This document shows, in pieces, positions 1 through 64,000 of a DNA stretch of 64,000 nt. Position 1 is the stretch's first letter. Each line of letters opens with the position of its first letter. Source of the DNA: Candidatus Latescibacterota bacterium (GTDB lineage Bacteria; Latescibacterota; UBA2968); assembly GCA_965205975.1 (NCBI GenBank), contig OZ242195.1, forward strand, positions 1,376,001 through 1,440,000, read 5' to 3'. The position numbers and the translations under genes were made by a program. Under the pieces are notes generated by a model. It did not search any database, was not told the DNA's origin, and saw nothing but the letters and a program-made list of their open reading frames with translations.

Positions 1-2
1 CA

Positions 3-1694
3 GCTCATGGGGAAACTTTATCTGATGACCCCATTGTGAGATGGCTGCACATTTCGGGTCATCAAGCGATTTGGGGAGGGGAACTGAAAGCGTCGATGAT
101 CACGCACGCCTCGCCGTGGTACGATTTTTTGCCCCTGGTCCATGCGCGCAGATACGATCCTTTGACTCTTGTCTCTGATCTGGAAAAGTTGCGAACATAT
201 TACCGCGATCGGGGATATTTGGCAGTATCGGTGTATTCGACTATTGAGCAACTTAGTGCAGATGAGATTGGGCTGGAAATACATATTGCAGAGGGACCCT
301 TGACGCGGATTTCCAGGGCGTCAGTAATCGGCGGTGAAGATATCGAGAACGCTTTTGGACAGCTCGAGGGCAAGCCGCTATCGAGCGATCTCGTGAACAA
401 GGGCGTGTCACAGGTCGTAAGCGAGTTGCGGAACAAAGGCTATGCGTTTGCGCGAGCCAAGGTCGAAACGACGATTGTGGCACAACAAGCCGAACTCGTT
501 CTAAAACTTGTACCTGGCCCTGTATGCAGCGTGGGCGTTGTGCAAATATCGGGGCACGAAGCCATGGCGGAAAATACCATCTTGCGCGGTCTCACATTTA
601 AGCCGGGTGATCAATTTAGCGAAGAGGCATTGCAAAACAGCCAGTACCTGCTCTATCGTGCGGGAGTGTTTCGGTCTGTGGCGTTGGGATTGGCAGATAG
701 CGTGGCGCACGACAACCGGGTGGATGTAGCTTTGCGCGTATCCGAACGCCCTTTTCGCACGTTGCGCGTGGGCACGGGATACGACACGGATGAAGACTTG
801 TGGGCCTCGGGCGCGTGGACGCATCGCAATTTTGGAGGAGACTTCCGTCAGTTTAAGCTGTCTGGACGCGTTTCCGGAAAGAACAGGGAAGCGGTTATCG
901 GCCTGCGGCAGGCGCATTTCAGGGGCAGTCGCAATTGGTTGAATATCGGTGGGTTTGTACAGCGTGAACGACAGGCGACATTTGTCCAGGAAGAGCTGGG
1001 GGGCAATATATCTCTCGAGAGAAATCTTACGAGGGCCACAGATGTAATCGCTCAGTTCAGCAGTGGCGTGGTAGATTTTTCAGCCGATAGCGCGTTTGCC
1101 GAGATGAAGGTCGGATTGCTCATGGACACGCGCGACGATATTTTTGATCCGCAATCGGGGATGCTCGCACAATTCACCCTGCGCGAACGCGGGCGATTTC
1201 TCCGGTCTGATGGCGAATTTTTGCAGGCGACAGCAGAGGGGCGATGGTTCCGCCGCATGCCTTTGCGAAGTGTGCTGGCACTGCGCGTGCAGGGCGGTAT
1301 AATTTTTGAACTGGGCAAGGCGGGCGGCGTGCCCAATGTTGAGCGGTTTTTTGCAGGAGGACTCAATAGTGTGAGGGGATGGAGATTGAATGAACTGGGT
1401 CCAAAAGACCATCAGGGCGAGCCAACGGGCGGTTTGAGCCGTATGGAAATGAGCCTGGAGATTAGAACGCAGATATTTTTTTCGATAGGTACAGCCGTTT
1501 TTATAGATGTGGGCAATGTCGATGCGAAAGCGGGTGCGTTTAACCTCGGATCGCTCAAGTACGCTGTGGGCGCGGGACTTCGATATTTGAGTCCGGTTGG
1601 CCCCGTGAGATTTGATGTGGGCTACCGCTTGTCAGATGATAGTATTGTGGAGAAACGCATTCAGTATCACATCAGTTTGGGACAGGCGTTTTGA
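3..1694 (+). CDS. tamA: Omp85/TamA-family outer membrane assembly protein, 5'-truncated by window edge
   Basis: Frame is open from position 3. POTRA-like repeats (LRTYYRDRGY, LRNKGYAFA), barrel motif ERFFAGGLNSVRGW, GLRYLSPVGPVRFD and C-terminal ISLGQAF. Lies directly upstream of a TamB-like gene. Confidence 0.88.
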   Translation, partial: AHGETLSDDPIVRWLHISGHQAIWGGELKASMITHASPWYDFLPLVHARRYDPLTLVSDLEKLRTYYRDRGYLAVSVYSTIEQLSADEIGLEIHIAEGPLTRISRASVIGGEDIENAFGQLEGKPLSSDLVNKGVSQVVSELRNKGYAFARAKVETTIVAQQAELVLKLVPGPVCSVGVVQISGHEAMAENTILRGLTFKPGDQFSEEALQNSQYLLYRAGVFRSVALGLADSVAHDNRVDVALRVSERPFRTLRVGTGYDTDEDLWASGAWTHRNFGGDFRQFKLSGRVSGKNREAVIGLRQAHFRGSRNWLNIGGFVQRERQATFVQEELGGNISLERNLTRATDVIAQFSSGVVDFSADSAFAEMKVGLLMDTRDDIFDPQSGMLAQFTLRERGRFLRSDGEFLQATAEGRWFRRMPLRSVLALRVQGGIIFELGKAGGVPNVERFFAGGLNSVRGWRLNELGPKDHQGEPTGGLSRMEMSLEIRTQIFFSIGTAVFIDVGNVDAKAGAFNLGSLKYAVGAGLRYLSPVGPVRFDVGYRLSDDSIVEKRIQYHISLGQAF

Positions 1695-1695
1695 A

Positions 1696-1736
1696 TCCAC
1701 AGACATGTCCCTGTGAAAACAGGGATGAACGCAGAT
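1696..1736. repeat. Short intergenic repeat/hairpin element
   Basis: TCCCTGT-GAAA-ACAGGGA hairpin (1708-1725) inside CCACAGA...GAACGCAGAT. The flank resembles the reverse complement of CATCTGCGTCCATCTGCGG at 19278-19296. Confidence 0.4.
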
Positions 1737-1750
1737 AGGGACCATTTAAG

Positions 1751-4700
1751 ATGAACAGGCGAGCGAAATCAATAATCTGGATTCTGGTCGGCGCTGGCAT
1801 TGTGCTGGCAATAGGGGCGATGCTCATCACGGGAGGCTATGCCAATGGTATCTTGCGCGATTTGGCGCAGCGCGCCCTGTCCCGGCAAGGGGATGAGGTT
1901 TGTCTGATTGGTGAGATTCAAGGCAATCCGCTGGGTGATTGTCGCATCGTTGATGTGCAGATCGGAGATATGGCGCGGGTGGATACGCTCAATGTGACGT
2001 ACAGTTTTTGGAATCTGCTTACAGGAAAAGTTGTGATTCATCGGCTGCGGTTGTCGGGAATCGAGATGCGACTTGATGCTTCTGATGAAGAGACCGAGAC
2101 GCCGATATGGGATGCACCTCCCCCCCTGGATTTAGATATCGAGTCGCTGGAGATTGCGGATGCCAATGTCTTGGTTGATGGTACACAGGTGCGCGATATC
2201 GCGCTAAAGGGTGCTATTTTCGCGGGAGAATCTGAGTGTCGTTTGATCCTGGAGCGTTTTCGTTCGGTGCAATTCGATCCGCCACTGGAGGTGACCAATC
2301 TATCTGGTATTGCCATTTTACAGGCCGGTAACTTGCGACTGAATGACGTGGCGTTGCACACCCACGGCTCTCGCATTTTGCTGCGCGGCAGGGTTTGGCA
2401 ATTGGATAATCCCGAGGTGGATCTCGTTGTGGAAGCCGATTCTCTATGGCTGGCAGATCTCAGCCCCCTGATCGATCTACCCACACGCGCGATGCAGATG
2501 CGAGGAAATGTGAAGGGAAGTCTGCAATCCCTTGTCACAGAATTTGTTGTGAAATATGAAGAAGCTTCAGTTGCGTTTAATGGCCTCCTGGGAATTGCGC
2601 CGTTTACAGTGCGAGGAGATGCGATTTTTGAGATCGAGACCAATGATCTCATCTCATTGGGATACACAGGATCTGATACTGATTTACCCCGTATCAGTAC
2701 AAGTCTGGACGGGATCCTCTCTTTAGCAGTGAATTCCTCTGGCGTGGAGAGTGCCGTTGCCGAGGGTGTTTTTCGGCGCGTACAGTTTGGAGATGCGCAA
2801 TTCGATTCCGTGCGTTTTGCCGTCAATTTGGCAAATGACCTGTTGCAAACGCAAGTCACCGCTAATGGACCAAGTGGCAATATAGTGGGCAATGGGAATG
2901 CGCGGTTGACCACCTGGAATGGCGAATGGGAAATGCGATTTCGCGATCTATATGCTGAACATTTACCCGGTGTACCCAAAAAAGTCGGTCCGGCGACGGG
3001 GCGTATTGATGGTGCGAGATATGTAGATCAACGGCTTTTTATCGATCATTTTGAGACACAATTGCAGGATTGGGGAACGCGCGTCACTGGAAATGGGCAA
3101 TTGCATTTTGAAGGAGACAAACCGGCTATTGCGGGGAATATCCAGGCAGAGGTCGCGTTACCTCGTTTGACAGATACAGACAGGTGGGGCACATTGCTGA
3201 CGCTTACGGGTAATGTAAATGGCATCGCGGGTGGCGATTTGAACGTTGGATTGGCGGGGAATATTGCGGGGAATGCTGCGGCAGACAGTTTTAGCGTTTC
3301 TGCGCTGGTCAATTCTGAGGGGAGGTCTGATATTCGCGCTGATCTGTCGGGCACAGGTGGGGTATTTTCCACTCAGGGGCATATTGATCGGCATTCTGAG
3401 GGCCAATGGCTGATGGATGTACAGGATTCAGAGGCGATAGGTGAGGTGATTGATGTGGATTTGTCGGGAACGCTGGCTCTATCGGGCACATGGTCGGGAA
3501 CGCTGGATGCGCCCGGTTTTTCTGCACAAGGCAGCGCAGATAGCCTTGTGGTTGAGGGTATTCCGCTTCAAAATGTTGCGATTGAGACGCAATGGACGCG
3601 CCCAGATTCGGGTACTGTCACCTTGAAGGTGGATCGCTTGACCTGGGGTGAACGGGCGTTGCGGGCGGTTTTTTTTAATGCCGCGTACAATCGTGGCGAA
3701 ACATCATTTTTGTTAGGTAGCGGCGAGCAGGTAGATAACCATGTGCTTTTTCGGGGACGCGCAGGGCAAGAAGAAGACCACTTCCAGGTAGCGATGGATT
3801 CGCTGTACGTTAAGGTTGATCAGGTCGTGCTGCATAACGAGGGACCCGTGCAATTCGCGTATTCGTCATCCCACGGCGTTCACATTGAACATCTGGTGCT
3901 TTCTGGGCCAGCGGGGCGTCTGGTCGCGCGGGATCAACAGGGCTTTCAGGCGACCGTAGAGGTGTTGTTGAAAGATCTGGATTTGCGGCCCTGGGCATTT
4001 CTGGCGGGTGCTTCAGATATGGGGGGTATTCTCAATGGTGAAGTGCTTTTTGCGGGTACATTGACTGATCCCCTTATTTTCTTTCAATTCGCTCTTGCAA
4101 AGGGCAAGATATCGAATGTGGGGTTCGATAGTGCCACAGGAGAGATGTCTCTGGGCAATGATAGGATACATTTTGAGGTGAAAGTCGTACCCGATAGAGA
4201 TGAAGTCCTGACACTGTTGGGCAGTTTTCCCATTACAGGTACAGGTGATATGCGCCTGCGCGCTCGGTCTGAGGGGATCGCGTTGAAGACACGCCAGAAC
4301 ACAGTGGATAAAAAAACGGAATTGGTCGGGAGAGAAATATCCGAGAGATTGAGATTTGGCACAGTGCCAAACGCGTTTTTCGATGTGGCTGAGGGAATTT
4401 CTGGGATGTTATCTTTCGATCTGGAAGGACGCGGCCGTTTTGAGCAACCGGATATCCGAGGGGTAATCGAAATTCGAGATGGGACGTTCCACCTGCCCGA
4501 TCTGCATCGGTCTTACACACCTGTTTCGGGGCGTGCTGTGTTTGGCGACGGGAAAATTCAGATTGACAGTCTTGCGATTGGGAATTCGGCGAATCTTTCC
4601 GGCGATATAACGCTTGAGGGTTTTTTGCCGAGCAGATGGAATTTATCTGCACAATTTCGCGATTTTGAACCGGTTGCTCGCCCCGAATTACAAATCATAA

Positions 4701-5596
4701 CAGATGGGCAATTGCAGATTGAGGGAACGCCGCAGGGCAACAATGTTAAGGGCAAGTTGGCGATGAAACAGGCTGAGATTCGCCTGGCGGAATTACTCGG
4801 AGTACCGAGCCTGACGACGAAACAGGCAGATATTCGCTTGACGGAATTGTTCGAAGAATCGGGCACAGAGATGCCACCATTTCTGATGGCTCCGGAAATA
4901 CGCCTGCAAGTGTCTGCTGACAGACAGGTGTGGTTGCGCGACCCGGTCTTTGAGGTGGAAATTGGAGGTGACCTGGATATAATAAAAAATCGCGAAGATT
5001 CGCGTATTTACGGCACGATGTCGAGTCGCCGGGGCAATTACATCTGGCAAAACCACCGCTTGCGTATTACACAGGGCGAGGTTCAATTTCAGGGCAGACC
5101 CGAGTGGAACCCCGACCTGGACATTCGCGCCGAGACGCGCGTGCGCACTGGGTCTGAGCCTGTCGATATTATTGTCACAGTAGGGGGGACATTGACGTAT
5201 CCGCAGATTTCGTTTGATGGAGAGGATGTGGGGGATATTGCCTCCCTGCTGTTGACTGGCAGACCCGCTGACCAATTTAAGTTTTCTCGCGAGCACACCC
5301 TGGATCTGTTTGCGGGGGTTGTTGCAAATCGCCTGGGGCGGCACATTGGGCAAAAATTGAGTCTGGATGTGGTGGAGATCGACTTTGGCGAGGGCATTTT
5401 CTCCAGGATTCGGTTGGGTAAGTATATTGGGAACAGGTTGTTTATGAGTTATGCAAAGGATTTTTCGAGCACGGCTTATGAAGTGGCGATGGAGTTTGAG
5501 ATCTGGCCAGAAGTGATATTGGAAGCGAGTCAGATAGAAGAGGAGAATCGACGCAGACGAGGATCGGTGGGGTTGTTCTGGAAGAAAGAGTGGTGA
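1751..5596 (+). CDS. tamB: TamB (translocation and assembly module, DUF490 C-terminus)
   Basis: 1281 aa with an N-terminal TM anchor, a long beta-rich Gly-rich body and a C-terminal NPDLDIRA...RIRLGKYIGNRLFMSY region typical of TamB. Adjacent to tamA. Confidence 0.85.
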   Translation: MNRRAKSIIWILVGAGIVLAIGAMLITGGYANGILRDLAQRALSRQGDEVCLIGEIQGNPLGDCRIVDVQIGDMARVDTLNVTYSFWNLLTGKVVIHRLRLSGIEMRLDASDEETETPIWDAPPPLDLDIESLEIADANVLVDGTQVRDIALKGAIFAGESECRLILERFRSVQFDPPLEVTNLSGIAILQAGNLRLNDVALHTHGSRILLRGRVWQLDNPEVDLVVEADSLWLADLSPLIDLPTRAMQMRGNVKGSLQSLVTEFVVKYEEASVAFNGLLGIAPFTVRGDAIFEIETNDLISLGYTGSDTDLPRISTSLDGILSLAVNSSGVESAVAEGVFRRVQFGDAQFDSVRFAVNLANDLLQTQVTANGPSGNIVGNGNARLTTWNGEWEMRFRDLYAEHLPGVPKKVGPATGRIDGARYVDQRLFIDHFETQLQDWGTRVTGNGQLHFEGDKPAIAGNIQAEVALPRLTDTDRWGTLLTLTGNVNGIAGGDLNVGLAGNIAGNAAADSFSVSALVNSEGRSDIRADLSGTGGVFSTQGHIDRHSEGQWLMDVQDSEAIGEVIDVDLSGTLALSGTWSGTLDAPGFSAQGSADSLVVEGIPLQNVAIETQWTRPDSGTVTLKVDRLTWGERALRAVFFNAAYNRGETSFLLGSGEQVDNHVLFRGRAGQEEDHFQVAMDSLYVKVDQVVLHNEGPVQFAYSSSHGVHIEHLVLSGPAGRLVARDQQGFQATVEVLLKDLDLRPWAFLAGASDMGGILNGEVLFAGTLTDPLIFFQFALAKGKISNVGFDSATGEMSLGNDRIHFEVKVVPDRDEVLTLLGSFPITGTGDMRLRARSEGIALKTRQNTVDKKTELVGREISERLRFGTVPNAFFDVAEGISGMLSFDLEGRGRFEQPDIRGVIEIRDGTFHLPDLHRSYTPVSGRAVFGDGKIQIDSLAIGNSANLSGDITLEGFLPSRWNLSAQFRDFEPVARPELQIITDGQLQIEGTPQGNNVKGKLAMKQAEIRLAELLGVPSLTTKQADIRLTELFEESGTEMPPFLMAPEIRLQVSADRQVWLRDPVFEVEIGGDLDIIKNREDSRIYGTMSSRRGNYIWQNHRLRITQGEVQFQGRPEWNPDLDIRAETRVRTGSEPVDIIVTVGGTLTYPQISFDGEDVGDIASLLLTGRPADQFKFSREHTLDLFAGVVANRLGRHIGQKLSLDVVEIDFGEGIFSRIRLGKYIGNRLFMSYAKDFSSTAYEVAMEFEIWPEVILEASQIEEENRRRRGSVGLFWKKEW

Positions 5597-5618
5597 TGAA
5601 AAAACGAAATAACAACGG

Positions 5619-5647
5619 TTGACAATATTATCCTGTAAGGTTAATTT
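5619..5647 (+). promoter_or_regulatory. sigma70-type promoter of higBA, probably leaderless
   Basis: TTGACA (5619-5624), 17-nt spacer, TAATTT (5642-5647). ATG at 5653 sits at the expected TSS and no SD is visible. Confidence 0.55.
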
Positions 5648-5652
5648 TTTAT

Positions 5653-5934
5653 ATGATCAGGACATTTAAGGATAAAGAGGCTGAAAAAATATTTAATGGT
5701 CGTTTTTCCAAAAAATTGCCACAGAATATTCACCACATTGCTGAACGCAAATTGATTTTACTTCACCAATCGACAAATTTAAACGATTTGCGTGTACCAC
5801 CATCTAATCGATTAGAGGCTTTGAAAGGCAATCGAAGAGGACAGCACAGTATTCGCATAAATGATCAGTGGCGAATTTGTTTTGAATGGAATGAAGATGG
5901 TGTTTATGCTGTTGAAATCGTCGATTATCATTGA
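5653..5934 (+). CDS. higB: HigB toxin (RelE/ParE superfamily, plasmid maintenance killer type)
   Basis: MIRTFKDKE...DLRVPPSNRLEALKGNRRGQHSIRINDQWRICFEW...VEIVDYH is the classic HigB pattern. Confidence 0.93.
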   Translation: MIRTFKDKEAEKIFNGRFSKKLPQNIHHIAERKLILLHQSTNLNDLRVPPSNRLEALKGNRRGQHSIRINDQWRICFEWNEDGVYAVEIVDYH

Positions 5935-5943
5935 GGTGATATT

Positions 5944-6240
5944 ATGAGAGACAGGCCCCCCATTCATCCGGGTGAGATTTTGCAAGAAGAATTTTTAAAG
6001 CCAATGGGAATCAGTTGCGACCGGCTTGCTCGTGATATTTGCGTTCCCGCAATGAGAATCAACCAAATAATTCGCGAAGAAAAGGGGATTAGTGCAGATA
6101 TAGCACTCCGACTTGCTCGTTATTTTGGTATGTCTGTTGAATTTTGGATAGGCATTCAAACACATTATGAAATAGAGAAAGCCAAAATGACACTGGCTGA
6201 TCGAATAGAGAAAGAGGTCAAGATTTTTGCACCTGCATAG
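5944..6240 (+). CDS. higA: HigA antitoxin (HTH XRE)
   Basis: PIHPGEILQEEFLKP...ISADIALRLARYFGMSVEFW; downstream of higB. Confidence 0.93.
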   Translation: MRDRPPIHPGEILQEEFLKPMGISCDRLARDICVPAMRINQIIREEKGISADIALRLARYFGMSVEFWIGIQTHYEIEKAKMTLADRIEKEVKIFAPA

Positions 6241-6265
6241 TTGCGTAATGTGCTACAATATTGAC

Positions 6266-6312
6266 AGAAAAAAGAAACTGCCTCCAGATATTTTTTGGAC
6301 GGCAGTTTTTCT
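6266..6312. terminator. Bidirectional intrinsic terminator
   Basis: AAACTGCC-TCCA...TGGA-C-GGCAGTTT stem with flanking A/T tracts, between convergent genes. Confidence 0.7.
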
Positions 6313-8010
6313 TTATGGGGTAATTTTCAATAGTTCAGTCACTTCTTCTGATGTGCGGTATTTGCCGTCAAAGAGTTGGATGAGATAGAGTTGATAGGTC
6401 AGATAGCGGCTCAGGACGATTGTGTGGTCTTCACCCGCGAGGTGGCGTTGCCAGAGTTTGGAGGTGTTAGATGTGTTGTAGAGAAGATGGTCGCACAAAT
6501 TTTTACCCGGCGATTGGCGCAACCAATTTGCGTAATCGGCAAAGGTCTGGGGCGTGGGATTGTGCAATCGGGTGAGCCTCCGCAGGATTTTGACGGTCCA
6601 GGGTGAATGGGATATGGGTAATCCCGTGGCCTGATAGGGAATATTTTTAAAATATTCGGGAAAGGTATGGAGAAGCATTTGTCGGTAGAGACGATTGTTG
6701 GCTTTTTGTTGCAGGGGAATAGAATAGAGAAATTCCTGCACCTGATTGTCGAGAAATGGCAAGCGGTATTCGAGCCCGTGCAAAAGTCCCAGACGGGGGC
6801 CGTGCAGGGTGAATCCGCGCATGCGCCAGTCTATGTAAAAAGCATGTGCCGATCCCACTTTACTAAATGCAGTTTTGAGGTGTTGGGTCGTGTTGCGATC
6901 CGTCCGAATGTGTAGCTTATTTTTCAGGTACGCGGAGAATTTGTTGGAGGGAAATAGATGGCCAGCACCTGCCAATCCATCGCCTCCCGCTCCGTTGAGA
7001 CAGATATCACAGGCTTCTTTCTGTTGTTTGAGATGTTCAATGCCGTGCATATGGAGCAGATCGAGTGCGCCATCGGCATACCACACGCCTGAGATTCTCG
7101 GCAAGAGCCAATTTTGATCATCCAGGGGCAGGACGGTATGTGGCGCGTTTTTTACGGATGCTGCCTGGACTGCAATGCGAACATCCGCGCTGTCGGGGTG
7201 CCCGAACGTGAAAGTTCTGGGCGTGCGGGGCATGGCGGCGAGGATCGCACGCGAATCGAGGCCACCGCTGAGGGCGAGACCAGTTCGTCCTGTGGTTCTC
7301 TGTTCTACGGCAGTGCGAAAACGCGCGCCCAATTCATGTGCCAATTCGCGTTGGGTGTGATGCCCTGTGAGGGGAGCAATTTCATCCCAGGACCAGTAGC
7401 ACTGCTGTGTGAGGCTACCGTCGGAGATGCGAAATGTCATTTGCGTTGCAGCGGGCACGGGCGCGACGCCTTTGAGCCATGTGCGATCAGAAGGCAATTG
7501 TCCGGTAGAGAAAAACATGTCGCGGGAAATAGGATCGATCACAGGCGAAAATTCGGGAAGCGCGAGGAAGGCTTTGGTCTGAGACGCCCAGGCAATGCGA
7601 TTGCCCTGGCGCGTCCAGTAGAGCGGACGCAAGCCATAGCGATCGGTAATAATATGCAGTTCATTTTTCTGTGTATCGAAAACCACGCCGGAAAAAAGAC
7701 CATCAATGCGGTTCAAGGGTTCGCCTTCGCCCGTGATAGCCTGAACCAAAAATTCGGGGTCAGAGGTAGCAGCGCGAGTCAGCGCGACGCGGTTGAAAAA
7801 TTCGCCATCGAGATAGGCAATATGTCCCGATTGTGAATAAACTGGGGACACAGTACGCCAATCTGGCGCAAACGCGACGCCCGCAATGTGCGGGGCAAAG
7901 ACGATGCGGTGCGCTTTTTGATGTACGACAAGGCTATCTGCCATGTGCGTGAGCGAGTGGGTGAGTTCGCGAGGGGTAAGAGGCGATTGAGATACGAATC
8001 CGGCGAGCAT
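6313..8010 (-). CDS. Asparagine synthase-like (AsnB family) ATP-dependent amidotransferase/amide ligase
   Basis: Ntn-like N-terminal domain (TDRYGLRPLYW), PP-loop LSGGLDS, NGAGGD, RLPFLD. Likely ATG at 8010; the ORF track extends to 8064. No N-terminal Cys. Confidence 0.8.
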   Translation of the reverse strand: MLAGFVSQSPLTPRELTHSLTHMADSLVVHQKAHRIVFAPHIAGVAFAPDWRTVSPVYSQSGHIAYLDGEFFNRVALTRAATSDPEFLVQAITGEGEPLNRIDGLFSGVVFDTQKNELHIITDRYGLRPLYWTRQGNRIAWASQTKAFLALPEFSPVIDPISRDMFFSTGQLPSDRTWLKGVAPVPAATQMTFRISDGSLTQQCYWSWDEIAPLTGHHTQRELAHELGARFRTAVEQRTTGRTGLALSGGLDSRAILAAMPRTPRTFTFGHPDSADVRIAVQAASVKNAPHTVLPLDDQNWLLPRISGVWYADGALDLLHMHGIEHLKQQKEACDICLNGAGGDGLAGAGHLFPSNKFSAYLKNKLHIRTDRNTTQHLKTAFSKVGSAHAFYIDWRMRGFTLHGPRLGLLHGLEYRLPFLDNQVQEFLYSIPLQQKANNRLYRQMLLHTFPEYFKNIPYQATGLPISHSPWTVKILRRLTRLHNPTPQTFADYANWLRQSPGKNLCDHLLYNTSNTSKLWQRHLAGEDHTIVLSRYLTYQLYLIQLFDGKYRTSEEVTELLKITP

Positions 8011-8160
8011 GAAAGTGCCTATTTGAATACCACCTGAAGTTTGTTCGAGATTAGATATAGTCAATATAAGTAAAACTCTACAATTTCTCTTTTCATTTTT
8101 CGCTTTTATAGGTACAATAAGACAGTCCTAATATCATCGCATTTAATCACAGAGGTCGGA

Positions 8161-9372
8161 ATGGCAGAAAAAAATTATAAGGTTCGCGCGGCGCATTGTA
8201 ATTGGCGGGCGTCGGAGGAAGAAATATACCAGACGTTGCGCCGCATTACAGACCCATTGCATCGGTCGTGGGAAAAGCTGGAGAAAGCCAATCGGATTGT
8301 GATCAAGTTCAATATGATGAAGCTACACAATCGCATTATTTACTACATGGGACGGCGGCGCGAGTTGGTCGATGACATGGTCGCACGCGCTGTTTTGCGT
8401 TTGTTGCGAGAACGAACCCGTGCGGAAATTATTGCGACGGATACCAATCCCTATACGCGCGACCATCTGATGGGTGAAGATTTTAATTACGCACATATTT
8501 TGAAAGAATACGATGTGGGGTTTGTCGATTCAAACGCGCCGCCGTTCAAACAATATGACGTGCCCGGCGGTGGATGTATGTTTGACCGCTATACGCTCAG
8601 CGCGTGTTTTGAAGGATCTGAGGTGGTTTCTGTGGCAAAGATGAAGAATCATCTGTTTATGGGGATTACGCTTTGCATGAAAAATCTTTTTGGCCTGCCT
8701 CCAATCACGCTACCACACGGCCGCGTGAGATCCTATTATCACCACTTTATCCGCCTGTCTTATGTATTGCCCGATTTGGGATTGATAACCCAGCCTTGTC
8801 TGAATATTGTGGATGCACTAACCGGACAATGGGGTAGAGAATGGGGCGGACAGGGGCGTATTTGCAATGCGTTATTAGCAGGTGACCATGTAACCGCTAC
8901 AGATGCTTGTGGTACTCATTTGATGGGTCACGACCCTGCGTCTGATTGGCCCAATCCGCCGTTTCGGCGCGACCGCAACCATTTGTTGATCGCAGACAGG
9001 CGCGGTTTTGGTACGGTTGATCTGAGGGAGATTGATTTTGAGAGCGAGGTATCTGCGCCTCTATCCGAGTTTGATTCAGAGCGTACAGACAGCGAGAAAA
9101 TTGTGGAAAGCTGGCGTCGCACCACCTGTGAACAGGCCCTGTTTTACCAGGATCGGCGAAGAGATATCGTTGGCCGGTATCGAAATGAATTTATCTTTTT
9201 GCAAGATGGCGATGTGGTCTGGCACGGTGCAGATCCCGCCAATTTGGGTAGCCGCAGGCAGTTGAGCGGACAGAAAAAGGATCAGGGGATGTGGCTCAAG
9301 TTGGTCGATCCCGAAGAAACCGAAGGCGAACGCTTTGAGACTTATGAGGCGTGTTTGAGGATGACGGGATAA
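8161..9372 (+). CDS. DUF362 domain-containing protein
   Basis: VIKFN, SVAKMKNH...ITLCMKNLFG, LNIVDAL, D-x-T-A-T-D-A-C-G...MGHDP motifs typical of DUF362. SD AGAGG upstream. Confidence 0.75.
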   Translation: MAEKNYKVRAAHCNWRASEEEIYQTLRRITDPLHRSWEKLEKANRIVIKFNMMKLHNRIIYYMGRRRELVDDMVARAVLRLLRERTRAEIIATDTNPYTRDHLMGEDFNYAHILKEYDVGFVDSNAPPFKQYDVPGGGCMFDRYTLSACFEGSEVVSVAKMKNHLFMGITLCMKNLFGLPPITLPHGRVRSYYHHFIRLSYVLPDLGLITQPCLNIVDALTGQWGREWGGQGRICNALLAGDHVTATDACGTHLMGHDPASDWPNPPFRRDRNHLLIADRRGFGTVDLREIDFESEVSAPLSEFDSERTDSEKIVESWRRTTCEQALFYQDRRRDIVGRYRNEFIFLQDGDVVWHGADPANLGSRRQLSGQKKDQGMWLKLVDPEETEGERFETYEACLRMTG

Positions 9373-9397
9373 AATCCGCTGAGACAGTGCAATAGAT

Positions 9398-10129
9398 ATG
9401 GATATTTTGCGAACCGATACGGCCCATGTCTGGGCAGTGGATTTAGAGCGCGAGACATTTGACGGTCACATATTGGCCGAGACGCTATCGGCAGATGAGT
9501 GGATGCGTGCCGACAGGTTTCTCTTTGAAAAGCACCGAGCGCATTTTGTTGCCGCACGCGGATGCCTGCGCGCGATTCTCGCAAAATACATGGATTGTAA
9601 GCCAGGTGAACTGGCTTTTTTTTATGGTGAACACGGCAAACCCGCTCTGGCATCCCCGTGGGACAAATCCCAATTGCGATTCAATCTGAGCCATTCGGCT
9701 GGCCTGGCTCTTATCGCAGTTTCTCTGCGCTGTGACATTGGAGTTGATGTTGAGCATCTCAGTCGCAAGGTCGGCCAGATGCAAGACATTGCGAAACGTT
9801 TTTTTGCACCTGGCGAATACGAGCGGTTGTGCGCATTGCCGCGAGAAGAACAGCGTCGGGCTTTTTTTTGTTGCTGGACGCGCAAAGAGGCATATCTAAA
9901 AGCTGTGGGCACTGGTCTTGTTCAGTCATTAAAAAATTTTGAAGTCAGTTTGGGACACAAAGCAAAATTGTTGCGAATAAAAGAAGGCAATATAGATGAT
10001 TGGACGCTGCGACACCTCGAACCCGCAGAGGGTTATGTCGGGTCGGTAGCGATTGCGAAAAAAGATGTTGAAGTGAAGGTCGTGAAACACTTGTTGCGCG
10101 ATCTTTGTCTGAATAAGGGTGTGAGTTAA
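9398..10129 (+). CDS. Sfp/HetI-type 4'-phosphopantetheinyl transferase
   Basis: LSADEWMRADRF, GKP, FNLSHS, IGVDVE and FFCCWTRKEAYLKAVG motifs. Confidence 0.92.
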   Translation: MDILRTDTAHVWAVDLERETFDGHILAETLSADEWMRADRFLFEKHRAHFVAARGCLRAILAKYMDCKPGELAFFYGEHGKPALASPWDKSQLRFNLSHSAGLALIAVSLRCDIGVDVEHLSRKVGQMQDIAKRFFAPGEYERLCALPREEQRRAFFCCWTRKEAYLKAVGTGLVQSLKNFEVSLGHKAKLLRIKEGNIDDWTLRHLEPAEGYVGSVAIAKKDVEVKVVKHLLRDLCLNKGVS

Positions 10130-10161
10130 AACGCAGGGCTGGCTGTCCGATTCAGGAGCAG

Positions 10162-12390
10162 ATGATGGATCGTTTACTGGATAATGAACAAAACGGTAGT
10201 TTGAATTGGTTGAAATATGCTTTGCCCGAAGGCGAAGATGAACTTATCCGGGTGCAGACCGATCTGGATGAAAAAGGCGACTTCGGAAACCAGTGGGTAG
10301 TAGTGACGCGCAATCGCGTGCTGGTGCGACAAAATGGCGCAATAGCAGATATTCCGATTTCCGAAATTGAACTGGCGCGGACCGAGGCTCTGGTGGGCGG
10401 TGCGCGTCTGGAAATTCATCGTAAAAATAAGCCGACCATTCACGTTCCGTATTCCCTGACGCAGGCACAAAAATTTTCGGAGACCACGCGAGGGATTGAG
10501 CAACTGCGCAAGGGGCAAGAATTTTTTATCAATGCGCATCTGGATCGCACAATCTGCGAATCGTGTGGCCGACTATTGCCCGAAAAAAATGGGATATGTC
10601 CGGCGTGTTTGAACAAATTTGCAACGCTGGGGCGCATTGCATCGTATTTGAAGCCGTACAAAATACGCGCGATTGTGCTGGCTCTGGCGTCTATTGTGGG
10701 AACGGTTGCCGAATTGATTCCTCCTTATGTGACCAAGCTCATTGTCGATGATGTGCTGGTGCTGCCCGAAGGCACAGAGGTACAGTATGACGAACGGCTC
10801 AGTTTGCTCGGCTGGCTCGTAATGGCTCTGGTGGGCATCCGGCTGATAACCTGGGGGGCAGAATGGGCGCACGGCTGGACAGTTACGTGGCTTTCCGCAC
10901 GGGTGACGGCGGATATCCGCAGCCAGCTTTACAGGCGTTTGGAATTGCTATCCCTGCAATTTTACGACAAACGGCAAGTTGGCGCAGTGATGTCTCGCGT
11001 GACGACGGATAGCAGTCGTTTACAGATGTTTTTGGTCGATGGATTGCCCTATCTGGTGATCGAGGCGATGATGTTGCTGGGGATTCTCGCCGCGCTGTTT
11101 ATGATGAGTTGGTCACTGGCTATTCTGGTGCTGATTCCCGTGCCGTTAATCATGATCTGGGGATATGCGTTTTATCGGCGGATGCGGAAATTTTTTACCA
11201 GTTGGATGCAGTCGTGGTCTGACACTATGGCGCGAGTCAATGAAGCGCTCACGGGCATTCGCGTGGTGAAGGCGTTTGCACAGGAAAAGCAGGAAATCAG
11301 GGTGTTCAAAAGGCGCAATGATAAATTGACGCGCATCGGCATTACGACAGAGGTCAACCGGGGCATTTTTTACAAAACGATGACCCTGTTGACCGCGGCA
11401 GGCGTGATTATTGTGTGGTATTACGGGGGGCTGGAGGTGATCGATGGGGAGTTGACACTCGGCACTTTGATGGCTTTTTACAGTTATATGATGTTGCTCT
11501 ACGGTCCACTGGAATGGTTTGGGATGGTCAATTCGTGGATGACGCGCGCAATGGCCGGTGCTGAGCGCATTTTTGAGATTATCGACACGCCCTCCGAAGC
11601 GTATCAGGACCCCAATGCCGTGCCGATGCCCAATATTGAAGGGCGCGTGAAGTTTGATGACGTCACATTTGGATACGACAAGAGCAAGCCCGTGCTACAC
11701 GAAATCAACCTCGATGTCAAACCGGGGGAGATGATCGGGCTGGTGGGAAAATCTGGCGTGGGCAAGACGACAACGGTAAATCTGATTTGTCGGTTCTACG
11801 ATGTTGACCGCGGAAGCATTGAGGTTGATGGGGTGAATTTGCGCGATATACGGCTGGAGGATTTGCGGTCTCAAATTGGCATTGTGTTGCAAGAGCCGTT
11901 TCTGTTTTCGGGCAGTATTGCAGAAAATATCGGCTATGGCAAGCCGGGCGCGACATTCGATGAGATTGTGGAAGCGGCCAGGGCTGCCCATGCACACGAC
12001 TTTATCGTGACAAAGCCCGATGGCTACGATACGCTCATCGGTGAGCGAGGAGAATCGCTTTCGGGAGGTGAACGGCAACGCGTGTCCATTGCCCGGGCCA
12101 TTTTACACGATCCCAGGATTTTGATCTTAGACGAGGCCACGTCGTCTGTTGATGTGCAAACGGAAAAACGCATTCAAGATGCGGTTGTGCGCCTGGTCAA
12201 AGGACGAACGACTTTTGCAATAGCCCACCGTTTATCCACCCTTCGCAATGCCGACCGTCTGGTGGTGATGGATGCCGGACGCATTGTGGAAATGGGAACG
12301 CACCGAGAATTGCTGGAACAGAAAGGCATGTTTTACAAATTGGTGCAGATGCAAGAAGAGATTTCACAGATTATTGCAATTAAGGAATAG
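10162..12390 (+). CDS. ABC exporter (TMD+NBD) with N-terminal beta-rich domain and CxxC..CxxC ribbon
   Basis: Walker A GKSGVGKTT, LSGGERQR, ILILDEAT, IAHRLST; multi-TM region; CESCGRLLPEKNGICPAC. Confidence 0.9.
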   Translation: MMDRLLDNEQNGSLNWLKYALPEGEDELIRVQTDLDEKGDFGNQWVVVTRNRVLVRQNGAIADIPISEIELARTEALVGGARLEIHRKNKPTIHVPYSLTQAQKFSETTRGIEQLRKGQEFFINAHLDRTICESCGRLLPEKNGICPACLNKFATLGRIASYLKPYKIRAIVLALASIVGTVAELIPPYVTKLIVDDVLVLPEGTEVQYDERLSLLGWLVMALVGIRLITWGAEWAHGWTVTWLSARVTADIRSQLYRRLELLSLQFYDKRQVGAVMSRVTTDSSRLQMFLVDGLPYLVIEAMMLLGILAALFMMSWSLAILVLIPVPLIMIWGYAFYRRMRKFFTSWMQSWSDTMARVNEALTGIRVVKAFAQEKQEIRVFKRRNDKLTRIGITTEVNRGIFYKTMTLLTAAGVIIVWYYGGLEVIDGELTLGTLMAFYSYMMLLYGPLEWFGMVNSWMTRAMAGAERIFEIIDTPSEAYQDPNAVPMPNIEGRVKFDDVTFGYDKSKPVLHEINLDVKPGEMIGLVGKSGVGKTTTVNLICRFYDVDRGSIEVDGVNLRDIRLEDLRSQIGIVLQEPFLFSGSIAENIGYGKPGATFDEIVEAARAAHAHDFIVTKPDGYDTLIGERGESLSGGERQRVSIARAILHDPRILILDEATSSVDVQTEKRIQDAVVRLVKGRTTFAIAHRLSTLRNADRLVVMDAGRIVEMGTHRELLEQKGMFYKLVQMQEEISQIIAIKE

Positions 12391-12396
12391 GTTCAC

Positions 12397-14676
12397 ATGA
12401 ATTACGCACCTGGAAAACCATTGATCGAAAAACTCCCCCCATCCGTGGCAAAGAAGCTGAGTGCGGCGAAGCCCAATGGCGAGACTGTGCTGATGCAGGT
12501 GGCAACGGATCTGGACGAATCCCTAAATTACAACCCGCAGTGGGTGGTGGTGACCGATCAACAGGTACTGGTGATTCCCGAATCGGGTGTAGATGGCACG
12601 CAGTCAATGGCGATTGGCGATGTGGAAGACGTGAAAGTGGAGGAGCGCGTGGGGTTGGGTGCTCTGGCATTGACGCACAAAGCGGGACCCGGAATGCATG
12701 TATCTTATTCGCCATCTCTTACCGCTGTGTTTGCCGAAGTGGCCGATGGGATTCGGCAGTTGATGGACAATGAGCCGCTAACGTTGCCCACAGAATTGGA
12801 ACAGACGCATTGCGAGAATTGTGGGCGGCGATTGCCCGAAAAAAATGGGGTGTGTGCTGCGTGTTTAAAAAAGTGGCAGACATTCCGGCGTATCGTGGGT
12901 TATATGGCTGCTTATCCCGTGCGCCTGGTGACGACCATAGCTCTGACATTTGTCAGCGCTTTATTTACGCTGCTGCCACCCAAAATTACGGAATATGTGA
13001 TTGACGGTGTTTTGACAACGGGCTGGGACGCGGTTACAATTCCATTAATTGAGTCAACAGATCGCCTTGATCGATTGGGGCTGTTGATCTTAGGGCTTGT
13101 TATTATACGGCTGCTAATCTGGGGCGTCGATGTGGTGATGGCTGCGCTGAGTCGATCGTTGGGGTTGCGCGCTATCGGTGATTTGCGGGAAGATCTCTAT
13201 CGCGCGTTTCAGATGGTACCCGTTCGCTTTTACGACCGGCGAAAAGTGGGTGCGCTGACGTCCCGCATGAATAATGATACGGACCGCATGGAAGTGATCA
13301 TGACGTATGATTTTTATTATGTGTTTTCAAACAGTTTGTTATTTGTCGGCATTCTCGGCTTTCTGGCGTGGATGAACTGGCAACTCACGCTGTTTGTGAT
13401 CGCACCTATTCCGCTAATTGTGCTTGCCGGTACGCGAATATGGTACCGCATTATGACATTCTGGACGCAGTGGTCGGGAAAGTGGGGCAGGCTATCGGCG
13501 CAGTTGAATGAGTCGATTCACGGTATTCGCGTTGTGAAGGCATTTGCACAGGAAGCAAAGGAGAGCGAGCGTTTTGACCAATACAACGAGGATCTGCGCG
13601 ATGTGGATACCCGGGGTGAACGGGCCTGGTTTGTTTTTTGGACCGTGACAAATCTATTTATGAATGTGGGTGTGTTTTTTGTATGGTACTTTGGCGGGCG
13701 GCAGATTCTGGACGGAGAATTGACGCTGGGTGCGTTAATCGCATTTATGAGTTATCTCTGGATGTTGTACCAGCCACTGCGCTGGTTCGGCGATTTTTAC
13801 AGTTATATTTTGCGGGCATTTGCAGGCGCGCAGCGCGTGTTCGAAGTGATTGATTCCGAACCTGAGCCTTACCAAAAACCCGATGCCGTGCGCTTGCCCA
13901 AAATTGAGGGCGGTTTGAAGTTCGAGTCCGTGTTTTTTGGTTATGACCCGGGCAAGCCCGTGCTCAAGGGGGTTGACCTTGAGGTGAAAGCGGGTGAGAT
14001 GATTGGGCTGGTGGGCAAATCGGGCGCTGGCAAGTCAACGCTGATCAATCTGGTGTGTCGGTTCTACGATCCCGACCGCGGGCGGTTGCTGGTGGATGGT
14101 GTGCCGATGACCGATGCGAATTTGCGCGATTTGCGATCCCAAATTGGGATGGTGCATCAGCAGCCCTTTTTGTTTGACGGCACGATTGCCGAAAATATCG
14201 CCTATGGCAAACCAGATGCGACTTTTGACGAGGTAATGCGCGCCGCAATCGCAGCCGAAGCACACGAGTTCATTGTCAAAAAGCCCGATGGTTATGATAT
14301 GCGAGTGGGAGAAAGTGGCGGGCGTCTCTCAGGTGGCGAAAAACAGCGGGTGTCTATCGCGCGGGCAATTTTGCACAATCCGCGAATTCTCATTCTCGAT
14401 GAAGCGACGTCTTCGCTGGATACACCGACCGAGAAGAAGATCCAGGTGGCGATTGCGCGTTTGGTTGAAGGGCGCACGACATTTGCTATAGCACATCGTT
14501 TGTCAACGCTTCGCAGCGCGGATCGGCTCGTGGTGATGGATGAGGGCAATATCGCCGAAGTCGGAACGCATCGTGAGTTGATGGATCGGGAAGGCATTTT
14601 TTATCGCCTGGTCAAGACACAGCAAGAGACGACACTGGATATGTTTATGACTGCGGTGGGGGTAGAGTTGGAATAA
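12397..14676 (+). CDS. ABC exporter (TMD+NBD), paralog of the preceding gene
   Basis: GKSGAGKST, LSGGEKQR, ILILDEAT, IAHRLST; CENCGRRLPEKNGVCAAC. Confidence 0.9.
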   Translation: MNYAPGKPLIEKLPPSVAKKLSAAKPNGETVLMQVATDLDESLNYNPQWVVVTDQQVLVIPESGVDGTQSMAIGDVEDVKVEERVGLGALALTHKAGPGMHVSYSPSLTAVFAEVADGIRQLMDNEPLTLPTELEQTHCENCGRRLPEKNGVCAACLKKWQTFRRIVGYMAAYPVRLVTTIALTFVSALFTLLPPKITEYVIDGVLTTGWDAVTIPLIESTDRLDRLGLLILGLVIIRLLIWGVDVVMAALSRSLGLRAIGDLREDLYRAFQMVPVRFYDRRKVGALTSRMNNDTDRMEVIMTYDFYYVFSNSLLFVGILGFLAWMNWQLTLFVIAPIPLIVLAGTRIWYRIMTFWTQWSGKWGRLSAQLNESIHGIRVVKAFAQEAKESERFDQYNEDLRDVDTRGERAWFVFWTVTNLFMNVGVFFVWYFGGRQILDGELTLGALIAFMSYLWMLYQPLRWFGDFYSYILRAFAGAQRVFEVIDSEPEPYQKPDAVRLPKIEGGLKFESVFFGYDPGKPVLKGVDLEVKAGEMIGLVGKSGAGKSTLINLVCRFYDPDRGRLLVDGVPMTDANLRDLRSQIGMVHQQPFLFDGTIAENIAYGKPDATFDEVMRAAIAAEAHEFIVKKPDGYDMRVGESGGRLSGGEKQRVSIARAILHNPRILILDEATSSLDTPTEKKIQVAIARLVEGRTTFAIAHRLSTLRSADRLVVMDEGNIAEVGTHRELMDREGIFYRLVKTQQETTLDMFMTAVGVELE

Positions 14677-14687
14677 GAGGTGCGCCT

Positions 14688-14715
14688 GTAGGGGCAGTGC
14701 CCCTGTGCCTGCCCG
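14688..14715 (+). repeat. GTAG-type REP-like palindrome
   Basis: GTAG followed by a GGGCAG...CTGCCC stem; intergenic; single copy seen. Confidence 0.5.
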
Positions 14716-14744
14716 TTTAAGAGTAATTTTGATTGGAGATTTTG

Positions 14745-15314
14745 ATGGCTACGGATATGCTGGAGATGGAAGTGGAAGAGCTTAAAGAAAATGCAGAGGA
14801 ATGGAAGCCGATACCCATTGAGATGGTGCATCCCGAATCGGTTGACCCGCGTAAGATCCGCTTGTTTAAGGAGCCACAGTGGATTTTGCGGATGACGATT
14901 GAAGGGGATCGGTCCTATACCCGAGTGAAAGTAGTGCGGGCAGCACCTTTGACGGAACCGGATCGCTATTTTTGCATTCTGGATATCAAGGATGAAGCGA
15001 TCTGCATGATCAAGGATCTGGCTGATTTGCCAGAAGAGAGCCGGTCTCTGGTGTATGAAGAACTGGATAATCGATATTTGACGGCAGAGATTCAGAAAAT
15101 CGTGGCATTGCAAAATGAATATGGCGTGACGTACTGGACTGTCGATACAGACCGGGGCAGGCGCGATTTTGTCGCCAAGTCCGTCGCCGAAAACGCGCAG
15201 TGGCTGGGAGAGACGCGATTGATGATTTTTGATGTGGATAACAACCGCTTTGAGGTACCCGATATACGGGCGCTGGACCGCCGCAGTCAGGGATTGCTGG
15301 AATCGGTTGTGTGA
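14745..15314 (+). CDS. DUF1854 domain-containing protein
   Basis: VRAAPLTEPDRY, EELDNRYL, YWTVDTDRGRRDF, DVDNNRFEVPDIRALDRRS. This family is commonly found next to this ABC exporter type. SD GGAG before ATG 14745. Confidence 0.8.
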   Translation: MATDMLEMEVEELKENAEEWKPIPIEMVHPESVDPRKIRLFKEPQWILRMTIEGDRSYTRVKVVRAAPLTEPDRYFCILDIKDEAICMIKDLADLPEESRSLVYEELDNRYLTAEIQKIVALQNEYGVTYWTVDTDRGRRDFVAKSVAENAQWLGETRLMIFDVDNNRFEVPDIRALDRRSQGLLESVV

Positions 15315-15526
15315 CAATATCCCGCCAGCACACGCCTGCAGCAAGATCGTAAGCCGCTATGTTGCCCCGTGTGCTCAATTTCCGTATATTGATTTGGCTC
15401 AGGCAAGCATTTCCCCACCCCGTCGATTGGACGATGGATAAAGATGACCGGATACATGGTCTCATCAACTCTGGCAAGATGTCCGGTATCAACTGGATTT
15501 GGGAGTTCTGGAAAAGGATAGAATCT

Positions 15527-15811
15527 ATGAAGCCGAACAACGACAAAGCGATGGTTGACACCAAAACCATCGAGGCATCGGAGTTCAAGATCAAGTGTCT
15601 GAAGCTCATGGACGAGGTTGCTGAAACCGGCGAAGATATTGTCATTACCAGGAACGGCCGCCCGGTTTCGAGACTCGTGCCGTATTGGGAGAAGCCAAAG
15701 ACACTTTGGGGCATTGACCGCGGAAGATTCGAGATACTTGATGACATCATCGAGCCAATTGACGTGGAATGGGAGGCCGAAACCGGTAAAATGCGAGACG
15801 GTGACAAGTGA
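15527..15811 (+). CDS. Phd/YefM family antitoxin
   Basis: IEASEFKIKCLKLMDEVAETGEDIVITRNGRPVSRLVP is a classic Phd motif. SD AAGGA before ATG 15527; alternative start 15551. Confidence 0.88.
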   Translation: MKPNNDKAMVDTKTIEASEFKIKCLKLMDEVAETGEDIVITRNGRPVSRLVPYWEKPKTLWGIDRGRFEILDDIIEPIDVEWEAETGKMRDGDK

Positions 15812-15820
15812 TTCTACTCG
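15808..15820 (+). pseudogene. Stub of a VapC/PIN toxin gene (first 4 codons)
   Basis: GTGA start/stop overlap with the antitoxin, reading M-I-L-L. PIN toxins typically start MILLDTH; the sequence diverges here and runs into a terminator. Confidence 0.45.
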
Positions 15821-15834
15821 TACAATCGAGCTGC

Positions 15835-15877
15835 AAAGAGCATGCCCCGGCATTTTTGATGCTGGGGTGTTCTTTTT
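15835..15877 (+). terminator. Intrinsic terminator
   Basis: AAAGAGCATGCCCCGGCAT / ATGCTGGGGTGTTCTTT stem followed by a T tract. Confidence 0.65.
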
Positions 15878-15975
15878 GGGGTGGGGTATCCTGTTCTTCC
15901 TTGCATCACTGGATAGAACCATTCCAGTGCAGGCTCTGCTTATCCTGATCCTTTTTTCTTGTCTGATCTTTCACT

Positions 15976-16405
15976 TTCCTGTAGGAAGCCACGTCCTTTG
16001 GGCGTGGTCAGAGATAGTTGGCTTTGCCGTTAAGCCGTTTTGTAGGTATATTTCGCAGGTGCTATCGTAGCGCACACAAAGGCACTCTCTTTTGAGAGTA
16101 AACGGTTTCAGTGTGGGATAGCACACAAAACCCTCTCTGTGATGTTAGTTGAGAGGCAGATTTGGCAACAACAGCGGTATGGATTGCGGTTGTGTTGTCG
16201 TCAAATCTGATGGGCACAGTTAGGGGCCTGACCTCCCAAACCTGCGGTAGCAATCCGCTGCTGTCAACTGCCCTGAAGTCTCGCCACGCAGTGAGCGGTT
16301 TAAACCTAAGCCCTTGCTCGGATATGCTGCATTGCCTCCAATGGGTGGGTCAAGCACCTGGGGTGTGGCAGGGACAAGCCACCTGCTCAGCAGGTGGTGG
16401 TTGAC
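15976..16405 (+). mobile_element. Non-autonomous IS200/IS605-family derivative with TnpB omega-RNA-like 3' module, no intact ORF
   Basis: Left subterminal hairpin GAAG-CCACGTCC-TTT-GGGCGTGG (15989-16007). Right hairpin CAAG-CCACCTGC-TCA-GCAGGTGG then TGGTTGAC (to 16405). GTCAACTGCC (16263-72) can pair with GGTGGTTGAC (16396-405). Left boundary is approximate. Confidence 0.62.
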
Positions 16406-16501
16406 GAATCACTAACTTGTCGAAACTCAGTGAGACATTTGCGCGTCTTATTGCAATCGGATATCAGCAAGTCATTTTAATACAGTTATCTGGAGGATTT
16501 T

Positions 16502-18265
16502 ATGCGAAAGAAAATAGGTCGAATTTTGGCCTGGATTGGTGGGATTACGGTTGGGCTGGTCGTCCTGACCGTCTTGTCAATTGTATTGCTATCTGGCGAA
16601 GATCCCGTGCCCGATCAGGTGATTTTGGAGATCAACCTGGAGCAGGGGGTTGCGGAGTATGTACCCGAAGATCCATTTGCAAAGTTAATCTCAGACGATG
16701 TGCGCTCGCTACGCGATGTGGTAGGTGCTTTAGACGCGGCGGCTTTAGATGACCGCGTTGTGGGGTTGCTGGCCCGAGGGGGCGGAGCACCGATGGGCTT
16801 TGCGCAGGCACAAGAGATAAGAGATGCGGTTCTGGATTTTGGAAAAAGCGGAAAACCCACCGCGATTTTTGCCGAGACATTTGGCGAATTTGGATCGGGA
16901 AATGTCGGATATTATCTGGCGACAGCATTTGAGCACATCTATCTTCAGCCCTCGGGTGATGTGGGTTTGATCGGACTGGCAATGGAGCATCCCTTTGTGA
17001 AGGGAACATTGGATTCGCTTGGGATTGGTGTGCAGATGGATCACCGGTATGAGTATAAAAATGCGATGAACCTATATACCGAAACCGAATTTACAGATGC
17101 GCATCGCGAGGCGAGTGAGGTACTTTTGAAGTCGATGGTCGATCAGATGGTCCTGGGGATTTCACAAGGGCGAGATACAACGCCCGAAGCCGTGCGCGAT
17201 CTCATTAACCGCGGACCTTTTTTGGCCTTATCTGCCCATGCCGAAGGCCTGGTAGATAGCCTGGCGTATTGGGATGAAGTGCGCGACCTGGTGAAGCGCG
17301 AGCATGGCGAAGATACCAAATGGTTGGATATAAAAAATTATCTCAAGCGCATTGATGAAAAACCTTATGGTGAAGGGACAAAGGTGGCGTTGATATACGG
17401 CGTGGGACCTGTGCTTCGCGGGAAGAGTGCCTACGATCCCTTATATGGGTCTGCTACAATGGGCGCGAGTACCCTGACCAAAGCTTTTCGCGATGCTGTG
17501 AAGGATAAGGATGTACGTGCAATTTTGTTTCGAATAGACTCTCCCGGTGGGTCTTACGTTGCTTCTGACGCGATCTGGCGCGAGGTTGCCAAAGCTAAGA
17601 AGGCCGACAAACCAGTAGTTGTATCAATGGGTAATGTGGCCGGTTCTGGGGGATATTTTGTGGCGATGAATGCCGATAAAATTGTGGCGCAACCCGGTAG
17701 CATCACGGGATCCATTGGGGTATTAGCGGGAAAGTTTGTGACAACTGAGTTTTGGGAACGTCTGGGCATAACCTGGGATACGGCGCAAGTGGGAGAAAAT
17801 GCGCTGATATGGAGCACGGGTGTAGAATTTACACCCGAACAATGGGCGAGATTTCAGACGTGGTTAGACCGCATTTACGAAGATTTCACGGCAAAGGTGG
17901 GCGAAGGACGCAATATGTCACGGGCCGATGTTCACGCTGTGGCAAAGGGACGAATCTGGACAGGGGAGGATGCAAAATCGCACGGTCTGGTCGATGAATT
18001 GGGCGGCATGAAGACCGCGATGCGTCTGATTCGGGAGGCATTGGAATTGGAAGCTGATGCATCTCTCAACCTCGTGGTATTTCCGAAAGAAAAGACGTTA
18101 ATAGAACAGGTGATGGAAAAAGGCCTGATCCGCACGATGAGCAATGGCGATGCGCTGGTGAGACTCATCACAGAGTTGCAACCCGTTTTTCGCTTTGCGC
18201 GCACAGTGGGGCAGCCGCGACAGGTTTTGGAGATGACACCCGTAGATATTCGGTTAGACGAATAG
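16502..18265 (+). CDS. sppA: Signal peptide peptidase SppA (S49, long two-domain form)
   Basis: N-terminal TM, YKNA, RIDSPGG, SMGNVAGSGGY, TGSIGV, GRIWTGEDA...GLVDELGG. Confidence 0.93.
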   Translation: MRKKIGRILAWIGGITVGLVVLTVLSIVLLSGEDPVPDQVILEINLEQGVAEYVPEDPFAKLISDDVRSLRDVVGALDAAALDDRVVGLLARGGGAPMGFAQAQEIRDAVLDFGKSGKPTAIFAETFGEFGSGNVGYYLATAFEHIYLQPSGDVGLIGLAMEHPFVKGTLDSLGIGVQMDHRYEYKNAMNLYTETEFTDAHREASEVLLKSMVDQMVLGISQGRDTTPEAVRDLINRGPFLALSAHAEGLVDSLAYWDEVRDLVKREHGEDTKWLDIKNYLKRIDEKPYGEGTKVALIYGVGPVLRGKSAYDPLYGSATMGASTLTKAFRDAVKDKDVRAILFRIDSPGGSYVASDAIWREVAKAKKADKPVVVSMGNVAGSGGYFVAMNADKIVAQPGSITGSIGVLAGKFVTTEFWERLGITWDTAQVGENALIWSTGVEFTPEQWARFQTWLDRIYEDFTAKVGEGRNMSRADVHAVAKGRIWTGEDAKSHGLVDELGGMKTAMRLIREALELEADASLNLVVFPKEKTLIEQVMEKGLIRTMSNGDALVRLITELQPVFRFARTVGQPRQVLEMTPVDIRLDE

Positions 18266-18294
18266 ACGAATAGACGAATAGACGAATAGACGAA
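18255..18294 (+). repeat. Octamer tandem repeat (TAGACGAA)x5
   Basis: Five exact copies; the second contains the sppA stop codon. Confidence 0.9.
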
Positions 18295-18331
18295 CCCCAC
18301 CCAACCACTCCAAGTTAGTCAGAACTGCGTC

Positions 18332-18355
18332 GCTGATTCGTAGATTCGCTGATTC
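18332..18355 (+). repeat. Octamer tandem repeat G(C/T)(T/A)GATTC x3
   Basis: GCTGATTC GTAGATTC GCTGATTC immediately before the SD AAGGAGG. Confidence 0.65.
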
Positions 18356-18367
18356 AAGGAGGGCATT

Positions 18368-19120
18368 ATGATTACTGCAGATTTTGAAGCGTATTTGACA
18401 GATGATTGGTATGGGCAGCAGATAACGGTTGACGCTTTGCTGGAATGTGAGGCCGAAGCGGGATTTGAGATGGCGGTGGTCATGCCGCAGACCAAACCCG
18501 TTCCAGATAATGATGGGTTGCTCGACAAGACAGCGGGACACCCCCAGCTTTTGCCCTGTCCGCTCGTGGATCCACATTGGGGCGAAGAAGGAATTTCCGC
18601 TTTGAAGACGTATGTCGATCGCGGTGCTCAGGGCGTGAAGTTAATGGGTGCTATTCACAAATACAATGTGGATGATCCCATGGTCATTCCTTTTGTTGAG
18701 ACGGCGCGCGATCTGGGGATTGTGGTATCGATTCATTCTGGGCGCGACAACTGCAGTGCTGAGCGCATTGGCAATGTGGCGCGACAAGTGCCCGGCGTGC
18801 CAATTATTATGGACCACATGGGCTTTCCCGATGGGTTTGATACAGCCCTTGATGTGTGCAGAGAATGTCCCGATGTTTATCTGGGCACAACGATTCTGAG
18901 ATTTCACAAGTTGTGGGCTATTAATCCCGAAGAAACCGTGCCGCATGAGGTCAAACAGGCTGTTGAAGAATTGGGACCCGAACGGATTGTTTTTGGGTCC
19001 AATTTGCCGGAATATCGCCCGATTCAGGTCAAGCGAGCAATTCAGCGATTGGAATTGGGTAACGAAGCGGAAGCACTGATCTTTGGAGGTAATTTGGGGC
19101 GGATTTATGGCATTGAATGA
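18368..19120 (+). CDS. Amidohydrolase_2 family protein
   Basis: GAQGVKL, VSIHSG, IIMDHMG, LGPERIVFGSNLP, IFGGNL pattern of the TIM-barrel amidohydrolase-2 family. SD AAGGAGG. Confidence 0.8.
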   Translation: MITADFEAYLTDDWYGQQITVDALLECEAEAGFEMAVVMPQTKPVPDNDGLLDKTAGHPQLLPCPLVDPHWGEEGISALKTYVDRGAQGVKLMGAIHKYNVDDPMVIPFVETARDLGIVVSIHSGRDNCSAERIGNVARQVPGVPIIMDHMGFPDGFDTALDVCRECPDVYLGTTILRFHKLWAINPEETVPHEVKQAVEELGPERIVFGSNLPEYRPIQVKRAIQRLELGNEAEALIFGGNLGRIYGIE

Positions 19121-19145
19121 AGTGTGAAATGTGAAATGTGAAATG
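19118..19145 (+). repeat. Heptamer tandem repeat TGAA(A/G)TG x4
   Basis: Starts at the TGA stop codon of the amidohydrolase gene. Confidence 0.8.
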
Positions 19146-19180
19146 AGGGCGGCCTGTGGGCACGCCCTTTTTTGTTTTTT
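19146..19180 (+). terminator. Intrinsic terminator
   Basis: AGGGCG...CGCCCT stem followed by a long T tract. Confidence 0.75.
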
Positions 19181-19341
19181 ACCTATTATTTGTGTGTATC
19201 GGTGGTCATTGGTGGTTTTTTTCTGATTTTACTTGATTTTTTTTTGTAAACTTGTTTAAATTTTTGGCTTTGATTTTCATCTGCGTCCATCTGCGGATAA
19301 ACAGATTTTGATTTTTTTACTCACAGGAGGTTAGTTCCAGA

Positions 19342-20286
19342 ATGATTCGAGTTGAGAATTTGGAGAAGTACTACGGCGACATTCATGCACTTAAGGGCAT
19401 TGATTTTGAGATTGACGACGGAGAAATCGTCGGGTTCCTGGGTGCAAATGGCGCGGGTAAATCTACGACATTGAAAATCATGACGGGCTTTTTAGCACCA
19501 AGTGCTGGCAATGTATTTATAGACGATCTGAATATTCAGGACAATTCGCTGGATATTCGCGAGCAAATCGGCTATTTGCCCGAAATGAATCCCCTGTACG
19601 GGGAAATGAGAGTGTATGACTATCTCGAGTTTATATCTCAAATTCGCGGTATAGACGCAGGAGAGTTCAAACCAGCTTTGGATCGCGTGGTCGAACAATG
19701 TGGTTTGCGCGATGTGATTCATCTGCCCATCTCTGCGTGTTCAAAGGGTTATAAACAGCGCGTCGGGCTGTCTGCCGCGATTTTGCACGATCCCAAGGTG
19801 TTGATCTTTGATGAGCCGGTCTCCGGGCTGGATCCCAACCAGATTGTGGAGATTCGGAATCTGATTCGAGAATTGGGTCAGCAGAAGATGGTGATTATCT
19901 CCAGTCATATTTTGCAAGAGATTGAAGCTACTGTGGATCGCATTGTAATTATTGATCACGGCGAAATTGTGGCCAATGGGACAAGTCAAGAATTGATGGC
20001 GGGATTTATGGGTCGCACGCAACTGACGCTCGATGTAAAATACGCCAATGAAGAGAGTCTCGCTGCGTTGCCCAACAGCGTTAATGAGATCGAAGTTGCA
20101 AATATAGAGGTGGTCGATGGCCACTGTGTTCTGTCGATAGAATACGCCCGTGAGATGGATCCTCGCGAGGCGATTTTTGATTATGCCAAAAACAGTGGCT
20201 GGGCGATTTTGGAGATGACACAAAAACAAGTTCTCCTCGAAGATGTGTTCCGCGGATTGACAGGAGAAGGAGGGAGCGATGAATAA
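19342..20286 (+). CDS. ABC transporter ATP-binding protein, GldA-like
   Basis: GANGAGKST, SKGYKQRVG, IFDEPVSGLDPNQIVEIR; SD AGGAGG. Confidence 0.88.
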   Translation: MIRVENLEKYYGDIHALKGIDFEIDDGEIVGFLGANGAGKSTTLKIMTGFLAPSAGNVFIDDLNIQDNSLDIREQIGYLPEMNPLYGEMRVYDYLEFISQIRGIDAGEFKPALDRVVEQCGLRDVIHLPISACSKGYKQRVGLSAAILHDPKVLIFDEPVSGLDPNQIVEIRNLIRELGQQKMVIISSHILQEIEATVDRIVIIDHGEIVANGTSQELMAGFMGRTQLTLDVKYANEESLAALPNSVNEIEVANIEVVDGHCVLSIEYAREMDPREAIFDYAKNSGWAILEMTQKQVLLEDVFRGLTGEGGSDE

Positions 20287-20992
20287 TGTGATGGCGATTT
20301 ATCGCAAAGAAGTCGGCGCGTATTTCAAGAGTCCCATGGCGTATATTTTCCTGGTGTTTTTCGCCCTGTTTAACGGCTATTTCTTTAGCAACACGTTCTT
20401 CCTGTTCAGTCAGTCCGATATGCGGGCGTTATTTAATATTACGCCGATGATTTATCTGATTTTTGTGCCCGCGGTCACGATGGGGGTGCTTGCGCGAGAA
20501 AAAAGTGCGGGCACATACGAGTTGATGGCGACACTTCCGATTAAAAATTTTGAACTTGTGATTGGGAAGTATTTGTCCGCATTTACCCTGGTGTTGGCCG
20601 GGTTGGGTTTTACGCTGATACATTTTTTCACGCTTTTGGTCGTTGGTACAAATATCGACTACGGCGGCATAATCTGTGGGTATTTGGGACTGGCTCTGGT
20701 AGGTGCATTTTACGCAGCTATTGGCACGTTCACAAGTAGTTTGACAGATAATCAGGTCGTTGCATTTATTCTCGCTGCGGTATTTGTTTTGGGATTTTAT
20801 CTTCTCGACAAATTGCTGATTTTTGTGCCGGTGGCGCTTGCTGGGCCCATTCAGTTTATGGCGGTCGATTACCATTTGTCCAATATGTCGCGTGGGGTTG
20901 TCGATTCCCGCAATCTGGTGTATTTCGGATCGCTGATATGGTTGTTTTTGGCGCTTACAGTGCGCGTCATTGATATGCGGAAGTGGAGGTGA
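20279..20992 (+). CDS. ABC-2 permease, GldF-like
   Basis: YFKSPMAY, REKSAGTYEL, SSLTDNQVVA, RGVVDSRNLVYF; multi-TM. Confidence 0.85.
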   Translation: MNNVMAIYRKEVGAYFKSPMAYIFLVFFALFNGYFFSNTFFLFSQSDMRALFNITPMIYLIFVPAVTMGVLAREKSAGTYELMATLPIKNFELVIGKYLSAFTLVLAGLGFTLIHFFTLLVVGTNIDYGGIICGYLGLALVGAFYAAIGTFTSSLTDNQVVAFILAAVFVLGFYLLDKLLIFVPVALAGPIQFMAVDYHLSNMSRGVVDSRNLVYFGSLIWLFLALTVRVIDMRKWR

Positions 20993-20994
20993 TC

Positions 20995-22503
20995 ATGCCT
21001 GTTATTGATTCCAAAAAGAGCTTTGTGATTTTTATTGTGGTGGCTATCGCACTCGTGGCACTTGGTAATCTGGTTTCTCGCAATTTTTTCTTTCGGCTGG
21101 ACCTGACGGAGAATCGGATTTATTCGCTGTCGTCATCGAGCAAGGTGATAATCGAGAAAATTGACGATTTTTTGACTGCTAAAGTCTATTTTTCCGAAAA
21201 TTTGCCAGGGCAATACGGCAATACGCGGCGGTATTTGCAGGATATACTGGAAGAATACGCCGCGTATTCAGACGGCAATTTCCGGTTTGAATTTTACAGA
21301 CCCGATGACGATGAACAATTGGCGCTTGATGCGCAAAAGTCCGGTATTCAGCCCGTGCAATTGCAGGTACTCGAAAACGACAAGTTTGAGGTGAAGCGCA
21401 TTTATATGGGAATGGTGCTGCTCTACGGCGACAAACGAGAGGTGTTGCCGGTTATTCAAACGACTACGGGGCTGGAATACGAGATTACAACGCGAATTAA
21501 AAAACTGGTTGACGATAACCGCTCTGTAGTTGGAGTAGCGAATACCGGGGCTTCGGCACCGGCAATGGAGCGAGTGAGTGCGCGACTTCGGGAAGCCTAT
21601 GATGTGCGCTCGGTCTTTTTAAGTGCCGGCGTGCCCGACGATGTTGAAATGTTGCTCGTCAATGGGGTTGTCGATTCCCTGTCTGAAGATGCACTCGGCG
21701 CGCTGAGGAACTATATCAACTCGGGAGGCAATCTGTTTTTGGCGCAAAGCAAGATCAATGGCGATCTTCAAGCGCAACGCGGAACACCCATTGAGTCCAA
21801 TATTTTCGAGGCGCTCGAACCCTTTGGCGTGAGCCTGGCTGACAATCTGGTAATGGATCGGATTTGTGGCACAGTGACGGTGTCACAGCAGCGCGGATTT
21901 TTGCGTTTTAATTCGGCGGTGGAGTATCCATTCTTTCCCGTATTACAATCTTTTCCCGATCACGAAATTGTCAGTGGCTTAGAGCAGGTTCAGATGTTGT
22001 TTTCCAGTGAGATTGTTTACGATACGGCTGATTCAACGCGTCTTGTGAAGCCGTTGTTGGTCACGTCAGACCATTCGGGCGCAGCGGCCGGGTTTATCAA
22101 TCTCAACCCCATTCAAAATCAGGCATTTCAATCGCTCAACGAACCGGGCAAGGTGGTGGGAATCTATGCGGCAGCTACCTCAGATAGCCTGGAAAATGTG
22201 ATGAGCCAATTGGTGCTGGTGTCGTCCTCCGATTTTCTACTCGACAGCGGGGGAGGACAGGTGCCAGCCAATGGGATCTTTGTGATGAATACAGTGGATG
22301 TGCTCATTGGCGACCGCGACCTCGTGGCTTTGAGATCGCGTGAGATTACAACGCGACCGTTGCAAACTGTGGAGGATACGACTCGAACCACTGTGAAAAC
22401 CCTCAATATTGTGCTGCCCGTGCTGCTGGTCATTGTTTTAGGCCTGGTACAGTGGCGGCTTGTGGTGGCGCGTGCAAAGCGATTGGAGGCACTCTATGAG
22501 TAA
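20995..22503 (+). CDS. GldG-like ABC auxiliary protein
   Basis: RLDLTENRIYSLS, LEYEITTRIKKL; N- and C-terminal TM helices. Confidence 0.85.
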   Translation: MPVIDSKKSFVIFIVVAIALVALGNLVSRNFFFRLDLTENRIYSLSSSSKVIIEKIDDFLTAKVYFSENLPGQYGNTRRYLQDILEEYAAYSDGNFRFEFYRPDDDEQLALDAQKSGIQPVQLQVLENDKFEVKRIYMGMVLLYGDKREVLPVIQTTTGLEYEITTRIKKLVDDNRSVVGVANTGASAPAMERVSARLREAYDVRSVFLSAGVPDDVEMLLVNGVVDSLSEDALGALRNYINSGGNLFLAQSKINGDLQAQRGTPIESNIFEALEPFGVSLADNLVMDRICGTVTVSQQRGFLRFNSAVEYPFFPVLQSFPDHEIVSGLEQVQMLFSSEIVYDTADSTRLVKPLLVTSDHSGAAAGFINLNPIQNQAFQSLNEPGKVVGIYAAATSDSLENVMSQLVLVSSSDFLLDSGGGQVPANGIFVMNTVDVLIGDRDLVALRSREITTRPLQTVEDTTRTTVKTLNIVLPVLLVIVLGLVQWRLVVARAKRLEALYE

Positions 22504-23086
22504 TTTAAAATGGCTTCTCATCGGGATTGCAGTACTGCTGGGTCTTTACGCACTTTTACAGGTCAGAGAGAGCGGATATACGACCCCTTCAGGCCTGGTC
22601 TTTCCCGAAAATACTGATGATATTTACAAGGTTGAAATGACGGCAGAGGGCGATAGCCTGACGCTGCAAAAGAAGGATCTGGAGTGGACGATTGTGGGAC
22701 ACGATACTCTGAAAGTTCGGGACCATCGGATCACGGCACTATTTGAGCAGGTACTAAAGGTGAGTCGCGAGACCCCGATGACAGACAACTCCGACAACTG
22801 GTCTAAGTATGCCGTAGATGACGCGGCGGGAACCCATATCAAGATCTATAATGCGATGGATGAGTTGCTCGCGCACGCAGTATTTGGCAGATCAAGCACC
22901 GATTGGGCGCGCAATTACGTGCGGATTGGCGATGGTCCTGAGGTGTATTTGACGGATCGAAGTATTGTCTATCAGGTGAGCACCGATGCGACATTCTGGG
23001 GCGAAAAACCCCCAGAACCCGCGCCAGCAGCGGTAGATTCCGCAGATGTAGCCCCCGATTCTACCAGATCGGAGAATGGGGAATAG
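22496..23086 (+). CDS. DUF4340 domain-containing protein
   Basis: N-terminal TM and a YVRIGDGPEVYL motif; usual fourth gene of GldAFG-like operons. Confidence 0.7.
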   Translation: MSNLKWLLIGIAVLLGLYALLQVRESGYTTPSGLVFPENTDDIYKVEMTAEGDSLTLQKKDLEWTIVGHDTLKVRDHRITALFEQVLKVSRETPMTDNSDNWSKYAVDDAAGTHIKIYNAMDELLAHAVFGRSSTDWARNYVRIGDGPEVYLTDRSIVYQVSTDATFWGEKPPEPAPAAVDSADVAPDSTRSENGE

Positions 23087-23116
23087 ACGCACAGGCAACG
23101 GGTCATAGTAAAAATC

Positions 23117-23154
23117 AAAAAAGGGTCACGGTTTAAATCACTGTGACCCTTTCT
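23117..23154. terminator. Intrinsic terminator
   Basis: AAAGGGTCACGG...CTGTGACCCTTT stem. Confidence 0.7.
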
Positions 23155-23325
23155 CATTCATTTCGATCCATTCTCTTTACCTCTGACACACTGGTGCCTG
23201 AACCCAGATAGGGGTCAAGATCACGATAAAAAATGAAGAATTTTGAGATTGGAAAGGATGAACACAAGAGGTATATTGGCACAAATTTATCATAATTTTG
23301 CCTCTATCGCTAACCACTGAAATCT

Positions 23326-24285
23326 ATGGCTAAACAAATAAGAAAAAAAGGCTTTTGTGCCTACTATCTGGGCGGTCTGTTTGTCAGGATGAGCGATAAC
23401 AACCTCTTTTTGCTCTGTGCTGGGTTGGCCTTTGCTACTCTTTTGTGTCTTGTGCCTCTGGTCTTTCTGGTCTTCTTTGTACTTGAAGCCATTCTGGACA
23501 TGAGGGCGATAGCTCACCTGGTCAATCAAACGGTGGATGTACTCATACCATATCCAGAAGAGGCCGAGTATCTAAAGGAGGTTTTATCTGCGCGCGTCTC
23601 AGGCGTCATGACCTTCAAGGAGGCTTATGGGGTTTCGGGTTTGCTGATTTTGATAGTGAGTGCCAGTAGTCTGTTCAGTAGCATGAGAACCTTGCTCAAT
23701 GCAGTCTTTAAGGTTGAGCACAGTTTAGGACCGAAAGAGGGCGAGATAGATCCTATCGCGGTGGGACAGTTAAAAAATATGGGTAATCAAGGACGCTGGA
23801 TAAAATTCTTGCAAGGGATTTTGCCGATAGCAGTGGGCAAATTTAAAGATCTCACTATGGTGCTTCTGGTAATATATATTTTTCTCCTATTGGTCCTCGC
23901 ATTGCCCATCCTATCTGCCGTCATCGACATCGCTCCGTCTCTCCTGCACGCTTATGTGACCTACTTCTATGGTCTTACTTCCCTCGCCTTGATTTTTGCA
24001 GTCTTTCTGGGGTTATACTGGCTACTCCCATACCAGAAAATCCAGATAAAGATGCTGGTTATAGGTGCATTTTGGGCCGCTTTGCTGTGGAAACTCACCG
24101 AATGGGTCTTTGGGTATTACCTGAGCCAATTCGCCTCTATATCGTATCTGTACGGGGCTTATGTTCTGTTAGTGGTCGTAGCTTTGTGGATATACTTTTC
24201 GGCGATTATTTTTATTGCAGGTGCTCAGATCGCCCAACTCTGTCGCGAAAGGCCATCTGCTGATCTTCAAAGTTCTTTGTTTTAA
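23326..24285 (+). CDS. YihY/virulence factor BrkB family membrane protein
   Basis: AGLAFATLLCLVP, ASSLFSSMRTLLN, LYGAY...LWIYFSAIIFIAGA; multi-TM. Confidence 0.85.
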   Translation: MAKQIRKKGFCAYYLGGLFVRMSDNNLFLLCAGLAFATLLCLVPLVFLVFFVLEAILDMRAIAHLVNQTVDVLIPYPEEAEYLKEVLSARVSGVMTFKEAYGVSGLLILIVSASSLFSSMRTLLNAVFKVEHSLGPKEGEIDPIAVGQLKNMGNQGRWIKFLQGILPIAVGKFKDLTMVLLVIYIFLLLVLALPILSAVIDIAPSLLHAYVTYFYGLTSLALIFAVFLGLYWLLPYQKIQIKMLVIGAFWAALLWKLTEWVFGYYLSQFASISYLYGAYVLLVVVALWIYFSAIIFIAGAQIAQLCRERPSADLQSSLF

Positions 24286-24327
24286 AATAAAGAAGCCGAG
24301 TTTTTTGAAAAACTCGGCTTCTTTATT
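24286..24327. terminator. Bidirectional terminator
   Basis: Perfect long inverted repeat AATAAAGAAGCCGAGTTTTT / AAAAACTCGGCTTCTTTATT between convergent genes. Confidence 0.85.
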
Positions 24328-24343
24328 AATTTGCCCACAACAC

Positions 24344-27010
24344 TTAAAATTTGAAATCGTAATTGACTTTTGCGTATAGAAATGTGCCGCCAAAGCCATA
24401 AGGGCTATACTCGCCAAATGGCCTGCCAACTATGGGACCTGGATTGACGCCTTCTTCGATATTATCAGGCTCGACATTGAGAATATTCTGAATGCCGGCG
24501 GTTATTGTCGTTCCATCGCCAATTGAGAGACTGGACTCGAGATCAATCAAAAACGCGCTCCCAAAGACTTGATGACCAACACTCCACTCATCCCAAGAAC
24601 CGTAATAATTGACGCGTCCCAATGCACTCCAATACTCGGTCAGGGGCTGTGTCAGGGTCAAATTTCCGCGATGCCTGGGAAGGCCCTTCTCCAATAGGGT
24701 AATACGCTGTTCATTGAGAACTTGAGAGTCGTATTTGGTCACCTCAGTAGAGGTATAGTTATACGCGAAGCTCAGTGTACCCGTACATCTCACTGGAGCT
24801 GTGAGAACGAGGTCGATACCCTGGGTTTTTGTCTCAAAGTTATTGGTAAAGAACCGAAATTCTTGCAGATTTCTCGCATTGATGCCCGTGGCTTCCAACT
24901 GATCAATCTGTTGAAGTGTGAGTGCTTTATCGCTGGAGGTCGCCATGCGATCTTTAACTCCAATATTGAAGTAATCGAGCGTTACATTTACCGGGGGGAT
25001 ACCGGTACCTGCGGGATAAATGGGGAGTGTCAAAATAAGGCCGGTCGAGATATTGACCGACTTTTCTGGTTTAAGCCCTTCGCCTCCTACGAGTGCGGCT
25101 GCAGGGTGGGTAGAGGGAATCGTGCCTCTATTGACCAGGATGAAATTGCCGTCGTCATCTTCACCAAATTCGGTCGTGACGTTAAAGGCGTTTTGTTGGC
25201 CGGGCGACGGTGCTCTGAAGCCCGTGCTAAAGCTGCCGCGCACTTTCACATTTTCATTTACCTTAAAGTTGGTCGCCAACTTGAAATTGGTTGTGGCACC
25301 AAAACCCTCGAAATTTTCAAAGCGCAGTGCAGCACCGAGCAACCAGTTTTCCTGTGGGTTAAATTCGGCGTCTCCATAAACAGCCCAATTGGATCGGCTC
25401 CAGCTTCCCGCGGCAATATCGCCGAAACCGGGAAAACCGTTGGAACCCGAGCTAAATCCCTGACTCGCCAGCGGGCCTATTTCAAAAGATTCGCGCTGCC
25501 CAGCTATAACTTCAAAGTTTTCAACGCGATATTCAAGACCGGCGGCGAAAAAGAATTGCTCACTAAACGGATAGGTCACATCAAAGTTAAAATTGGTATC
25601 CGTCTGGATATAGTCTCCTGGATTAAATTCTGTCGGCGTATTGGGTCCGAGGGAGGCATTCACCGTATTAAAAATAAAGAAATCAGAATGGTGGCGCCCA
25701 TAAGATGCACTGAGATCCCATGTCAGCAGCGACCGCGTTCCCTTGATACCCGCCAGAAAAGCACGGTCCTCCGTATTTCCGCCAAATCGGGGGGTGAAAC
25801 CACCGGGAAAGAGTTCCTGAAATGTGAACAAATTGGAGTCGTCGAAAACCTGTTTTAAGGCTGCTGCATCCGGCACCGAACAGGTTATGGGTACCACGGG
25901 GACATCGCCACCGCTCATATTGCCAACGCGCAATGTCGCTGTCAGTGTCCCGTTTACGCCATGGACAATACCCAGTTTCTCCGCTTCGGCCTGAGTATAG
26001 TAGTCGGTGCCGTCCCACATCAATACGGGTCCCTGATATACGGCACCGCGCGTATTGGGATTTCGGAAATAGAACCCGCCTTCAACTTCCTTGCTCGCAT
26101 AGTTACCATGCCCGTAGAACTCGATATTCTCGTTGATGGTGGCGCCGTAATTGGCAAAAATTTTCAGGTCGTCTCTAACAAAGGGTTGACCCCAGGGTTG
26201 GGCGGGATTGGCTACATGGGTATTGCCCCTGCCAATCAAACTCGCGGCATCGTCGCGCTGGACAGAGCGGTCTGTTTCATCCGCATTTCCATATTCCACG
26301 CTGAGGTTGATCCATGTATCTGGTGTGCCGAGCCCGATGTTGCCAGCCAGGGCGTAAGTGCCTCCGTCCCCATGCCGAAAAATACCGGGTTTGACTTCAA
26401 TAGAGCCGCCCTGGTAATTGTCTTTGAGTTCAAAATTCAACACGCCTGCGATGGCATCAGAACCGTATTGCGCGGATGCGCCATCGCGCAGGACTTCCAC
26501 GCGTTTGAGGGCAATACTCGGGATGGCAGATATATCTGGCCCCTGTGCGGCATCGGATAGACCATTGCCCAGCCAGTAAATCACAGATGCGCGATGGCGG
26601 CGCTTGCCGTTGACGAGTACCAGTGCGTGGTCGGGTGCCAGCCCTCGCAGGTTGGGCGGACGGACGATGGTTGCGGCATCGCTGATCGGCTGGAGGTTGA
26701 CATTGTAAGAGGGCACCACATTTCTCAGAAGATCCTGTACATCGCTCCCGCCTTGCTTGACAAAATCTTCGCCAGTAACGACATCAATGGGGACGGTGGA
26801 TTCGGTAACAGAACGCGGTTGGGCGCGGGTACCGATGACCACCAATTCTTCGAGCACGACCACTTCTTCGAGTATATCAGAAAGCGGGGGTACGGCAGTT
26901 GTATCCGCACTTTCGGTACGCGGATTTTCCTGTGATACGGCGGAGCCACTCATCGCAAGCAGGGCAACGAGGCCAAAAATGAAGGACTTAAAGTGGGATT
27001 TATATTCCAT
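24344..27010 (-). CDS. TonB-dependent receptor
   Basis: Signal peptide, TonB-box-like LEELVVIG, plug motifs (NLRGL, LVLVNGKR, VEVLRDGASAQYGSDAIAGVLN), C-terminal Phe. Confidence 0.93.
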   Translation of the reverse strand: MEYKSHFKSFIFGLVALLAMSGSAVSQENPRTESADTTAVPPLSDILEEVVVLEELVVIGTRAQPRSVTESTVPIDVVTGEDFVKQGGSDVQDLLRNVVPSYNVNLQPISDAATIVRPPNLRGLAPDHALVLVNGKRRHRASVIYWLGNGLSDAAQGPDISAIPSIALKRVEVLRDGASAQYGSDAIAGVLNFELKDNYQGGSIEVKPGIFRHGDGGTYALAGNIGLGTPDTWINLSVEYGNADETDRSVQRDDAASLIGRGNTHVANPAQPWGQPFVRDDLKIFANYGATINENIEFYGHGNYASKEVEGGFYFRNPNTRGAVYQGPVLMWDGTDYYTQAEAEKLGIVHGVNGTLTATLRVGNMSGGDVPVVPITCSVPDAAALKQVFDDSNLFTFQELFPGGFTPRFGGNTEDRAFLAGIKGTRSLLTWDLSASYGRHHSDFFIFNTVNASLGPNTPTEFNPGDYIQTDTNFNFDVTYPFSEQFFFAAGLEYRVENFEVIAGQRESFEIGPLASQGFSSGSNGFPGFGDIAAGSWSRSNWAVYGDAEFNPQENWLLGAALRFENFEGFGATTNFKLATNFKVNENVKVRGSFSTGFRAPSPGQQNAFNVTTEFGEDDDGNFILVNRGTIPSTHPAAALVGGEGLKPEKSVNISTGLILTLPIYPAGTGIPPVNVTLDYFNIGVKDRMATSSDKALTLQQIDQLEATGINARNLQEFRFFTNNFETKTQGIDLVLTAPVRCTGTLSFAYNYTSTEVTKYDSQVLNEQRITLLEKGLPRHRGNLTLTQPLTEYWSALGRVNYYGSWDEWSVGHQVFGSAFLIDLESSLSIGDGTTITAGIQNILNVEPDNIEEGVNPGPIVGRPFGEYSPYGFGGTFLYAKVNYDFKF

Positions 27011-27112
27011 AAAAAAACCTCCGTTGTGTTAGAAACACGGGGGAGAGATACGGTTTTGGACTGTACGCATTCCAACTTATAAAAAATAAATCAACGTTAC
27101 CCAAAGTGCCAG

Positions 27113-27148
27113 AAAAAAAAGAAGCCGCGTTAAAAAACGCGGCTTCTT
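27113..27148 (-). terminator. Intrinsic terminator after the upstream TonB receptor
   Basis: AAGAAGCCGCGTT / AACGCGGCTTCTT stem; the + strand A tract is a U tract on the - strand. Confidence 0.8.
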
Positions 27149-27181
27149 AGTGATCAGGTGAACAATCCTTTGAACTACGAC

Positions 27182-29911
27182 CTAAAAGCCGAAGTTGTAT
27201 TTGGCATACCAGAACGCGCCGCTAAAACCAAATGGGCTGTACTGGCTGTATAAATGGCCCGAACCGCTCCTTGCATGTGGATTGATGTCGGGATAGATAT
27301 CGAGGATGTTCTGACCGCCAACGGTTACCGTTGAGTGCTCGGCAACAGTGTAACTAACTTCGGCGTCCAGTATCCATTCGTCGCCATAAACGAAGTCATC
27401 TTCTTGATCGTACCACGAACTGTAATACCGGAGGCGCCCCAGTACCTCAAGCATATCGTTCAACGGTTGGATAACCGTCAGATTCCCGCGGTGTTTGGGC
27501 AGAGCCTCTTGTATTTCCCGAACCCTTTGAGCACCCAGGGTTTCCAGATTGTGTCTGGTCACTTCGGTATTCGTCAAGTTATACGCCAGACTCAGTTGAC
27601 CGTCACACCACACCGGAGCCGTGAGCACGACGTCAATACCCTGGGTTTTGGTGTCAAAATCATTGACAAAAAATTTGAAATTTGTGATAAAATTCGCAGC
27701 CGTGATACCCGCCTGGAGCAGATCATCGACCTCCGCTGGGGTCAGGGAGAAATTTTGCGAGAGCGTCAAACGCCCCTTTACCAGGATGTGGAAATAGTCA
27801 ACTGTGATATTGACAGGGGGAATACCGGTATCCACGGGAAAAACGGGAATTTCAAAAACAACGCCAGCCGAGATATTGGTCGATTTTTCGGGATCAAGTG
27901 CCTCACCACCCTTGGATTCTGCGACGGGATTGGTTGAAGGGATGGTGCCATCATTTGTCAAATCACCGATTGTGGGATCGAAGATCGTGGATACGTTAAA
28001 CGCATTTTGCTGCCCCGGCGTAGGTGCTCTGAAGCCCGTGCTAAAACTGCCGCGCACTTTCGTATTCTCGTTAAGCCCGTAATTGGTCGCCACTTTGAAG
28101 TTGGTCGTGGAACCAAAATCATCAAAATTTTCAAAGCGCAGTGCAGCACCGAGCAGCCAGTTCTCCTGCGGATTAAATTCGGCGTCTCCATAAATTGCCC
28201 AGTTGGAGCGGCTCCAGGTACCTGCGGCAATTTCACCAAACCCCGAGAACCCGTTGGACGCGACAGTAAATCCATACTCTGCCAGCGGACCTTTGATCCA
28301 TGATTCGGTTTGCCCTTGCACGATTTCAAAATTTTCTGTGCGGTATTCAAGACCGGCGGCAAAGAAAAACTGCTCGCTAAACGGATAGGTGATATCGAAG
28401 TTGAAATTGGTATCTGTCTGGATATAGGTTCCAGGATCAAAATACGGTGCATCTTCGTGACTGGGATCAACTGTTGGTCCATTGGGCCAGGGTTGGTTGG
28501 GACCCAAAGAGGCATTTACTGTATTGAAGATGAAGTAATCGGCTTCGTTGCGCCCATAAGACGCGCTGAGATCCCAGGTCATCAGCCCTTGCGATCCCTT
28601 GATACCCGCCAGAAAGGCGCGATCATCCATAAACGCGCCAAATCGGGGCGTGAAGCCACCGGGAAAGAGTTCCTGGAATGTGAACCAATCGGGATTGTCG
28701 AAAACGCGTTGTAAGGCTGCTGCATCCGGCACATGGCAAACGATGGGCACGATGAACGCCTGGGGAATTCTAAGACCAGTATCTTCGGACTCTTCGAGAA
28801 CTTGGCTCAAATTACCTACGAGCAATGTCGCTGTCGAAGTTCCGTTTACGCCATCCACAATACCGAGTTCAGCAGCTTTGCCCGGATCATAATAGGTGGT
28901 GCCGTCGAACATCAATACGTCTCCCCTGAATACGCCACCTCGCGTATTGGGATTTCTGAAGTAGAAGCCGCCTTCGACTTCCTTGCTCGCATAGTTCCCA
29001 TGTCCGTATAATTTGACATTGTCGTTGATGTTAACACCGTAGTTGACAAAAAATTTCAGGTCGTCTCTAATGTAGGGTTGTCCCCAAATTTGTGCGGGAT
29101 CTTCCACGCGGTTATTGCCCACGCGGATCAAACGCGCGGCATCGTCGCGTTGCACGGAACGGTCGGTTTCATCCTCATTGCCATATTCCGCGCTGAGGTT
29201 GACCCAAGCATCTGGCGTGCCCAGACCGATATTGCCGGCAAAAGCATAACCGAAACCATCGCCTTCCTGAAAAATACCTGGTTTGATCTCAAAAGAACCG
29301 CCTTCGTAATTGTCTTTAAGCTCAAAATTCAACACGCCAGCAATGGCGTCAGAGCCGTACTGCGCAGACGCGCCATCACGCAGGACTTCCACGCGCTTGA
29401 TGGCAATAGAGGGGATAGGCGCTATGTCTGGCCCCTGTGCGCCGTCGGCGACACCACTGGTTATCCAGTGAATGACAGCAGCGCGGTGGCGTCGCTTACC
29501 ATTGATGAGGACCAGCGTGTGATCGGGTGCCAAACCCCGCATGCTGGGCGGACGCACGACGGTTGAGGCATCGCTAATCGGGTTTGTATTCACATTGTAA
29601 GAGGGCACCATATCTCGCAAAAGATTTTGTACATCTGTATCGCCTTGCTTGACAAAATCTTCGCCGGTAACGACATCGATGGGCACTGCGGATTCCGCTA
29701 CAGAACGCGGTTGTGCGCGTGAACCGATAACCACCAATTCTTCGAGTATGACCACTTCTTCGAGTATGTCAGTGAGTGGGGGTAAGGTAGCGGTTGTATC
29801 CGCAGTTTCTGTACGCGGCTTTTCCTCTTCCTGTGATACGGCAGTGCCACTCATTGCAAGCAGAGCAGCGATGCCAAGGGCGAGGCACTTAAAATGCTTC
29901 TTGGATTCCAT
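27182..29911 (-). CDS. TonB-dependent receptor, paralog of 24344-27010
   Basis: Same plug and barrel motifs; extensive visible similarity to the neighbour; C-terminal Phe. Confidence 0.93.
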   Translation of the reverse strand: MESKKHFKCLALGIAALLAMSGTAVSQEEEKPRTETADTTATLPPLTDILEEVVILEELVVIGSRAQPRSVAESAVPIDVVTGEDFVKQGDTDVQNLLRDMVPSYNVNTNPISDASTVVRPPSMRGLAPDHTLVLINGKRRHRAAVIHWITSGVADGAQGPDIAPIPSIAIKRVEVLRDGASAQYGSDAIAGVLNFELKDNYEGGSFEIKPGIFQEGDGFGYAFAGNIGLGTPDAWVNLSAEYGNEDETDRSVQRDDAARLIRVGNNRVEDPAQIWGQPYIRDDLKFFVNYGVNINDNVKLYGHGNYASKEVEGGFYFRNPNTRGGVFRGDVLMFDGTTYYDPGKAAELGIVDGVNGTSTATLLVGNLSQVLEESEDTGLRIPQAFIVPIVCHVPDAAALQRVFDNPDWFTFQELFPGGFTPRFGAFMDDRAFLAGIKGSQGLMTWDLSASYGRNEADYFIFNTVNASLGPNQPWPNGPTVDPSHEDAPYFDPGTYIQTDTNFNFDITYPFSEQFFFAAGLEYRTENFEIVQGQTESWIKGPLAEYGFTVASNGFSGFGEIAAGTWSRSNWAIYGDAEFNPQENWLLGAALRFENFDDFGSTTNFKVATNYGLNENTKVRGSFSTGFRAPTPGQQNAFNVSTIFDPTIGDLTNDGTIPSTNPVAESKGGEALDPEKSTNISAGVVFEIPVFPVDTGIPPVNITVDYFHILVKGRLTLSQNFSLTPAEVDDLLQAGITAANFITNFKFFVNDFDTKTQGIDVVLTAPVWCDGQLSLAYNLTNTEVTRHNLETLGAQRVREIQEALPKHRGNLTVIQPLNDMLEVLGRLRYYSSWYDQEDDFVYGDEWILDAEVSYTVAEHSTVTVGGQNILDIYPDINPHARSGSGHLYSQYSPFGFSGAFWYAKYNFGF

Positions 29912-30160
29912 AAAAAAACTCCTTTGAGAAGACGGAGGAGAGATGTGGGTTTTGGAACATGAGGGAGAGACGAGGTCCTTACATCTTAAGAAATTTTCTA
30001 TAATTTAACTTTATATATATCAGGCGTCAACCCCTAATTGCTTAGGCAAATGTAAAAGTATGTATATGCCAATTTGCAATTAAGGGTATCTTTATATATA
30101 TTTTTTCCTTTCATGTGTGAGATAAAAGACCCGTCAGATTCAATTGAAGGAGGTTGCGTT

Positions 30161-30322
30161 TTGAAGTCCAGTTACGTAAATAAAGATCTCGAGGAAACCA
30201 GACGCCTACTTACGCAGGTGAGGCGGGGTGGCAAGCGGAGCAAAAAAGCGCGTAAGAAATTGGAAGCCAAAGGCATCAGATATTACACATCTGAAGAAGC
30301 CGAGAGCCTCGGTATTGAATAA
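30161..30322 (+). CDS. Small basic hypothetical protein (53 aa)
   Basis: Strong SD AGGAGG before TTG 30161; K/R-rich; followed by a hairpin. Confidence 0.55.
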   Translation: MKSSYVNKDLEETRRLLTQVRRGGKRSKKARKKLEAKGIRYYTSEEAESLGIE

Positions 30323-30353
30323 AAAAGAAAGGCGTGCGAAAGCGGCCTTTTTT
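30323..30353 (+). terminator. Terminator-like hairpin
   Basis: AAAGGC...GCCTTT stem with a T tract, overlapping the region where the mobA SD would lie. Confidence 0.5.
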
Positions 30354-30356
30354 GCT

Positions 30357-30962
30357 ATGAATGACGCGGGAATCATCCTTACAGGCGGCGAAAGCAGGCG
30401 AATGGGTCGGCCCAAGTACAGCTTGTCCTTTGGCGATGAAACCCTGCTTCAGCGAAGTGTAAGAAATCTGAGAGGATCTGTTTGTCCAATTGTGATCGTG
30501 AGTACACCCGGACAAAACTTGCCCGCCATACCCCATGTTTTGTCTATATGTGACCCCGTTGCCGGGCAAGGACCGTTAATGGGGCTGATGACAGGGTTAA
30601 AGCATGTCGAAGGCATTTCTGAATGGGCATTGGGAACGGGTTGCGACATGCCGTTCATCAGTACTGAATTGATCCAATGCCTCAAATCGCACAGGACAAT
30701 AGAGGCAGAGATCGTCATTCCTCGGATAGATGGGCAGTTTTATCCTTTGTGCGCGCTTTATCGAACGGCTCTCTGGCGAAAAGCCAAATTTCTACTCGAA
30801 AAAGGAGAACGGCGGCTTTTGGCATTGGTCGATGTATGCCGCGCCCAAACCCTTGCACAAGACGCACTCGCGCAGATTGATCCCGATCTCCGATTTTTGA
30901 TGAATATCAATACGCCTCAAGATTATCAGAGTGCTCTTGAATTGGTCGGTTTGCAGCGGTGA
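30357..30962 (+). CDS. mobA: Molybdenum cofactor guanylyltransferase (MobA-like NTP transferase)
   Basis: GIILTGGESRRMGRPK, GPLMGL, CDMPFI, PLCALY, NINTPQD. Confidence 0.88.
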   Translation: MNDAGIILTGGESRRMGRPKYSLSFGDETLLQRSVRNLRGSVCPIVIVSTPGQNLPAIPHVLSICDPVAGQGPLMGLMTGLKHVEGISEWALGTGCDMPFISTELIQCLKSHRTIEAEIVIPRIDGQFYPLCALYRTALWRKAKFLLEKGERRLLALVDVCRAQTLAQDALAQIDPDLRFLMNINTPQDYQSALELVGLQR

Positions 30963-31049
30963 AATTGGACAGATGTATCTATCCACTGTTGACGATATTC
31001 TTTTTTCACATATATTGCTCCATTTACTTATCACCAAGGAGGTATCGCG

Positions 31050-31352
31050 ATGGCTATTGAAGACAAAACCATGCTGACTGAAGATGAGATTCGCGCAGAG
31101 GTTGCCGATCTCGAAGGATGGGAATATTTGGAAGACACAAAAGAATTGCAGCGCGTTTGGCATTTTGAAAAATTTGTGCCAACTATGGCTTTTGTGCGCA
31201 GGCTGACAGAGATTATGGATGAAAATAATCACCATTCGGATATCAGCCTCAACAGCCGAACAAAAACGCTCACAGTCACGGTGACGACCCACAGTGAAAA
31301 TGCCGTCACCCGTGCAGATATCGATTTTGCAGGCGCAGTAAATCGAGGGTGA
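31050..31352 (+). CDS. Pterin-4-alpha-carbinolamine dehydratase
   Basis: 100 aa; NHHSDI, TTHS...VTRADIDFA pattern; SD AAGGAGG. Confidence 0.85.
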   Translation: MAIEDKTMLTEDEIRAEVADLEGWEYLEDTKELQRVWHFEKFVPTMAFVRRLTEIMDENNHHSDISLNSRTKTLTVTVTTHSENAVTRADIDFAGAVNRG

Positions 31353-31370
31353 AAAATCATTGGAGGTGGG

Positions 31371-32723
31371 ATGAAGGTGAATCTCAATATTCAGCCTGGC
31401 GACCTGAAAGTCAGGCTGAATCGTTTTTTTGAACTGGCCGCACAGAAAATTCGCAATATCGATTCGACGTGGGACCCCGGCCGGGGAACGCCGGTATTTA
31501 CAGAAGGTGGCAAATACACCACGCGCGGATGGACCGAGTGGACGCAGGGATTTCAATTTGGATGCGCCATTTTGGGATATGAAATCACGGGAGAGAAAGA
31601 TTTATTGCGGATTGGGCGCGAGGGCACGGTCGAGCGAATGGCGTCTCATGTAACGCATATTGGCGTACATGATCACGGGTTTAACAATGTATCGACCTAT
31701 GGCAATTTGAGACGGTTGATGCGAGAAGGTATGATTCCAGAAAACGAATGGGAGCAGCACTTTTACGAACTGGCACTCAAATCATCTGGCGCTGTTCAGG
31801 CTGCTCGCTGGACGACCATTGGTGATGGGAAAGGGTATATTCATTCATTTAATGGACCGCATTCCCTGTTTTCAGATACCATCAGGTCGGGTCGCGCACT
31901 GGCTGTAGCACACGACCTCGGTCACGTTTTGATGGGGGAGAATGACCTCGCAATTTCGCTGCTCGAGCGCTTGATTCACCACGCCGAGACGACCGCGCAG
32001 TTTAATGTGTATTACGGTGAGGGGCGCGATCGATACGATGTGCGAGGGCGGGTTGTACACGAGTCCATTTTTAATGTTACTGACGGCAATTACCGCTGCC
32101 CGAGTACACAGCAGGGGTATTCACCGTTTTCGACATGGACCCGGGGGTTGGCCTGGATTGTGACTGGCTATGCAGAACTACTCGAATATGTGGCGCACTT
32201 GTCGGATGACGCACTTGATCTTTATGGCGGTAGGGATGCGGTTAATGGCTGGATGCTCAAGGCGGCCTGTGCAACGGCAGATTATTATATCGATAGTATC
32301 ACTTCTGCCGATGGCATTCCATTTTGGGATGCAGGCGCGCCGGGCTTGGTTGAAGGCTATGGGGATAAAATATCAGATCCTTACAATAACTGTGAGCCCG
32401 TGGATAGTTCTGCAGCTGCCATTGCCGCGCAAGGGCTTTACCGTTTGGGCAAATATCTGGACGATGCGCGTTATCGGCAGGCTGCATTAACCGTTGCTCA
32501 TACGCTATTTGATGCGCCCTATTTGTCCCAGGATGAAGAACACCAGGGTCTTATTCTGCATTCTATTTATCACAATCCCAATGGGTGGGACTATGTGCCG
32601 AGTGGACAAAAAGTCGCATGCGGCGAGTCTTCTATGTGGGGAGATTACCACGCGATGGAATTGGCGGTTTTGCTCCAGCGAGAGATGGAGAACGCGTCAT
32701 ATCTGACTTTTTTTGATCAATAG
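31371..32723 (+). CDS. Glycoside hydrolase family 88-like (unsaturated glucuronyl hydrolase)
   Basis: WTQGF, HDHGF, TQQGY...STWTRGLAW, IPFWD, DSSAAAIAA, WGDY. Confidence 0.8.
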   Translation: MKVNLNIQPGDLKVRLNRFFELAAQKIRNIDSTWDPGRGTPVFTEGGKYTTRGWTEWTQGFQFGCAILGYEITGEKDLLRIGREGTVERMASHVTHIGVHDHGFNNVSTYGNLRRLMREGMIPENEWEQHFYELALKSSGAVQAARWTTIGDGKGYIHSFNGPHSLFSDTIRSGRALAVAHDLGHVLMGENDLAISLLERLIHHAETTAQFNVYYGEGRDRYDVRGRVVHESIFNVTDGNYRCPSTQQGYSPFSTWTRGLAWIVTGYAELLEYVAHLSDDALDLYGGRDAVNGWMLKAACATADYYIDSITSADGIPFWDAGAPGLVEGYGDKISDPYNNCEPVDSSAAAIAAQGLYRLGKYLDDARYRQAALTVAHTLFDAPYLSQDEEHQGLILHSIYHNPNGWDYVPSGQKVACGESSMWGDYHAMELAVLLQREMENASYLTFFDQ

Positions 32724-32736
32724 GAGTAGGGGGAGA

Positions 32737-33537
32737 ATGTGGCGAATATTAAATAAAAGAACTTCAGCATATACATGGATAATCGGCCTTTTTTTTGTTG
32801 GCTTCACGTCTCAAAGTGAAGCCGATTCCTTCGATTATGCACCGCTTAACCGCGTGCTCGGCCGGGTTGTAAATGCACAGGGACGTGTGGATTACGAGGC
32901 CGCAAAAACAGATGCGGATCTGCAGGCTTTTGTAGATCAACTCGCACGGATCAGTCCGGATACGCATCCCGAACTTTTTCCCGGCCGCGCAGATAGTCTC
33001 GCCTTTTGGATCAACGCGTACAATGCCTGTGTACTTGCAGGGGTCGCAAAAGCCTATCCCATTTCTTCTGTCACTGAAATCGCGCCTGCTTTTGGCTTTT
33101 TTAAGAAATATCTGTTTGTCGTTGGCGGGCGTCGGTTCACATTGGATCACATCGAGCACGAGATTATTCGCAAGCAGTTTGCCGATCCGCGCATTCACGC
33201 AGCAATCAATTGTGCGGCGGTGAGTTGTCCGCGTTTGCTAAATAAAGCATTTACGCCCGATGAATTGGATGATCAGCTCAATTCGGTTATGCGAGACATG
33301 ATTCGCAACCCCATGCACGTTCAGATTAACCGGGAGACAGGAGTTGTGAGTCTATCTGCAATTTTTGATTGGTTTGCCTCGGATTTCACATCCTATGTGC
33401 AAGCGCGTGAGGTCGGCGAGACGGTGTTGGATTATGTCTCTCTGTTTTTATCGAAAAACGATATCCAGTATTTGCAAAATCACCCCGATCTTCAAATTGT
33501 ATTTTTAGATTACGATTGGTCTCTGAATAACCAGTAA
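32737..33537 (+). CDS. DUF547 domain-containing exported protein
   Basis: Signal peptide, GRVDY, AFWINAYNA, TLDHIEHEIIR, DPRIHAAINCAAVSCP, IFDWFASDF, YDWSLN. Confidence 0.9.
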   Translation: MWRILNKRTSAYTWIIGLFFVGFTSQSEADSFDYAPLNRVLGRVVNAQGRVDYEAAKTDADLQAFVDQLARISPDTHPELFPGRADSLAFWINAYNACVLAGVAKAYPISSVTEIAPAFGFFKKYLFVVGGRRFTLDHIEHEIIRKQFADPRIHAAINCAAVSCPRLLNKAFTPDELDDQLNSVMRDMIRNPMHVQINRETGVVSLSAIFDWFASDFTSYVQAREVGETVLDYVSLFLSKNDIQYLQNHPDLQIVFLDYDWSLNNQ

Positions 33538-33539
33538 AA

Positions 33540-35228
33540 ATGAGTATCTCAAATATGCAAATGTCTTTGGGCGCATACCAGTCCGCCGTTGATCGCGCTT
33601 TGAAAATGTGGTCAGAAAATGGCAATACAGGACGGCTGTGGCGCGGCGATGCCACACTCTGGTCGGGGGCTGATGAGGCCAACTGGTTGGGATGGCTCAA
33701 TATCGCGCCTCAAATACGCGATCAGGTGGATGACCTGTGCGCTTTTGCACAGCAGGTACGCGATAGAGGGATAACGGATATTCTGCTTTTGGGCATGGGC
33801 GGTAGCAGTTTGTGCCCCGAAGTGCTGGCGATGACTTTTGGCTGTCGGGAGGATTGGCCCAGGTTGCATGTGCTGGATTCTACTATTCCCGCGCAGGTAC
33901 AGCGGTTTGCCGATGCCGTAAATTTAGAAACGACCCTTTGCGTTGTCGCCAGCAAATCTGGAACGACAACCGAACCCCACGCATTTTGCGAGTTCTTCTG
34001 GGCAAAAATGCAGGGAACCATTGGCGATACAGCGGGTCAGCATTTTATAGCTATTACAGATCCGGGTTCTGATCTGGAAACGCTTGCCAGAGAGCGGGGC
34101 TTTCTATCTGTTTTTTATGGTTTGCCAGAGATCGGCGGTAGATTTTCAGCACTCTCAAACTTTGGGATGGTGCCCGCGGCATTGATCGGCATTGATGTGC
34201 GGGAATTTTTACAACGCGCAATAGCGATGGGCGAGCAGTGCAAAATATCAGATGACCAGAATCCCGGTCTTTTTCTGGGCCTTGTGTTGGGGACGTTGGC
34301 AAAAGCCGGGCGAGATAAAGTGACGCTTGTAACTTCTCCCAAATTGTGGGATTTGGGGGCGTGGTTGGAGCAACTATTAGCCGAAAGCACTGGGAAAAAT
34401 GGCCGGGGTCTCATACCTGTTGATTTAGAGGAGATTGCGGCGCCCGATTTGTACGGCGAGGATCGGGTGTTCGTCTATATCCGACTGAAGGACGATGCGA
34501 ATGCTGAACGGGATGCAGGTATAGAAAATCTGCGAGCGGCTAATTTCCCAGTTATTCAGATCGATGTGTTAGAACTGTTAGACCTGGGAGCAGAATTTTT
34601 CCGGTGGGAATACGCTACCGCGGTCGCTGGCGCTGTTTTGAATATCAATCCCTTTGACCAACCCAATGTGCAGGAGAGCAAAAATTTTACGGCGGAATTG
34701 ACACAGGCTTATGAAAAAGAGGGCACATTACCCATTCAAAAGCCGTTTTTTATTAATGATGGCGTCGCGGTTTACGCCGATTTAGCCAATGCACAGGCGT
34801 TGGGAACACTCAATAGTTGTATTGCTGGGCTACTCAATCAGATTCGAGCAGGCGATTATGTCGCACTGTGTGCTTATGTCGATATGAATGAAGAGAATAT
34901 CACCGCTTTACAGGCTCTGAGGCATCGAATACGCAATGTATATCTGGTGGCTACTACATTGGGGTTTGGTCCGCGGTTTTTGCATTCTACGGGACAGTTG
35001 CACAAGGGAGGACCAAATAATGTGGTGGTTGTGCAACTGACAAGCGACGATGTGACAGATGTAGATATTCCGGGACGAGCGTTCTCTTTTGGCGTGCTCA
35101 AGCAAGCACAGGCGCTGGGCGATGCCCGTGCGCTTTCGAGTCGAAAGAGACGGGCGATTCGCATTCATTTTAAAAAAGATGTAATTGCTGGCATACATCG
35201 GGTGAAGCAAGCGGTTAGAGAGGATTGA
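33540..35228 (+). CDS. pgi: Glucose-6-phosphate isomerase (similar to the PGI half of Tal/Pgi fusions)
   Basis: GMGGSSL, SKSGTTTE, IGGRFSALS, EQLLAESTGK, NPFDQPNVQESK, GPRFLHSTGQLHKGG. Confidence 0.88.
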   Translation: MSISNMQMSLGAYQSAVDRALKMWSENGNTGRLWRGDATLWSGADEANWLGWLNIAPQIRDQVDDLCAFAQQVRDRGITDILLLGMGGSSLCPEVLAMTFGCREDWPRLHVLDSTIPAQVQRFADAVNLETTLCVVASKSGTTTEPHAFCEFFWAKMQGTIGDTAGQHFIAITDPGSDLETLARERGFLSVFYGLPEIGGRFSALSNFGMVPAALIGIDVREFLQRAIAMGEQCKISDDQNPGLFLGLVLGTLAKAGRDKVTLVTSPKLWDLGAWLEQLLAESTGKNGRGLIPVDLEEIAAPDLYGEDRVFVYIRLKDDANAERDAGIENLRAANFPVIQIDVLELLDLGAEFFRWEYATAVAGAVLNINPFDQPNVQESKNFTAELTQAYEKEGTLPIQKPFFINDGVAVYADLANAQALGTLNSCIAGLLNQIRAGDYVALCAYVDMNEENITALQALRHRIRNVYLVATTLGFGPRFLHSTGQLHKGGPNNVVVVQLTSDDVTDVDIPGRAFSFGVLKQAQALGDARALSSRKRRAIRIHFKKDVIAGIHRVKQAVRED

Positions 35229-35230
35229 AT

Positions 35231-36229
35231 ATGGCACTGGCAGCAATGGATTTGATGCAAATTGTGGGCGACGATCACAAGACCGATTTTGCGAGCAAAC
35301 TTCGCGATGAACAATTGGAACTCACGCGCAACCGATTGGATATTTTGCAGGTCAATGTCGGCAAGTTGTGCAATCAAGCCTGTCACCACTGCCATGTGGA
35401 TGCCAGCCCGATCCGCACAGAGATCATGACCCGAGAGACGATTGACCATATTCTATTATTTTTGGAAACATCCAATATCCAGACGGTTGACATAACGGGT
35501 GGCGCACCTGAGTTAATTCCAGATTTTCGCTATTTTGTCGAACAAATACGCGAGCGGGACCGTCGCGTGATGGTGCGTTGCAATTTAACCGTGATCTTTG
35601 AACCCGGGCAAGAAGACTTACCTGAGTTTTATCGCGAACACGAAGTTGAATTGGTGTGTTCGCTGCCGTGTTATCTCGAAGAAAATGTGGATGAACAACG
35701 CGGGCGCGGTGTTTTTACAAAAAGCATACGGGCATTGCAGATTCTCAATGAAATTGGATATGCACAACCTGACACGGGATTGGAACTCCATCTGGTATAT
35801 AATCCCGTTGGCGCGTCTTTACCCCCTCCGCAGGCCGAACTCGAATCCGATTACAAAGAAGAGCTAAGAGCACGTTACAACATCGATTTTAATAAGCTCT
35901 ACACCATTGCCAATATGCCCATTAGCCGGTTTGAAGAATTTCTCAAACGCCGGGGCATTTACGACAGCTATATGCAGACTTTGCGGGATAATTTTAATCC
36001 GCATACGGTCGATAATTTGATGTGTCGTTCTCTAATTAGCGTTGGGTGGCAGGGCGAGGTTTACGATTGTGATTTTAACCAAATGCTCGATATGCATTCT
36101 TTTGGGCGCGAAGTCAAACTCTGGGAACTGACTTTTGAAGATCTGATCGGATGCGATGTGCGGGTGCGAGACCACTGCTTTGGATGCACTGCAGGTGCGG
36201 GAAGCAGTTGCGGGGGAGAGCTTGTTTAG
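35231..36229 (+). CDS. arsS: ArsS-like radical SAM protein (arsenosugar biosynthesis family, DUF3641 C-terminus)
   Basis: LQVNVGKLCNQACHHCHV, DITGGAPE, SLPCY, LVYNP, NMPISRF, LMCR, YDCDFNQML, HCFGCTAGAGSSCGG. Confidence 0.82.
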   Translation: MALAAMDLMQIVGDDHKTDFASKLRDEQLELTRNRLDILQVNVGKLCNQACHHCHVDASPIRTEIMTRETIDHILLFLETSNIQTVDITGGAPELIPDFRYFVEQIRERDRRVMVRCNLTVIFEPGQEDLPEFYREHEVELVCSLPCYLEENVDEQRGRGVFTKSIRALQILNEIGYAQPDTGLELHLVYNPVGASLPPPQAELESDYKEELRARYNIDFNKLYTIANMPISRFEEFLKRRGIYDSYMQTLRDNFNPHTVDNLMCRSLISVGWQGEVYDCDFNQMLDMHSFGREVKLWELTFEDLIGCDVRVRDHCFGCTAGAGSSCGGELV

Positions 36230-36283
36230 CCTTTAGCAAGACGGCAGGGTATTGTGCCTACAAAAATAGGACTTGCCCTCTCT

Positions 36284-36322
36284 AACGGGCAGTTTTTCGC
36301 CCGTTGGGACGAAAAACTGCCC
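36284..36322. promoter_or_regulatory. Paired palindromes, candidate enhancer-binding-protein sites (or terminator)
   Basis: AACGGGC-AGTTTTTC-GCCCGTT followed by GGACGAAAAACTGCCC, about 170-210 bp upstream of the sigma-54 motif. Confidence 0.45.
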
Positions 36323-36492
36323 TAAAAACATAAATACTTAATAATAAGTAACATACGAGCCAGACGAATGTATCTGGGGGCGATGTATTGTCTCTTGATA
36401 TAAAATTCAGTCTGGCTTTTGTTTTTTTATAATTATTTTATCCTTTTTAAAAATAATACTTTATGAGCATAATTTGAGCTAATAACCCAGAG

Positions 36493-36508
36493 TGGCACAT
36501 TTTTTGCT
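36493..36508 (+). promoter_or_regulatory. sigma-54 (-24/-12) promoter
   Basis: TGGCAC-ATTTT-TTGCT matches TGGCAC-N5-TTGCW with exact spacing; AT-rich tract upstream. Confidence 0.7.
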
Positions 36509-36708
36509 TATGTATTGTTTCAGCTAATCTGATCAATTGGTAATACCGCAATAACGCCAAGCGGTTTAAGTATTGATTTGCGAATCAAAGCATGTGTATG
36601 AAATGGAACAAGGATATATCCTGAAAAAATCTCTCGCTCGTTCCAAAGGGATGCGGGAAAACACATTCAGTATTACGAATGCACAATTCCATGAACATAA
36701 ATAACACA

Positions 36709-39700
36709 ATGAAAATAAATAACACAATCATATTAGCTGCAATGATGATGCTCATCCTGGTGCCTGATCGTGCCCTGGGCCAGCCTACGGTGTCCATTAC
36801 AGCTTCAGAAACTTCAGTAACTGAGGGAGATGAATTCTCGTTAAATATACTAAAACCTCTAAATGCAGAGTCTATTACGGTTTATGTGGAAATAACAGTT
36901 CAGGGGGACTTTGTCGATGATTTGCCTTCAAATACCACTGTAACTGCAAATATACTAGAAGGGCAATCGGCATTCATGCTCACATATCAAACCGACGACG
37001 ATGATTTGGCTGAGGATGATGGCTCAATAACCGCGACTATTATCGCGAATAGTGCTTATACCATCAACCCCAATAATTCCTCCGTCACCGTCACGATATC
37101 AAACAACGACACCCCTACGATACGTTTAGAAAAGACTTACGCCACGAATAGACAGTTTGGAAAGGATGAATTTCCCCTTTATGAAGGAAATTGGATTGCT
37201 TTCGAGTTTTCTCGAAATACCCTTGGGGTAAATGACGAAGGAAGGAGGCTACTCGTATCTCTGAATATAACCTATTTAGACGGGAACACGGAAAGCCAGT
37301 ACATAATTTTCCAGCCCGATAGCAGGTCCAGATCCTTTTATGTGAAGCTGACAGAAGACAACACAATTCGGGATGCCACTGCCCGAGATTATATCCGGCT
37401 ACAGTTTTTCCAACCCGAACTTACCGAAGGCTACTCGCTGGAACCATCAAACGGCATAGTCGATGTGAAGATTCAGGATGACGATGTCGTGGTGTCTATT
37501 AGCCCAGAGGATTCGGAACTCACCACAGTCACGGAGGGAGAGACGAGCACTTACACGATCATTCCGTCGCTGGATGGTCAGGTGACGCATCCACTAACAG
37601 TGAAGTGGCAGGCGACAAGTGGTGGGGAACGGTTGAGAGCGACAGAAGGGACATTTGAGTTCCAAACAAATAATCAGAACCCGCCCCAAATTGTTCTTTC
37701 TCTGCTGGATGATGCTATTCTCAAGGATCACAGTACAGTGACTGTGGAAATCGTAGAGGAGACGGAGGAGGCACGCCGGGGCTACCGCACAGGAACATCT
37801 TCTTCTGTCTCGTTTCAAGTTCGGGATGACGATTTGCCAGTTGTACAAATACTGGGTCTGGGTCAGTATCCTGCGGGACCCGTTCCAGAAGGGGGACCTT
37901 ACCGGCTCCGCTTCATCCGCGCAGCGAATCCAATTACGGACCCGCTGACAGTCTATGTCAGCGTGACCGGCGGGGAGAGTTTTTACCCGCAGCCACGAAC
38001 CGCCTATATTATTGGCTCAGATGAGGAACAGGCAGACTATGTAATCCTAATCGAAGAAGACGATGTCGATGAGCCAGACGGCGAGATAACTATAACCATC
38101 CAGCCCAACGAAAACTATGAGATACACAGGAATAACAAAACAGTCACCTTTACAATTAATGACAATGACACGCGGGGTGTGGTGGTGACACCGACTTCTC
38201 TGGCGATGGATGAAGGTGAGGACGCGACATACACAGTGGTTCTCGAGTCGGAACCAACAGCAGATGTGACTGTGACAGTGACGGCGAGCGGAGATGCGAC
38301 GGTGAATCCTGCATCCCTGACGTTCACCGCGTTAAATTGGAACCAGGTACAGACTGTGACGGTAAGCGCGCCAGAGGACGCGGACACGAAAGATGGTTCT
38401 GCGACGATTAGCCACACGGTAGCAGGTGGGGACTACGATGGCGAGACAGCAGATGACGTGGCGGTAATGGTGACGGATAATGATAAGCCGATAGTAACGA
38501 TAGAGGCAGTTCCCGATCCGCCGCAAAAATTTGAGGGGCAAAGTGTGGAATACAGGCTCAGGCGTAGCCGTAATACGAGTGAGCCTCTGACGGTGGCGAT
38601 CAGCATAAGCGAAGATGGAAAAGTGCTTGATAATCGCTACGAACGCACCTGGGATGTGGTGTTTGAAGCTGGACAGGAAACCCTCACGTTCCGGTTGCTC
38701 ACGACTAACGACGATGATGATGAATCCGCAAGTACAGTAAGTGCCGAGATTCTGGAAAGAGAGGAATATGCAGTTGGTACGCCGAACTCGGCGGAAATAT
38801 TGGTAATTGGGCAGGATCTGATCCTGATTTATTCGCTTGTGGAACCTGAGCCTGTAGTTGAAGGGGGCACGTTGCGTATCGAGGTGACAGCGGTAACGAA
38901 AGTAGATGTGATGCCGACACGCCATTACGTCGCATCAATCGTATCCCGTTCTCGGACAGCGAAGTCGGGAAGAGATTATCGTCCGGTTAGTGAGCATTTG
39001 ATATTTAGACATACCGATTTTACAGCGGTCACTATAAATGGTGAACAGCGTTACCAGAGTACTGTGTATTTAGACACAGAAATTTTCGAAGATAATTATG
39101 CGGAAGATTCAGAGATATTTATTCTTATTTTACATCTTGCACCTGACCTTGAGCATGAAATTGATCGAGCAGAGGTGACGGTAACGATTACAGACAACGA
39201 CCCGGAGCCGGAACTGGCTGTGGAAGTATCACCTGCGGAGATAGCGGAGGACGAGGGCAAAGCGGGAGTGATTGTTAGCATAACCAACGGAAGTCTCTAT
39301 ACGGAGAGGCGTACATTCACGCTGGAATTGGGAGGAACAGCGACTAAAGGAACAGACTACCGAGTTGAGTCAGAGCACCTGGAGCTACCAGAGGGAGAAT
39401 CCCAGGTCGGGACGATATTAACGACGGTGGACGACGCAATAGGCGAAGGGAACGAGATCATTGAGGTGCAGGTCCGCCATGATGGCAATGTGGTTGACGA
39501 ATTGAGGCGTGTTACGATTGTTGACGACGATGATCGCAGGGTGGAAATCAGGCCGACTCAACTGGCGGTGCGAGAAGGCGAGAGCGGAACATACACAGTG
39601 GTTCTCGAGTCGGAACCAACAGCAGATGTGACTGTGACAGTGACGGCGAGCGGGGATGCGACGGTGAATCCTGCATCCCTGACGTTCACCGCGTTAAATT

Positions 39701-42700
39701 GGGACCAGGTACAGACTGTGACGGTGACGACAGATCACGACATAGATGCCCAGGACGAATCTGCAACAATTCGCCACACAGTGACCAGTAGCGGGAGTTA
39801 CAGCGGCGTGACAGCCGATGATGTAACGGTAACGGTCACAGACGACGAGGCGGCCTCGACTGAGATCGCATTGCGCGTATCACCTGCGTCCATCCCAGAA
39901 GGTGATGGACAGGTAGTAACCGTGACAGCTACATTGAATCATGCCGCGCTAACATCTGCGGCGACCGTGACCGTAAGTGTGGCAGCAGGCACGGCGACAA
40001 GTGCCGACTTTGGTGCGGTGAACAACTTCACTGTGACGATACCTGCGAATATGCCGAGCGGAACGGGAACCTTCACGCTGACGCCGGTAAACGACGACCT
40101 GGATGAAGATGACGAGACAGTGACAGTGAGCGGGACGACGACGACCGCAGGGCTGACCGTGAATGGGACCACTGTGACCATCACCGATGACGATACGCGC
40201 GGAGTAGAGATAAGTCCGACCTCTTTGACGATAGCAGAAGGCGGGAGTGGGACATATACCCTGGTATTGGAATCGCAGCCGACTGCTGAAGTAAGGGTAG
40301 TGGTAGGAGGCAGGAGAGGGGAGATCAGTCTGGGTGGCTCTCCGCTGACATTTACGACAGACAATTGGCATATCGCACAGACCGTGACGGTGAATGCAGG
40401 GCAGGATGACGATGCGGTAAATGATGCGGCAACGCTCATCAATGTTGTCAGCAGCAGTGGAGACTACAACGGTGTGACAACAGATGATGTGGCAGTAATC
40501 GTCACCGATGACGATACGCGCGGAGTAGAGATAAGTCCGACCTCTTTGACGATAGCAGAAGGCGGGAGTGGGACATATACCGTGGTATTGGAATCGCAAC
40601 CGACCGATGCAGTAACTGTGACAGTGGGAGGTGCGTCTGGCGATGTGAGTGTGAGTGGCTCTCCGCTGACATTTACGACGGGCAATTGGAATATCGCACA
40701 GACCGTGACGGTGAATGCAGGGCAAGACGATGATGCGGTAAATGATGCTGTAACGCTCAGAAACACTGTGAGCAGTGGGGGGGGCTACGACGGTGAGACA
40801 GCAGATGATGTAATGGTGAGAGTCACAGACGACGAGAAGGGCGCCGAGCCGGGTATCTCACTGAGCGTAGCACCTGAGATAGTAAGCGAAGATGGTGGCG
40901 GGCAAACCATAAACGTAATAGCGACCTTTAGTCTGCCAACGACGAGAGACGGACGTACTGTGGGGCAAAGGAATACGCCTGAAGAGGTCGTGAGGGTACG
41001 TGTGACTGCTGGCACGGCGACAAGTGCTGACTTCAATGCCGTGTCCAGCTTTGATATAACAATACCTTCGGGTATGACGAGTGGGAGAGGAAGCTTCAGG
41101 CTAATGCCGGTGGATGATGAAATTGACGAAACTAACGAGACCATTATCGTGAGAGGGACATCGAGTATAACGAACCTGATCGTGCGCCAGGCCAACGTGA
41201 CCATTACCGATAATGATGAACGCGGAATAGACGTCACACCGACCTCTTTGACGATAGCAGAAGGCGAGAGTAAAACATATACCCTGGTATTGAAATCTCA
41301 ACCAACCGATGCAGTAAGGGTGGTGGTAGGAGGCGCATTTGGAGAGATTCGCGTGCGTGGTTCTCCGCTGACATTTACGACAGACAATTGGCATATCGCA
41401 CAGACCGTGACTGTGGATGCAGGGCAGGATAACGATGCGGTAAATGATGTTGCAACGCTCATCAATGTAGTTAGCAGCAGTGGAGACTATGGCGGAGAGA
41501 TAGCCGACAATGTGACGGTGACTGTCGAGGACGATGATATAGCTTCGACAGAGATTGCATTGGGCGTATCACCTGCAAGTTTTGCAGAAGGCGATGGTGA
41601 TCAGACAGTAACCGTGACAGCCACACTGAATCATGCTGCGCTAAAATCAGACGCGCCAGTGACGGTGAGCGTGGCAGCGGGCACGGCTTCAGATACGGAC
41701 TTTGGTGCCGTGTCTGACTTTGTAGTAATTATCCCTGCGGGTATGACGAGCGGGACGGAAACCTTCACACTGAGCCCTGTGGATGATGATGTGGACGAGC
41801 CAGATGAGACCTTGACGGTGAGTGGAACAACCACGGGACTGAGGGTGACGACAACGACCGTGACGATTGAGGACGACGACCTGCCTCTGGTTTCTTTTGT
41901 CTCCGACTCCCAGGACCCTTTTACCGAAGGCGAGACCATTGATTTAACTCTGAGACGTAACGGAGATATCAGCGTGCCGCTGACTGTGTCCGTCAATGTG
42001 ACTGAGGCTCCAATAGCCCTCAGATTTATGACCGATGTGTTGAGTAGCAGTGATGAAGGCGAGCGAGATATCCTATTTTCCGCCGGGACTTCAACGGCGT
42101 CGTTTAGCTTGCCCACAACTGATGACAATGTACACGAGGCGCCAAGCAGGGTGACAGTCGAAATCCAAAGTGGTAGCGACTATAGTCCTGGCGACCCCCA
42201 AACAAGAGAGTTTAGAGTAAATGACAACGACCTGGTACTGATCTATTCGATGCAGCAAGATGTGTCGTTTGACGAAGATGCGGGAACCGTGGAAATTGAG
42301 ATAACCGCTATAACGGACCAAAACACAATGCCGAATTTTTCCTATCCGATGAGGTTTGAGCACAGAGATCAGACAGCGCGTGCTGCACGTGATTATAGAC
42401 CGGTGAATGATCTGAAAACTTTTCCGCACGACGAATACATGGCTGTTGAGATAGGCGGCGAGACGCGCTACAGCCTGACAAAACAGTTTGATGTGACAAT
42501 CACCGATGATGACCTCGCGGAGGAAACCGAGACTTTTCAGGTCATTATGCGCCCTGTGTTTTTTGTTGAAGACGAGCAGCTCGATCTGTCGCTTGACAGA
42601 AGAGAGACAACAATAACAATTATCGATAATGATACCCGCGGAGTGGAGGTGCGGCCGACATCTCTGGAGGTGGAAGAAGGCAAGAGCAGAACCTATGATG

Positions 42701-45700
42701 TGGTATTGCAATCACAGCCAACCGATGCCGTGACTGTGACAGTGGGAGGCGCGTCTGGAGAGATTCGCGTGCGTGGCTCCCCGCTGATATTTGATGATTT
42801 CTGGTCTATTGCTCAGACTGTGACAGTAATTGCAGGGCAGGATGACGATGCGGTAAATGATACTGCAACGCTCACGCATACAGTGAGTGGAGGCGATTAC
42901 GGCTCGGTGATTGTAGATGCAGTAACGGTAACCGTCACGGATGACGATGAACGCGGTGTAGAGATAAGTCCGACCTCTTTGGCGATAAGAGAAGGCGGGA
43001 GTGGGACATATACCGCGGTATTGCAATCTCAGCCGACTGCCGCCGTGACCGTGACGGTGGGAGGCGCGTCTGGCGATGTGAGTGTGCGTGGTTCGCCGCT
43101 GACATTTACGACGGGCAATTGGCATATCGCACAGGCCGTGACGGTGAGTGCAGCGCAGGATGTTGATGCGGTAAATGATGTTGCAACACTCAGCAATACT
43201 GTCACCAGTGGGGGGGACTACAACGGTGAAACAGCAGATGATGTAATGGTGACTGTCACTGATGATGGGATAAGCTCGACAGAGGTCGCATTGCGCGTAT
43301 CACCTTCATCCGTATCAGAGGGCGGTGGTGGACAGACAGTAACCGTGACAGCCACACTGAATCATGCCGTGCTAACATCTGCGGCGACCGTGACGGTGCG
43401 TGTGGCAACAGGTACGGCAACAAGTGCCGACTTTGGTGCGGTGAACAACTTCACTGTGACGATACCTGCGAATATGCCGAGCGGAACGGGGACTTTCACG
43501 CTGACGCCGATCAACGACGACCTGGATGAAAATGACGAGACGGTGACAGTGAGCGGGACGACCGCAGGGCTGACCGTGAATGGGACCACTGTGACCATCA
43601 CCGATGACGATACGCGCGGAGTAGAGATAAGTCCGACCTCTTTGACGATAGCAGAAGGCGGGAGTGGGACATATACCCTGGTATTGGAATCGCAGCCGAC
43701 TGCTGAAGTAAGGGTAGTGGTAGGAGGCAGGAGAGGGGAGATCAGTCTGGGTGGTTCGCCGCTGACATTTGCGACAGACAATTGGAATATCGCACAGACC
43801 GTGACGGTGAATGCAGGGCAGGACGCAGATGCGGTAAATGATGCGGCAACGCTCATCAATGTTGTCAGCAGCAGTGGAGACTACAACGGTGTGACAACAG
43901 ATGATGTGAGCGTAACCGTTGCAGATGATGAGACAGCCTCGACTGAGATCGCATTGCGCGTATCACCTTCATCCGTATCAGAAGGCGGTGGTGGACAAGT
44001 AGTAACCGTGACAGCCACACTGAATCATGCCGCGCTAACATCTGCGGCGACCGTGACGGTGCGTGTGGCAGCAGGCACGGCAGCAGACACGGACTTTGAT
44101 GCAGTATCTGACTTTGAAGTGACCATCCCCGAGGATGCGACGAGTGGGACGGAAACTTTCACGCTGACGCCGGTAAACGACGATTTGGACGAAGATGACG
44201 AGACGGTGACGGTGAGCGGAACGACGACCACAGGGCTGACCGTGAATGGGACTACTGTAACCATCACCGATGACGATACGCGCGGAGTAGAGATAAGTCC
44301 GACCTCTTTGACGATAGCAGAAGGCGGGAGTGGGACATATACCGTGGTATTGGAATCTCAGCCGACCGCTGCCGTGACTGTGACGGTGGGAGGCGCGTCT
44401 GGCGATGTGAGCGTGCGTGGTTCGCCGCTGACATTTGCGACAGACAATTGGAATATCGCACAGACTGTGACGGTAAATACAAGGCAGGATGATGGTACAG
44501 AAAATGAGTCTGTAATGCTCAGCAACACAGTGACCAGTGGGGGGGACTACAACGGTGAAACAGCAGAGGATGTGGCAGTAACCGTCACAGACGCCGATGA
44601 ACGCGGAGTAGAGATAAGTCCGACCTCTTTAACCGTGCGTGAGGGGGAAAGTGAGACATACACCGTGGTATTGGAATCTCAGCCGACCGCTGCCGTGACT
44701 GTGACGGTGGGAGGCGCGTCTGGCGATGTGAGTGTGCGTGGTTCGCCGATAACATTTACGACAGGCAATTGGAATATCGCACAGACCGTGACGGTGAGTG
44801 CAGCGCAGGATGGTGATGCAGTAAATGATGCTGCAACACTCAGCAATACCGTTACCAGTGGGGGAGACTACAATGGCGAAACAGCAGATGATGTAACAGT
44901 AACCGTCACAGACGATGAGACGGCCTCGACAGCAATCGCATTGCGCGTATCACCTTCATCCGTATCAGAAGGCGGTGGTGGACAAGTAGTAACCGTGACA
45001 GCCACACTGAATCACGCCCCGCTAATATCTGCGGCGACCGTGACGGTGAGTGTGGCAGCAGGCACGGCGACAAGTGCCGACTTTGGTGCGGTGAACAACT
45101 TTGAGGTGACGATACCTGCGAATATGCCGAGCGGAACGGGGACTTTCACGCTGACGCCGATCAACGACGATTTGGATGAAAATGACGAGACAGTGACAGT
45201 GAGCGGGACGACGACGGCCACAGGGCTAACCGTGAATGGGACCCCTGTGACCATTACAGACGATGATACACGCGAAGTGGCAATTATGCCAACATATTTG
45301 ACCTTGCGTGAGGGGAATAGTGGGACATACGCCGTGGTATTGGAATCTCAGCCGACTGCTGCCGTGACTGTGACGGTGGGAGGCGCGTCTGGCGAGGTCA
45401 GTGTGCGTGGTTCGCCGCTGATATTTGCGACAGACAATTGGAATATCGCACAGACCGTGACGGTGAGTGCAGCGCAAGATGATGATGCGGTAAATGATGC
45501 TGCAGCACTCAGCAATACCGTTACCAGTGGGGGGGACTACAACGGTGAAACAGCAGAGAATGTGGTAGTGGTCGTCACAGATGATGATAAACGCAGTGTG
45601 GCGATAAGTCCGCCATTTTTTACGGTTCCAAAAGGCGTGATTATACCAGAAGGCGAGAATGAAACATATTTGATAGTACAAGAAGGCGAGAGTGAAACAT

Positions 45701-48700
45701 ATACCGTGGTATTGGAATCTCAGCCGACTGCTGCCGTGACTGTGACGGTGGGAGGCGCGTCTGGCGATGTGAGTGTGAGTGGTTCGCCAGTGATATTTAC
45801 GACAGGCAATTGGAATGTCGCACAGACCGTGACGGTGAGCGCGGGGCAGGATGATGATGCAGAAAATGATTATGCAACACTCCGCAATACCGTTACCAGT
45901 GGGGGAGACTACAATAGTGAAATACCAGAGGCTGTGGTAGTGATCGTCATAGATGATGATACACGCGGTGTGGCGATAAGTCCAACATCTGTTATGGTAC
46001 AAGAAGGCGAGAGTGAAACATATACCGTGGTATTGGAATCTCAGCCGACCGATGCAGTAACTGTGGCAGTGACCGGAAGTGGGGATGTATCGGGAAGCCC
46101 AGCACGATTGACATTCTCCACATCAAATTGGGGCGATGCCCAGACCGTGACGGTGAGTGCAGCGCAGGACGCAGATGCAGAAAATGAAGATGCAACACTC
46201 AGCAATACCGTTACCAGTGGGGGAGACTACAATGGCGAAACAGCAGAGGATGTAACAGTAACGGTCACAGACGATGAGACGGCCTCGACTGAGATCGCAT
46301 TGCGCGTATCACCTGCGTCCATCCCAGAAGGTGATGGACAGGTAGTAACAGTAACGGCCACACTGAATCATGCCGTGCTAACATCTGCGGCGACCGTGAC
46401 CGTAAGTGTGGCAGCAGGCACGGCAACAGAAAACACGGACTTTGGTGCTGTATCTAATTTTATGGTGATCATTCCAAAAGGTGCGGCGAAAAATACAGGA
46501 TCCTTCACACTGACATCGATATCTGATGATTTCGACGAAGCCGACGAGACGGTGACAGTAAGTGGAACAACCACGGCTACAGGTTTGACCGTGAATGGGA
46601 CCAATGTGACCATCACCGATGACGATACACGCGGTGTGACGATAAGTCCGACCTCTTTGACGATAGCAGAAGGCGAGAGCGAGACATATACCGTGGTATT
46701 GGAATCGCAACCGACTGCTGCCGTGACTGTGACGGTAGGAAGGACATCTGGCGATGTGAGCGTGAGTGGTTCGCCGCTGACATTTGCGACAGGCAATTGG
46801 AATATCGCCCAGACCGTGACGGTGAGTGCAGCGCAGGACGCAGATGCAGAAAATGAAGATGCAACACTCAGCAATACCGTTACCAGTGGGGGAGACTACA
46901 ATGGCGAAACAGCAGAGGATGTAACAGTAACGGTCACAGACGATGAGACGGCCTCGACTGAGATCGCATTGAGCGTATCACCTGCGTCCATCCCAGAAGG
47001 TGATGGACAGGTAGTAACAGTAACAGCTACACTGAATCATGCCGTGCTAACATCTGCGGCGACCGTGACCGTAAGTGTGGCAGCAGGCACGGCGACAAGT
47101 GCCGACTTTGGTGCGGTGAACAACTTCACTGTGACGATACCTGCGAATATGCCGAGCGGAACGGGGACTTTCACGCTGACGCCGGTAAACGACGACCTGG
47201 ATGAAAATGACGAGACGGTGACAGTGAGCGGGACGACCGCAGGGCTGACCGTGAATGGGACCACTGTGACCATCACCGATGACGATACGCGCGGAGTAGA
47301 GATAGATCCGACTTCTTTAACCGTGCGTGAGGGGGAAAGTGAGACATACGCCGTGGTATTGGAATCTCAGCCGACTGCTGCCGTGACTGTGACGGTGGGA
47401 GGCGCGTCTGGCGATGTGAGTGTGCGTGGTTCGCCGATAACATTTACGACAGGCAATTGGAATATCGCACAGACCGTGACGGTGAGTGCAGCGCAGGATG
47501 GTGATGCAGTAAATGATGCTGCAACACTCAGCAATACCGTTACCAGTGGGGGGGACTACAATGGCGAAACAGCAGATGATGTAACAGTAACCGTCACAGA
47601 CGATGAGACGGCCTCGACTGAGATCGCATTGCGCGTATCACCTTCATCCGTATCAGAAGGCGGTGGTGGACAGACAGTAACCGTGACAGCCACACTGAAT
47701 CATGCCGTGCTAACATCTGCGGCGACCGTGACGGTGAGTGTGGCAACAGGTACGGCGACAAGTGCTGACTTTGGTGCAGTATCTGACTTTGAGGTAACCA
47801 TCCCCACTGGTGTGCCGAGAGGCACAGGTACATTTACTCTGACGCCAGTATCTGATGATCTCGACGAGACCGATGAGACGGTGACAGTAAGCGGGACGAC
47901 GACGACCGCAGGGCTGACCGTGAATGGAACCACTGTGACCATCACCGATGACGATACGCGCGGAGTAGAGATAGATCCGACTTCTTTAACCGTGCGTGAG
48001 GGGGAAAGTGAGACATACGCCGTGGTATTGGAATCTCAGCCGACCGCTGCCGTGACTGTGACGGTGGGAGGCGCGTCTGGCGATGTGAGTGTGAGTGGTT
48101 CGCCGATAACATTTGCGACAGGCAATTGGAATATCGCACAGACCGTAACAGTGAGTGCAGCGCAGGATGGTGATGCAGTAAATGATGCTGCAACACTCAG
48201 CAATACCGTTACCAGTGGGGGGGACTACAATGGCGAAACAGCAGATGATGTAACAGTAACCGTCACAGACGATGAGACGGCCTCGACAGCAATCGCATTG
48301 CGCGTATCACCTTCATCCGTATCAGAAGGCGGTGGTGGACAAGTAGTAACCGTGACAGCCACACTGAATCACGCCCCGCTAATATCTGCGGCGACCGTGA
48401 CGGTGAGTGTGGCAGCAGGCACGGCGACAAGTGCCGACTTTGGTGCGGTGAACAACTTTGCGGTGACGATACCTGCGAATATGCCGAGCGGAACGGGGAC
48501 TTTCACGCTGACGCCGATCAACGACGATTTGGATGAAAATGACGAGACAGTGACAGTGAGCGGGACGACGACGACCACAGGGCTGACCGTGAATGGGACC
48601 ACTGTGACCATCACCGATGACGATACGCGCGGAGTAGAGATAAGTCCGACCTCTTTGACGATAGCAGAAGGCGAGAGTGGGACATATACCGTGGTATTGG

Positions 48701-51700
48701 AATCTCAGCCGACCGCTGCCGTGACTGTGACGGTAGGAGGCGCGTCTGACGATGTGAGTGTGCGTGGTTCGCCGCTGATATTTGCGACAGGCAATTGGAA
48801 TATCGCACAGACCGTAACAGTGAATGCAGGACAGGACGCAGATGCGGTAAATGATCCCGCGGTAACGATCACGCATACCGTGACCAGTGGGGGGGACTAC
48901 AACGGTGAAACAGCAGATGATGTAACAGTAACGGTCACAGACGATGATACCGCTTCATCAGAGATCACCCTGGGTGTGGCGCCGATAAGTGTTACAGAAG
49001 GCGGTGGTGGACAGACAGTAACCGTGACAGCCGCACTGAATCACGCCGCGCTAATACCTGCGGCGACCGTGACGGTGAGTGTGGCAGCAGGCACGGCGAC
49101 AAATGCTGACTTTGGTGCGGTATCTGACTTTGAGGTAACCATCCCCGCTGGTGTGCTGAGAGGGACAGGTACATTTACTCTGACGCCAGTATCTGATGAT
49201 CTCGACGAGACCGACGAGACGGTGACAGTGAGCGGGACGACGACCGCAGGGCTGACTGTGAATGGGACCACTGTGACCATCGCCGATGACGATACACGGG
49301 GTGTGACGTTAATACCGACGACCCTGACGATTGACGAGGGACAAACGGGCCTCTACACCGTAGTATTGGCATCACAGCCGACAGATAACGTGATGGTGAC
49401 AACTAGTGTGCCATCGGGTACGGATGTATCGGTGGAACCGACAGCACTGCGGTTTACACCGGATGACTGGGATGGAGTACAGACCGTGATGGTGAGTGCG
49501 GGGCAGGACAATGATGCGATAAATGATCCCGCGGTAACGATTACGCATACAGTGAGTGGCGGTGATTACAACTCGGTGAGTGCAGATGCAGTAACGGTGA
49601 CGATTAGAGATTTGATTGCACAGACTGCGCCACCGCCAACACCGCCGCCATCTGGTGATGGTTCTGGTGGAGATACCACCGTGCAAGATATAATGGTGTC
49701 GTTTGCAGCGAATAGCTACGAGGCAATCGAAGGGAGCAGTGTGCGCGTGTCCGTGCGGCTGGACCGTGTGCCCCAACAAGAAATGAATATCCCGTTGACG
49801 GTGACGCAGGATAATGGTGCTACAAAGGCCGACTATTCTGGGGTACCTGAACGTGTGATCTTTGGCAGTAATGAGACAGAAAAGAGCTTTGAGGTCACAG
49901 CAGTGGATGACGATATAGATGATGACAACGAGACCGTGACGCTCGGCTTTGGCGCATTGCCCAATGGGATCAGTGTGGGAAAACAGGCTACAGCAGTGGT
50001 GTATCTTGCTGATGATGACACACGTGGGGTGCTGGTGAGACCAATTGCGTTGAACGTGCCAGAGGGTGGTGACAAGACGTACACCATAGCACTTACTTCG
50101 CAACCGACTGCTGAGGTGACAGTCACTGTAACTGCGCCATCGGATTCGGAGGTTTCGGTGGACAAATCGGTATTGCAGTTCACAACCGCGACCTGGAATA
50201 CAGCGCAGACCGTGACGGTGAGCGCGGATGAAGACGACGACACAATAAACGATCCAACTGCGATGTTAACACATGTAGTGAGCGGTGGTGATTATCAAGA
50301 GATGGTTGCTGATGCAGTACGGGTGACGATCATTGAAAATGACATACCGACCCTGACGATTGAGAACCAGCGTGGAAGGGAGAATATCGGATATATGGTG
50401 TTCGCGCTCCGGCTGAGCACGGGCAGTAGCAAAGATGTGACAGTGGCTTATGCCACATCCAGCGGAACAGCGACTGAGGGCATAGACTACGAGGCAAAAC
50501 TCGGGACAGTGACATTTGCGGCGAGCGAGACGGTAAAGATGATCTCGGTATCAATCATCGATGATGTGTATGACGAGGCAGAGAAAGAGACGTTCAAGGT
50601 GATGCTGAGCAATGTCCAAAATGCGGTGTTGGGCAATTCGGAAGCGATTGGAACGATTGAGGACAATGACTACCCAAGGGTGCGCGTGTTTTTTGGCGAG
50701 GATAACTACACAGTAAATGAGGGGGGGCACACGGCAAAAGTACGTGTGCGTTTGAGCGTGAACCCTGAGCGCACAGTGACCATTCCGCTGGTGGCAATGC
50801 TCAACAACGGTGCTTCCGAGACAGATTATTTCGGCATACCAGAGCATATCTCTTTTGCCAATGGTGTGACAGAAAAGAGCTTTGAGGTCACAGCAGTAGA
50901 TGACGATATAGATGATGACGGCGAGACCGTGACACTCGGTTTTGGCACATTGCCCAATGGGGTCAGCCCGGGGAAAAATGCCTCTGCAATAGTGACGCTG
51001 GTCGATAACGATGATCCAGAGGTAAACGTGTCCTTTGATGCGGCAAATTACGAGGCAACCGAAGGGGAGAGCGAAACTGTGATGGTGCGATTAAGTGCTA
51101 TTCCAGAGCGCACGGTGGAGATCTCCCTGACAACGACGCTGGGCAATGGTGCTACAAAGGCCGACTATTCTGGGGTGCCTGAACGTGTGATCTTTGGCAG
51201 TCATGAGACAGAAAAGAGCTTTGAGGTCGCGGCAGTGGATGACGATATAGACGATGACGATGAGACATTGACACTCGGTTTTGGCACATTGCCCAATGGG
51301 GTCAGCCCGGGGGAAAATGCCTCTGCAATGGTGACCCTGGTCGATAACGATGATCCAGAGGTAAACGTGTCCTTTGATGCGGCAAATTACGAGGCAACCG
51401 AGGGAGGTAGCGTAGCAATGGTGCGGGTTTACCTGAGCGCGGACCCCGAACGCACGGTGAACATTCCACTCATGGCAATGCCCAACAATGGTGCCTCAGA
51501 TATGGATTATTCTGGCATACCAGAGCGCGTCATTTTCGCCAGTGGTGAAACAGAAAAGAGCTTTGAGGTCGCGGCAGTAGATGACGATATAGACGATGAC
51601 GATGAGACATTGACACTCGGTTTTGGCACATTGCCCAATGGGGTCAGCCCGGGGGAAAATGCCTCTGCAATGGTGACCCTGGTCGATAACGACGACCCAG

Positions 51701-54219
51701 AGGTGCGTGTGTCCTTTGACGCGGCGAACTACATTGCAGAGGAGGGGGGGCAAGCGGCAAAGGTAAGCGTGCGTTTGAGCGCGGATCCCGAGCGCACGGT
51801 GACTATTCCACTGATGGCGGTGGAGGGCAATGGTGCCACACAGGACGATTGCACTGGGATACCAAAAAGTGTGGTCTTTGAGAGCGGTGAGATGGAGAAA
51901 CAGTTTGAAATCATAGCTGTAGATGATAATGCAGATGATGACGGCGAGACTATGATGCTCGGCTTTGGCATTGAGACCCCGGTGTTCGGATTTGGCACAT
52001 TGCCCAATGGGGTCCGTGTAGGCAGACAATCTACAGCTATGATCACGCTAATCGACAATGACACACGTGGGGTATCGGTGTCTGTAACAGAGTTGGCCGT
52101 TCCCGAAGGAGAGGCCCATAGCTACACGGTGGTGCTGCACAGCGCACCGATTGGTACGGTGACAATTGATGTGGCTGGAATGACGGATACAGATGTATCA
52201 GTAGATCGGACGCAGTTGGTGTTCACAGCAGAGAACTGGGATACGCCGCAGGTTGTTGTGGTCCATGCTCAAAACGACGACGATGCGGTATTAGACCAGG
52301 TGATGCTCAGCCATGCAACAAGCGGAGGAGATTATGGCGAGGTAGTGGTGGCGTCTGTTGCGGTGACAGTCATTGAAGATGATATGCCCGTGCTGACTAT
52401 CGCTGATCAGGCGGTTGTCGAACACGCTGAGGAGATGATATTTACAGTTGTACTGGATATCCCGAGCAGCGAAGAAGTCATCGTGCAATATGCAACGATT
52501 AATGGCACGGCAGAAGCGGGCACAGACTATATGACAACACAAGGCACCTTGCGCTTTGTTGCCTTACAGACCAGCGGTGCGATTGTCGTGCCGATTATCG
52601 ACGATGATATAGATGAGAACAATGAAGCCTTCACTGTCGTGCTGATTGAGCCGATGCATGCGACCTTGCACGAAGGTGAAGGGCGTGCGACAGGCACAAT
52701 TGAGGATGATGATGCCGCTGTGCAAGCACTGAAAATTTTCCTATCTGGTGTGGGTCGGATGGTAGCGACAGATGCGGTTGATGTTATCAGTCGGCGATTT
52801 AATCAGCGCAGGGGCATTCAGCCCTTGTTTACCATGGGAGGACAACCGCTGATATTGCCTGACAGGACGCACAGTGAGCAGTGGCAGTCTATTATGCAGT
52901 TGGCACGCAATCTGGCAGCGGCACTGGGTGTAGATACCTCAATGCCATTTGGAGCACAGATACCTCACTCCCAAAGCCTGGGTGTGAGAATGTCTCAGCC
53001 GCAGGATGTGCTGATGTCTGGTGTTTTTTCTCCCGTGCGTTTTCGCCAGATCACGGCCTGGGATGTGCTGGCACTCAGTGCGATTGAGATGCCACTTAAC
53101 CCAGGAGATGAGAGCGGCCTGTGGACCTTGTGGGGCAGGGGCGCAGTAAGCGGGTTCTCTGGCCTACCGAGTACCATACGCAGGATGGAGGCCGAGGGCT
53201 TCAGCGGCTATCTCGGCGTTGATTACCAGTTGCGTACGGATGTGTTGTTGGGGCTGGCTCTCATGCATACTACAGGGGACTTGAACTATAAAAATGAGAG
53301 GAATCACGGGAGTACACTCATCCCTATCGACTTTGGTATAACCAGTATATTGCCTTACGCCCACTATCAAACCCACTCCGGGTTGGGTTTGTGGGGACTA
53401 TTTGGCATGGGGGGTGGAAGCGTGGATATGAAAGACGCAGATGGGAACCTCAACACGGGTCTATATTTGCTTTTGGGTGCCGCGGGAGGTCGGCAAGACC
53501 TGACCTCCTGGCGGGATATTGATCTGGCAGTAAAAACAGATGCCTTCTATATATCGCTAGAATCGGAAGCAAGCACCCGGTTGCCAGAAGTGCGCGAGGT
53601 GACTGAGCGCGTGCGTTTATTGATTGAAGGGCGTAGCAGGATAGTGCTTGGGACAGCATCGCGATTGAACCAGAGTTTGGAAATCGGTGGACGATGGGAC
53701 AGGGGGCTTGTTGAAAATGGTGCAGGACTTGATCTGGGGGGCGGCATCGAATACGCGCACACAGCTCTTGGACTGGGCCTATTGGCGCGCGGGCGATACT
53801 TGCTGGCGCATGAACAGGCAGGCTATGATGAATGGGGAGCCAGTCTGATGCTGCGCGTCAATCCAGGTTATGGCAAAAGCGGGATGGTACTGTCAGTATC
53901 ACCGGTTTGGGGAATGCCAAAGAGCGGTGCCGAGGTACTGTGGGACAATGCGCTGAGGTCGGGAAATCCCACCCCGGGTATAAGACCAGACCGTTTCGAA
54001 GTCGATTTTGGGTACCAACTACTGATGCGTGCCGGTGATGGATTGGTGACGCCCTTTGGTGGGTGGTCAACTGGCGGTCAGGGCTATCAGAGCTATCGCA
54101 TAGGCGGTCAGATAAAAGTGGGCAAGCGCGTGGATGTCAACATGGAAGGTGCACGCGAAGCGCAGGGTCAAGGCATCGCGACTTATAGAGTCAGGTTTTT
54201 TGGACGACTGTTTTGGTAA
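36709..54219 (+). CDS. Giant (~5840 aa) repetitive surface adhesin: Calx-beta/cadherin-like repeats plus C-terminal autotransporter-like beta-barrel
   Basis: Signal peptide (MKINNTIILAAMMMLILVPDRALG/Q); dozens of acidic T/V/D-rich domains ending (I/V)xDDD; C-terminal WTLWGRG, YLGVDY, PYAHY...YRVRFFGRLFW. Alternative starts at 36679 and 36691. Confidence 0.85.
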   Translation: MKINNTIILAAMMMLILVPDRALGQPTVSITASETSVTEGDEFSLNILKPLNAESITVYVEITVQGDFVDDLPSNTTVTANILEGQSAFMLTYQTDDDDLAEDDGSITATIIANSAYTINPNNSSVTVTISNNDTPTIRLEKTYATNRQFGKDEFPLYEGNWIAFEFSRNTLGVNDEGRRLLVSLNITYLDGNTESQYIIFQPDSRSRSFYVKLTEDNTIRDATARDYIRLQFFQPELTEGYSLEPSNGIVDVKIQDDDVVVSISPEDSELTTVTEGETSTYTIIPSLDGQVTHPLTVKWQATSGGERLRATEGTFEFQTNNQNPPQIVLSLLDDAILKDHSTVTVEIVEETEEARRGYRTGTSSSVSFQVRDDDLPVVQILGLGQYPAGPVPEGGPYRLRFIRAANPITDPLTVYVSVTGGESFYPQPRTAYIIGSDEEQADYVILIEEDDVDEPDGEITITIQPNENYEIHRNNKTVTFTINDNDTRGVVVTPTSLAMDEGEDATYTVVLESEPTADVTVTVTASGDATVNPASLTFTALNWNQVQTVTVSAPEDADTKDGSATISHTVAGGDYDGETADDVAVMVTDNDKPIVTIEAVPDPPQKFEGQSVEYRLRRSRNTSEPLTVAISISEDGKVLDNRYERTWDVVFEAGQETLTFRLLTTNDDDDESASTVSAEILEREEYAVGTPNSAEILVIGQDLILIYSLVEPEPVVEGGTLRIEVTAVTKVDVMPTRHYVASIVSRSRTAKSGRDYRPVSEHLIFRHTDFTAVTINGEQRYQSTVYLDTEIFEDNYAEDSEIFILILHLAPDLEHEIDRAEVTVTITDNDPEPELAVEVSPAEIAEDEGKAGVIVSITNGSLYTERRTFTLELGGTATKGTDYRVESEHLELPEGESQVGTILTTVDDAIGEGNEIIEVQVRHDGNVVDELRRVTIVDDDDRRVEIRPTQLAVREGESGTYTVVLESEPTADVTVTVTASGDATVNPASLTFTALNWDQVQTVTVTTDHDIDAQDESATIRHTVTSSGSYSGVTADDVTVTVTDDEAASTEIALRVSPASIPEGDGQVVTVTATLNHAALTSAATVTVSVAAGTATSADFGAVNNFTVTIPANMPSGTGTFTLTPVNDDLDEDDETVTVSGTTTTAGLTVNGTTVTITDDDTRGVEISPTSLTIAEGGSGTYTLVLESQPTAEVRVVVGGRRGEISLGGSPLTFTTDNWHIAQTVTVNAGQDDDAVNDAATLINVVSSSGDYNGVTTDDVAVIVTDDDTRGVEISPTSLTIAEGGSGTYTVVLESQPTDAVTVTVGGASGDVSVSGSPLTFTTGNWNIAQTVTVNAGQDDDAVNDAVTLRNTVSSGGGYDGETADDVMVRVTDDEKGAEPGISLSVAPEIVSEDGGGQTINVIATFSLPTTRDGRTVGQRNTPEEVVRVRVTAGTATSADFNAVSSFDITIPSGMTSGRGSFRLMPVDDEIDETNETIIVRGTSSITNLIVRQANVTITDNDERGIDVTPTSLTIAEGESKTYTLVLKSQPTDAVRVVVGGAFGEIRVRGSPLTFTTDNWHIAQTVTVDAGQDNDAVNDVATLINVVSSSGDYGGEIADNVTVTVEDDDIASTEIALGVSPASFAEGDGDQTVTVTATLNHAALKSDAPVTVSVAAGTASDTDFGAVSDFVVIIPAGMTSGTETFTLSPVDDDVDEPDETLTVSGTTTGLRVTTTTVTIEDDDLPLVSFVSDSQDPFTEGETIDLTLRRNGDISVPLTVSVNVTEAPIALRFMTDVLSSSDEGERDILFSAGTSTASFSLPTTDDNVHEAPSRVTVEIQSGSDYSPGDPQTREFRVNDNDLVLIYSMQQDVSFDEDAGTVEIEITAITDQNTMPNFSYPMRFEHRDQTARAARDYRPVNDLKTFPHDEYMAVEIGGETRYSLTKQFDVTITDDDLAEETETFQVIMRPVFFVEDEQLDLSLDRRETTITIIDNDTRGVEVRPTSLEVEEGKSRTYDVVLQSQPTDAVTVTVGGASGEIRVRGSPLIFDDFWSIAQTVTVIAGQDDDAVNDTATLTHTVSGGDYGSVIVDAVTVTVTDDDERGVEISPTSLAIREGGSGTYTAVLQSQPTAAVTVTVGGASGDVSVRGSPLTFTTGNWHIAQAVTVSAAQDVDAVNDVATLSNTVTSGGDYNGETADDVMVTVTDDGISSTEVALRVSPSSVSEGGGGQTVTVTATLNHAVLTSAATVTVRVATGTATSADFGAVNNFTVTIPANMPSGTGTFTLTPINDDLDENDETVTVSGTTAGLTVNGTTVTITDDDTRGVEISPTSLTIAEGGSGTYTLVLESQPTAEVRVVVGGRRGEISLGGSPLTFATDNWNIAQTVTVNAGQDADAVNDAATLINVVSSSGDYNGVTTDDVSVTVADDETASTEIALRVSPSSVSEGGGGQVVTVTATLNHAALTSAATVTVRVAAGTAADTDFDAVSDFEVTIPEDATSGTETFTLTPVNDDLDEDDETVTVSGTTTTGLTVNGTTVTITDDDTRGVEISPTSLTIAEGGSGTYTVVLESQPTAAVTVTVGGASGDVSVRGSPLTFATDNWNIAQTVTVNTRQDDGTENESVMLSNTVTSGGDYNGETAEDVAVTVTDADERGVEISPTSLTVREGESETYTVVLESQPTAAVTVTVGGASGDVSVRGSPITFTTGNWNIAQTVTVSAAQDGDAVNDAATLSNTVTSGGDYNGETADDVTVTVTDDETASTAIALRVSPSSVSEGGGGQVVTVTATLNHAPLISAATVTVSVAAGTATSADFGAVNNFEVTIPANMPSGTGTFTLTPINDDLDENDETVTVSGTTTATGLTVNGTPVTITDDDTREVAIMPTYLTLREGNSGTYAVVLESQPTAAVTVTVGGASGEVSVRGSPLIFATDNWNIAQTVTVSAAQDDDAVNDAAALSNTVTSGGDYNGETAENVVVVVTDDDKRSVAISPPFFTVPKGVIIPEGENETYLIVQEGESETYTVVLESQPTAAVTVTVGGASGDVSVSGSPVIFTTGNWNVAQTVTVSAGQDDDAENDYATLRNTVTSGGDYNSEIPEAVVVIVIDDDTRGVAISPTSVMVQEGESETYTVVLESQPTDAVTVAVTGSGDVSGSPARLTFSTSNWGDAQTVTVSAAQDADAENEDATLSNTVTSGGDYNGETAEDVTVTVTDDETASTEIALRVSPASIPEGDGQVVTVTATLNHAVLTSAATVTVSVAAGTATENTDFGAVSNFMVIIPKGAAKNTGSFTLTSISDDFDEADETVTVSGTTTATGLTVNGTNVTITDDDTRGVTISPTSLTIAEGESETYTVVLESQPTAAVTVTVGRTSGDVSVSGSPLTFATGNWNIAQTVTVSAAQDADAENEDATLSNTVTSGGDYNGETAEDVTVTVTDDETASTEIALSVSPASIPEGDGQVVTVTATLNHAVLTSAATVTVSVAAGTATSADFGAVNNFTVTIPANMPSGTGTFTLTPVNDDLDENDETVTVSGTTAGLTVNGTTVTITDDDTRGVEIDPTSLTVREGESETYAVVLESQPTAAVTVTVGGASGDVSVRGSPITFTTGNWNIAQTVTVSAAQDGDAVNDAATLSNTVTSGGDYNGETADDVTVTVTDDETASTEIALRVSPSSVSEGGGGQTVTVTATLNHAVLTSAATVTVSVATGTATSADFGAVSDFEVTIPTGVPRGTGTFTLTPVSDDLDETDETVTVSGTTTTAGLTVNGTTVTITDDDTRGVEIDPTSLTVREGESETYAVVLESQPTAAVTVTVGGASGDVSVSGSPITFATGNWNIAQTVTVSAAQDGDAVNDAATLSNTVTSGGDYNGETADDVTVTVTDDETASTAIALRVSPSSVSEGGGGQVVTVTATLNHAPLISAATVTVSVAAGTATSADFGAVNNFAVTIPANMPSGTGTFTLTPINDDLDENDETVTVSGTTTTTGLTVNGTTVTITDDDTRGVEISPTSLTIAEGESGTYTVVLESQPTAAVTVTVGGASDDVSVRGSPLIFATGNWNIAQTVTVNAGQDADAVNDPAVTITHTVTSGGDYNGETADDVTVTVTDDDTASSEITLGVAPISVTEGGGGQTVTVTAALNHAALIPAATVTVSVAAGTATNADFGAVSDFEVTIPAGVLRGTGTFTLTPVSDDLDETDETVTVSGTTTAGLTVNGTTVTIADDDTRGVTLIPTTLTIDEGQTGLYTVVLASQPTDNVMVTTSVPSGTDVSVEPTALRFTPDDWDGVQTVMVSAGQDNDAINDPAVTITHTVSGGDYNSVSADAVTVTIRDLIAQTAPPPTPPPSGDGSGGDTTVQDIMVSFAANSYEAIEGSSVRVSVRLDRVPQQEMNIPLTVTQDNGATKADYSGVPERVIFGSNETEKSFEVTAVDDDIDDDNETVTLGFGALPNGISVGKQATAVVYLADDDTRGVLVRPIALNVPEGGDKTYTIALTSQPTAEVTVTVTAPSDSEVSVDKSVLQFTTATWNTAQTVTVSADEDDDTINDPTAMLTHVVSGGDYQEMVADAVRVTIIENDIPTLTIENQRGRENIGYMVFALRLSTGSSKDVTVAYATSSGTATEGIDYEAKLGTVTFAASETVKMISVSIIDDVYDEAEKETFKVMLSNVQNAVLGNSEAIGTIEDNDYPRVRVFFGEDNYTVNEGGHTAKVRVRLSVNPERTVTIPLVAMLNNGASETDYFGIPEHISFANGVTEKSFEVTAVDDDIDDDGETVTLGFGTLPNGVSPGKNASAIVTLVDNDDPEVNVSFDAANYEATEGESETVMVRLSAIPERTVEISLTTTLGNGATKADYSGVPERVIFGSHETEKSFEVAAVDDDIDDDDETLTLGFGTLPNGVSPGENASAMVTLVDNDDPEVNVSFDAANYEATEGGSVAMVRVYLSADPERTVNIPLMAMPNNGASDMDYSGIPERVIFASGETEKSFEVAAVDDDIDDDDETLTLGFGTLPNGVSPGENASAMVTLVDNDDPEVRVSFDAANYIAEEGGQAAKVSVRLSADPERTVTIPLMAVEGNGATQDDCTGIPKSVVFESGEMEKQFEIIAVDDNADDDGETMMLGFGIETPVFGFGTLPNGVRVGRQSTAMITLIDNDTRGVSVSVTELAVPEGEAHSYTVVLHSAPIGTVTIDVAGMTDTDVSVDRTQLVFTAENWDTPQVVVVHAQNDDDAVLDQVMLSHATSGGDYGEVVVASVAVTVIEDDMPVLTIADQAVVEHAEEMIFTVVLDIPSSEEVIVQYATINGTAEAGTDYMTTQGTLRFVALQTSGAIVVPIIDDDIDENNEAFTVVLIEPMHATLHEGEGRATGTIEDDDAAVQALKIFLSGVGRMVATDAVDVISRRFNQRRGIQPLFTMGGQPLILPDRTHSEQWQSIMQLARNLAAALGVDTSMPFGAQIPHSQSLGVRMSQPQDVLMSGVFSPVRFRQITAWDVLALSAIEMPLNPGDESGLWTLWGRGAVSGFSGLPSTIRRMEAEGFSGYLGVDYQLRTDVLLGLALMHTTGDLNYKNERNHGSTLIPIDFGITSILPYAHYQTHSGLGLWGLFGMGGGSVDMKDADGNLNTGLYLLLGAAGGRQDLTSWRDIDLAVKTDAFYISLESEASTRLPEVREVTERVRLLIEGRSRIVLGTASRLNQSLEIGGRWDRGLVENGAGLDLGGGIEYAHTALGLGLLARGRYLLAHEQAGYDEWGASLMLRVNPGYGKSGMVLSVSPVWGMPKSGAEVLWDNALRSGNPTPGIRPDRFEVDFGYQLLMRAGDGLVTPFGGWSTGGQGYQSYRIGGQIKVGKRVDVNMEGAREAQGQGIATYRVRFFGRLFW
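38227..39725 (+). repeat. 137-bp near-identical direct repeat pair (38227-38363 and 39589-39725)
   Basis: Two mismatches seen between the copies; in-frame within the adhesin. Confidence 0.8.
39840..49610 (+). repeat. Intragenic array of ~320-bp A and ~345-bp B modules (AB period ~660-669 bp)
   Basis: Recurring GATACGCGCGGAGTAGAGATA and GCATTGCGCGTATCACCT starts; A modules at 47284, 47953 and 48622 are spaced 669 bp apart. Confidence 0.9.
50670..52060 (+). repeat. Intragenic array of four ~340-bp C modules (a fifth copy at ~49690)
   Basis: Recurring ...ETEKSFEVxAVDDDIDDD-ETxTLGFGTLPNGVSPG unit with near-identical DNA. Confidence 0.85.
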
Positions 54220-54242
54220 CCTCGTAAAGAACGGAATACGGT

Positions 54243-54274
54243 AAGAAGGCACTTATCCAGGTGCCTTCTTTTTT
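54243..54274. terminator. Intrinsic terminator
   Basis: AAGAAGGCAC / GTGCCTTCTT stem plus T tract, between convergent genes. Confidence 0.8.
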
Positions 54275-54275
54275 A

Positions 54276-56564
54276 TTATAGATCGAGTTCTATTCTTTTT
54301 GTTTGTGGTGACAGGCATCGCGTGCTGTCGCATGCTTGATATGTGAGTATTAGCGAGAGGGTTTGCGGTCGGGTTTTGAATGACAGAGTAAGGGGTATAG
54401 TGAGGCTGTCTGTATAAACGGCAATGGCGCGCTCCGCAAAGGGAAACTGTAAATCCTCGGCTGGGGGATAGTCGATTTGGGTGATTTTGGCAGTGTCTGT
54501 GTCCAGTGAGAGGCGGGTGGGGATCAAATAATCGTCGGTGGGATTGGATGCTTGAATATGCCAGCCCGAAACGATATTCAGGCGCACGTTCACCTTGAGG
54601 GTATTCGCGCTATCAGAGGGCAACGCCGTTGCAGACGCAGTGACGAGACTATCGGGTGCAAGCATTGCGATGGGAGAGGATGCCATCATTGTGCCGTGGA
54701 TAAAGTGCAGGAGTGCGCCCGGCGTATTCTCTGCGAGGGGGGCAAAGCTGTTGGTGAGTGCGAGCGCGCGTTGGGCATACAGGGGGTTTTGTGTCAATGT
54801 CCGAAGTTCCCATAAACCGTGCAGGGCAACGGCATTGCCAGAGGGCAAGGCGCTGTCGTAAAAACTCACGGTACGCACAATCATCTCATTTTGATTCCGC
54901 GTGAGAAAATATCCGCCATTCAGGGTATCCCAAAATGCAGTGTGCATCCGTTCTGAAAGCGATAGAGCGTCCTGGAGATAGTGGGCAGAATGCGTTGCGC
55001 GATAGAGGTGGAGGAGGCCGTCGATTAAAAAGGCGTAATCTTCCTGATAGGCTTCGCCTTTGCGCTGCCCTTCGCGGTAGATGCGATACAGGTCGCCATC
55101 CGCATCGCGAAGGTTGTTGCGGATAAAATCGGCGGCTTTTTGTGCGGTTATCAGATACTCGGGCCGGGCGAGAACTTCGTAGGCGCGGGCATATGCGCCG
55201 ATCATAAGACCATTCCACGCTGTGATAATTTTGTCGTCGAGGAGGGGGCGGATGCGTTGGCTACGCGCGTCCAGGAGTTTTTCTTTAAGTGGAGATAGCC
55301 GCGCGTGCAGGGTTGTGGTGTCGATTTGATGGCGAACCGATAGCGCGCTGTCTGTATCGACTTTGTAAATGACGCCGGTTGAGCCTTCAGGCATGGGCGC
55401 GAGCGCGTAACACGATAGGAAGAAGTCGGCATCTTTTTTTAAGGACTGACGAATGTCCTGCTCTGTCCAGGTATAATACGCGCCTTCTTCTGCTTCGGTT
55501 TCTGCGTCGAGAGCGGAGTAAAATCCGCCTTTGGAATCTGTCATTTCGCGCGAAACAAAGTCCAGAATTTCCTCTGCTGCAATGCGATAGGCCGTTTTAT
55601 TGGCAATCTGGTAAGCACGGAGAAAGTTGTGGGTGAGGAGGGCCTGATTGTAGAGCATTTTTTCAAAGTGCGGCACGCGCCATTGTGCATCTGTTGCATA
55701 GCGATGAAAACCGCCGCCGAGATGATCGCGGATACCGCCCAGTGCCATGTGATCCAGTGTTTGCTCGACTATATCGAGGTATTTTTTTTGAGGATTTTGT
55801 CGATAGGCCGTCAGCAACAGGTTGAGCGCGTGATCGGGTGGAAATTTCGGGGCTGTGCCCAAACCGCCGTTGATGGGGTCAAACCGTTTTTCTATGTGGT
55901 CAATCGCCTTGCCAAGCAGGTCTTCTTCCGTTTTTTCTGAAACGGTTTGTATCGTGTGCCTGCGCGCGATAGATTGTGATATTTGATCGGCCTGTTTTTC
56001 GAGTTCCTTTCTCTTTTCCTGCCATGCCACATGCAGCGCTTGAATCACGCGCGAGAAGCCCGGACGCCCATGTGAATCTTCGGGAGGAAAGTACGTGCCG
56101 GCAAAAAAGGGTTTGAGATCTGGCGTGAGAAAAACAGAGTTGGGCCATCCGCCGTGCCCGGTCATGATCTGGGTGGCCGTCATGTAAATTTCGTCGATGT
56201 CGGGACGTTCTTCGCGGTCAACTTTGATATTGACAAAAAACTGATTCATCAAGTGGGCAATATCCGGATCAGAAAAGACCAGACGCTCCATGACATGGCA
56301 CCAATAGCAACTCGAATATCCCACGGATAGAAAGATCGGTTTGTCCTCGCGGCGCGCTTTTGCGAGTGCTTCTTCTCCCCAGGGATACCAGTCAACGGGA
56401 TTGTGGGCGTGGAGGCGCAAATAAGGGCTGAGTTCTCCGCTGAGGCGATTTTGCGCAGGGGAGGGGACAGGAGGATTTTTTGAAGAATAAACACCCCACC
56501 AATAACCCGCAGCAATGGCGAGAAGAATGATGGGAATGAATAGGAGGCGTTTGGCGATTGCCAT
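54276..56564 (-). CDS. YyaL/SSP411-like thioredoxin-domain protein (DUF255) with C-terminal DsbD-N-like domain
   Basis: [51 protein letters not shown]; tail GWHI...[11 protein letters not shown]-terminal TM. Confidence 0.88.
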
Positions 56565-56576
56565 GTCATCAGTCCC

Positions 56577-57809
56577 TCAAGCTGCAAACGCGCGTTTGAC
56601 TTTGGCGACGGCTGTTAAAATATCGTCCATATCTTCCTGTTCGCCCAGCAGCATATTTTGCAAGAACCAGACACTGGAGGCGCATATTGCTTCCACATGC
56701 GGACACGGCAAACGGCGAATCAGGTGTGGATGTCGGTCCATCGCGGTTTTGAGGCCGCCTTCATCTGTTAAGGGCCGCTGATAGCCAGGTGTGCAGGAAA
56801 TGCCTTCAGCCTGCAAGGCCACAATAAATTCACCGCGTGTTTTTCCGCCGAACGCCTCGCTATTGTAGCGCATCATATACAGGTGATAGCCGTGCTGCGT
56901 GACCCAGGGATGCCATCGCGGCGGTTCTAATCCGCCAATTTCGTCCAGGCCCTTGCTGAGATAAGCCGCATTTTTATTGCGCAAATCGATTTGTGTTTCG
57001 AGTTTTGGCAGCCGTTTTAACAGGATACCTGCCAGATACTCAGAGGTGCGATAATTCCAACCCAGGCGGGGATATTCCCATCGCTCGCCACCCGGGCGTC
57101 GCCCCACATCTCGGAATGCCCAGGCCCGGTCTCTGAGGTCTCGATCATTGGTGAGAAGACATCCGCCTTCGCCCGAGGTCAGATTTTTGCTCGACTGAAA
57201 GCTGAATGCGCCCACATGGCCCAGAGAACCCACTTTGCGGCCTTTGTGCTCGGCGCCGTGCGCTTGAGCGCAGTCTTCGATGACTTTGAGGTTGTGCTTG
57301 CTCGCAATGTCATTGAGCGCATCCATATCGGCCGGGTGTCCGCCCAGGTGAACGGGAAGGAGTGCAACAGTCTGATCTGTGATAGCGGCTTCGGTCGCTT
57401 CGGGCGACATAGTGAAACTCACCGGGTCGATATCGACAAGGGCCAGAGAGCACCTCACCGAGAGGGGCGCGCTTGCAGTGGCAATAAAGGTGTAATTGGG
57501 AATAATGACTTCTCCGCCATCAACCATACCATCGAGGTCGAGCGCGGCGGATAATCCAGCTGCTATAGATGTAGTTCCGCTGGGCATCATCACGCCATAA
57601 GCCGCATCGCAATAGGCGGCAAATGCCTGCCCAAAGCGGTGTCCCACAGGTGCTGGGAGACCTTCGGTTTGACCGAGATAGACTTCTTTGAGGATGGGGG
57701 CGATTTCTTCTTCCCATTCCCGTTCTGTGCTGTCTGGCCATGTCGGCCACGGCGATGCTTCGGTATCGCGCACGGGAACGCCACCGTCTATTGCGAGTGT
57801 TTCTGACAT
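56577..57809 (-). CDS. DegT/DnrJ/EryC1/StrS family PLP-dependent aminotransferase
   Basis: YTFIATA, PVHLGG, IEDCAQAHGA, FSFQSSKNLTSGEGG, GWNYR; SD AGGAG. Confidence 0.92.
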   Translation of the reverse strand: MSETLAIDGGVPVRDTEASPWPTWPDSTEREWEEEIAPILKEVYLGQTEGLPAPVGHRFGQAFAAYCDAAYGVMMPSGTTSIAAGLSAALDLDGMVDGGEVIIPNYTFIATASAPLSVRCSLALVDIDPVSFTMSPEATEAAITDQTVALLPVHLGGHPADMDALNDIASKHNLKVIEDCAQAHGAEHKGRKVGSLGHVGAFSFQSSKNLTSGEGGCLLTNDRDLRDRAWAFRDVGRRPGGERWEYPRLGWNYRTSEYLAGILLKRLPKLETQIDLRNKNAAYLSKGLDEIGGLEPPRWHPWVTQHGYHLYMMRYNSEAFGGKTRGEFIVALQAEGISCTPGYQRPLTDEGGLKTAMDRHPHLIRRLPCPHVEAICASSVWFLQNMLLGEQEDMDDILTAVAKVKRAFAA

Positions 57810-57843
57810 ATAAAGCTCCTTGGTTGGTTGGAGACGACGCGCC

Positions 57844-57872
57844 TTGACCTGTAGTCAGACGGGATGTATATT
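57844..57872 (+). promoter_or_regulatory. sigma70-type promoter
   Basis: TTGACC-N17-TATATT upstream of the oxidoreductase. Confidence 0.55.
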
Positions 57873-57942
57873 TAATTTGTATCCCAATTCAAGGTACGAT
57901 TTATAGACTGATTGTCAAGTTATCAAGAGAGGATGATTGACG

Positions 57943-60798
57943 ATGAACCTCGCAGGAATGTTGATGCAAAAAATTGAGGGTGAAGTGCGGTTTGATAAGA
58001 TGTCGCGCATTCTTTACAGCACAGATGCGAGCATGTATCAAATTGAACCTGTTGGTGTTGTTTTGCCCAAACACAAGCAGGATGTTTTGCATGTCATCAA
58101 TCTCGCCAATGAATACGAGGCACCACTGATCCCCCGAGGCGGTGGCACCGGGCTTGCTGGCGGCGTGGTGGGAAGTGGTATTGTGATGGATATGTCGAAA
58201 TACATGAACCGCATTCTCGACTTCAACGCCGAAGAAAAGTGGGTCAGGGTCGAGCCTGGCGTGGTGCTCGATGAACTCAACGCATTTCTCAAACCGCACG
58301 GATTGCAATTTGCGCCCGATGTGGCGACCAGCAGCCGCGCGACAATCGGGGGTATGGTGTCCAACAATTCTGCGGGGGCGCATTCGGTTATTTACGGCAA
58401 GACCATCGATCACGTTTTAGAACTCGATTTGATCTTGTCCGACGGTACAGAAATAACGGTGGGGGAGTTAGACGAGCCTGCAGTACAACAAAAATGCGAG
58501 CAACAAGACCTCGAAGGGCAGGCGTATCGAGAGATAATCCGCATAGCTCGGGAGAATGCAGAAGAAATTGAGCGGAGATACCCCAAAATTTTGCGGCGAG
58601 TTGGCGGGTACAATCTCGATGAATTCATCAAAAAGCAACCGTTCAATCTCGCGCGCATGGTCATTGGATCTGAAGGTACTCTGGCGACCGTTGTCGGGGC
58701 AAAGCTCATGGTTATTCCGCTGCCTCAAGCAAAGGTGTTGGGCATTGTTCAATTCAATGACCTGATTGCATCTATGAAGGCTGTCGCGCCGATCTTAGAA
58801 ACGGGTCCGGCCGCAGTAGAGCTGATCGATAAGATGATTCTCGATCAGACCAAAGGGTCTATGGAGTTGTCCAGAATGCGTTCGTGGGTACAGGGGGATC
58901 CAGAAGCTGTGCTGGCTGTTGAATACTACGGCGATTCAGAGGGTGAACTGGCCTCTAAGCTGGGCGAACTCGAGGTGCTGCTGGGAAAACAGAATCTCGA
59001 ATATACTTTTTCCCGTGCTATTTCCGATGCCGAGCAAGCCAATGTATGGAATGTGCGCAAGGCAGGGCTGGGTTTGCTCATGGGCGTAAAAGGCGATTCC
59101 AAACCCATCGCTTTTGTGGAAGACGCCGCTGTTCCGCCGGAAAGGCTACCCGATTATATTTCTGAGTTTGGAGCGTTGGTGAAATCGCTCAACACACGAG
59201 CGGGTTATTATGCACATGCCAGCGTGGGCTTGCTACACGTTCGACCGATGGTCAATCTCAAGGATGCCGACGAGATTGCCAAAATGAGATTTATCGCCGA
59301 ATCCGTGCGCGACCTGGTGATGAAATACGGCGGTGCCGTGAGCGGGGAACACGGCGATGGCCTGGTTCGCAGTTGTTGGAACGAAACATTTTTTGGCACG
59401 ACGCTTTACGATGCTTTTCGGGAGATCAAACGCGCTTTTGATCCCAAGGGATTGATGAATCCCGGCAAAATTATCGATGCGCCGATGATGACCGAAAATT
59501 TGCGTTATGGGGCAGACTATCGCGCGCAGGAAATAAACACTCACTTCGACTTTTCTGCCGATGGAGGATTTCACCGCGCAGTTGAAATGTGCAATGGCGT
59601 GGGCGAGTGTCGCAAAAAGCTGGTGGGCACGATGTGTCCGTCTTATATGGCAACTCTGGAAGAAGAGCATTCGACACGGGGGCGGGCAAACGCGCTTCGA
59701 GCGGCGATTTCAGGGCGATGGGAAGGCGGGCTTACTGATCATCGCATCAACGATGTACTCGCGCTCTGTCTGGAGTGTAAAGCATGTAAATCCGAGTGCC
59801 CATCCAATGTGGATATGGCGAAAATTAAGTATGAATTTAAGGCGCATTATTACGCCAAAAACAGGCGACCATTGCGATCTATTTTATTTGGTAATGTGGA
59901 ATTGATGGGCAAACTCGGATGTCTCGTTGCGCCTCTTGCCAATCGTTTGTCGAGGACGGGTATTTCAAAGTGGATGATGAAGCGTCTCGGGATTGCGCCT
60001 GCGCGATCCCTACCGCCATTTGCGCGTCAGACTTTTACACACTGGTTCGCCAGTCGCAATGCGCCTTCGAAAAATAGACGCGTCGTGTTTTTTGCCGATA
60101 CGTACATGACCTACAATTATCCCGAAATTGGCAAAGCAGCTACGGCCTTGTTTGAAGCAGCGGGTTATGAGGTGATTTTGGCTGTAAAGCGATGTTGTGG
60201 CCGCCCGATGCTTTCGAGCGGTTATATCGACCGCGTAAAGGAAAACGCCCTGTTTAATATTGAGAATCTCTATCAATATACCGAACAGGGATATCCCATT
60301 GTGGGATTTGAACCTTCGTGTGTTTCGATGTTCACGGATGAATACGGCGATTTAATTGACGATCCGCGCGTGCGCGCTGTGGCTGATAATATTTATACTT
60401 TTGAAGCATTTGTACAGGCTTTTTTCGAAAAAGGCGAATTTGCCGTGCCATTTACCGACTTAAAAAAAGACATCTTGCTGCACGGCCACTGCCATCAGAA
60501 GGCTCTTTGGGGGATGGGACCGTCTGAGGCTGCGTTGGGAATGCCCGAGGGCTTTCGCGTGACGCCCATTCAATCGGGTTGTTGCGGCATGGCGGGGTCC
60601 TTTGGCTATGAAGCCGAGCACTACGACGTGTCGCTTAAAGTGGGCGAGTCGCGGCTGCTTCAGGTGGTTCGCGATGCAGATGACACAACTGAAATTGCCG
60701 CAGCAGGTTTGTCTTGCAGGCAACAGATTGCACACGCTACAGGGCGCACTGCCCGTCATCCCGCTGAGGTACTGGCCGACGCCCTGGATAGGGAATAA
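57943..60798 (+). CDS. FAD-binding/(Fe-S)-binding oxidoreductase (YdiJ / GlcD-GlcF fusion type, 2-hydroxyacid dehydrogenase family)
   Basis: YSTDASMY, PRGGGTGLAG, GSEGTL, SGEHGDG, CNGVGEC, CLECKACKSECP, CCG motifs, HGHCHQ. Confidence 0.9.
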   Translation: MNLAGMLMQKIEGEVRFDKMSRILYSTDASMYQIEPVGVVLPKHKQDVLHVINLANEYEAPLIPRGGGTGLAGGVVGSGIVMDMSKYMNRILDFNAEEKWVRVEPGVVLDELNAFLKPHGLQFAPDVATSSRATIGGMVSNNSAGAHSVIYGKTIDHVLELDLILSDGTEITVGELDEPAVQQKCEQQDLEGQAYREIIRIARENAEEIERRYPKILRRVGGYNLDEFIKKQPFNLARMVIGSEGTLATVVGAKLMVIPLPQAKVLGIVQFNDLIASMKAVAPILETGPAAVELIDKMILDQTKGSMELSRMRSWVQGDPEAVLAVEYYGDSEGELASKLGELEVLLGKQNLEYTFSRAISDAEQANVWNVRKAGLGLLMGVKGDSKPIAFVEDAAVPPERLPDYISEFGALVKSLNTRAGYYAHASVGLLHVRPMVNLKDADEIAKMRFIAESVRDLVMKYGGAVSGEHGDGLVRSCWNETFFGTTLYDAFREIKRAFDPKGLMNPGKIIDAPMMTENLRYGADYRAQEINTHFDFSADGGFHRAVEMCNGVGECRKKLVGTMCPSYMATLEEEHSTRGRANALRAAISGRWEGGLTDHRINDVLALCLECKACKSECPSNVDMAKIKYEFKAHYYAKNRRPLRSILFGNVELMGKLGCLVAPLANRLSRTGISKWMMKRLGIAPARSLPPFARQTFTHWFASRNAPSKNRRVVFFADTYMTYNYPEIGKAATALFEAAGYEVILAVKRCCGRPMLSSGYIDRVKENALFNIENLYQYTEQGYPIVGFEPSCVSMFTDEYGDLIDDPRVRAVADNIYTFEAFVQAFFEKGEFAVPFTDLKKDILLHGHCHQKALWGMGPSEAALGMPEGFRVTPIQSGCCGMAGSFGYEAEHYDVSLKVGESRLLQVVRDADDTTEIAAAGLSCRQQIAHATGRTARHPAEVLADALDRE

Positions 60799-60809
60799 GG
60801 GAGGAGATA

Positions 60810-61322
60810 GTGGACTTAAAAAGAATTATTCGCGATGTGCCCGATTTTCCCAAAGCGGGCATCTTATTCAAAGATATTACGACTTTGATTGGTGATGCAG
60901 ATGCGCTTCGCGTGACGATAGAACAACTTGCACAACCCTATCGCAATGGGGCTGTCGATCTCGTTGTGGGAATTGAGTCGCGTGGATTTATTTTTGGGAC
61001 TGCACTCGCGCGAGAACTCGACGTGGGCTTTGTGCCGATCCGCAAACCCGGCAAGCTGCCAGCAGATGCGATTTCTGCGGAATACGAATTGGAATACGGA
61101 ACGGACAGGATTGAAATTCACACAGACGCAATCGCCGAGGGACAGAAGGTCGCACTCGTGGATGATTTGCTGGCAACCGGTGGCACAATGTCTGCTGCCT
61201 GTCAGCTCGTATCTGAACTCGAAGGGGAAATCGTCGGCATCTCTTTTGTCATTGAACTGGACTTTTTAAACGGACGCGAAAAACTTGGGGATTGGCCCAT
61301 TCACACGCTGATTCATTATTGA
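60810..61322 (+). CDS. apt: Adenine phosphoribosyltransferase
   Basis: PDFPKAGILFKDIT, IESRGF, RKPGKLP, YELEYG, VDDLLATGGT. Confidence 0.96.
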   Translation: MDLKRIIRDVPDFPKAGILFKDITTLIGDADALRVTIEQLAQPYRNGAVDLVVGIESRGFIFGTALARELDVGFVPIRKPGKLPADAISAEYELEYGTDRIEIHTDAIAEGQKVALVDDLLATGGTMSAACQLVSELEGEIVGISFVIELDFLNGREKLGDWPIHTLIHY

Positions 61323-61330
61323 TATTATGT

Positions 61331-61403
61331 GCCCCTGTAGCTCAGAGGAAAGAGTAGCGGATTCCTAATCCGTTGGCCGCAGGTTCGAGTCCTGCCAGGG
61401 GCA
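61331..61403 (+). tRNA. tRNA-Arg (anticodon CCT), CCA not encoded
   Basis: Acceptor stem GCCCCTG/CAGGGGC, D arm TAGCTCAG, anticodon arm GCGGA-TTCCTAA-TCCGT, T loop GGTTCGAGTCC. Confidence 0.95.
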
Positions 61404-61447
61404 CTTTTTTAAAAATAAATTGTATTAACGCAGCCGAGGAGTGAATT

Positions 61448-61636
61448 ATGAAACGCGTTCTGACCATCTCCAAATTTGACCCAAACGAGAAAGCGTGCGA
61501 TCATACGCGACATTTTACGGGTGACGAACGGGTTTCTCTCCTCGAGGGAATGCGCCGAGAAATGTCTAAGGTGAGCCATCGTGAATATCCAAAAAGTCTT
61601 CGAAGAGTTCTTACAGTTGCTAAACGCAGTTGCTAA
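61448..61636 (+). CDS. Small hypothetical protein, type usually found upstream of a nucleotidyltransferase in TA-like pairs
   Basis: SD GAGGAG; 62 aa with ERVSLLEGMR...LRRVLTV; overlaps the start of an NTase-like stub. Confidence 0.55.
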   Translation: MKRVLTISKFDPNEKACDHTRHFTGDERVSLLEGMRREMSKVSHREYPKSLRRVLTVAKRSC

Positions 61637-61652
61637 ACGCAACGGGGGTTGA
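61581..61652 (+). pseudogene. N-terminal stub of a putative nucleotidyltransferase
   Basis: GTG start, MNIQKVFEEFLQLLNA, resembling the N-terminus of these NTases. Breaks at a tandem 13-bp duplication CAGTTGCTAAACG (61614-61639) and stops soon after. Confidence 0.45.
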
Positions 61653-61824
61653 ATGGAGTTACCCCGTTTATGATGCTGTTGCCGAATTGGTCGAGAGGTA
61701 GTTAGTAGTTGTAAAAACCGACTGTTTGTGGCCTGAATACAAGCTCTGTATGGACAGAATTAGGAATTGGGCAACAGCATCGTTTATATGGACATATTAT
61801 ATTTCGCTATTCAGCCTGCTACTT

Positions 61825-62139
61825 TTACACGACCGCTTGTTGTCCTTCCACTGGTACGAAATTAATCTCGACCCTTTGATTCAATGCGATCGCGATTCTT
61901 TGAAGCATCGTGAGTGAATGCCCTTCATAATCTGCATCCTCAAGGCGTGCAATAACCGGTTGTTTGGATCCGATCAATTCTGCCAATTCAGTCTGTGTCA
62001 AACCCGCCATCTTTCTGGCTTCATATATTATACGAGCAACTTCTGCGTTGACTGTCTCCTCTGCAATCATATGCTGCAATTCTTCATCATTCCCTGTTAC
62101 ATCATCCAAGATTCGATTTGCATCTCGTGTCTTAGCCAT
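61825..62139 (-). CDS. XRE-family HTH antitoxin (HigA-like)
   Basis: ARKMAGLTQTELAELIGSKQPVIARLEDADYEGHSLTMLQRIA; SD AAGGAG. Confidence 0.88.
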   Translation of the reverse strand: MAKTRDANRILDDVTGNDEELQHMIAEETVNAEVARIIYEARKMAGLTQTELAELIGSKQPVIARLEDADYEGHSLTMLQRIAIALNQRVEINFVPVEGQQAVV

Positions 62140-62238
62140 TGGTCATGTCTCCTTCAAACAAATGCTGATCAGGATTTGCTTCAAAAACCCTCTGCCGCTC
62201 CACTGCGCGATCCAAATCTCTGCGTGGTAAATGAGCCC
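62132..62238 (-). pseudogene. 3' remnant of a RelE/HigB (Gp49-like) toxin gene
   Basis: PRRDLDRAVERQRVFEANPDQH resembles the C-terminus of the toxins paired with this antitoxin type. It overlaps the antitoxin start, and its 5' part is replaced by a palindromic element. Confidence 0.55.
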
Positions 62239-62341
62239 TGTCATTCTGAGCGGAGCGCAGCGGAGTCGAAGAATCTGCTGCCTCAACAGTGTGCATGGAT
62301 AACAGATGCTTCGTCAGCCTATCAGATTCCTCAGCATGACA
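62239..62341. repeat. Palindromic REP/MITE-like element (TGTCATTCTGAG...CTCAGCATGACA)
   Basis: 12-bp terminal inverted repeat with one mismatch, plus internal CGAAGAATCTG / CAGATGCTTCG arms. Confidence 0.75.
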
Positions 62342-62408
62342 TGGTGTAGTAGCACATTTACTTTTAAAGTCACACATCGCGTTATTCAATTATAAAATAC
62401 CTCGAACA

Positions 62409-62684
62409 TTACAACGTTGGGCTTGCACTCGCTCCATACGCCTTGCTCCAGAGCCTTCTCCCTATGTAGGTGTTGCCGTGCCGATCCGTTGTCGTGTGTT
62501 TGTCGCGCTCGCCGATGTAGAAGCGGTTCTGTTTGTCGGTGCGGGCCGTGGACAGCGTCTCCTCCCGCTCAAAGATATGCTGATCATAAACTTGATTGAG
62601 CTCGTCCAGTTGCTGTTGATTGAGCACATCGGGCACAACGATATAGCCTTGTCGTGCGAACGTGTCACGCATCGCATTGTCCAT
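62409..62684 (-). pseudogene. Truncated phytanoyl-CoA dioxygenase (PhyH) family gene
   Basis: FARQGYIVVPDVLNQQQLDELN is the typical PhyH N-terminus. Only 91 aa, with no catalytic HxD...H core. SD AGGAG. Confidence 0.6.
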
Positions 62685-62930
62685 CTTCTAATCTCCTCTA
62701 CGTGTAGGAACTAAAAGGGCCATTTCTTGCGCATGAATGGCTGGCAAGAAGGAGTTTTCGGCAGTGGTTGTCAAGTGTTTTTGTCGTACTTGCGGATAGA
62801 GAAAGCGGGGCTACATCAAACCTTGTGTATTATCTTAAAAATTGCTTTCGGCGATGAGGTGTATTATCATTAATTACTGGGGATAGCGCAACCTGTCCTC
62901 CTTTTTACATATGGGAACTCGCGTTTTATT

Positions 62931-63407
62931 ATGAAAAAAGAAATTGAGCGAAAATTTTGCGTGCGAAAAATGCCGGATCTGGCGGCCTGTACAGGAGAAG
63001 AAATCTCACAGGGCTATCTCTCGGTAGGGGAGAATGGCACGGAGATTCGGCTGCGTCGCAAAGGCGAGCGATTTTATCAGACCGTGAAAATAGGCAAAGG
63101 TGTGCAGCGGACGGAAGTCGAGGTGGAATTGAGCCGAGCGCAATTTGATACCCTCTGGCCTTTGACTGAGGGCAGGCGGGTCGAAAAAGTGCGTTATGAG
63201 ATCGTCGAAGGAATATGGACAATTGAACTGGATGTGTACCGCGGTCGCTTGAAAGGTCTGGTGGTGGCCGAAGTCGAGTTTGAGACCTTAGATGAAAGTT
63301 CGCGCTTTGTCCCGCCGCTGTGGTTTGGACGAGATGTGACCAATGATGACCGTTACAAAAATGCAATCCTCGCATATAAGGGCACTCCCGATGATCACGC
63401 GCAGTGA
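62931..63407 (+). CDS. CYTH domain (triphosphate tunnel metalloenzyme) protein
   Basis: EIERKF, QGYL, RLR, EKVRY, ELDVY, AEVEF, WFGRDVT...YKN. Confidence 0.92.
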   Translation: MKKEIERKFCVRKMPDLAACTGEEISQGYLSVGENGTEIRLRRKGERFYQTVKIGKGVQRTEVEVELSRAQFDTLWPLTEGRRVEKVRYEIVEGIWTIELDVYRGRLKGLVVAEVEFETLDESSRFVPPLWFGRDVTNDDRYKNAILAYKGTPDDHAQ

Positions 63408-64000
63408 AACTTATGTTTTGAGTGAACCACATGGATGGGATGTGGTCGAACAACTCGCCCCCGAGCGCCTGCTACCTGTATCTGAGGTTGAGAATACGGT
63501 GCGGTATTTCGACACGTTTGACTGGCGGGTGTATCGGAAGGGACTCGCGCTCATACAAGCGGGAAACGCGGTGTATTTACAACGAATTTCAGATGGTGAA
63601 TACCCTTTGATACACGATCAGATCGAGATGAAACAACATCTGGAAGGCCGATTCTGGTGGATGTTCCCAGAGGGCGAATTGCGCGGCACATTGCGGGATG
63701 TGATCTCAGTTCGGGCGCTGTTGCTTCGAGCACAGATGACGCAAAAAGTTTGCGGATTTGGCGTTTTAAATGCAGATGAAAAGACCGTTATCCGGCTGTT
63801 TCTCACACATACCAACAGAGAAAACAGACATGTTGCAACTTTGACATTGCGAAGCGTACGGGGATATGAACGCGATTTTGAGAATTTGTGCTCTCGTTTT
63901 GTTAAATTAGATATCGCACACCCGGCAGAAGGCGTATTTGAGCGCGTGATGAATCTCGCAGGATGTGTACCGGGCAATTATTCCTCAAAACTCGATCTCG
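63391..64000 (+). CDS. Probable CHAD-domain protein, N-terminal part; runs off the window
   Basis: Open frame from ATG 63391 to the window end (not in the ORF track). YFDTFDWRVY and LNADEKTV motifs; overlaps the CYTH gene. The CHAD domain itself is not visible. Confidence 0.65.
   Translation, partial: MITRSETYVLSEPHGWDVVEQLAPERLLPVSEVENTVRYFDTFDWRVYRKGLALIQAGNAVYLQRISDGEYPLIHDQIEMKQHLEGRFWWMFPEGELRGTLRDVISVRALLLRAQMTQKVCGFGVLNADEKTVIRLFLTHTNRENRHVATLTLRSVRGYERDFENLCSRFVKLDIAHPAEGVFERVMNLAGCVPGNYSSKLDL

Follow-up and report, generated by a model that had tools for sequence, protein, structure and literature searches.

The window, the 64,000-nt stretch of Candidatus Latescibacterota DNA analysed here, contains a gene-less element present at several genomic sites that is probably transcribed from a promoter of its own into an RNA about 360 nt long, probably uses a borrowed TnpB to cut empty sites and carries near its 5′ end a motif predicted to act as a TnpB recognition or processing signal. 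We assign this reading as a whole a probability of roughly 0.6. As an element it belongs to a familiar kind, the non-autonomous IS200/IS605 elements of the PATE type; what sets it apart is the 5′ motif. A sequence-only reading made before this analysis had described the element largely correctly and had missed the promoter and the motif (16078–16109). The parts of the element described below are given on the forward (+) strand.

The element spans positions 15975–16405 (431 bp) and directly follows its target, or TAM, TTCAC (15970–15974), which is host DNA outside the element and is also the target of the intact tnpB element in the same genome; the earlier left boundary of 15976 is thereby corrected by this analysis. 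The left end (15985–16007) is composed of the DNA guide GAAG (15985–15988) and a subterminal hairpin (15989–16007), and the right end (16375–16405) of the DNA guide CAAG (16375–16378), a hairpin (16379–16397) and the terminal motif TTGAC (16401–16405). Both GC-rich hairpins with their preceding AAG, the terminal GGTTGAC at 16405 and two peptide traces in different frames, TSQTC (16231–16245) and AVNCPEVS (16260–16283), had been noticed earlier and are indeed present, and the element is devoid of any tnpA or tnpB open reading frame, as had been stated. All 12 copies with an intact left end are preceded by TCAC, and 11 of them by TTCAC; GAAG accompanies TCAC as the left DNA guide in 11 of the 12, GAAA accompanies the target TCAT in three of five related tnpB elements, and CAAG accompanies TGAC at the right end. 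The four-base guides at both ends follow the pairing rule of IS608.

The window genome harbors three copies at 99% identity, one of which lacks the left hairpin. Altogether, 13 full or near-full copies at 10 distinct sites were found in 8 of the 61 genomes searched, all eight belonging to the same genus, with copy identities of 68–100%. All 13 copies end at GTTGAC and their flanks are unrelated, so that copies with sharp shared ends and variable flanks, which had been proposed as a check, do exist. The element also occurs in public records of Candidatus Latescibacterota, and the sequencing runs containing it include sponge metagenomes; blastn of two elements against plasmids gave no match, and an exact pattern derived from the TSQTC region had 0 matches in metagenomes. 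Vacant counterparts of the insertion site, likewise sought as a check, were seen in 15 of 20 relatives, where the right flank aligns up to the junction and the element is missing; the other five diverge upstream and also lack it. In the empty alleles (L301–L315) the flank spacing is equal, which fits a clean insertion, while the last 12 nt differ. TTCAC is absent at the junction in all 15, and none would therefore be cut using the window guide. This guide, placed by analogy at 16406–16421 in the host flank, is predicted to target the element's own empty site, and the TAM followed by the guide occurs nowhere in the genome.

The multi-site copies, sharp ends, target and empty sites support the earlier assignment to the non-autonomous IS200/IS605 elements. 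It is identified as a PATE by subterminal hairpins next to DNA guides at either end, by insertion on the 3′ side of a constant 4–5-nt target that is not duplicated, and by the occupation of several sites without a protein gene. According to the available text on the PATEs of Geobacillus stearothermophilus (10.1101/2023.03.14.532601), these likewise have no protein gene, hairpin ends, TAM/TEM sequences, DNA guides, no target duplication and a right-end omega-RNA that needs TnpB in trans; in contrast to the window element, no 5′ RNA domain or tnpB-internal motif appears in that text.

Two observations on individual copies may be added. The third copy of the window genome (G000:C1:3569550–3569951) has lost its left hairpin and is therefore likely immobile, retains the promoter and the RNA, and lies 24 nt before an acetate-kinase-like open reading frame. 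At one site shared by genomes G016 and G020, the two elements are 73% alike and their right flanks 92% alike, which suggests repeated insertion or replacement at a single target.

Neither a profile search nor tblastn with the proteins of eight relatives detected a Y1 transposase in the window genome (98% complete). A Y1 match was found in 13 of 21 genomes of the genus, and the relative G006 encodes an intact tnpA flanked by a hairpin identical to the left end of the element. The window genome has eight TnpB domain matches, seven of them in full-length frames. An intact TnpB at C1:3181834–3182922, with Pfam TNB and OrfB domains and DLG/EDL/HAD motifs, appears by its shared motifs to belong to the AmaTnpB clade; its element is inserted after TTCAC, and its right end is the closest to that of the window element. 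The TAM listed for AmaTnpB in the accessible part of PMC10278001 is also TTCAC. The tnpB relative anticipated by the sequence-only reading thus exists as far as a related right end is concerned, but not with the same exact 3′ end: no direct parent tnpB ending in this way was found in 168 genomes of the phylum, and the left and right ends of the element resemble two different tnpB subfamilies. With the query used, no TnpB of the AmaTnpB-type clade was detected in G010 and G020, which both carry the element, or in G007. Elsewhere in the window genome, a tnpB element (G000:C1:936914–937728) has undergone an internal deletion that removed the RuvC-II region and kept the omega-RNA end, and lone left-end-type hairpins lie between A and T runs at G000:C1:3068189, 4762348 and 4766351; these hairpins resemble the right end of the IS200 element in G006.

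The 3′ half of the element matches the omega-RNA of the AmaTnpB-type clade. The scaffold, of the expanded TnpB type (16212–16405), comprises the right-end hairpin, two stems (16212–16216/16269–16273 and 16278–16289/16363–16375) and a pseudoknot (16263–16268/16400–16405). A family-specific domain (16132–16256) with hairpins at 16132–16156 and 16157–16209 holds the TSQTC trace and a predicted loop pairing (16181–16187/16250–16256), in which compensatory changes from A-U to G-C occur in 4 of 10 copies, representing few independent lineages. Across 10 aligned copies (about four lineages), a structure of 78 pairs is paired in 96.9% of cells; two-sided changes were found at 12 of the 78 pairs, a figure inflated by kinship and reached in none of 500 shuffles. 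The pseudoknot was evaluated with 50 tnpB genes, of which 31 were scored and 19 were not scorable: GTCAAC is fully complementary to the last six bases in 24 of the 31 elements, in seven sequence types, as compared with a mean of 8.1 and a maximum of 14 in a permuted control. Two features of omega-RNAs described in PMC10278001 and PMC12558985 are both present: the hairpin of the right end is no more than 10 nt from the guide, and the terminal motif takes part in a pseudoknot. The 3′ 226 nt fold no better than shuffled sequences (z = −1.29), so the structure rests on covariation rather than energy.

Compensatory changes, the lack of which the sequence-only reading had listed among its refuting conditions, were found. 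Its GCCACGC/GTGTGGC pairing is supported, and GTCAACTGCC/GGTGGTTGAC stands in its 6-bp core, which covaries (24/31), but not in its extension, which is disrupted in 4 of the 10 aligned copies and in competition with the hairpin of the right end. The third pairing, CCCTG/CAGGG, is likely wrong, as it excludes two better supported helices, GTCTC/GGGAC and GGGCA/TGCCC, both of which fit the variation among copies and in tnpB elements. The suggested covariance-model check gave 0 Rfam matches in the window at E values up to 1, and 12 related loci gave 0 matches to Rfam families including HEARO, IS605-associated motifs, ribozymes and riboswitches. Resemblances to ribozymes and riboswitches, having no Rfam support, were set aside. 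An IStron, in which a group I intron is joined to an IS, was rejected as well: in IStrons the 5′ exon ends in U and the element in G, whereas both junctions here end in C, and no Rfam match was obtained.

Taken with the nuclease gene described above, these data suggest that the element would supply an omega-RNA in trans and that its RNA is likely a guide for a TnpB encoded elsewhere. Standalone omega-RNAs, as described in the accessible text of PMC10691335, work in trans and are likewise mobilised guide RNAs without an effector, with a compatible effector in the genome; the window RNA differs from them in its length of about 360 nt, its leading motif derived from a nuclease gene and its several added domains.

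A sigma70-like promoter, TTGCCG-17-TATATT (16024–16052), with a predicted start at about 16059, is the sole promoter-like site in 750 nt, where 0.6 would be expected by chance, and diverged copies have a different −35/−10 pair at the same place. Eight of 21 listed sequencing runs were examined for element contigs. In all seven RNA or presumed-RNA runs, contigs cover the element body, giving neither strand nor ends; the absence of a transcript, which would have counted against the sequence-only reading, is therefore not what RNA libraries indicate. No RNA contig includes the window copy's own flank, and this missing RNA cover of the flanks carries no weight because the window strain is not shown in those runs. 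One RNA contig, belonging to another copy, departs from the element 17 nt ahead of an A-run, and three continue for 118–229 nt. The 5′ stops of the contigs scatter (16015, 16020, 16045, 16075, 16075, 16077 and 16100); the three near 16076, from two studies, offer no more than a weak hint. Overall, these observations provide a weak demonstration of transcription.

The less ordinary part of the element is its 5′ RNA domain (16059–16124), in which closing stems (16059–16066/16117–16124 and 16073–16077/16111–16115) surround the conserved motif AAAGGCA-[hairpin]-YAAACGGTTTC (16078–16109), homologous to tnpB codons ~254–256 and 273–275. Compensatory changes are seen at 4 of 13 pairs of the domain. 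A search of genome contigs with this pattern returned 10 stretches, eight from the family of the window element and two from gene-less elements of Chloroflexota. With a looser pattern, 85 metagenome stretches were retrieved, of which 79 were parsed and six dropped by the regular expression. The inner stem is paired in 15 of the 79, and 14 of these 15 have element features: 12 are followed by a right-end hairpin, and the remaining three are a cut-off copy of such a family, a left end without a right end, and a stretch without element features. None of the 79 parsed stretches lies near a TnpB match. A −10-like box is located 9–13 nt upstream of the motif in 14 of 14 cases, compared with 16 of the 65 other matches, a spacing which argues that the motif heads the transcript.

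Downstream of the motif, the elements fall into up to nine groups that differ in omega cores and ends. Among the gene-less elements, the motif stems covary and the loop boxes stay fixed, an invariance that is partly built in, since a fixed pattern was used to collect them; descent of the groups from a single ancestor is also possible. A covariance model of the motif identified one new element outside its training set (L293), in another family of the class. Other matches of the model were discarded: a further weak one (L294) is not an element, and those on the Chloroflexota side, in 2 of 151 genomes, are the training locus and a chance match in a CRISPR array. The pattern had 0 matches in viral contigs. 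The model also gave no match at a different, 299-bp gene-less element of the window genome (G000:C1, about 634840–635140), whose 5′ module must therefore be another one. Eight loci (L054, L207, L215, L232, L267, L272, L273 and L293) display a second shared module directly after the motif, a stem with GGTTG on one side and CRYAAA on the other; it occurs in most groups other than that of the window element, and neither the window element nor tnpB genes have a clear counterpart. Rfam contains no match for the 5′ motif, we found no description of it in the open-access literature, and the available text of a 2026 review (PMC13639567) does not mention it.

The counterpart of the motif was analyzed in 50 tnpB genes with less than 80% identity, drawn from 73 collected. 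When the 363 columns are ranked by synonymous-codon bias, seven of the top 13 fall at codons 250–275, around the RuvC-II Glu (codon 263), and the other six fall in the known omega-RNA overlap and serve as a positive control. The 3′ box is found in 46 of the 50 genes (15.7 expected), 26 of them having it in one reading phase and 20 in another, a pattern that selection on the protein does not explain. The 5′ box coincides with codons 254–256, which replaced an initial placement on the K-G-I codons, where folding energy was unremarkable (mean z = −0.04). The adjoining stem changes in step across genes (CTGGC/GCCAG, CTAGC/GCTAG, CTCTG/CAGAG, CTTCC/GGAAG): at least four Watson-Crick pairs form in 14 of 46 genes, against 3.3 with permuted partners (maximum 9 in 1000) and 2.1 after recoding, and 32 of the 46 lack a contiguous 4-bp stem. 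The two boxes of the gene-less elements score best at the RuvC-II site in 29 of the 50 genes, where 0.3 would be expected by chance; for all these counts, boxes, windows and gap ranges were set after inspection of the data, and the genes are mutually related. RNAalifold found no common structure for 39 tnpB segments, the named fold was paired in 66% of cells on these segments compared with 62% after shuffling, the motif covariance model reached E values no better than 0.2 at tnpB loci, and a tnpB nucleotide profile missed the window element. The fold inside tnpB genes is thus moderately supported. By comparison of the sequences, the motif appears to be the base of a stem-loop that surrounds the RuvC-II codons in tnpB mRNA and whose 50-nt top has been reduced to a short loop.

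AmaTnpB belongs, by its sequence motifs, to the same clade as the TnpB of the window genome and uses the same TAM, and its mRNA has both boxes and the stem in the RuvC-II region, at about nt 784–846 by hand count. According to PMC10278001, cleavage is reduced by a feature of this mRNA that lies beside RuvC-II, between nt 825 and 875: an 825-nt fragment does not inhibit, and an 875-nt fragment does. Pairing of this region with the omega-RNA was proposed there, and its conservation was left open. The published 751–875 fragment contains both boxes and the stem, and the cut at 825 removes the 3′ half. The motif thus seems to coincide with the published cleavage-inhibiting region, which, in contrast to the proposal in that text, would be a conserved stem-loop with fixed loop boxes retained by gene-less elements. 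New here are the motif on either side of RuvC-II, the two-phase and covariation results, the distance from the promoter and the correspondence with the AmaTnpB region.

We propose the following mechanism. An element whose ends, target, copies and empty sites were directly observed would be moved by a TnpA associated with the same left-end hairpin, absent here and present in a relative. It would be transcribed from its own promoter, as the RNA contigs weakly indicate, and covariation suggests that the 3′ 190 nt serve as an omega-RNA for the AmaTnpB-type nuclease encoded at C1:3181834–3182922. The resident TnpB could then be used to cut alleles that lack the element and so to bring it back, as has been published for this family. 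The motif, which the comparison identifies as the base of a stem-loop shared with tnpB mRNA, likely marks an overlooked signal for TnpB loading or control. In an intact element, it might tie newly made TnpB to its own mRNA and keep TnpB inactive until trimming removes the 5′ portion; guide-only parasites may have retained it since they have to vie for the nuclease. A broader proposal, that tnpB genes of the AmaTnpB clade contain a second RNA element around the RuvC-II codons, which TnpB recognises to capture and license its own transcript and which parasites across phyla have reduced to a 32-nt aptamer at +1 to hijack the nuclease, is one that we hold tentatively, at somewhat below even odds.

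These proposals bear on the question of how TnpB recognises its own RNA, and on that of how elements with only a guide vie for a nuclease encoded elsewhere. The motif offers a defined 32-nt object for mutation and gives a likely structure to the inhibitory AmaTnpB mRNA region, the conservation of which the available text of PMC10278001 leaves open. If the proposals are true, the RuvC-II RNA element would be a natural loading tag, or an off-switch, for TnpB of this clade. Were TnpB to bind the motif, codon-optimised genome-editing constructs would be without it, and restoring it might aid loading; alternatively, it could be used as a brake.

Against a role in loading stands the fact that, in the accessible text of PMC10278001, the only published activity of the matching region is inhibition, and this region of the AmaTnpB mRNA reduces DNA cleavage in trans. 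The motif could accordingly be an inhibitor only, the element RNA binding or misfolding TnpB complexes as a decoy or brake instead of a working guide. A 16-nt stretch (16308–16323) fits this idea at first sight: it is antisense to the start of the cognate omega-RNA, being the exact antisense of the NIRARA codons at the 3′ end of the coding sequence in the cognate tnpB family, and is nearly invariant across lineages. However, its co-folding with the cognate omega-RNA in trans (−6.2 kcal/mol) gains no more than that with non-cognate RNAs (−5.0 to −9.2 kcal/mol), and such pairing is not favoured; the stretch also forms an arm of a local hairpin and is likely an old inverted duplication that now folds locally. 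Moreover, the omega-RNA core, the pseudoknot and the guide junction are kept intact, and the fixed boxes do not, by eye, covary with the omega-RNA cores of different elements. We therefore regard a purely inhibitory element as unlikely.

Descent could also account for part of the pattern: in an ordinary PATE, the 5′ domain would be the relic of a deleted tnpB, at most a shield for the 5′ end, with boxes kept from one ancestor. The motif and the TSQTC and AVN traces do follow tnpB order, fold support inside genes is only moderate, and the pattern search itself enforces the boxes. Yet up to nine groups with differing stems, ends and omega cores share unchanged loop boxes, and within genes the 3′ box persists in either of two reading phases, which makes a mere relic quite improbable.

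The fifth genome match of the motif model (E = 0.46) is the antisense strand of 23S rRNA (G000:C1:3319085–3319183), and the boxes resemble the antisense of domain I, with 12–14 nt of complementarity to the 3′ strand of its closing helix. The motif might thus pair with this strand and bring the RNA to ribosomes making TnpB: in 11 of 12 elements, this is the 23S site with which the 3′ box region forms its best pairing, with energies from −16.5 to −25.6 kcal/mol, whereas 18 random 17-mers have a median near −17.7 kcal/mol. The likeness was found after the fact and is not significant, the same 12-mer occurs nine times in the genome, no compensatory change is seen where the 23S rRNA of a Chloroflexota host differs, and many tnpB box variants would not pair. 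In mature ribosomes, this strand is already paired. The resemblance is likely due to chance, and a ribosomal role is very improbable.

Finally, the element lies between a Phd-type antitoxin gene (15527–15811) and the S49 peptidase gene sppA (16502–18265). That the flank is the upstream region of sppA, as the sequence-only reading had noted, is correct but carries no special meaning: the other copies lie beside unrelated genes in both orientations, and the sppA site is thus incidental. Although the guide falls upstream of sppA and the element points towards it, a domesticated cassette regulating sppA is barely credible and already largely refuted by the absence of the element from this site in all 20 relatives, the 10 sites beside unrelated genes in both orientations, the catalytic motifs of the cognate TnpB and the lack of a TAM-plus-guide target in the genome. 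Within 15527–15948, the Phd/YefM antitoxin gene is followed only by a short "MILL" frame, perhaps the remnant of a toxin gene, and the repeat after this frame recurs at four other places in the genome. Further upstream, two tandem ABC transporter genes of similar build (10162–14676) precede a DUF1854 gene (14733–15314).
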